Positions 1 through 34,831 of a stretch of 34,831 nt of DNA are shown in pieces. The stretch lies in the NCBI GenBank assembly GCA_026396095.1, contig JAPLXK010000009.1, positions 1-34,831 of the forward strand, given 5' to 3'. The notes beneath the pieces were generated by a model. That model was given only the letters and a program-made list of their open reading frames with translations. It did not search any database and was not told where the DNA came from. The DNA is from Candidatus Nealsonbacteria bacterium. GTDB lineage: Bacteria > Patescibacteriota > Minisyncoccia > Minisyncoccales > RBG-13-42-11. Both the position numbers and the translations under genes were made by a program. How positions within the stretch are numbered: position 1 is the first letter of the stretch; each line of letters starts with the position of its first letter.

Positions 1-1
1 T

Positions 2-817
2 TCTCCTTCAAGTTCATTTATCAATGATTTTTTTAACTATAAATCCTGGCACAAAAAATACGACGGGAAAAAGGCAAAAATTATAACAGCCATAGCGATG
101 TTTTACGACCTGGATGATCCCAACGGATTTGTTTCAAGCGTGGCCAAGTGTCTTGATGAAAAAGGTGTATTCGTCATTCAAATGAGCTATCTGCCTTTAA
201 TGCTCGAGCAGAATGCTTTTGACAATATCTGTCACGAGCACATCGAATACTATTCACTTGAATCATTGAACAATCTTTTAAAGAGGCATAACTTGGAAGC
301 TTTTGACGTTGAGTTAAATGACGTAAACGGAGGCAGTTTCCGCATCTATATCCAGCATAAAGGTTATAGGAAGATAAGCGACAGGGTTCGTAAAATGGAG
401 AAAAAGGAAAAGAGATTAAAATTATCAAGTAAAAAAACCTATAAATCATTTATCAATAGAATCCTTGCCTTAAAGAAAAAACTGTATAATTTTATCAAAA
501 GCGAAAACAAAAAAGGTAAAAAAGTTTATGCTTACGGCGCTTCAACCAAAGGCAGCGTCCTGCTTCAATTTTTTAATCTGGACAACAAGATGATAAAAGC
601 CGTGGCAGATAGGAATCCAGATAAGTGGGGGAAAAAGATGATAGGAACCTCAATTACTATTATCTCCGAAGAACAGGCCAGGAAAGAAAAACCGGATTAT
701 TTTCTGATTCTTCCCTGGCACTTTTTGAAAGAGTTTGTTCAGCGCGAAAAGAAATACTTAAAATCGGGAGGAAAATTCATCGTGCCCCTACCAAAATTCA
801 AGATAATTGGGAAGTAA
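2..817 (+). CDS. NDP-sugar C-methyltransferase-like protein (5' partial)
   Basis: Frame is open from the window edge (...KAKIITAIAMFYD). Motifs FDNICHEH, NGGSFR, YGASTKG and LPWHF match the C-methyltransferase C-terminal domain. Confidence 0.85.
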   Translation, partial: SPSSSFINDFFNYKSWHKKYDGKKAKIITAIAMFYDLDDPNGFVSSVAKCLDEKGVFVIQMSYLPLMLEQNAFDNICHEHIEYYSLESLNNLLKRHNLEAFDVELNDVNGGSFRIYIQHKGYRKISDRVRKMEKKEKRLKLSSKKTYKSFINRILALKKKLYNFIKSENKKGKKVYAYGASTKGSVLLQFFNLDNKMIKAVADRNPDKWGKKMIGTSITIISEEQARKEKPDYFLILPWHFLKEFVQREKKYLKSGGKFIVPLPKFKIIGK

Positions 818-822
818 GGTTT

Positions 823-1248
823 ATGAAGGACGTAATAATTATCCCAACCTATAACGAAAAGGAAAATATCTCCCAAATAATCTCGGAGACATTCAAGCTA
901 TTACCGAGAGTTTTTGTTTTGGTGGTGGACGACAATTCTCCGGACGGGACAGCGGAAATAGTCAGGGAACTCAAGAAAAAATTTCCTAATTTATCGCTTC
1001 TATTGAGAAACAAAAAAGAGGGCCTGGGCAAAGCATACATTAATGCTTTCGAAGAAATATTAAAAGATAAGGACATTAAAAAAATCGTAATGATGGACGC
1101 TGATTTTACCCATAATCCCGCATACCTTTCGGAAATGCTCAAGGTGGCAGATAATTTCAACGTTGTGATCGGTTCTCGCCACGTTAAAGGAGGAAAAACC
1201 GAAGGATGGGAGCTATTTCGACTACACCTCGGGATTCAACGTGATTAA
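823..1248 (+). pseudogene. N-terminal part of a polyprenol-phosphate glycosyltransferase (GT2, DPM1/Ppm1-like), broken by a frameshifting deletion near 1218
   Basis: ATG at 823; IIPTYNE, VVDDNSPDGT, GLGKAY, MDADFTH, IGSR. Homology stops after GWELF and resumes in another frame as DYTSGF. Confidence 0.8.
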
Positions 1249-2320
1249 CGCCGATTTCTTGAGAAAAGTTGATTTTTCAAAAATAGATATTTCCGGTTAT
1301 GCCTTTCTGATAGAACTTAAATATTTATTAAGCAAAGAAGGAGCGTCGCTGAAAGAGATCCCGATATTGTTGAAAAACCGCCGGGGAGGGGAGTCTAAAA
1401 TTTCAAATCACATAATCAGCGAAGGGGTTTTTGCTCCCTGGAAAATGATTTTTAAAAAGATAAACAGATCCTGTCCCGTATGCGAAAAGAAAACAGCAGT
1501 TTTTTTTACCAAAAAGAACTCATTCAATTTTTTCAGATGCAACGATTGCGGATTGATTTTCATTTCTCCTGTCCCGGATAATAATTTAAAAATATATTCT
1601 TCTGATTATTTTAGCGGGGCAAAAAACGGATTTGGATACGTAGACTATGAGACAGACAAAAGGGCGATGTCTTCATCCCTTAATTCCTACTTGGACAAAA
1701 TAGAAAAGATTTTACCAAAAAAGGGCAACTTATTGGACGTAGGGACCGCTACCGGTTTTTTCATGGAGATAGCCGATAAAAGAGGCTGGAAGACCAAGGG
1801 CGTAGAGTTTTCCGAATATGCGGCTCAAAAAGCCAGAGATAAAAAATTGGATGTCAGAACGGGAACCCTAGAAAATGCCGGACTAGAGGAAAATTCTTTT
1901 AACCTGGTTACCCTTTGGGACGTTGTTGAGCATTTATCTAATCCCAAAGCAACACTCTCTTCGGTTTATAGGGTTTTAAAGAAAGACGGATTGATAGCCA
2001 TTAATACTCCGGATTCGGGAAGTTTTTTCGCCAGGATTCTCAATAAAAGATGGCATTTAATCGTTCCGCCCGAACATCTGTTTTTGTTCAGCCAAAAAAG
2101 CTTAGCCAAATTATTGAAAGAAATCGGCTTTGAAACTCTGCTTATCGGAAGAATCGGGAAAAAATTTACAATGCAATATGCTGTTCAGATATTAGCTGGC
2201 AAAAAAGAAAAATCGGCCCTGTCTCGGTTGGCAAAAATTTTAGTAAATAATCGTTTAGGTAAAATGATTATCCCCTTCAGCTTAGGAGATAATTTTTTTC
2301 TTTTAGCGCGTAAAAATTAA
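1241..2320 (+). CDS. GT2 C-terminal remnant fused to a Zn-ribbon class I SAM methyltransferase (probably the 3' part of one gene 823-2320)
   Basis: SGYAFLIE and RRGGESK are GT2 tail motifs; then CPVC..CNDC, LLDVGTATG, WDVVEH, PPEHL. Confidence 0.8.
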   Translation: MINADFLRKVDFSKIDISGYAFLIELKYLLSKEGASLKEIPILLKNRRGGESKISNHIISEGVFAPWKMIFKKINRSCPVCEKKTAVFFTKKNSFNFFRCNDCGLIFISPVPDNNLKIYSSDYFSGAKNGFGYVDYETDKRAMSSSLNSYLDKIEKILPKKGNLLDVGTATGFFMEIADKRGWKTKGVEFSEYAAQKARDKKLDVRTGTLENAGLEENSFNLVTLWDVVEHLSNPKATLSSVYRVLKKDGLIAINTPDSGSFFARILNKRWHLIVPPEHLFLFSQKSLAKLLKEIGFETLLIGRIGKKFTMQYAVQILAGKKEKSALSRLAKILVNNRLGKMIIPFSLGDNFFLLARKN

Positions 2321-2329
2321 TTTTTAAAA

Positions 2330-3595
2330 ATGATAACAAATTTCGCTAAAATAGAAGGTTTGTTTGGAAATAAAAAAGCCCTGTTGGTAATTTTGTTTTT
2401 TCTCCTTTCCTTTCAATTGGCGTACAGTTTTCTCTATCCTACTCACGGGCCAAGGGGCAAGGCTTGGCTTTCGCTCCCCGATCTGATCTCTCATGAAAAA
2501 TCGCCGCTCGACACCTCCGAAGGATCATTGATCACAAGGGCATATGTAATTTTAGATAATTACTACGTTAATGCTGATGGTGGGCAATATCTAATTTTAG
2601 CCAATAATTTCCCAAACCATTATGTTGGAAACAATCCCGTTATCCTAGACAGGCCGCTTTATTCTTTTTTGATTGCCACAGTTGCTTTTTTACCTCGCCT
2701 ATTTTTCGATTCTTATGCTACTCTTTTTGCCTCGGCCGTTTTCCTTAATTTTATTTTAGGATTTTTCTCGGTTACACTGTTTTATTATCTTTGCGAAAAA
2801 TTAATCAACTCCAGGGTTGCAATTTTATCTTCTCTGCTTCTGCTTTTTTCCCCCAGCTTTCACATTTGGATGGTGCAGATAATGCCGGAAATGCTTACCA
2901 ATTTTATGATAATAGCCACCCTGTTTTTACTGTATGAATATGTTAAAAATCCTTCGCCCCTTAAGCTTATAACCTTCTCTTTGATCGTCGGAACCTTTAT
3001 GCTTGGAAAAATGCTTTTTGCGCTGTCCATTTTCATCCTCATCAGCGCTTTTTATTTCCGGCGACTCAAAGAGGGGATTTTATTTTTGATAATTCATCTA
3101 ATCCCCCTGGCTCTTTGGTATTTGTTTGTTACAAAAGGTCTTAGAATGCCATTTTTTGTCAACGAGGTGACGGATTATGGTGTGGGTATATGGTTATTTA
3201 ATATTTTCAAATGGCCTTGGCAAAAAACAGCAGAAACATTTCTTGCTGTTTTGCCCCAATTCATAAGCATTGTAATTTACGGATTCTTATTGCTGCCGAT
3301 AATTTTTTCAATCATCGGATTTAAAAAAATAACAATTAGGAAGGGAAAATTTTTTATCATCAGCTTCGTCCTTTCTTTTTTAATTTTGATTTTTATAACA
3401 AATCTTTATTTTCCGCGCTATGGCTTCTGGATATATCCGGTGGTTTATCCGCTGGCCGTCCTGGGGATAGAAAGAGTAGCAGAATTTCTTAAAAAATATA
3501 AAGACTGGTACGCCCGAGCTTTTTATTTAATAGCCTATCTTTCAATAATCTCTATATCCAACAGCGATTTTTACAGGATTATTTATTATGGATAA
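2330..3595 (+). CDS. GT-C fold membrane glycosyltransferase (ArnT/PMT-like)
   Basis: Polytopic hydrophobic protein with periplasmic D..Y, RPLY, E-x-L and terminal PRY motifs, inside a glycan cluster. Confidence 0.65.
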   Translation: MITNFAKIEGLFGNKKALLVILFFLLSFQLAYSFLYPTHGPRGKAWLSLPDLISHEKSPLDTSEGSLITRAYVILDNYYVNADGGQYLILANNFPNHYVGNNPVILDRPLYSFLIATVAFLPRLFFDSYATLFASAVFLNFILGFFSVTLFYYLCEKLINSRVAILSSLLLLFSPSFHIWMVQIMPEMLTNFMIIATLFLLYEYVKNPSPLKLITFSLIVGTFMLGKMLFALSIFILISAFYFRRLKEGILFLIIHLIPLALWYLFVTKGLRMPFFVNEVTDYGVGIWLFNIFKWPWQKTAETFLAVLPQFISIVIYGFLLLPIIFSIIGFKKITIRKGKFFIISFVLSFLILIFITNLYFPRYGFWIYPVVYPLAVLGIERVAEFLKKYKDWYARAFYLIAYLSIISISNSDFYRIIYYG

Positions 3596-3633
3596 GCCTC
3601 CTTAAATGTTATAATTATTTTCATTACAAGCGC

Positions 3634-4005
3634 ATGTATCAAACTTATTTAATTTTATTGGTTTCCGTCTTGTCTACCGTTGCCGCCCAGCTTTGCCTAA
3701 AAAAAGGCGTTTTAGCCCTAGGAAGCATGAATCTTTCCATTAACAGTTTTTTGGGCCTTATCCCCCGTATTTTCCAAAATATCTGGCTATTGGGAGGGCT
3801 TTTTTTGTACGGAATAAGCTTTATTCTTTGGCTTTTTGTTATCTCCAAAATCAAATTAAATACCGCTTACCCGATCGCAACCAGCCTTAATTTCAGCTTG
3901 GTCGTTATTTTTTCTTGGCTTTTTTTAAAAGAACAAATGCTTCCTGTCCAAATCTTAGGAATCGCCGTTATTGTTTTCGGGATTTTTTTATTGTTAAAGC
4001 CTTAA
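3634..4005 (+). CDS. EamA/SMR-type small transporter, ArnE/ArnF-like lipid-linked sugar flippase subunit
   Basis: 123 aa, about 4 TM helices, AQLCLKKG, AYP and LFLKE motifs. Confidence 0.75.
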   Translation: MYQTYLILLVSVLSTVAAQLCLKKGVLALGSMNLSINSFLGLIPRIFQNIWLLGGLFLYGISFILWLFVISKIKLNTAYPIATSLNFSLVVIFSWLFLKEQMLPVQILGIAVIVFGIFLLLKP

Positions 4006-4018
4006 ATTTCACATAAAA

Positions 4019-4711
4019 ATGACTCTATCCGTTCTTATTCCAATTTACAACGAGAAAAATACTATTTTAGAAATTTTAAAAAGAATTGACGCCGTAGATC
4101 TTAGCGAAATTTCTTTTAAAAAAGAAATTGTTCTCGTTGATGACGGATCTTCCGACGGTACGCGTCAAATATTAAAAGGACTGGAAGACAAATATAAAAT
4201 TATTTATCATCCCAAAAACCAGGGAAAGGGGGCGGCCATTAAAACCGGCCTCAATCACGTTTTCGGAGATTATGTTATCATCCAGGACGCTGACCTGGAG
4301 TACGATCCGAAGGACTATATAAAACTTCTGAAAGTGGCACTCAAGAATAAGGCTGAAGTCGTCTACGGATCGCGCAGATTAAACCCAAAAAATAAATATT
4401 CGCACCTTTCTTTTTATTTGGGAGGAATCATGCTTAATTGGCTAGCCAGTATTTTATATGGAATAAAAATCACCGACGAATCAACCTGTTATAAGCTGTT
4501 TAAAACAGAAACAATCAAGTCAATACCCTTGGGATGCAAAAGGTTTGAGTTTTGCCCGGAAATTACGGCTAAAATAGCAAAAAGAAAAATTAAGATTTAT
4601 GAAGTGCCGATAGAATATTATCCGCGGGATAAAAAGGAAGGGAAGAAAATAAAATGGAGAGACGGCTTCGAGGCCTTATGGGTATTGATTAAGTATAAAT
4701 TTACTGATTAA
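4019..4711 (+). CDS. GT2 polyprenyl-phosphate glycosyltransferase (ArnC/DPM-like)
   Basis: IPIYNE, VDDGSSDGT, NQGKGAA, QDADLEY, GSR, EGKKIKWRDG. Confidence 0.9.
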   Translation: MTLSVLIPIYNEKNTILEILKRIDAVDLSEISFKKEIVLVDDGSSDGTRQILKGLEDKYKIIYHPKNQGKGAAIKTGLNHVFGDYVIIQDADLEYDPKDYIKLLKVALKNKAEVVYGSRRLNPKNKYSHLSFYLGGIMLNWLASILYGIKITDESTCYKLFKTETIKSIPLGCKRFEFCPEITAKIAKRKIKIYEVPIEYYPRDKKEGKKIKWRDGFEALWVLIKYKFTD

Positions 4712-4713
4712 AA

Positions 4714-5817
4714 ATGACTAATTTTAAAAAATACCTGTTAATTTCTCTTTCTTTGGCTTTGATAAGCGCCGTTTTGCTGTTGGTTTATTTTGTCCCGAGA
4801 TTTGATCACACCGATACGGCGCAATATATTTCTACAATAAAAAATATTTCCGGAGATCGTGGGGCCGAGCTTTTTCAGAACAGGATACTAAAGCCGATGC
4901 CTATTTTTATCAGCGTTTTATTGAGCCCGGTTTTTGGTGAAAAAAACAGCCTTATTATCCAGAATTTAGTTTTCTATTTTTTGTCGGTATTCTTGATATT
5001 TCTTCTGATTTATCGTCTATATAAAAACGAGAAGCAGGCTTTTTACGGAACCGTTTTATATATAGGAGCCTATCCGATGCTTGCCTACGGATTGGCCGCC
5101 CTTACTGATTTATCGGGATGGTTTTTCTATATCCTTTCAATTTTAATCTCGCTTAATTTTATAGAGAAGCCAAATCTTAAGACAGCGTTTTTGGCTGGAT
5201 CGATTGCCGGCTTAGGAATTTTATTTAAAGAAAACATGGCCGCCGCGCCGATATTTTTTGCAAGCATATTATTCTTAACAACAAATCTTTCCGTAAAAGA
5301 CAAATTGAAACATATTTTAATTTATGGAATTCCTTTTGCGATTATCATTCTGGTCAACAGTATTATTATTTATAAGCTTTATTCCTATTCTTACCTTGAT
5401 TGGTATATGGCTCAATTCAACCATCCCCAAGAAGGATTTTTTGCCTATACGCCATTGCGGATCGCGATAGAAATGATCAGGGTTTTGCTGGTCGGGTGGG
5501 TGTTTGTTTTATTGGGAATAAAAAAAGAACTTATCGCAAAAAACAAGGAGCGCATGAAGGTCCTTGCCGCCCTGATCTTACCTTCTTTGTCTTTTTTCCT
5601 TTGGGCTTATCCCCACAACCGCATAGCCTATATTGCCGCCCCCCTGTTGGTCCTCTTGGGAAGCTTCGGGATTTTACGAAATTATAAAAATTACAAGCTT
5701 AATAATTTCGTAGAATTAACCTTGCTTTCACTATATGTTTTGGTAAATTATGCTGCTCTTGAGTTTTTCTTGAATTACGGAACCATACTTCAGCCACCAG
5801 GAACTTTTTTCGGATAA
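4714..5817 (+). CDS. Second GT-C-like polytopic membrane protein
   Basis: About 10 TM helices; DT.QY, NRIL.P, LTD and LFKE motifs typical of GT-C enzymes. Confidence 0.55.
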   Translation: MTNFKKYLLISLSLALISAVLLLVYFVPRFDHTDTAQYISTIKNISGDRGAELFQNRILKPMPIFISVLLSPVFGEKNSLIIQNLVFYFLSVFLIFLLIYRLYKNEKQAFYGTVLYIGAYPMLAYGLAALTDLSGWFFYILSILISLNFIEKPNLKTAFLAGSIAGLGILFKENMAAAPIFFASILFLTTNLSVKDKLKHILIYGIPFAIIILVNSIIIYKLYSYSYLDWYMAQFNHPQEGFFAYTPLRIAIEMIRVLLVGWVFVLLGIKKELIAKNKERMKVLAALILPSLSFFLWAYPHNRIAYIAAPLLVLLGSFGILRNYKNYKLNNFVELTLLSLYVLVNYAALEFFLNYGTILQPPGTFFG

Positions 5818-5823
5818 AAATAT

Positions 5824-6882
5824 ATGAACGAGAAGCTACCGTTTGTTTCTATAATAATTCCCTGCAGAAATGAAGAAAAATTCATTCAAAAATGTCTGGG
5901 TTCTTTGGTTGAACAAGACTACCCAAAAGAAAGACTAGAGATTTTGGTCGCAGACGGCTCTTCGGAAGATAAAACGCGGGAGATTGCTGGAGGGTTCGTT
6001 GAGAGATACCCCTTTATCAAAATCTTAAACAATCCTAAAAAGAATACCCCTTCAGGGCTTAATATTGGAATAAAGGGCGCAAGAGGAGAATTTATCGCCA
6101 GGATGGATGCGCACGCTGAATACGAAAAAGAATATATATCCAAATGCGTTAAATATATTAAGGAATATGGAGTTGATAATATCGGTGGCGTTATGATAAC
6201 AATATCCAGAAAGGATACGGCATTGGGAAGGGCGATAGTTGCCGTTTTGTCTCATCCCTTCGGCGTCGGTAACGCCATTTTTAGGATAGGCGCCGAAAAG
6301 CCGATTTTAGTTGATACGGTATTTGGCGGTTTTTATAAGAGGGAAGTATTTGAAAGAATAGGGTATTTTAACGAAAATTTGCACCGCGGGCAGGATATGG
6401 AATTCAATCTGAGACTTAGAAAATCTGGAGGGAAAATTCTTTTGGTTCCGGAAATAAAAAGTTTTTATTACGCGCGGTCTGGTTTCTTTTCTTTTTGGCA
6501 GCACAGCTTCACCGACGGGGCAGAACTGATCAGTCCCCTGAGATTAGGCGTAGTAATTTTTTCCTGGCGACACCTTGCCCCCCTTGTGTTCGTATTAGGA
6601 TTAATCATCCTCTCATTATTGTCGTTTTTTTCTCAGAAATTTCTGTGGCTACTTATCGCCTTTTCGGGATTGTATTTTTTGGTAAATCTTTATTTTTCTG
6701 CTATGATTTCTTTTAAAGAAAAGGATTTTCGGTATTTATTTTTTGCGCCTATTGCATTTACTTTGCTTCATATTGGTTACGGACTTGGGTCTTTTTATGG
6801 ATTGATAAAGCTTTTCTCTTCAAAATCATTTTTGAGTAAATCTTCAAAAAAAATTAAGCCGACGATTAAAACAAATCAATAA
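5824..6882 (+). CDS. GT2 glycosyltransferase (ExoA-like) with C-terminal TM helices
   Basis: IIPCRNEE, DG.SED.T, RMDAH, QDMEFN.R. Confidence 0.85.
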   Translation: MNEKLPFVSIIIPCRNEEKFIQKCLGSLVEQDYPKERLEILVADGSSEDKTREIAGGFVERYPFIKILNNPKKNTPSGLNIGIKGARGEFIARMDAHAEYEKEYISKCVKYIKEYGVDNIGGVMITISRKDTALGRAIVAVLSHPFGVGNAIFRIGAEKPILVDTVFGGFYKREVFERIGYFNENLHRGQDMEFNLRLRKSGGKILLVPEIKSFYYARSGFFSFWQHSFTDGAELISPLRLGVVIFSWRHLAPLVFVLGLIILSLLSFFSQKFLWLLIAFSGLYFLVNLYFSAMISFKEKDFRYLFFAPIAFTLLHIGYGLGSFYGLIKLFSSKSFLSKSSKKIKPTIKTNQ

Positions 6883-6888
6883 TCATTT

Positions 6889-8439
6889 ATGAATATTCTA
6901 TTTTGCAGCCTAGAGGAAGGATTCCGCGGGATATCTGTCAGATATATGTCTTCATATATAAAAAGCAAGGGACACTCGTCAAAGATATTGTTTTTTAATA
7001 GAGACCGCCAAGTCCATCCCAGCTCTGCCGGTTTCGGTGCAGAGGAGGTTTCGGAATTCGTTGATTTTATAAAGAATCACAAGATTGATTTAGTCGGCAT
7101 TTCGATAATGACCGAAAATTTTCTTGAGGCCAAAGATTTGATAGTAAAAGCTAAAAAGAATCTTCCTTTAACAAAATTTGTTCTTGGCGGGGTTCATGCC
7201 ACGGTTTGTCCGAAAGAATGCGTTGAGACAGGAGCGGATTTTGTTATTGCGGGTGATGGCGAAGTCCCTCTTTATAAGTTGATATCAGGGGACGATCCTA
7301 AAAAGATTAATGGGCTTGCTTTTATGTCAGACAATAAAATAGTAATTAATCCTCCCGTTCCCTCCGAGTCGATTGATCTTAAGGATCTGCCTTTTCCTGA
7401 TTGGGGATTTGAAGACGTTTTCTTCTTCAAAAAAGACAAAATTGAGGGATTGAACGAAAAAGATTTCAAAGCAGGATCCACTTGGTCCGGGAAATATTAT
7501 CCTCTTACAACCTCCCGCGGTTGTCCTTATCACTGTGCATATTGTTGCAATGTAAACAGATATTCGATCAAGAGAAATTCTATAGGCAAGATTATGGATG
7601 AGCTAGAATATATCAAAAAAACATTGCCCTTCACCTGCGGTTTAAATATCCAGGATGACAGTTTTTATCTCGGTTCGGATGAATGGATTGCTGAATTTTG
7701 CAGAGAATTAAAAATTCGTTTCGGATGGCCTTTTATTGTTAGGCTTATGCCTCGCCTTGTCGGAGAAAAAAGAATAGAAATACTGAAAGAGGGGGGAGTG
7801 GAATTTGTCAGCATGGGTATACAGGGAAGCGACAGGCTCAATAAAGAATTGTATGACCGTAATGAAACTTCTGAAAATTTTTTGACAGCATGTAAAATTT
7901 TACGCAAATACAATATAAAATATATCATTGACGTTCTTCTGGATAATCCATACGAGACAGAAGAAGATTTAAAAGAAATTGCCCTGACCCTGAGTAAGAC
8001 GCCAAAGCCTTTCGGAGTGAATGCCTTCAGCTTAACCCTTTTTCCAGGAACAAAGCTTTGTGACAAGGCGAAAGCAGATGGATATTATGAAAAATTCTCG
8101 ACCGACCCTTACGAAGGGCAGACCCTTCAGACCTATTCTTTTTTGACCAAATTATACAGGCACGAGTACGATCTGGGAAAAACAGGAAAATATACTACGC
8201 CTGTTGCATGGAGAAAATTAATCTATGCCATAGCTCCGATGGCGCCGGAAGGCACGGTTAAAAGAATAATCGAGCAAGGGGTTTTGACCGAGAAAAGCAG
8301 CAGGGAAATAGATAGTCTTTATAAAAGATATTCTGTCATGGTTAGATTCGGCAATTGGTTCAAAGAATTGGCTCCTTCTTTATTTGTGGTTGCGATAAAT
8401 ATTTATATGAAAATTAGGGGAGAAAAAACAAAAGCTTGA
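6889..8439 (+). CDS. Cobalamin-binding radical SAM protein
   Basis: N-terminal B12 domain (VGIS, GGVHAT, GDGE); SRGCPYHCAYC (CxxxCxxC), DDSF, PGT.L. Confidence 0.9.
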   Translation: MNILFCSLEEGFRGISVRYMSSYIKSKGHSSKILFFNRDRQVHPSSAGFGAEEVSEFVDFIKNHKIDLVGISIMTENFLEAKDLIVKAKKNLPLTKFVLGGVHATVCPKECVETGADFVIAGDGEVPLYKLISGDDPKKINGLAFMSDNKIVINPPVPSESIDLKDLPFPDWGFEDVFFFKKDKIEGLNEKDFKAGSTWSGKYYPLTTSRGCPYHCAYCCNVNRYSIKRNSIGKIMDELEYIKKTLPFTCGLNIQDDSFYLGSDEWIAEFCRELKIRFGWPFIVRLMPRLVGEKRIEILKEGGVEFVSMGIQGSDRLNKELYDRNETSENFLTACKILRKYNIKYIIDVLLDNPYETEEDLKEIALTLSKTPKPFGVNAFSLTLFPGTKLCDKAKADGYYEKFSTDPYEGQTLQTYSFLTKLYRHEYDLGKTGKYTTPVAWRKLIYAIAPMAPEGTVKRIIEQGVLTEKSSREIDSLYKRYSVMVRFGNWFKELAPSLFVVAINIYMKIRGEKTKA

Positions 8440-8443
8440 ACTT

Positions 8444-9037
8444 ATGTTAAAACGTTCTTTTGATTTTCTGCTTTCTTTATTCGGCTTGGCAATAATCTCG
8501 CCCTTGCTATTGGCTATCTCTTTATGGATAAAGATTGATTCTTTCGGCCCGGTTTTTTACCGAGGAGAGAGGGTGGGCCAGTTTGGTAAAAAATTCAGGA
8601 TTTTTAAATTTAGGACAATGGTTCAAAACGCAGATAAGATGGGCGGGCCATCAACAGCTAGTGATGATCCTCGGTTGACAAAAATTGGGGATTTTTTAAA
8701 AAAATATCAGATTGATGAACTGCCCCAATTAATAAACGTTTTCCTGGGACAGATGAGCTTAGTCGGACCGAGACCGGAAGTTCCTTTCTATGCCGACATG
8801 ATGATCGAAGAAGAAAAAAAAATAATCCTTTCCGTGCCCCAAGGAATGACGGATCTTGCCTCTTTGTGGGATTTTCATGAAGGAGAAGTCTTGAAAGGCA
8901 GTCCCGATCCGGAAAAAGCATATATGGAAAAAATAAGACCAAAGAAATTGGAGCTACAAGAAGAATACGCCAGAAACCACAATTTTTTTCTAGATTTAAA
9001 AATAATTTTTCAAACAATTCTTAAAATATTTTCTTGA
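8444..9037 (+). CDS. Initiating phosphoglycosyl transferase (PglC-like)
   Basis: KRSFD, KFRTM, DPR.T..G, IDELPQL.NV, MSLVGPRP. Confidence 0.92.
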   Translation: MLKRSFDFLLSLFGLAIISPLLLAISLWIKIDSFGPVFYRGERVGQFGKKFRIFKFRTMVQNADKMGGPSTASDDPRLTKIGDFLKKYQIDELPQLINVFLGQMSLVGPRPEVPFYADMMIEEEKKIILSVPQGMTDLASLWDFHEGEVLKGSPDPEKAYMEKIRPKKLELQEEYARNHNFFLDLKIIFQTILKIFS

Positions 9038-10023
9038 TGACAAACAATATTTCAAAAGACATTCTCCTGAAAATGTATGAAACAATGTTGTTGATCCGGC
9101 GCTTTGAAGAGAGGGTGGGAGATTTGGTTTTGAAAGGAGAAATAAAAACCCCTTGCCATTTATGCATCGGAGAAGAGGCGATTGCTACCGGGGCTTGTCT
9201 TGCCCTAGAAAAAGAAGATTATATCTTCGGGAACCACCGTTCCCACGGGCATTATATTGCCAAAGGAGGAGATATTAAAAAGTTAATGGCGGAAATATTT
9301 TGCAAAGAAACAGGCTGTTCCAGGGGAAAAGGGGGGTCAATGCATCTTATTGCTCCCGAAATAGGTCTTTTAGGAACACCTCCGATAGTCGGGGCCAGTA
9401 TCCCGATCGCAGTAGGATCAGCTTTATCTTCGACGATAAAAGGGAGCAACCAGGTTTCAGTTTCTTTTTTCGGAGACGGGGCGACCAGCGAAGGAGTATT
9501 TTATGAATCTTTGAATTTTGCCTCTTTGAAAAAACTGCCCGTTGTTTTTATTTGCGAGAATAATTTTTATTCCACCCACATGCCAGTTTTTAAGATTTTA
9601 GCCGACACCAACATCGCTAAAAAAGCGGAGGGATTTAATATGCCGGGAGTTCAGATTAATGGCAATAACGTAATAGAAGTTTTTCAAACTGTCCAAAAGG
9701 CGGTGGAAAGAGCAAGGGAAGGCAACGGTCCGACGCTGATAGAATGCCTTACTTATCGTTGGCGTGGCCACGTTGGGCCGGATGACAATATCCAGGGAAC
9801 CCATACGGATATTAGGCCGAAAGAAGAATTAGATTCATGGAAAGAAAAGTGCTCCATTAAAAGGCTGGAAAAATACTTATTGGAACAAGGAGCACTTTCT
9901 GAGACAGTAAAGGGGCAAATTATTGAAAAGATAGAAAAAGAAACACAAGAAGCAGTGGAATTCGCCCAAAAAAGCCCTTACCCGAAAGAAGAGGAACTCT
10001 TCGAAGATGTTTTTAAGACATGA
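9037..10023 (+). CDS. TPP-dependent 2-oxoacid/acetoin dehydrogenase E1 alpha subunit
   Basis: HRSHGH, GKGGSMH, FGDGA...ENN TPP motif, TYR..GH. ATG 9037 overlaps the upstream TGA. Confidence 0.92.
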   Translation: MTNNISKDILLKMYETMLLIRRFEERVGDLVLKGEIKTPCHLCIGEEAIATGACLALEKEDYIFGNHRSHGHYIAKGGDIKKLMAEIFCKETGCSRGKGGSMHLIAPEIGLLGTPPIVGASIPIAVGSALSSTIKGSNQVSVSFFGDGATSEGVFYESLNFASLKKLPVVFICENNFYSTHMPVFKILADTNIAKKAEGFNMPGVQINGNNVIEVFQTVQKAVERAREGNGPTLIECLTYRWRGHVGPDDNIQGTHTDIRPKEELDSWKEKCSIKRLEKYLLEQGALSETVKGQIIEKIEKETQEAVEFAQKSPYPKEEELFEDVFKT

Positions 10024-10062
10024 TTTCAAATTAAAGAACCCCTTTTTTAACAAAATGAAATT

Positions 10063-11034
10063 ATGAGAAAAATTACATACGCCCAAGCGATAAATGAAGC
10101 CACGAAGCAGCTTATGGAGCGAGACCATCAGGTTTTTATTATAGGACAGGGCTGTACGTCGCCATGGTATGTTGGAAATACTACCAACGGATTATTTGAA
10201 AAGTTCGGAGAAAAAAGGGTGATAGATACTCCGATTTCAGAAAACGGCATGTCGGGGGTTGCTCTCGGCGCGGCCTTAACGGGATTAAAGCCAATTTTAA
10301 TTTTTCCCAGAATGGATTTTATGTATCTGGCCTTTGATCAGATAATCAATCAGGCGGCAAATTGGCGATACATGTTCGGCGGAAAAGTAAACGCTCCTTT
10401 AGTAATCAGGGGAATTATCAATAGAGGGGGAGAACAGGCAGCGCAGCACTCTCAAGCCCTTCATTCCATGTTTGCCCATGTTCCGGGGTTAAAGGTAGTC
10501 ATGCCGGCCACCCCTTACGATGCAAAAGGCCTTTTAATTTCAGCGGTTGAGGACGGAAATCCAGTTGTTTACATTGATGACAATTGGCTCTATAAAGAGG
10601 AAGCAGAGGTGCCAGAAGAAATATATAGGGTTCCCATCGGAAAAGGGGCTATTAAAAAGAAAGGTAAAGACGTTACCATTGTAGCGATTTCTTATATGGT
10701 AAAACAGGCTGCCGAAGCCGCTGAAGATCTTGAAAAAGAAGGGATTAGCGCTGAGGTGATAGATTTGCGTTCGATCAAACCATTAGACGAAGAGATTATT
10801 TTAGAATCAGTGAAAAAAACCAAAAGACTGGTGATAGCCGATGTAGGCTGGCAGACAGGGGGAATTGCTTCGGAAATCGCCAATAAAGTTTATTCCAAGC
10901 TTTACAAAGAGCTGAAATCAGAGATAGAAATAGTTGCTTTGCCAGATGTTCCTGCTCCGGCTAGCCAGGTTCTTGAAGAAAAATTCTATCCCAATAAAAA
11001 TAACATTATTGAAGCGGTTAAAAAAAACAATTAA
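10063..11034 (+). CDS. TPP-dependent dehydrogenase E1 beta subunit
   Basis: DTPISE, AQHSQ, PGLKVV.P..PYDAKGLL, IDLRSIKPLD. Confidence 0.92.
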   Translation: MRKITYAQAINEATKQLMERDHQVFIIGQGCTSPWYVGNTTNGLFEKFGEKRVIDTPISENGMSGVALGAALTGLKPILIFPRMDFMYLAFDQIINQAANWRYMFGGKVNAPLVIRGIINRGGEQAAQHSQALHSMFAHVPGLKVVMPATPYDAKGLLISAVEDGNPVVYIDDNWLYKEEAEVPEEIYRVPIGKGAIKKKGKDVTIVAISYMVKQAAEAAEDLEKEGISAEVIDLRSIKPLDEEIILESVKKTKRLVIADVGWQTGGIASEIANKVYSKLYKELKSEIEIVALPDVPAPASQVLEEKFYPNKNNIIEAVKKNN

Positions 11035-11036
11035 AA

Positions 11037-12155
11037 ATGCTTAAAATTCCTTTTGTTAATTATTCTTTGCAGTACAAAAATCTGGAAACAGAGATAGACG
11101 CGGCGATGAAAAGTGTCTTAAACAGGGGAGATTTGATTATGCGTTCCGACATGGAAGAGTTTGAGAAAAAAATGGCTGAATTTCTGGGGGTAAGGCATTT
11201 TATAAGCCTTAACTCCGGCACAGATGCCCTAATCTTTGCCTTAAAAGCGGCCGGAATAGGGGCTGGGGACGAGGTAATCACGGTTTCCCATACTTTTGTC
11301 GCCTCTATAGCAAGTATTGCTCATTGCGGGGCAAAGCCGGTCCTAGTGGATGTTAAGGAAGACTTTACCATGGATATGGAAAAAGCTGAGGCGGCAATTA
11401 CTTCGAGGACCAAAGCCATATTGCCTGTTCACTTAAACGGCAGGATGTGCGACATGGAAAGACTGATGGAAATTGCAAACAAGCATAATTTGATAATTAT
11501 TGAAGATGCAGCTCAAGCCCTGGGTGCGAAATTCAACAACAAGATGGCTGGAACCTTTGGGCTCGCCGGCTGCTACAGTTTTTATCCGGCAAAAATTTTA
11601 GGAACTTTCGGCGACGGAGGAGGTTTGGCCACCAACGATGAAAAAATTGCTGAAAAAATAAAGCTTTTTAGGGATCACGGACAAAAGACCAAAACAGAAA
11701 TTCTTTGCTTCGGCTGGACCTCAAGATTAGACAATCTTCAGGCAGCTGTTTTAAATGTAAAAATCAAGCATTTAAATGAATGGCTTGAAAGAAGAAGAGA
11801 AATTGCCGAAATATATAATAAAAATCTATCAGGCGTTACCGGGATTAAATTGCCTCCCGGTCCGGATTCAGATAAAAAGCATTTCGATGTTTTTCAGAAT
11901 TATGTTTTAAGAGCGGAAAAAAGAGATAATCTTTTTACCTTTTTAAAAGAAAAAGGAGTGGAAACACTGATTAAAGATCCTATTGCCGTTCATCATCACA
12001 CGGGACTCGGTCTTTCCGAATTTCATCTTCCCTTTAGCGAAGAGCTGGCTAAAAAAGTAATTTCCTTGCCCTTATATCCGGAACTAACAGACGAACAAAT
12101 TGAATATGTAATAGGAAGCGTTAAAGATTTTTATCAAAATGGAAAAAATATTTAA
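11037..12155 (+). CDS. DegT/DnrJ/EryC1/StrS PLP-dependent sugar aminotransferase
   Basis: NSGTDAL, PVHL.G, EDAAQA.G, SFYPAK.LG (PLP lysine), SRLD.LQAA. Confidence 0.93.
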   Translation: MLKIPFVNYSLQYKNLETEIDAAMKSVLNRGDLIMRSDMEEFEKKMAEFLGVRHFISLNSGTDALIFALKAAGIGAGDEVITVSHTFVASIASIAHCGAKPVLVDVKEDFTMDMEKAEAAITSRTKAILPVHLNGRMCDMERLMEIANKHNLIIIEDAAQALGAKFNNKMAGTFGLAGCYSFYPAKILGTFGDGGGLATNDEKIAEKIKLFRDHGQKTKTEILCFGWTSRLDNLQAAVLNVKIKHLNEWLERRREIAEIYNKNLSGVTGIKLPPGPDSDKKHFDVFQNYVLRAEKRDNLFTFLKEKGVETLIKDPIAVHHHTGLGLSEFHLPFSEELAKKVISLPLYPELTDEQIEYVIGSVKDFYQNGKNI

Positions 12156-14013
12156 AAAATTTATAGCGGATAAAAGAAGAATAATAAAAATTTCATTATT
12201 TCTTTTCCTTGATATTTTTTTTATTATTCTTTCCGTTTGTTTGGCTTTTTTTCTAAGATTCGAAGGAAACATCCCTGCTCAGCATTTTTTAAACCTTGAA
12301 GGGATGATTTTCTTGTCTTTGTTTTTCTCCATTCCTATTTTTTACTTCTTAAGACTTTATTCTTTTTCTTGGGCTTATGTGAGCGCTGACGAGCTGATAT
12401 CTCTGGTCCAAGCAGCCTTTTTGAGCTTTCTGTTTCTAACCACATCTATTTTCATATTAGGGGATCAACCCTTATTTTCTGGGTTTCCCCGTTCAACTAT
12501 TTTTATCAGCTACTTTTTGATTATTTTGTTTTCCGGAGCAATTCGTTTTTCTAAAAGGATTTATCTCCAAATTTTTCAAAAGGGAGACGGAAAAGAAAAA
12601 GAAAGGACCTTGATCGTTGGATCGGGCGACGCGGGAGAACAAATATTGAGAAGCATCTTAAGCTTTAAATTCGGTCCCTATCTTCCCGTTGGCTTTGTCG
12701 ATGATAATCCGGATAAAAAAGGAGTTTTAATTCACGGCTTGAAGGTTTTGGGAAAAATCGATAATATTCCTTTAATAGTAAAAGAAAAAGACGTAGAATG
12801 CCTGATTATTGCCCTTCCATCGGCAGGAAGAGACGCCATCAGAACGGCGGCTGAAAAAGGCAGGGAAGCGGGATTGAAAAAGATAAAAATTCTCCCCTCG
12901 ATAAACGAAATTATGAGCGGGTCGGTAAAGGTGGGGATAGGAGCTCTCAGGGAAATACAAATGGAAGATTTATTGGGACGGGAAGCTGTTGTTTTGGACC
13001 AAAAGGCGATTGAAGCATTCATTGAGAATAAAAAAATCTTGATTACGGGCGGAGCTGGTTCAATCGGTTCAGAATTCTGCCGTCAGACAGCCAGATTCAA
13101 ACCGTCTCTATTATTGATTTTAGATCAAGACGAAACCGCTGTTTTTAATATCTCTGAAGAGCTGAAAGAAAAATTCAATAATTTAAAAATTGTTTCCATG
13201 ATAGCCGATATTCAAGACAAGACCAAGATGAGCCAGATTTTTAAAGAATTTAATCCGAGTATAGTTTTTCATGCCGCCGCTTATAAGCACGTTCCCTTGA
13301 TGGAGGAGCACCCTGATGAAGCGGTGAAAAATAATATCTTAGGGACGAAAACAATTGCCGAGTTGGCATTAGAAAACCATGTTGATAAGTTTGTCTTTAT
13401 TTCCACCGACAAGGCGGTAAATCCCAAGTCAGTAATGGGGGCAAGCAAAAGAATCGGGGAGATGATCTGTCAGACGTTAAGCAAAAAAAACTCCACCAAG
13501 TTCATATCTGTCAGATTCGGGAATGTTTTGGACAGCCAGGGAAGCGTAATACCTATTTTTAAAGAGCAGATAAAAAATGGCGGGCCGGTTAAGGTTACCC
13601 ATCCGGAAATGATGAGATATTTTATGACCACTTCCGAAGCCTGTCTTTTGGTCATGCAGGCGGCAATGATGGGCCAAGGGGGAGAGGTTTTTGTTCTGGA
13701 CATGGGCAAGCCGGTTAAGATAAAAGACTTGGCCAAAGAACTAATTCGCCTTTCCGGGTTGGAGCCTGATAAGGACATTGCCATAGTTTATACTCAGCCG
13801 CGGCCGGGCGAGAAAATTTTTGAAGAGATTTTGACGGCCAAAGAGGGAACCCTGGCCACCGAAAACAAAAAGATTTTTATCGCCAAGCTTTCCGGCGTTG
13901 ACGAGGAAAAACTAAAATCAGGGCTGGAAAAATTATCGGTTTTAGCCCATAATGGGGACAAGGTTAATATAGTAAAAACTTTAAAAGAATTAATTCCTAC
14001 TTATGATAAATAA
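12139..14013 (+). CDS. Membrane-anchored NDP-sugar 4,6-dehydratase (PglF/WbpM/CapD family)
   Basis: Four N-terminal TM helices, TGGAGSIG, HAAAYKHVP, STDKAV, MGASK, VRFGNV, RPGEK. Confidence 0.92.
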   Translation: MEKIFKKFIADKRRIIKISLFLFLDIFFIILSVCLAFFLRFEGNIPAQHFLNLEGMIFLSLFFSIPIFYFLRLYSFSWAYVSADELISLVQAAFLSFLFLTTSIFILGDQPLFSGFPRSTIFISYFLIILFSGAIRFSKRIYLQIFQKGDGKEKERTLIVGSGDAGEQILRSILSFKFGPYLPVGFVDDNPDKKGVLIHGLKVLGKIDNIPLIVKEKDVECLIIALPSAGRDAIRTAAEKGREAGLKKIKILPSINEIMSGSVKVGIGALREIQMEDLLGREAVVLDQKAIEAFIENKKILITGGAGSIGSEFCRQTARFKPSLLLILDQDETAVFNISEELKEKFNNLKIVSMIADIQDKTKMSQIFKEFNPSIVFHAAAYKHVPLMEEHPDEAVKNNILGTKTIAELALENHVDKFVFISTDKAVNPKSVMGASKRIGEMICQTLSKKNSTKFISVRFGNVLDSQGSVIPIFKEQIKNGGPVKVTHPEMMRYFMTTSEACLLVMQAAMMGQGGEVFVLDMGKPVKIKDLAKELIRLSGLEPDKDIAIVYTQPRPGEKIFEEILTAKEGTLATENKKIFIAKLSGVDEEKLKSGLEKLSVLAHNGDKVNIVKTLKELIPTYDK

Positions 14014-16204
14014 AGGAAGTCTAGAAAAAATTTATTTTTCAATCATCGAATGGGGGACTTATTTAGCGCTATTCACTCCTTTGGTTTTTTTCAGGGAGTT
14101 TTTCTTCCCCTTTGTTACGCCTAAAACAATTTTTTTCCGTATAGTCGTTGATGTTATTTTTATCGCCTATATACTGCTGGTTGTTTCCAACCGCAAGTAC
14201 CTTCCGAAAATGAGCGCCTTGACAGCGTCCATCCTGGTTTTTTTGGGAATTGTTATTATTACTTCTCTTTTGGGGGTTAATCCGGAAAAAAGCTTTTGGA
14301 GCGTTTTTGAAAGGATGACAGGAATCTTAACCTTTTTACATCTTTTTGTCTTTTACATTATTTTAAGCAGCGTTTTCAAGGAAAGAAAACAATGGGAAAG
14401 AATTTTAACCGTTTCAATGATGGTCGGGGTTTTTCTTTGTTTTTATGTATGGACATCGAATGAAACTTTTGCCAGGGGAGGAGGAACAGTGGGGAATACG
14501 TCATTTTTAGCCGGCTACCTTCTTTTTGACATATTTTTCGCCATCATTTTTCTTTTCACGAAAAAGGGAGCCTGGAAAATTCTTTACGGTATAATGTTAT
14601 TAATCTTAATTTTAGGGATATTCATATCTCAAGAGCCTTGCCGTGGGGCGATAGGATCTTTTTATATAGGGCTATTAATTTTAGGTCTTGGATATTTATT
14701 GTTCCGTATCTTCACCTCAAACAGAAAAATATTAAAAAAATCGGTCCTTGCGATTTTAATTTTATCAATCACGGCAGCGTCGGTTCCGCTTTTATTCAGT
14801 TCCGTCAGAGTAAAAATATTCGAAATATGGCAAACCTACGGCTCTTCTGCAAGAACGGTAGTTTGGAATATTGGTTTTGAAGGATGGAAAGAAAGATTTT
14901 GGCTGGGATGGGGTCAGGAGAATTTTAATATTCCATTTGCCAGGCACTTTGACCCGGCTCTACCTCTAAGCGTTGACGTCTGGTATGACCGAGTTCATAA
15001 TGTTGTTTTGGATACTGCCGTCACTTCCGGAGCTCTGGGACTAATAAGCTATTTGGCTATTTTCGGAGTAGCTGTTTTCAGTTTAATCCGTCTTTTCACC
15101 AAGGTAACTGACAGGAAAAACGTATTTTTTCCATTAGGAACAATTGTTATTCTGGCGGCTTATTTCATCCAAAATCTTTTTGTGTTTGATATGATTTCCA
15201 GTTATATGATGTTTTTTTTGTCTTTATCTTTTGCCAATTTTTTAATACTTGCCATTAAAGAAGAGAAAAAAACAGATTATGCCGTGAAAACAAATCCTGC
15301 ATATTCTTTAATCGGAGGTATCTTAATAATTGTTTCCCTTCTATCCATTTATTTCGGGAATATCCAGCCGGCAAGGGCTTCAAATATGACCGTCCGGGGA
15401 ATAAGCTTTCCTCTCAGTGAATCCGTTTCTGATTTCCAAAAGGCTTATGAACTTTCTCCGGTCTCAAAAATTGAAATTCCCGAGCAATTTTCCAGAAGAA
15501 TCGTTGACTTAGCCGCTCAGGCAGGGCAAAATCCCAGCCAAGCTGACAAGGGAATCATAGAAAAAGGATTTAGTCTGGCTGAAGAGTTTTCCAAAAAAGG
15601 CATTGAAGAAAATCCTTTGGATTTCCGCTTCAGATTATTTTTAGGGGAATATTACAGAAATATTTATCAGCTTACCCAGAATAAAGAATCTCTTAACCTA
15701 AGCGAAGAAACATTAAGAGAAGCCATGAAACTAAGCCCTAAAAATCAGCAGGCGTACTGGAGCTTGGGGCAAACCCTGATGAATCAAGGGAAAAACGATG
15801 AAGCTATTGAGAATTTTAAAAAAGCTATTGATTTGGAGCCAAGGCTTCCCCAATCTCATTGGTATCTGTTTTTAGTCTGCAAGAGCCTGCAGAAAAACGA
15901 CTTGGCATTGGAAGCATTCAAGAAAGCAGACGAGCTGAAGTATGGTTGGAAGAAAGATCCGGACAGCCTGAAACAGGTAATTGATCTTTATAGAAAGATA
16001 AACGATATTCAGTCTTCCATTGCCGTTACGGAAGAAGGGGTGAAGAGCTTCCCCGACGATTCAGATCTCTGGATCAATTTAGTAGAAGTATATTCTGCTA
16101 CCGGCCAAAATGAAAAAGCCAAAGCGGCAGCAGAGCAGCTTTTAAAATTAAAACCCGAGCTTAAGACCCAGGTTGATGAATTCCTAAAGAATTTAGGGAT
16201 TTAG
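14003..16204 (+). CDS. O-antigen ligase / O-oligosaccharyltransferase-like membrane protein with C-terminal TPRs
   Basis: About 12 TM helices; GTVGN, R..VW, GWGQENF, DRVHN; TPR-like helical repeats in the last ~250 aa. Confidence 0.85.
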   Translation: MINKGSLEKIYFSIIEWGTYLALFTPLVFFREFFFPFVTPKTIFFRIVVDVIFIAYILLVVSNRKYLPKMSALTASILVFLGIVIITSLLGVNPEKSFWSVFERMTGILTFLHLFVFYIILSSVFKERKQWERILTVSMMVGVFLCFYVWTSNETFARGGGTVGNTSFLAGYLLFDIFFAIIFLFTKKGAWKILYGIMLLILILGIFISQEPCRGAIGSFYIGLLILGLGYLLFRIFTSNRKILKKSVLAILILSITAASVPLLFSSVRVKIFEIWQTYGSSARTVVWNIGFEGWKERFWLGWGQENFNIPFARHFDPALPLSVDVWYDRVHNVVLDTAVTSGALGLISYLAIFGVAVFSLIRLFTKVTDRKNVFFPLGTIVILAAYFIQNLFVFDMISSYMMFFLSLSFANFLILAIKEEKKTDYAVKTNPAYSLIGGILIIVSLLSIYFGNIQPARASNMTVRGISFPLSESVSDFQKAYELSPVSKIEIPEQFSRRIVDLAAQAGQNPSQADKGIIEKGFSLAEEFSKKGIEENPLDFRFRLFLGEYYRNIYQLTQNKESLNLSEETLREAMKLSPKNQQAYWSLGQTLMNQGKNDEAIENFKKAIDLEPRLPQSHWYLFLVCKSLQKNDLALEAFKKADELKYGWKKDPDSLKQVIDLYRKINDIQSSIAVTEEGVKSFPDDSDLWINLVEVYSATGQNEKAKAAAEQLLKLKPELKTQVDEFLKNLGI

Positions 16205-16218
16205 ATTAGTACAAGGCC

Positions 16219-16247
16219 TTGACTTTTTTACTCTAATTTGCTATCAT
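16219..16247 (+). promoter_or_regulatory. sigma70 promoter
   Basis: TTGACT-17 nt-TATCAT with extended -10 TG. Confidence 0.7.
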
Positions 16248-16253
16248 TTCCTC

Positions 16254-16325
16254 AGTGAGTGTCCGCTTCGGCGGATCCTACTAAGTTGACACCAGGCCTC
16301 CCTCGAGCGAGGTCTGTTGTTTTTT
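16254..16325 (+). ncRNA. Candidate ~70 nt small RNA or attenuator (RNA1)
   Basis: Follows the promoter; GTCCGC-TTCG-GCGGAT hairpin, GTGTC/GACAC alternative pairing, then a terminator; no ORF. Confidence 0.5.
16293..16325 (+). terminator. Intrinsic terminator
   Basis: CAGGCCTC/GAGGTCTG stem followed by TTGTTTTTT. Confidence 0.7.
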
Positions 16326-16345
16326 AAACAGATTATTTTTGCAAT

Positions 16346-16407
16346 AAAAAAGAGACGGATGAGTTAACTCCAAAACTAAGTTTTTAGTGAGTGCTACCAT
16401 CCGTCTC
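16346..16407 (-). ncRNA. Candidate ~60 nt hairpin small RNA (RNA2)
   Basis: Perfect 10-bp closing stem GAGACGGATG/CATCCGTCTC followed by U6 on the - strand; promoter-like motif ends 6 nt upstream. Confidence 0.45.
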
Positions 16408-16413
16408 AATTAT

Positions 16414-16441
16414 ATTTTAAACCTTATAATAAAATATTCAA
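16414..16441 (-). promoter_or_regulatory. Putative sigma70 promoter for RNA2
   Basis: TTGAAT-16 nt-TAAAAT on the - strand; AT-rich context lowers specificity. Confidence 0.45.
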
Positions 16442-16464
16442 GAATTATGCTAAAATTAAATAAG

Positions 16465-17358
16465 ATGAATATCATTAAAGAACTGCCGGCCATTAAAAAA
16501 AACGTTTCCTTGGCGGAATACACCACTTTTAAAATTGGCGGAAAAGCCAAGTATTTTTTTATTGCCAAAACAAAAGAAGATTTAATTAAAGCCATTTTTG
16601 TCGCAAAAAAATTGAAATTGCAATTTTTTATTTTAGGAGGAGGAAGTAATTTATTGGTTTCAGACAAAGGTTACAATGGGCTGGTAATAAAAACACAAAA
16701 TTCAAACTTAGAAATTAGAAAAAAGGGAACAATAATAAATTTTTTTTGCGGAGCGGGAGCACCGCTGGCAAAATTAGTTTTAGAGTCAATCAAAAACAGC
16801 GCCCAGGGACTGGAATGGGCGGCGGGCATACCGGGCACCGTAGGGGGAGCTATTTTCGGTAACGCAGGGGCTTTTAACGAATCAATGAGTGGTAATATTG
16901 AAGAAGTAGAGGTTTTGGATGTAAGAAAAACGGTCATTAAAAAATTCAAAAATAAAGATTGCAGATTTGAATACCGCAAAAGCTTTTTTAAGAAAAATAA
17001 AAACATTATTATACTCTCGGCAAAGTTAAAATTAAAAAACGGAAAAAGAAAAAAAATTAAAGAAATAATCAAGGAACACCTAGAAAAAAGAAAGAAATTC
17101 CAGCCCTTAAATTATCCTTCGGCCGGTTCAGTTTTCGTAAATCCCAAAACAGGATTAAAAACAGGAGAAATGATCGAGAAGTGCGGACTGAAAGGAAAAA
17201 GAATAGGAAAAGCAAAAGTGTCTGAAAAACATGCTAATTTTATTATGAACCTAGGAAAAGCCAAAGAAAAAGACGTTAAGAAACTGATAAACTTGATAAA
17301 GAAAAGGGTAAAAAATAAATTCGGGGTAATCTTAAAAGAGGAAATAATAAGCATTTAA
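16465..17358 (+). CDS. murB: UDP-N-acetylenolpyruvoylglucosamine reductase
   Basis: TTFKIGG.A, GGGSNLL, GIPGTVGGA..GNAGA, SAGSVF.NP, HANF. Start 16465 preferred; 16447 possible. Confidence 0.95.
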   Translation: MNIIKELPAIKKNVSLAEYTTFKIGGKAKYFFIAKTKEDLIKAIFVAKKLKLQFFILGGGSNLLVSDKGYNGLVIKTQNSNLEIRKKGTIINFFCGAGAPLAKLVLESIKNSAQGLEWAAGIPGTVGGAIFGNAGAFNESMSGNIEEVEVLDVRKTVIKKFKNKDCRFEYRKSFFKKNKNIIILSAKLKLKNGKRKKIKEIIKEHLEKRKKFQPLNYPSAGSVFVNPKTGLKTGEMIEKCGLKGKRIGKAKVSEKHANFIMNLGKAKEKDVKKLINLIKKRVKNKFGVILKEEIISI

Positions 17359-17397
17359 AAATAATAGCGGACGGGGAAAATTATTGGTATAATTAAG

Positions 17398-17468
17398 AAA
17401 ACCTTCTTCTTTTTAGAACTGGACCATCCAATTAATTTTCCAGTTAATTCAAAAGTAGAAGGTTTTTT
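17398..17468 (+). other. Long imperfect hairpin with U-tract (murB terminator or candidate small RNA3)
   Basis: AAAACCTTCT/AGAAGGTTTT outer stem, AACTGGA/TCCAGTT inner stem; TGgTATAAT at 17385-17393. Confidence 0.45.
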
Positions 17469-17486
17469 GATATAATCTTAAAATCC

Positions 17487-18971
17487 ATGCTTTTTAACTC
17501 CATAGACTTTCTTATTTTTTTCCCGATCGTAACGGTATTATATTTTGCGATTCCCCACAAATATCGCTGGATTTTTCTTTTGGCCGCAAGCTGTATTTTC
17601 TACATGGCCTTTATACCGGCTTACGTTCTTTTTTTATTCTTCTTGATTTTTATTGATTATTGGGCCGCGATATTTATTGAAAAATCGGAAGAAAAAAAAC
17701 GAAAATTATTTTTAATAGCAAGTATTCTTTCAACCTGTTCTGCTCTTTTTATTTTTAAATACTTTAATTTTTTTAATGTTAATCTCGCGCTCGTCGCCAA
17801 TTTTTTTCACTGGAACTATCCTGTTCATCTTTTAAAATTAGTTTTACCGATTGGCCTGTCTTTTCATACCTTTCAGAGCTTAAGCTATGTTATCGAGGTT
17901 TACAGAAAAAAACAGAAAACTGAAAAAAACATAGGAATCTATGCTTTGTACGTAATGTTTTATCCTCAACTGGTTTCCGGCCCCATTGAGCGGCCATACA
18001 ACCTGATCCACCAATTTTACGAAAAGCACTACTTTGATTACAAAAGGGTTACCGACGGCTTGAAATTAATGGCCTGGGGAATGTTTAAAAAAGTGGTGAT
18101 AGCCGACAGGCTGGCGATTTTCGTAAACCAAGTTTATAATACCCCTAATGATTATTCTGGAATCAGTCTCATCATGGCTACAATATTTTTCGCTTATCAG
18201 ATATTTTGCGATTTTTCCGGCTACTCTGATATTGCCATCGGCTCGGCCCAGGTCATGGGCTTTAAGCTGATGAACAATTTCACCCGTCCGTATTTTTCAA
18301 AATCAGTTTCAGATTTCTGGAGGCGCTGGCACATTTCTCTTTCAACCTGGTTCAGGGACTATGTTTATATACCGCTTGGCGGAAGCAGGGTTTCCAATTT
18401 AAGGCATTATTTCAATTTATTTGTTTCTTTTTTAGTCAGCGGTCTTTGGCACGGAGCTAATTGGACTTTTTTGATCTGGGGCGCTTTAAACGGAATCTAT
18501 ATGATCTTGGAAGCAATGACCGTTAAAGTAAGAGAAAAAATAATCTGGCTTATAAAATTAAATAAAGCCCCGGTGCTTTATAAGATTATTCAGGTTTTTA
18601 CCACGTTTTCTTTGATTTCTTTTTCTTGGATTTTCTTCCGAGCAAATAGCGTTAATGAAGCTTTTTATATTATCAGGAATTTATTTACGGGCGTTCCGTC
18701 TCTTTTTCTTGATTTGATAAGAAACCCCTTTGCCGCTATTTTGGAAAATCACAATCTTTTTGTGGTAGACCAATCATGGTACGAATTTATCATAGGCGTT
18801 TTAGGGATAATTCTTTTAGAAATAGTCCATTTGTTACAAAGAAAGGAAAGCGTCAGAGCTATGATTTCTAGGAGCCCCCTGTTATTAAGGTGGGCGCTTT
18901 ACGTCGGGATCATTTTAATAATCTTGAATTTCGGGAAGGTAAGCAAACCCTTTATATATTTTCAGTTTTGA
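17487..18971 (+). CDS. MBOAT O-acyltransferase (AlgI/PatA-like)
   Basis: MLFNS, PIGLSFHTFQ, SGPIER, DFSGYSD.A, FWRRWHISLS.W, GLWHGA, C-terminal FIYFQF. Confidence 0.93.
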   Translation: MLFNSIDFLIFFPIVTVLYFAIPHKYRWIFLLAASCIFYMAFIPAYVLFLFFLIFIDYWAAIFIEKSEEKKRKLFLIASILSTCSALFIFKYFNFFNVNLALVANFFHWNYPVHLLKLVLPIGLSFHTFQSLSYVIEVYRKKQKTEKNIGIYALYVMFYPQLVSGPIERPYNLIHQFYEKHYFDYKRVTDGLKLMAWGMFKKVVIADRLAIFVNQVYNTPNDYSGISLIMATIFFAYQIFCDFSGYSDIAIGSAQVMGFKLMNNFTRPYFSKSVSDFWRRWHISLSTWFRDYVYIPLGGSRVSNLRHYFNLFVSFLVSGLWHGANWTFLIWGALNGIYMILEAMTVKVREKIIWLIKLNKAPVLYKIIQVFTTFSLISFSWIFFRANSVNEAFYIIRNLFTGVPSLFLDLIRNPFAAILENHNLFVVDQSWYEFIIGVLGIILLEIVHLLQRKESVRAMISRSPLLLRWALYVGIILIILNFGKVSKPFIYFQF

Positions 18972-18983
18972 TAATAGATATTT

Positions 18984-20120
18984 ATGAAAAAGTTTTTTAT
19001 TAAATTGGCGATATTGATTCTTCTGACTCTATTTTTTCAGCTTTTGTTTTTAATCGTTGATATTAACTCTTTCGACCAATTGAAAATTTTAGAAGAAGCT
19101 AAAAAAGGAAAAACAGACGTTATTTATTTCGGAGACAGCTCGGCCAGCAATTATGGTCGCAACGATTCTGACAAAAGGCCCTTGCCCCAGATGCTGGGGA
19201 AAATCTTGAATGATCGCACGATAGCAAGCATTGATAACCCGGCCTATGCCGCTGAAATATTTTTGGAATTTTCCAAGTACATAATAAAGGAAAAATACCA
19301 TCCAGAATTCGTCGTAATCCCCATTAATATCCGCTCTTTTTCGCCCTCATGGGACAAAAATCCCGGATATCAATTTTATGACCAAAAGGCTATTTTAAAA
19401 AATAAACTGCTTTTCATGTTTTTGAAGTCAATAGAGGCTTTTGATAAAAATAACAGTCTTAACGAAATTAGCCAGAGCGAATTTGAGAACACAGATGTTT
19501 TTAACGGAGAAAAAGCAGTGGGAAAGGCAAAGGATTTTGAAGACCATTCATTCAGGCACTATTCAGAGGAAAATATGAGAAATTCAATTTTGTATTTTTA
19601 CATGTTTTCGTTAAAGGAAGATCACCGCAAAATAAGTTCTTTTTCGCAAATCGCAGAGATACTACTTGCAAACAACATTAAACCAATTTTTTATATTACT
19701 CCCGTTGATTACGAAACAGGGGAGCGCTATTTTCCCGGACAATTTTTAGAAAGATTAAAACACAACACAGAAATGATAAAATCGGTTTTGGAGAAAAATA
19801 ACATTAAAGTAATTGATCTGTCAACCAGCCTTAAATCGGATTTCTTTGCCTGGGAGAAATATCCCAACGAACACCTCAACGAAAAGGGCAGAAAGTATGT
19901 TGCAGAAAAGATAGCGGAAAGAATTAATGGCTACCAAGAGAAATCTGCGGCGGAGTGTAAAAAATATAGCGTTGATCGGTGTCCGGGCGGCTGTGTCGTG
20001 TGCCCTCCCTGCGAGGCATGCAGCTCCTTAGGATGTAATTCTCTTGAATTTTGCAAAAACATAGGGTTTGGCGAAGATTGGTATGAGACGATTAAACTTC
20101 GGCTCGAAATAACGAAATAA
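18984..20120 (+). CDS. Membrane-anchored SGNH-like MBOAT partner with Cys-rich tail
   Basis: N-terminal TM, FGDSS, EHLN..G, 8-Cys C-terminal module. Confidence 0.65.
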   Translation: MKKFFIKLAILILLTLFFQLLFLIVDINSFDQLKILEEAKKGKTDVIYFGDSSASNYGRNDSDKRPLPQMLGKILNDRTIASIDNPAYAAEIFLEFSKYIIKEKYHPEFVVIPINIRSFSPSWDKNPGYQFYDQKAILKNKLLFMFLKSIEAFDKNNSLNEISQSEFENTDVFNGEKAVGKAKDFEDHSFRHYSEENMRNSILYFYMFSLKEDHRKISSFSQIAEILLANNIKPIFYITPVDYETGERYFPGQFLERLKHNTEMIKSVLEKNNIKVIDLSTSLKSDFFAWEKYPNEHLNEKGRKYVAEKIAERINGYQEKSAAECKKYSVDRCPGGCVVCPPCEACSSLGCNSLEFCKNIGFGEDWYETIKLRLEITK

Positions 20121-20175
20121 TCATTTTTGTTTTAATTTGAGAAATTCTCATTTTTGTTGTAATATAATTTCTACA

Positions 20176-22617
20176 ATGTCTATTTTCAATAAAATCTTTG
20201 GCGATGCCAACGAAAAATATGTAAAAAATATCAGGCCTCTGGTTGAAGAGATAAATCTTTTCGAAAAGGAAACAGAAAAGCTTACAGACGAACAGCTGAA
20301 AGAGGAAAGCCTGAAGCTTAAAGAAAGATTGAAGAATGGAGAAAAGCTTGACGATTTATTAACCAGAGCTTTTGCCCTAGTCCGCGAGGCGGGAAAAAGA
20401 ACCTTGAATCAAAGGCATTTTGACGTCCAACTGATGGGTGGGATTTTTTTGCATCAAGGAAAGATTGCGGAGATGAGAACCGGAGAAGGAAAGACTCTGT
20501 CCGCCACTTTAGCCATATATTTAAACGCCCTGGAAGGAAAGGGCGTTCATTTGATTACTGTTAATGATTATCTGGCGAAAAGGGATGCGGTTTGGATGGG
20601 CCAGATCTATTATGCCCTGGGACTTTCGACTGGCTGCATTGTTCACGATATAGCATATATCTACGACCCTAAGTTCCAGGAAGAAAGAGATAAAACAAGA
20701 GATATAGTAGGAAGCTTTAAGGTCATTGAAAGCTTCTTAAGGCCTGTTTCAAGGAAAGAGGCATATTCGGCTGATATCACCTACGGCACCAACAATGAAT
20801 TCGGCTTTGATTACTTAAAAGACAACATGGCCTATGACCTGTCCCAGCAGGTTCAAAGGGGATACAACTTCGCCATCATAGACGAGGTTGATTCCATTTT
20901 AATCGATGAAGCCAGAACTCCTTTGATTATTTCCGCTCCGGACACGGAAAGTTCAAAATGGTACCAGGAATTTTCCAAGATTATCCCCAAACTTGATTCC
21001 AAGACAGATTATGAAATAGATGAAAAGATGAGAACCTCAACCCTGACCGAGGAAGGAATAAACAAGATTGAGAAGATATTGGGAATGGGAAACATATACG
21101 AAGAAAGGGGAATAAAATATCTTCATCATCTGGAGCAGTCCCTTAAAGCCGAAGTTCTTTTCAAAAGAGACAAGCACTATGTGGTAAAAGAAGGAGAGGT
21201 TCTTATCGTTGACGAATTCACCGGCAGGCTGATGCCGGGCAGGAGATGGTCCGGAGGGCTCCACCAGGCGGTGGAGGCGAAAGAAGGGGTGATGGTCCAG
21301 CCTGAATCATTAACCCTGGCTTCTATTACTTTTCAGAATTATTTCAGAATGTATAAGAAGCTTGGCGGAATGACGGGAACAGCCCTTACCTCGGCTGAAG
21401 AGTTTGATAAGGTTTACGGCTTGGAAGTGGTATCAGTTCCCACTAATAAACCGACGGTCCGCCGGGACTTGCCCGACAAGGTTCTAAAAAACGAAAGCGG
21501 AAAATATGTAGCCTTGATAAAAGAAATAAAAGAAAGGCATGAAAAAGGGCAGCCGGTTTTAGTCGGCACAACTTCGATTGAAAAAAACGAGTATCTCGGG
21601 AAATTATTGGACAGGGAAGGGATGGCCCATCAGATCTTAAATGCCAAGCATCATGAAAGAGAAGGAGAAATAATCGCCCAGGCGGGAAAGAAAGGGCAGA
21701 TAACCATTGCCACCAATATGGCCGGACGGGGAGTGGATATTATCCTGGGAGGCAATCCGCCCGACAAAGAAGAGGCGGAAATAGTCAAACAAGCAGGAGG
21801 GCTTCATATTATAGGAACGGAACGGCATGAAGCCAGAAGAATAGATAATCAGCTGCGGGGCCGTGCAGGGAGGCAGGGGGATCCCGGCTCTTCCCAATTT
21901 TTTGTTTCCTTGGAAGACGATCTGATGAGAATTTTCGGCGGAGACAGGATAAAATCTCTGATGGAAGCTTTAAAGCTTCCCGAGGACCAGCCTATTGAAG
22001 CAGGCCTGGTTTCAGGAGCCATTGAATCGGCCCAATCAAAGATAGAAGGAATGAACTTTGATTTGAGAAAACATGTCTTGGAATATGATGACGTGATGAA
22101 CAAGCACAGAGAAGTGATTTACAGAAAAAGAAGGGAGATTTTGGAAAAATCTCAAATTTCAGACCGTAATGATCAGAACGGCTTAAGATATTATATTTTA
22201 GAAGTAATTAAAAAAGCCGGACTTAAAGAAGAGGATTACGATAAAAAAGAAAAAGAGGTCGGGGAAGAAAAAATGCGCCAGGTGGAAAAAATAGTTTCCT
22301 TAAGGGTTCTGGATGCTTTTTGGATGGAGCACTTGGAAAACATGGAACACTTAAGAGATTCGGTGAGACTAAGAGCTTACGGCCAAAGGGATCCTTTGGT
22401 TGAATACAAAACAGAGGGACATAAGATGTTTCAAAAGCTCTTGGGGACGATTGAATTAAGCATTGCGGAAATGATTTTAAAGGTCAGCGTGACAGATGAG
22501 CCTCCCCGAGCTTCAAATCAGCAGCAATCTGTTTTAAAATCAAAGAATAACGTGGGAAGAAACGATCCCTGTCCGTGCGGCAGCGGGAAAAAATATAAAA
22601 AGTGCCATGGGAAATAA
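20176..22617 (+). CDS. secA: Preprotein translocase ATPase SecA
   Basis: MRTGEGKT, DEVDSILIDEARTPLIIS, TNMAGRG, QLRGRAGRQGDPG, C-terminal GRNDPCPCGSGKKYKKCH. Start moved to ATG 20176. Confidence 0.98.
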   Translation: MSIFNKIFGDANEKYVKNIRPLVEEINLFEKETEKLTDEQLKEESLKLKERLKNGEKLDDLLTRAFALVREAGKRTLNQRHFDVQLMGGIFLHQGKIAEMRTGEGKTLSATLAIYLNALEGKGVHLITVNDYLAKRDAVWMGQIYYALGLSTGCIVHDIAYIYDPKFQEERDKTRDIVGSFKVIESFLRPVSRKEAYSADITYGTNNEFGFDYLKDNMAYDLSQQVQRGYNFAIIDEVDSILIDEARTPLIISAPDTESSKWYQEFSKIIPKLDSKTDYEIDEKMRTSTLTEEGINKIEKILGMGNIYEERGIKYLHHLEQSLKAEVLFKRDKHYVVKEGEVLIVDEFTGRLMPGRRWSGGLHQAVEAKEGVMVQPESLTLASITFQNYFRMYKKLGGMTGTALTSAEEFDKVYGLEVVSVPTNKPTVRRDLPDKVLKNESGKYVALIKEIKERHEKGQPVLVGTTSIEKNEYLGKLLDREGMAHQILNAKHHEREGEIIAQAGKKGQITIATNMAGRGVDIILGGNPPDKEEAEIVKQAGGLHIIGTERHEARRIDNQLRGRAGRQGDPGSSQFFVSLEDDLMRIFGGDRIKSLMEALKLPEDQPIEAGLVSGAIESAQSKIEGMNFDLRKHVLEYDDVMNKHREVIYRKRREILEKSQISDRNDQNGLRYYILEVIKKAGLKEEDYDKKEKEVGEEKMRQVEKIVSLRVLDAFWMEHLENMEHLRDSVRLRAYGQRDPLVEYKTEGHKMFQKLLGTIELSIAEMILKVSVTDEPPRASNQQQSVLKSKNNVGRNDPCPCGSGKKYKKCHGK

Positions 22618-22855
22618 ATCCATAAAGATTGCAATAATCCTCGTGATTCTCGGAGTTCTGTGCTTGGCGCCTTGGCTGAACAATCAGAAATTATACAATC
22701 AAGTGTTTGAAAGTTACCGACCGCGACAGGACGGAACAATTGATAAGGATGGAAAATTAGTTTGTGGTTATAATGTTACATGGATGCCTTTTGGAAGATG
22801 GGTTGGGAGCTGTGAAGGAGGTTATTATGTGACATTTTGGGGTAAAATACTATAA
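22607..22855 (+). CDS. Small exported/membrane-anchored hypothetical protein
   Basis: 82 aa, signal-like N-terminus, Cys pair and aromatic-rich C-terminus; overlaps the secA end by 11 nt. Confidence 0.6.
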   Translation: MGNKSIKIAIILVILGVLCLAPWLNNQKLYNQVFESYRPRQDGTIDKDGKLVCGYNVTWMPFGRWVGSCEGGYYVTFWGKIL

Positions 22856-22864
22856 ATCCCCGCG

Positions 22865-22898
22865 GGCACCATAGAAACATAAAAAGTGCTATGGGGCC
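22865..22898. repeat. GC-rich intergenic inverted repeat
   Basis: GGCACCATAG / CTATGGGGCC (9 of 10 pairs), no U-tract. Confidence 0.45.
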
Positions 22899-22920
22899 TA
22901 GGAATTGATAAAATAAAGAT

Positions 22921-23415
22921 ATGGATACGAACAGTAAATATCTTCACGAAGTAGCAATCACCGCCATTATTGTGAAAGATAGTAAGTATTTAATCACGAG
23001 ACGCTCTCCGAACAAGAAACGGTTTCCCGGAATGTGGACTGTGCCGGGCGGAAAAATGGAAACTGACGACTATCTGAAATTACCGAAAGACACTGAATTC
23101 TATTGGTATAATGTTCTTGAGCGGACGTTGCGAAGAGAAACAAAAGAAGAGGTTGGTATTGATATTGATAATATCGAATATGTTACAAGCTTGGCAACAA
23201 TTCATGCTGATAACAGTCCGTCATTAGTAATTTCTTGCGTAGCGGATTACGTTTCCGGTGAAATCAAGCTTCAGACAGAAGAGAATGATCAATTTGCCTG
23301 GGTTAATTTAGAAGAAGCAAAAAATTATCAACTTCTTGATGGAATTTATGATGAATTGGTAATGGTCGAAAATAAAAGAAAAGGCAAGAGGACCGAATGG
23401 CAAAGATTCAATTAA
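22921..23415 (+). CDS. NUDIX hydrolase
   Basis: FPGMWTVPGGKME...RETKEEVG NUDIX box with an internal insertion. Confidence 0.9.
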   Translation: MDTNSKYLHEVAITAIIVKDSKYLITRRSPNKKRFPGMWTVPGGKMETDDYLKLPKDTEFYWYNVLERTLRRETKEEVGIDIDNIEYVTSLATIHADNSPSLVISCVADYVSGEIKLQTEENDQFAWVNLEEAKNYQLLDGIYDELVMVENKRKGKRTEWQRFN

Positions 23416-23482
23416 TTCCTGCGGACTAAGAAATAAATTAAAAAGAACAACACGGAAAATAATTATTATTTTTTAATAAAAA

Positions 23483-24931
23483 ATGAAACAACAATTCAAT
23501 AATAAAATTCTCATTATCGGCTACGGCGCTGTTTCGCACTGCACCCTCCCTGTTTTATTGGACAAGATAGATGTTCCTTTTAAAAACGTCACCATTATTG
23601 ATTTTGAAGACAAGGCAAAGATCTTAGAGAAATACACCGACCAGGGAATAAAATTTATTAGGGAAAAAATCACCAAGGAAAATCTGGACAGGGTTTTATC
23701 CAGCTATTTGGATGAAAACGGATTATTGATTGATCTTGCCTGGAATATCGGCTGCAACGACACTCTTAAATGGTGCCACGATCATAACGTATTATATATC
23801 AACACTTCGGTCGAGGTTTGGGATCCTGAAAAAGGAATCACCGTCAAAAGCCCTTTTGAAAAATCTCTTTATTGCCGCCAGATGCAGATTAGAAAATTAT
23901 CTTCCAAGTGGAAAGATGCGCCCACTGCTGTTTTAGACCACGGCGCCAATCCTGGACTGATTTCTCATTTTGTAAAAAAGGGACTGACAGACATCGCGGA
24001 GCGTTTGATTATAGAAAAGAAAATAACCGAAAAAGACAAAGAAAAGGTAAGTCAATACATAAAAGACAAAGACTTCGCCCGATTAGCCCAAAAATTAAAA
24101 ATTAAGACAATCCATTGCAGCGAGCGGGATACCCAAATTACAAACCAGCCCAAAAGGGTTGATGAATTTGTGGGGACCTGGAGCATCGAAGGACTGAGAG
24201 AAGAGGGCATAGCTCCGGCTGAAATGGGCTGGGGCACGCACGAGAAAAAGCTTCATGAATTAGCTCACAAGCCGTCCTACGGGCCGAAGAATCAGGTTTT
24301 CCTTGCCCAGATGGGGATGAACACCTGGGTCAGGTCTTGGATACCGGATGAAGAAATAGTGGGCATGGTGATCCGCCACGGAGAGGCTTTCGGCATTTCC
24401 GACCGTTTGACTGTTTGGAAAAATAACAAGGCCATCTATAGGCCAACCGTGCATTACGCATATATGCCTTGCCACGAAACAATCTCTTCCCTCCATGAGC
24501 TGCGCGGTAGGAACTATGAAATTCAATCCAGCGTCAGGATAATGAAGGATGAGATTATCTGCGGGTCCGATACCTTGGGAGCTCTTTTAATGGGCCATGA
24601 TTATAACTCCTGGTGGACGGGAAGCTCTTTAACCATTGAAGAAGCCAGGCGCTTGGTTCCCGGAGAAAATGCCACCACGCTTCAGGTTGCGGCGGGTGTT
24701 GTTTCAGCAATTCTTTGGATGATTGAGAATCCTAAAAAAGGCGTTAATCTTCCCGACGACTTGCCCCATGATTTTATTTTAAAAATTGCCAGGCCATACT
24801 TGGGAAATCTAATTTCCAAGCCGTCGGACTGGACGCCGCTCAAGAACCGCAAAGTGATATTTAAGGAAAATCCGGCCAGCAGGAACCATAAAGATCCCTG
24901 GCAGTTTGAGAGCTTCCTTTTTCTTCCTTAA
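23483..24931 (+). CDS. hss: Homospermidine synthase
   Basis: IGYGAV Rossmann motif, NTSVE.W, HGANPGLISHF, SERDTQ, EFVGTWSIEG, YRPTVHYAY, NAT.LQV, DPWQF. Confidence 0.9.
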   Translation: MKQQFNNKILIIGYGAVSHCTLPVLLDKIDVPFKNVTIIDFEDKAKILEKYTDQGIKFIREKITKENLDRVLSSYLDENGLLIDLAWNIGCNDTLKWCHDHNVLYINTSVEVWDPEKGITVKSPFEKSLYCRQMQIRKLSSKWKDAPTAVLDHGANPGLISHFVKKGLTDIAERLIIEKKITEKDKEKVSQYIKDKDFARLAQKLKIKTIHCSERDTQITNQPKRVDEFVGTWSIEGLREEGIAPAEMGWGTHEKKLHELAHKPSYGPKNQVFLAQMGMNTWVRSWIPDEEIVGMVIRHGEAFGISDRLTVWKNNKAIYRPTVHYAYMPCHETISSLHELRGRNYEIQSSVRIMKDEIICGSDTLGALLMGHDYNSWWTGSSLTIEEARRLVPGENATTLQVAAGVVSAILWMIENPKKGVNLPDDLPHDFILKIARPYLGNLISKPSDWTPLKNRKVIFKENPASRNHKDPWQFESFLFLP

Positions 24932-24998
24932 CATCACCCTCCGCGATGACAATGAATATAATATCAACAGGCTGCCTTTGTCCATAAAGAAAGGAGAT

Positions 24999-25024
24999 AA
25001 GACTTAGAGGTCTTTATTTTTTTT
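24999..25024 (+). terminator. Weak intrinsic terminator
   Basis: AAGACT-TAGA-GGTCTT followed by a T-tract. Confidence 0.4.
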
Positions 25025-25047
25025 AAAATTGTGTTAATATATTTAAA

Positions 25048-26388
25048 ATGTCAAAGAATAAAACCTACTTAACCATTCTTGGAATTTTTATTTTAACCTT
25101 CTTTGCCGGGAACCTGGTTTATCCCCAGCTTTTAAAATTGAACTGGCTTAAAGAGATTCCTTTTAAATTAGGATTAGACTTACAGGGGGGGACCCATTTA
25201 GTTTACCAGGCTGATTTATCAAAAATTGAAGCAAGTAACAAATCAGAATCAATGGAAGGACTGAGGGATGTTATAGAAAAAAGAGTTAATTTTTTCGGCG
25301 TAAAAGAGCCGGTGATTCAGGTCCAGGGGGAAAGACTGATCGTGGAGCTGGCCGGAGTGATAAATCCGGCAGAAGCAATTGCTCAGATCGGCAAAACTCC
25401 CTTTTTGGAATTTAAAGAATACAAGTCTCAGGAAATAATCGATAAGATTGCAGCAAAGCAAAAAGAGATAGAAGGAAAGACTGAAGAAGAAATTAAAAAA
25501 ATTGACAATTGGGAGATGGCTTACGAAGATCCTTTCCAATCAACCGATTTGACGGGAAAATATCTGGAAAAAGCGGAGGTGGGCTTTGACCAAACCACTT
25601 ACCAGCCCCAGATCCTGCTCCAGTTCAACGAGGAAGGAGCCAAGATTTTTGAAGAAATTACCGGACGCAACATAGGAAAACCATTGGCAGTTTATCTTGA
25701 TTATCAATTAACCCAGGCACCGATGGTTAATGACAAGATTTCCGGCGGAAAAGCAGAAATTACCGGAAACTTTACGGTTGAAGAGGCGAAGACGCGGGTA
25801 AGAGAGCTTAATTCCGGAGCCCTGCCGGTGCCTATTAATTTAATATCTCAGCAGTCAGTCGGTCCAACCTTAGGGGTTGTTTCTTTGGAAAGCTCATTAA
25901 AAGCCGGTTTGTGGGGATTTTTATCAGTAGTTTTATTCATGATTATCGTGTATCGTTTTTCCGGCCTTTTAGCCTCTTTGGCATTGGTAATTTACGCGAT
26001 TTTAGTTTTAGCGTCTTTTAAGATAATTTCCGTTACCCTGACCCTGGCCGGCATCGGCGGATTAATTCTATCAATAGGAATGGCTGTTGATGCCAATGTT
26101 TTAATTTTTGCCCGCATGAAAGAAGAAAGGAAATCAGGGAAAAATTTTTCCCAATCGATAGAGGACGGATTCAATCGGGCCTGGCCCTCTATCAGGGACG
26201 GGAATTTCACCACCCTGATCGTGGCAGCGATTTTATTCGGTTTCGGAAGCAGCTTTGTCAAGGGATTTGCCCTGACCTTAAGCCTGGGTATTTTGATAAG
26301 TATGTTTTCGGCCATTGTTATAACCAAGAATTTTCTTAAACTTTTTGTTAATACAATACTGGAAAAAAATAATTGGATTTGGGGATAA
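25048..26388 (+). CDS. secD: Protein translocase subunit SecD
   Basis: LGLDLQGG, GVKEP.IQ, GALP.P, VGPTLG, GMAVDANVLIF.R..EE, VKGFA. Confidence 0.97.
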   Translation: MSKNKTYLTILGIFILTFFAGNLVYPQLLKLNWLKEIPFKLGLDLQGGTHLVYQADLSKIEASNKSESMEGLRDVIEKRVNFFGVKEPVIQVQGERLIVELAGVINPAEAIAQIGKTPFLEFKEYKSQEIIDKIAAKQKEIEGKTEEEIKKIDNWEMAYEDPFQSTDLTGKYLEKAEVGFDQTTYQPQILLQFNEEGAKIFEEITGRNIGKPLAVYLDYQLTQAPMVNDKISGGKAEITGNFTVEEAKTRVRELNSGALPVPINLISQQSVGPTLGVVSLESSLKAGLWGFLSVVLFMIIVYRFSGLLASLALVIYAILVLASFKIISVTLTLAGIGGLILSIGMAVDANVLIFARMKEERKSGKNFSQSIEDGFNRAWPSIRDGNFTTLIVAAILFGFGSSFVKGFALTLSLGILISMFSAIVITKNFLKLFVNTILEKNNWIWG

Positions 26389-26390
26389 AT

Positions 26391-27290
26391 ATGCAAATTG
26401 ATTTTATTAAATACAGAAAAATATACTTCTTTTTTTCAGGCATTTTAATCGTCGGAAGCCTTGTTTCTCTTGTTGTTTTCGGATTGAGCCTGGGAAATGA
26501 TTTTACCGGCGGAAGCCTTTTAGAAATAGAATATCAGAAAGACAGGCCGTCAAATCAGGAAATAAAAGATTCTTTAAGCGGATTTAATTTGGGAGATTTT
26601 AATGTTCAGCCGGCCGGAGAAAAAGGGCTGATATTAAAGATGAAAGATATTTCCGAGGAAACTCACCGGCAGATTATTGAAAAACTGGGAGAAGGAAAAG
26701 AGATCAAAGAGCTCCGCTTCGAATCCATAGGTCCAGTCGTGGGACAAGAGCTTAAAAATAAAACCAGAGATATTGTTATTTTTTCGCTGTTGGCGATGCT
26801 TATTTATATTGCCGTTGCTTTCAGTCAGCTTTCCTGGCCGGCCAAATCCTGGCAATACGCCCTGGCTTCCCTGTTCATTCTTTTTCATGATATCTTGATA
26901 CCTCTGGGCATTTTTTCTTTGCTCGGAAAATATTACGGCGTTCAAATTACCATACCCATAATTGCCGCCCTTTTGACCATCATCGGTTATGCCATTAATA
27001 ACGTGGTGGTTGTATACGACAGGCTGAGGGAAAATGTTTTAAGGTTCCGCAAAAGAGAAGAAACATTTGAAGACATTGCCAATAAATCTATCAATCAAAC
27101 TCTTTCCAGGCAAATAAACACATCTTTAACCACCTTATTGCCCCTGCTGTTCATCTTCTTTATGGGAGGCGAGACGTTAAAATATTTCGCTTTGACCTTA
27201 ATAATGGGAATCGTGGCGGGTTTGTATTCTTCAATTTTTCTAGCCTGCCCCATTTTGGTCAGCTGGCTGAAGGCGGAAAAAAAGATATAG
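26391..27290 (+). CDS. secF: Protein translocase subunit SecF
   Basis: DFTGGS, IGPVVG, HD, GY..N..VVVYDR.RE, QTLSR..NTS.TT. Start moved to ATG 26391. Confidence 0.96.
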   Translation: MQIDFIKYRKIYFFFSGILIVGSLVSLVVFGLSLGNDFTGGSLLEIEYQKDRPSNQEIKDSLSGFNLGDFNVQPAGEKGLILKMKDISEETHRQIIEKLGEGKEIKELRFESIGPVVGQELKNKTRDIVIFSLLAMLIYIAVAFSQLSWPAKSWQYALASLFILFHDILIPLGIFSLLGKYYGVQITIPIIAALLTIIGYAINNVVVVYDRLRENVLRFRKREETFEDIANKSINQTLSRQINTSLTTLLPLLFIFFMGGETLKYFALTLIMGIVAGLYSSIFLACPILVSWLKAEKKI

Positions 27291-27314
27291 AGTTGCCTAA
27301 AGAGGATTAATTGT

Positions 27315-27343
27315 TTGACAATATTTCATATAAATGCTTTAAT
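27315..27343 (+). promoter_or_regulatory. sigma70 promoter
   Basis: TTGACA-17 nt-TTTAAT with extended TG, 8 nt before ATG 27352. Confidence 0.6.
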
Positions 27344-27351
27344 ATCATATT

Positions 27352-28341
27352 ATGTCACAATTCAATTATTCAAAAATTTGTTCTGAGCTTTTAAAGAATT
27401 TGTCGGAAAGGCAGAAAACGGTTTTAAGCCGTCGTTTTTCTATTTCCCCCAAAGACAATAAGGGCGAGGGAGAGACCCTGGACTCAATAGGCAAAAGCTT
27501 TGGCGTAACCAGGGAAAGGGTTCGCCAGATTGAAAATGATGCTTTTTCAAAAATAAGGCCGGAGATTAAAAAATATCCGGAAGTTTTTCAATACTTTAAG
27601 CAGTATTTAAAAAACAAAGGGGGAACAAGCAGGGAGGATTTGCTCTTGGAACAATTGGCCGGAAAAGATGAAAAAAATCAAGTTTCTTTTTTGCTTAACC
27701 TTAATCAGGACTTTATAAGATTTTCCGAAACTCCTGATTTTTATCCCTTTTGGGCGATTGAAAAAGACGCTTTTTCCACGGTTAAAAAAACCATTAATTT
27801 CCTCCAAGCAGAATTAAAAAAGATCGGAAAGCCGGTCCAGTTGAAAGACCTGAAAGAAGCGAAAGAGCTCGGCCCGAACACTCTTTCTTCTTATCTGGAA
27901 ATATCCAAGAAGATTCAGAACAATCCTGAGGGTTTGTGGGGGATGAAAGATTGGCCGGAAATAAATCCCAGGGGAATAAAGAACAAGGCATTCTTGGTTT
28001 TTAAAAAAGAACAGAAACCTCTTCACTTTACTGCCGTTGCCCAGCTTATCGGATTGGCGCTTCCTCAGACTGTCCATAATGAACTGATCAAAGATCAGAG
28101 GTTTGTTTTGGTCGGAAGAGGCCTTTATGCCCTGAAAGAATGGGGGTATGAAGAAGGAGCGGTAAAAGACGTCATCGCCAAGATTTTAAAAGAATCTAAA
28201 AAACCACTGAACAAGGAGGAGATTCTAGAAAAAACCCTGAAACAGAGATTTGTTAAAGCCAATACGGTTTTACTTAATTTGAGCAACAGAAAAAACTTTT
28301 TAAAAACAAACGAAGGATACTACACAGTTCAAGAATCTTAA
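27352..28341 (+). CDS. Sigma70 region-4 HTH protein with C-terminal winged-HTH (HARE-HTH/RpoE-delta-like) domains
   Basis: LSERQ..VL.RRF...TL..IG..FGVTRERVRQIE; HNELIKDQRFVLVGRGLYALKEW; no sigma region 2 visible. Confidence 0.8.
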   Translation: MSQFNYSKICSELLKNLSERQKTVLSRRFSISPKDNKGEGETLDSIGKSFGVTRERVRQIENDAFSKIRPEIKKYPEVFQYFKQYLKNKGGTSREDLLLEQLAGKDEKNQVSFLLNLNQDFIRFSETPDFYPFWAIEKDAFSTVKKTINFLQAELKKIGKPVQLKDLKEAKELGPNTLSSYLEISKKIQNNPEGLWGMKDWPEINPRGIKNKAFLVFKKEQKPLHFTAVAQLIGLALPQTVHNELIKDQRFVLVGRGLYALKEWGYEEGAVKDVIAKILKESKKPLNKEEILEKTLKQRFVKANTVLLNLSNRKNFLKTNEGYYTVQES

Positions 28342-28350
28342 AAAATTATT

Positions 28351-29664
28351 ATGGAGAATAGTTTCTCTTTATTCTTAACAGCAGTTTTGCAAATATTGAA
28401 AAACTGGTGGTGGCTTCCATTGCCCTTTATCTTATGGAAGCCTTTTTTATTTCAATACAGGTTTTGGAAGGTCAATGAATGGCTGAAGAAGCGGGAGTCA
28501 GTATCTCTGGAGATAATGCTGCCCAAAGAGGTCTTGAAGCCGATAAGAGCCATGGAGTCGGTGATAGCGGGAATCGGCGCTGCTATTTACAAGCCGCCGG
28601 ACTGGTGGGAAACCTGGGTGGACGGCGAGGTCCAGCTTAACATTCACTTGGAGCTTGTTTCCATAGACGGAAACCCCCATTTTTACATCAGAGTTCCAGC
28701 TTCTCTCAAACAGGCGACGGAATCAACCATATATGCACAGTTCCCTGAAGCGGAAATAAAAGTTGTTGAAGATTACGTGAAAATGGTTCCCCAAAACATT
28801 CCCAATAAGGATTGGGATCTTTTCGGCTCAGATTACAAATTATTGAGAGATGATGCTTATCCCATAAAAACCTATCCGGAATTTGAAACAGAACACGAAG
28901 CCAAAGAAGAAAAAAGAATAGACCCGATTGCCGCCCTGATGGAGGCTTTTGCCAAAATGCAGCCGGGGGAGCAGTTTTGGGTTCAGATTTCTTTCGAGCC
29001 GATGGGCGACGATCCGCCCAATTCCACAAACCTGAGCGATTTTGTGAATAAGGCTAAAAAACTGAGGGATAAGCTGGCCATGAGGCCGGAAAAGGCGGTG
29101 AAAACAAAACCGATAATCCAGGGAGTGGCAGAAATATTGATTCACGGACAAACGGAAGAGCTGGCGAAAGAGAAAGAAATGTTTCCGCCGGAAATGAGGC
29201 TTACTCCCGGAGAAAGGGATATCGTGGCCGCTATAGAGGCCAAAATATCCAAACCTCTCTTTAAAACCAATATCAGGTTTATTTATCTCGGCCCTAAAAA
29301 AGTCTGGGTCAAGGGAAACTTCAGGTACATCTTCACTTTCTTTAACCAATTCATGACCGTAAACCGCAACGGATTGATTCCTGTCGGCAAAACAATCACA
29401 AAGATCCACAAGTCATGGTTTTTGCCCTTGAACCTTATCCAGAAGAGAAGGCAGTATATGAGGTGCAGAAAATTATTCAAGAACTATGTAAGAAGGGTTT
29501 CTCCATATTTTCCCAAGCCAGGAGGCACTTTCATGCTCAACACTGAAGAGCTCGCCACTCTGTTCCATTTCCCGGGAAAAACGGTTGTTCCTACTCCGAG
29601 CGTTTCAAGGGTGGAAGCCAAGAAAGGAGGAACATCTTCTTTGGACTTGCCAACAGAAGAATAG
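28351..29664 (+). CDS. Membrane-anchored hypothetical protein associated with the coupling-protein-like ATPase
   Basis: N-terminal TM, LEI..P, IYAQFPEAEI, YPIKTY..F, ELATLFHFP; 17 nt upstream of the ATPase. Confidence 0.65.
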   Translation: MENSFSLFLTAVLQILKNWWWLPLPFILWKPFLFQYRFWKVNEWLKKRESVSLEIMLPKEVLKPIRAMESVIAGIGAAIYKPPDWWETWVDGEVQLNIHLELVSIDGNPHFYIRVPASLKQATESTIYAQFPEAEIKVVEDYVKMVPQNIPNKDWDLFGSDYKLLRDDAYPIKTYPEFETEHEAKEEKRIDPIAALMEAFAKMQPGEQFWVQISFEPMGDDPPNSTNLSDFVNKAKKLRDKLAMRPEKAVKTKPIIQGVAEILIHGQTEELAKEKEMFPPEMRLTPGERDIVAAIEAKISKPLFKTNIRFIYLGPKKVWVKGNFRYIFTFFNQFMTVNRNGLIPVGKTITKIHKSWFLPLNLIQKRRQYMRCRKLFKNYVRRVSPYFPKPGGTFMLNTEELATLFHFPGKTVVPTPSVSRVEAKKGGTSSLDLPTEE

Positions 29665-29681
29665 CATTCTTTTAAATAATT

Positions 29682-31304
29682 ATGTCAGAAAATATTAATT
29701 TTTTTGCTGAAACAACCTTCAGAAACCAGAGGAAGAAATTTGGAATAAAAACCGACGACAGGCGTCGGCATATGTATTTTATCGGCAAGACCGGCATGGG
29801 TAAAACCGCTGCCATGGAAAACATGGCCATTCAGGATATAAAAGACGGCAAGGGAATAGGGTTCGTTGATCCTCACGGAGAAGCGGCCGAAGGGCTTCTT
29901 GAGCATGTTCCTTCAAGCAGGATAAACGACGTGATTTATTTTAATCCTTCAGACGTTAATTTTCCCGTTGCTTTTAACATTATGGAAAATGTCGGCTTGG
30001 AGCACCGTCATTTGGTGGCTTCGGGCATGATGGGAGTTTTTAAAAAAATCTGGCCCGATGTCTGGTCGGCCAGAATGGAATATATTTTAAACAATTGTAT
30101 TTTAGCGCTTTTGGAATATCCAGGATCAACGCTTCTGGGAGTGAACAGAATGCTTGCGGATCCTGATTACAGGAAAAAAATCGTGGACAAGGTAACCGAT
30201 CCGGTTATCAAATCATTCTGGGTCCAGGAGTTTGCCAGATACAACCAAAGATACGAGATAGAGGCAACGGCTGCCATTCAGAACAAGATAGGCCAGTTTA
30301 TTTCCAATCCTTTGATAAGAAATATCATCGGCCAGGTCAGTTCCAGCATTGACATGAGAAAGGTGATGGATGAAAAGAAGATTTTGATTTTAAACTTATC
30401 AAAAGGAAAAATCGGAGAGGATAATTCCAGGCTTTTGGGCGCTCTTTTAATCACCAAGCTGCAGCTGGCGGCCATGTCCAGGGTGGATATTCCTGAAGAG
30501 AAAAGGCAGGATTTTTTCCTTTATGTCGACGAGTTCCAGAATTTCGCCACGGAATCTTTTACCAATATTTTGTCTGAAGCCAGGAAATACCGCTTGGCCC
30601 TGATTTTAGGGCACCAATATATAAGCCAGATGGAAGAAGAGGTCAGGGATGCGGTTTTTGGCAATATGGGGACGCTCGTTTCTTTCAGGGTAGGAGCCGA
30701 GGACGCCGAATTTTTGGAAAAGGAATTCGCCCCCGAGTTTACTGCCAACGATTTGGTAAACCTGGCCAAATACAACATCTATTTGAAGCTGATGATTGAC
30801 GGGATAACAAGCTCCGCTTTTTCTGCCCAAACCCTGGTACCCTTTGCCAAGCTGGCAAACTCAAATAAGGAAAAGATTATTAAAATTTCCCGTGAAAGAT
30901 ACAATGTTTCCAGGGAAATCATAGAAGAAAAAATCAGCAAATGGACGGGAGACTTAAAAACAACGGAAACCAAACATCAAATCAGCCAGGTGCTTTATGA
31001 CGCCAAGTGTTCTGCCTGTGGCAAGCAAACCAAGGTAATCTTTCCTCCGGACGGTACAAGGCCGGTTTATTGCAAGTCTTGTTTAAAAGAAAAAAGAGAA
31101 GAGCATCTTGCCCCGGCAACAAAACCGAACATTTCTCTTCATGATGCGGTTCAAAAAGTGCCTATTTCTTTTTCTCCCAAAAAAAACTTTGAAGAAAATA
31201 AGCCCAAAAGAAAAGAGGTGAATTTAGAAGAATTAAAAAAGGTTTTGGAAGAATCATTAAAAGACGTAGAAAACAGTCAAAAAGAAGATGAAAACAATAA
31301 ATGA
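29682..31304 (+). CDS. VirD4/TrwB/HerA-like ATPase with C-terminal CxxC-x17-CxxC zinc ribbon
   Basis: Walker A GKTGMGKT, DPHG, Walker B LYVDEFQNF, SEARKY, HQ, GN; CSAC-x17-CKSC at 31008-31082. Confidence 0.85.
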   Translation: MSENINFFAETTFRNQRKKFGIKTDDRRRHMYFIGKTGMGKTAAMENMAIQDIKDGKGIGFVDPHGEAAEGLLEHVPSSRINDVIYFNPSDVNFPVAFNIMENVGLEHRHLVASGMMGVFKKIWPDVWSARMEYILNNCILALLEYPGSTLLGVNRMLADPDYRKKIVDKVTDPVIKSFWVQEFARYNQRYEIEATAAIQNKIGQFISNPLIRNIIGQVSSSIDMRKVMDEKKILILNLSKGKIGEDNSRLLGALLITKLQLAAMSRVDIPEEKRQDFFLYVDEFQNFATESFTNILSEARKYRLALILGHQYISQMEEEVRDAVFGNMGTLVSFRVGAEDAEFLEKEFAPEFTANDLVNLAKYNIYLKLMIDGITSSAFSAQTLVPFAKLANSNKEKIIKISRERYNVSREIIEEKISKWTGDLKTTETKHQISQVLYDAKCSACGKQTKVIFPPDGTRPVYCKSCLKEKREEHLAPATKPNISLHDAVQKVPISFSPKKNFEENKPKRKEVNLEELKKVLEESLKDVENSQKEDENNK

Positions 31305-32370
31305 TTTTGACCTAAGAGAAAAAAAAGTTTTAGTCCGATGCGATTTTAATGTTCCTCTTGACGAGCAGGGAAATATTCTTGATGATTTTAAAATAAAAGA
31401 AACACTTCCCACAATTAAATATCTTATCCAAAACGAGGTTAAGGTTATTCTGATGAGCCACTTGGGTGATCCCGAGGGGGAGATGAGGGAAGACCTAAGA
31501 ATGGAGCCGATAAGAAAAAAATTAGTCCAGCTTTTGGGCTCGGAAGTTTTGATGGCTCCCGACTGCGTCGGGAAAAAAGTTGAAAAAATGGTTGAAGAAA
31601 TGAAGGAGGGAGAAGTTTTACTTTTGGAAAACCTTAGATTCAATAAAGGAGAAGAAGAAAACAGCGATAGTTTTTCCAAAGACCTGGCAAAGCTGGCAGA
31701 TATATATATTAACGACGCTTTCGGCACCTGCCATCGTGAGCACGCCTCAATTTTAGGGGTGGCGAAACTGCTTCCGGCCGGAGCAGGACTATTATTGGAA
31801 AAAGAAATTACAACCCTGAAAAAAATGATGGAAAACCCGGCAAAGCCTTTGATTGCGATTATCGGCGGGGAAAAAGTGGAGACAAAGGCAAGATTCATAA
31901 ATAAGATTTCCGAAATCGCTGATTTTATCCTTATCAGCGGCTTGATTAAAAAAGAAATAGAAGAAAAGAGTCCGATATTAAGCCATGCGGAAAAAATCAT
32001 TAAGCCGGTTGACGAGTGCGAAAGAGGGAGAGACATAGGACCCAAAACAATAGAGATTTTTAAGGAGAAGATAAAAACAGCAAAAACAGTTTTTTGGAAC
32101 GGTCCGTTCGGAAAAACGGAAGAAGAGGAGTTTTCCAGAGGAACACAAGAAATAGCCAATGCAATTATTGAAAGCAAGGCATTTTCAGTGGTCGGGGGAG
32201 GGGAAACAGTGGAATTTTTAAGCAAGCTTAATCTTCTTTCAAAATTCAACCACGTTTCCACGGGAGGAGGAGCGATGCTAAGCTTTCTGTCAGGAGAAGA
32301 ATTGCCCGGTCTCGAGGCCTTGAAGTGGCATCCGAGTTTGTCTAAAAAACAGGTTTTTTCCGACCAGTAA
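31288..32370 (+). CDS. pgk: Phosphoglycerate kinase (compact form)
   Basis: RCDFNVP, SHLG.P, LENLRF, NDAFG..HR.HAS, WNGP.G, VGGG, HVSTGGGA. Confidence 0.95.
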   Translation: MKTINDFDLREKKVLVRCDFNVPLDEQGNILDDFKIKETLPTIKYLIQNEVKVILMSHLGDPEGEMREDLRMEPIRKKLVQLLGSEVLMAPDCVGKKVEKMVEEMKEGEVLLLENLRFNKGEEENSDSFSKDLAKLADIYINDAFGTCHREHASILGVAKLLPAGAGLLLEKEITTLKKMMENPAKPLIAIIGGEKVETKARFINKISEIADFILISGLIKKEIEEKSPILSHAEKIIKPVDECERGRDIGPKTIEIFKEKIKTAKTVFWNGPFGKTEEEEFSRGTQEIANAIIESKAFSVVGGGETVEFLSKLNLLSKFNHVSTGGGAMLSFLSGEELPGLEALKWHPSLSKKQVFSDQ

Positions 32371-32398
32371 ATTCAATAAAGCTAATAATTATTAAAAG

Positions 32399-32415
32399 CC
32401 CCGCCTTGGGCGGGG
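32399..32415. repeat. Short GC hairpin between pgk and the DHH gene
   Basis: CCCCGCC-TTG-GGCGGGG, perfect 7-bp stem. Confidence 0.5.
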
Positions 32416-32423
32416 AATTATTT

Positions 32424-33614
32424 ATGAAGGATAACCTTTCAAACTTTCCCGGCGTCATTGGCGATAAAGACAGGGACATTAAGAATTTAAAAAAAGCAGC
32501 TCAAAGAATATTAAAAGCCATCAGCGATCAGGAAAGAATTATTATTTACGGGGATACGGATGTGGACGGGGTGACCTCGGTGATAATCTTAGAGGAAACA
32601 ATCAAAAGCTTAGGCGGGAAAATTTCCGCCGTCTATTTTCCCGACCGTGATATCGACGGCTATGGAATAAACGAAACAGGGTTGAAGATTTTAAAAGAAC
32701 ACAGCCCCGCTTTGTTGATTTCCGTAGATTTCGGGGTGACTAATTACAAAGAAGTCAATTCGGCGAAAAAAATGGGCTTTAAGGTGATGATTATCGATCA
32801 TCATGAAGTTTTAGGAAAACTTCCCAAAGCAGAGGTTATTGTCGACCCTAAGCAGAAAGGAGACAAATATCCTTTCAAGGGGTTGTCGGCAGCAGGAGTG
32901 GTTTTCAAGCTTTCAGAATGTCTTTTCAAAGATAAATTGGCCGGAGCTTTAAAAAATAATTTTTTAGAGCTAACAGCCCTCTCTACTATTGCCGATATGA
33001 TGCCGCGGGAATCGGAAAACAAGTTTTTTATCGAGGAAGGATTGGCTTCTTTGAAAAATTCTTTCAGGCCGGGAGTCAAAGTTTTTTTCGAAAACGATTA
33101 TTTTAAAGACGTTTCCGATTTTTCCCAAAAAGTTTTTAAAATTCTTTCTATTCTCAATGTCAGAGACGTTAAGAATGGCTTGCCGGCAAGCTTTCGTTTA
33201 TTGACCGTATCTTCCGTCGAAGAGGCGGAAAAAATAGTCATAGAGCTTTTGGAGAAGCATAAAATTACAAGAGAGAAGATAGAAAAAACAGTCGAGGAAA
33301 TAGAGGAAAATTCGTTAAAACAAAAAGAGCCTATTATTTTTGACGGAAAAGAAAGTTTTGAATCGGCTCTGTTAAGCCCGGCTGCTTCAATACTCTGCCA
33401 AAAATACAAAAAACCAACTTTTCTTTTCAGGAAAATGGAAAAGGAGAGCCAGGGCACGATAAGAACGCCAAAAAATGTCAACAGCCTCGATATGCTTAGA
33501 AAATGTTCAAAGCATCTTTTAAGCTTCGGCGGCCATGCCCAAGCTTCCGGGTTCAGGGTGAAAAACAAAAATATTAATAACTTAAAAAAGTGTTTAATTA
33601 AAAACTCAAAATGA
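32424..33614 (+). CDS. recJ: RecJ-like DHH/DHHA1 nuclease (short form)
   Basis: YGDTDVDG, P.R..DGYG, VDFG, IDHH, TIADMM, FGGHAQASG. Start moved to ATG 32424. Confidence 0.8.
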   Translation: MKDNLSNFPGVIGDKDRDIKNLKKAAQRILKAISDQERIIIYGDTDVDGVTSVIILEETIKSLGGKISAVYFPDRDIDGYGINETGLKILKEHSPALLISVDFGVTNYKEVNSAKKMGFKVMIIDHHEVLGKLPKAEVIVDPKQKGDKYPFKGLSAAGVVFKLSECLFKDKLAGALKNNFLELTALSTIADMMPRESENKFFIEEGLASLKNSFRPGVKVFFENDYFKDVSDFSQKVFKILSILNVRDVKNGLPASFRLLTVSSVEEAEKIVIELLEKHKITREKIEKTVEEIEENSLKQKEPIIFDGKESFESALLSPAASILCQKYKKPTFLFRKMEKESQGTIRTPKNVNSLDMLRKCSKHLLSFGGHAQASGFRVKNKNINNLKKCLIKNSK

Positions 33615-34054
33615 AAAAAATAATAATTTACACGGACGGAGGTTCGCGTGGCAATCCCGGCCGGGCGGCAATAGGGGTTGTTTTTTGCAACGAAAAAGGT
33701 CAGGTTTGCAAAAAATATTCTGATTACTTAGGGGATAACCTGACCAACAACGAAGCAGAATACCAGGCGGTTGTTTTCGCTCTCCAAAAATTCAAGGCTC
33801 TTTTCGGAAAGAAGCTGGCCGAAAGCAGCGAGGTTGAAATGAGGATGGATTCAGAATTATTGGTTAAGCAGCTAAACGGGGAATACAAAGTTTTGGAGCC
33901 CAAAATACAAGAATTATTTTTAAAGGTTTGGAATTTAAAAATTGATTTTCAAAAAGTCAGGTTTAATTTTATTCCCAGGGAAAGGAATAAAGAAGCAGAT
34001 GCCTTGGTCAACGAATGCCTTGATAGCCAGAGCAGGGTGCAGAAATTAATTTAA
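33611..34054 (+). CDS. rnhA: Ribonuclease HI family protein
   Basis: YTDGGSRGNPG, TNNEAEY, DSELLV.Q..G.Y, RE.N.EAD. Confidence 0.93.
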   Translation: MKKIIIYTDGGSRGNPGRAAIGVVFCNEKGQVCKKYSDYLGDNLTNNEAEYQAVVFALQKFKALFGKKLAESSEVEMRMDSELLVKQLNGEYKVLEPKIQELFLKVWNLKIDFQKVRFNFIPRERNKEADALVNECLDSQSRVQKLI

Positions 34055-34065
34055 AAGAATTTAAA

Positions 34066-34100
34066 AACAAAAAAACCGCTTATCTGGCGGATTTTTTGTT
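34066..34100. terminator. Bidirectional intrinsic terminator between rnhA and rnpB
   Basis: A-tract, CCGCT/GGCGG stem, T-tract between convergent genes. Confidence 0.8.
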
Positions 34101-34434
34101 GTCCCGGCAAGTCTGTAAGCCGAATTCTGTCCTTTGCTTTTGGCAAAGGGGCGACTATCTGTCTGGGCCCTTGATTACTCTCGGGCTCGAGCGAACTACT
34201 TTTGCGCCAAATAAGGATTTAGCCGTTTCATTTTAAAGATTGCTCTTTAAACTCACCCCCTAACGGGGTGCCCGAATCCTTTCGGACTCCGGCGTCTCTG
34301 TTCGCACCTCTAACCTTTCGGTCGACGGCTGTTAGCCGCTACTATTTTATCCTCTTTTTAAAGAGGAGGGTGTTCGGACTTTCCTCCCTCTTTTAATAAG
34401 ATTAAAAGGGGGCAATCGCCCGACTTACCGGGAC
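34101..34434 (-). ncRNA. rnpB: RNase P RNA
   Basis: On the - strand: P1 GTCCCGGTAAGTC/GACTTGCCGGGAC, GAGGAAAGTCCG, ACAGAATTCGGCTTA, ACAGA.AC and TGAAAC conserved regions. Confidence 0.96.
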
Positions 34435-34440
34435 GACTAT

Positions 34441-34468
34441 ATTATAGCGGACGATTCAATTATGTCAA
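34441..34468 (-). promoter_or_regulatory. rnpB promoter
   Basis: Consensus TTGACA-16 nt-TATAAT on the - strand, 6 nt before the P1 start. Confidence 0.85.
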
Positions 34469-34557
34469 ACTTGATAATATTTTTTTTCAGCCTAATTAAT
34501 GGCTGGTTTATTTTTTGCCAAATTAGAAAAATAAGATAGAATACGCTTATAAAGAAA

Positions 34558-34831
34558 ATGTTAAAGCGCTTTTTTAATTTTCAAACAAAGAGCATTACCT
34601 CAGCCGCTTTTTTAGTCGGTTTTTCTACCGTAGCTAGCGGATTTCTAGGCTTAATAAGAGACAGGCTTTTGGCCGGCAGGTTCGGCGCAGGCGCAGAACT
34701 TGACGTTTATTTTGCCGCCTTTCGCATTCCCGATTTCGTTTACGGTATTTTGATTATGGGCGGCATTGCCGCGGTTTTTTTGCCGGTTTTTTCCGAATAT
34801 TTCAAGAAAAGCGAAAAAGAGGCTTGGGAAT
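34558..34831 (+). CDS. murJ: Lipid II flippase MurJ/MviN (3' partial)
   Basis: Manual translation: MLKRFF...LGLIRDRLLAGRFGAGAELDVYFAAFRIPD...AVFLPVF; open to the window end, not in the ORF track. Confidence 0.92.
   Translation, partial: MLKRFFNFQTKSITSAAFLVGFSTVASGFLGLIRDRLLAGRFGAGAELDVYFAAFRIPDFVYGILIMGGIAAVFLPVFSEYFKKSEKEAWE

What the first reader, a model, noticed from the sequence alone, without database searches (positions are those of the whole stretch)
16219..16441. Two convergent candidate small RNAs with two exact complementary 8-mers in permuted order
Seen: RNA1 (+, 16254-16325) has its own promoter and terminator; RNA2 (-, 16407-16346) has a promoter-like motif, a 10-bp closing stem and U6. 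They do not overlap. AGTGAGTG occurs at 16254-16261 and 16386-16393; ACTAAGTT occurs at 16280-16287 and 16375-16382. RNA2 therefore carries CACUCACU-AAA-AACUUAGU, complementary to both flanks of the RNA1 UUCG hairpin. The order is swapped, so RNA2 would splint the 3' segment of RNA1 beside its 5' end rather than form a plain duplex. Inference: a two-piece RNA, guide/target pair or RNA switch matching no family I recognise. This is my best candidate for an undescribed system.
Basis: partly seen in the sequence, partly recalled or inferred. Interest (0 to 1): 0.75.

Follow-up and report, generated by a model that had tools for sequence, protein, structure and literature searches.

The report
Two small RNAs that pair
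Two small RNA genes lying tail to tail upstream of the cell-wall gene murB in an ultra-small (CPR-type) bacterium have co-evolved to base-pair with each other, forming a conserved RNA-RNA partnership that is in no RNA family library and whose purpose is still unknown.

Summary
RNA1 (+, 16254-16325) and RNA2 (-, 16407-16346) are separate genes, each with a conserved -10 box; both were found side by side in all 30 loci fetched from the same order and RNA2 as a single copy in 49 of 151 sampled genomes of the class, in none of about 144 genomes of other classes. Rfam 15 has no match. The two complementary 8-mers are real pairing sites: the second helix (RNA1 CUAAGUY / RNA2 RACUUAG) shows compensatory changes at five or more positions and about 30 sequence variants; cognate pairs bind better than swapped ones (median -14.8 against -9.5 kcal/mol, 0 of 5000 permutations). 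The 'permuted order' is what is expected if the two arms of RNA1 clamp both strands of the upper stem-loop of the RNA2 hairpin, giving a four-way junction as in CopA-CopT, rather than a ligation splint. In most relatives RNA2 points the other way and sits just before murB as a leader; here, and in 9 other order-level loci, the whole RNA2 unit with its promoter is inverted, so it cannot act on murB in cis. Expression and function remain untested. Earlier notes of this scan describe the same pair in other genomes.

The parts
16219..16247 (+). RNA1 promoter: -35 TTGACT, 17-nt spacer, extended -10 TGcTATCAT
   Evidence: the TTTGCTAnnAT box is aligned in the 26 RNA1 homologues
16254..16261 (+). RNA1 arm A (AGUGAGUG), starts at the likely first transcribed base; pairs with RNA2 CACUCACU
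   Evidence: nearly invariant; changes are compensated (pos 1 A-U 34, U-A 5; pos 2 one A-U; pos 5 three G-C) in 48 loci tabulated
16261..16276 (+). RNA1 variable hairpin H (UUCG loop), kept in the complex
   Evidence: sequence and length vary, stem kept; a related strain changes only its loop
16276..16287 (+). RNA1 arm C/B: UCCU + ACUAAGUU; pairs with RNA2 AACUUAGU and, weakly here, GGA
16289..16325 (+). RNA1 intrinsic terminator, long covarying stem, loop holds palindrome CTCGAG (16302-16307), U run
   Evidence: (10 of 10 pairs with double changes)
16346..16407 (-). RNA2: closing stem P1 (16407-16397 with 16362-16352), CACUCACU (16393-16386), AAA linker, AACUUAGU (16382-16375), GGAGU (16371-16367), UAAC, U6 (16351-16346)
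16414..16441 (-). RNA2 promoter: -35 TTGAAT (16441-16436), -10 TAAAAT (16419-16414)
16447..17358 (+). murB (303 aa), neighbour; in most relatives directly preceded by RNA2 on the same strand

Best explanation
RNA1 and RNA2 are two separately transcribed small RNAs that form a dedicated base-paired complex. Alone, each hides part of its pairing surface: the 5' seed of RNA1 is paired with the stretch before its second arm, leaving about 6-7 bases (UAAGUUG) free, and RNA2 is a long hairpin (P1, then P2 = ACUC[A]C/GGAGU) whose apical loop shows AACUUAG. Inferred path: the free bases of RNA1 catch the RNA2 loop (helix B), pairing spreads into the 3' strand of P2 (helix C), both internal helices open, and the freed RNA1 5' end pairs with the freed 5' strand of P2 (helix A). 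The result is a four-way junction (P1, helix A, RNA1 hairpin H, helix B/C) with the A-rich linker of RNA2 bridging the two intermolecular helices, much like the CopA-CopT complex. In most relatives RNA2 is the promoter-proximal leader of murB (or another envelope gene), so the likely role is riboregulation of that mRNA, perhaps through RNase III, which the genome encodes. In this genome the RNA2 unit is inverted and ends in its own U6 terminator, so here the pair works in trans only. Shown: genes, conservation, pairing. Inferred: order of steps, junction, output.
For: Both RNAs side by side in 30 of 30 order-level loci (blastn one search found RNA1 in 26; model R2 found the other 4) and RNA1 near RNA2 in 24 of 29 class-level loci at E up to 0.08. 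RNA2 single copy in 49 of 151 class genomes, only own-order hits (4 of 151) in the phylum sample. Helix B compensatory changes: C-G to U-A (L001, L006, L021, L026), U-A to A-U (L021, L027/29/30), C-G to U-A (L007), A-U to U-A (L026), end pair G-C (L007), U-A (L015); class-level variants all complementary. Cognate against swapped partners, 54 loci: helix B median -14.8 against -9.5 kcal/mol, helix A -14.0 against -13.8, 0 of 5000 permutations each; contiguous run of 7 or more in 87% against 35%. G.U seen, A.C not, at varying pairs. P1: 11 of 11 pairs with double changes. P2: 98% paired, U-A 27, C-G 6, and RNA1 position 5 is G in L021, L047, L054, L058, L061. RNA1 seed folded away in nearly all homologues. 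Convergent loci pair as well as tandem ones. RNase III found. CopA-CopT four-way junction with side-by-side helices: passages and reference list of PMC10798244.
Against: No RNA reads: no RNA run holds the stretch, so neither transcript, end nor strand is observed. Helix A is almost invariant, so its covariation rests on few events. P2 and the RNA1 seed hairpin compete with helix A, and since all four ACUC/GAGU segments change together, covariation cannot tell intra- from intermolecular pairing there. Helix C is only 3 pairs in this window. Whether helices A and B/C can form at once on one molecule is not tested. The murB link cannot hold in cis here or in 9 other order-level loci. Alignments A3 and A4 were fitted to my models; relatives are not independent; permutation tests overstate.
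Confidence: 0.6

Rival explanations
1. Decoy or sponge: RNA1 is a regulator with other mRNA targets and RNA2 (one to several modules) titrates it, or the reverse.
Against: In this genome CACTCACT occurs at only 3 places on both strands: RNA2, the RNA1 gene itself and C54:7502; no other site holds both motifs. My genome-wide duplex scan was uninformative.
Confidence: 0.14
2. The complex itself is the functional unit: a two-piece structured RNA (protein scaffold, sensor or catalyst) unrelated to murB control.
For: Pair stays together whatever gene lies downstream (MurB, a ~485-aa protein, an HPF-like protein) and whatever the orientation; single copy, class-wide; invariant unpaired AAA(G) and UAAC in RNA2.
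Against: RNA1 has almost no conserved unpaired bases beyond its arms; RNA2 is in leader position in most loci.
Confidence: 0.13
3. In this genome RNA2 is a cis-antisense RNA against transcripts that read through the RNA1 terminator into murB, or its promoter competes with the murB promoter; RNA1 then competes for RNA2.
For: RNA2 -35 lies 6 bases from the murB ATG, and a + strand TATAAT (16425-16430) lies 5 bp from the RNA2 -10; gap of 36-39 nt between RNA2 start and murB ATG in L001, L010, L020, L029, L030.
Against: RNA1 terminator is strong; no reads; pure inference.
Confidence: 0.08
4. DNA-level repeats: the shared 8-mers are operator sites for a protein, or chance.
For: On the + strand they are direct repeats.
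Against: Wobble pairs and bulges are tolerated, A.C is not; motifs follow the RNA2 unit when it is inverted; shuffles 10 of 100000.
Confidence: 0.02

Closest known systems
CopA-CopT antisense control of plasmid R1 (Kolb et al. 2000, seen as cited in PMC10798244)
   Same: A small RNA opens the upper stem of a target hairpin, giving two intermolecular helices beside two kept intramolecular stems: a four-way junction with side-by-side helices.
   Different: CopA is cis-encoded and fully complementary and starts by loop-loop kissing; here the genes are separate, complementarity is 8 + 8 (+3-5) bases, RNA1 binds with its two ends around a kept hairpin, and in this genome the target is not a leader.
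Trans-encoded sRNAs with 5' seed and intrinsic terminator (enterobacterial type; recalled)
   Same: Own promoter, seed at the very 5' end, terminator hairpin with U tail, pairing with a 5' leader in relatives.
   Different: No Hfq gene found; one dedicated partner encoded next door; two-arm clamp.
T-box leaders (recalled)
   Same: A leader contacts one small RNA at two separate short helices.
   Different: RNA1 is no tRNA, no Rfam T-box match.

Membership tests
Any Rfam 15 family | Covariance-model match at gathering score | tested here: not met
   Only RNase P elsewhere in the window; best local E 0.28; 0 hits in 20 related loci
Trans-encoded base-pairing sRNA | Own promoter and intrinsic terminator | tested here: met
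Trans-encoded base-pairing sRNA | Pairing with a partner RNA kept by compensatory change | tested here: met
Trans-encoded base-pairing sRNA | Transcript observed | not testable with these tools
   no RNA run listed
CopA-CopT type antisense pair | Cis-encoded, fully complementary | tested here: not met
   separate, non-overlapping genes
CopA-CopT type antisense pair | Target hairpin lies in the leader of the regulated mRNA | tested here: not met
   inverted here; met in 18 of 30 order-level loci with MurB within 100 nt
CopA-CopT type antisense pair | Four-way junction complex | not testable with these tools
   inferred from strand order and covariation only
T-box | Ligand is a tRNA | tested here: not met
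   ARAGORN 0 genes
SRP RNA | Match to RF00169 or RF01854 and an Ffh partner | tested here: not met
6S RNA | Match to RF00013 | tested here: not met

The most novel reading that the evidence does not exclude
The RNA1-RNA2 complex is an autonomous two-piece RNA device of one class of CPR bacteria, assembled by reciprocal strand exchange between two hairpins with the same stem, whose function (scaffold, sensor of the RNA1 5' end, or catalyst) does not depend on murB; leader placement in relatives would then be secondary.
Probability: 0.15. Interest if true: 0.85.

Novelty: new variant of a known kind. Interest (0 to 1): 0.7.

Why it matters
No small regulatory RNA has been characterised in CPR/Patescibacteria as far as my searches show (searches found nothing relevant). 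This pair has unusually clear intermolecular covariation, so it offers a directly testable RNA-RNA interaction in uncultured bacteria, possibly tied to cell-wall synthesis. The inverted copy in this window is informative: it shows that pairing is kept under selection even when RNA2 cannot be a murB leader.

Tried and rejected
SRP RNA, 6S RNA, tRNA-like and T-box readings: no matches. Search for RNA runs: no RNA holder listed. Laying contigs of the source study: no piece in the other orientation seen, contigs cannot show rare variants. Genome-wide duplex scan with the RNA1 5' part was dominated by the GC-rich hairpin and told nothing. Motif depletion: target 7-mers lie near the 5th percentile of same-composition permutations, too weak to use. 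An apical ACUAA/UUAGU hairpin predicted in RNA2 is broken in L007, L021, L027 while RNA1 compensates, so I dropped it. RNAalifold on the raw MAFFT alignment A1 misaligned P1; I used a model-based alignment instead. The MurB tree was the quick, poorly resolved one.

Full report
Observation. RNA1 has a near-consensus extended promoter and a terminator; RNA2 on the minus strand has a promoter-like site, an 11-pair closing stem and U6. Two complementary 8-mers arise in 10 of 100000 shuffles of RNA2.

Known families. Rfam 15 gives only RNase P at 34100-34431 in the window, nothing better than E 0.28 locally and nothing in 20 related loci. No tRNA, SRP RNA or 6S RNA.

Conservation. The genome is 670 kb in 57 contigs. 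A DNA search of 60 relatives found both halves widely. In the 30 loci fetched, RNA2 is present in 30 and RNA1 in 26 by blastn and in the other 4 by model R2. A model of RNA2 (R1) hits 49 of 151 genomes sampled from the class, once each, and in a phylum sample only 4 of 151, all of the own order. RNA1 is single copy here.

Strand and promoters. A -10 box with 5 or 6 matches ends 4-9 bases before P1 in 45 of 59 loci on the proposed strand, 7 of 59 on the other. P1 has 27 G.U against 3 A.C pairs and double changes at 11 of 11 pairs.

Pairing. Helix B covaries at many positions; this window itself carries a compensated U-A where most relatives have C-G. Over 54 loci (L048 and L070 dropped for weak RNA1 hits) cognate partners beat swapped ones. 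Helix A is nearly invariant with a few compensated changes (six loci with U at the first RNA2 position were not tabulated). RNA2 also has an internal helix P2 that covaries and uses the helix A site; RNA1 hides its seed likewise. In at least four lineages all ACUC/GAGU segments of both RNAs change together, which fits a reciprocal strand exchange ending in a four-way junction, the geometry reported for CopA-CopT (passages and reference list only).

Context. Neighbours are envelope genes: Polysacc_synt_2, Wzy_C with TPR, MurB, MBOAT. RNA2 lies on the same strand within 100 nt before MurB in 18 of 30 order-level and 5 of 29 class-level loci, before other ORFs in 14 class-level loci. In 10 of 30 order-level loci, this window included, the RNA2 unit with its promoter is inverted; a quick MurB tree needs 7 changes of orientation, at least 2 on well supported branches. 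Pairing energies are alike in both arrangements. A related strain in the same study keeps the orientation, has RNA2 unchanged and differs in RNA1 only in a loop and by compensatory stem changes.

Limits. No expression data; function is inferred. Literature searches found no description; subscription papers are not covered. Earlier notes of this scan describe the same pair elsewhere as an sRNA pairing with a murB leader hairpin; I reached the pairing independently before reading them.

Noticed in passing
whole genome G000 and relatives: No SRP pathway detected: RF00169 0 of 41, PF00448 0 of 41 (order), 2 of 151 (class) and 1 of 151 (phylum), all marginal partial hits; PF02978 and TIGR00959 none over cut-off; controls ring, and the same tool finds RNase III and tmRNA here. 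May be real loss or a limit of the search; I could not settle it from papers.
   Followed up: partly
window 16302-16307: Loop of the RNA1 terminator is the palindrome CTCGAG; relatives have CUAUAG or CUUAAG, keeping self-complementarity within the order but not the class. Kissing dimer or just a longer stem.
   Followed up: partly
L046, L047, L049, L056: Nested or repeated RNA2-like modules flanked by AUCCCGC...GCGGGA helices; L047 holds a masked N run.
   Followed up: no
window 16414-16447: RNA2 promoter abuts the murB start codon; a + strand TATAAT lies 5 bp from the RNA2 -10, so the two promoters may exclude each other.
   Followed up: no
window 34100-34431 (-): Bacterial class A RNase P RNA, 119.8 bits.
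   Followed up: no
whole genome G000: No Hfq gene found; RNase III present at C57:13108-13503.
   Followed up: no
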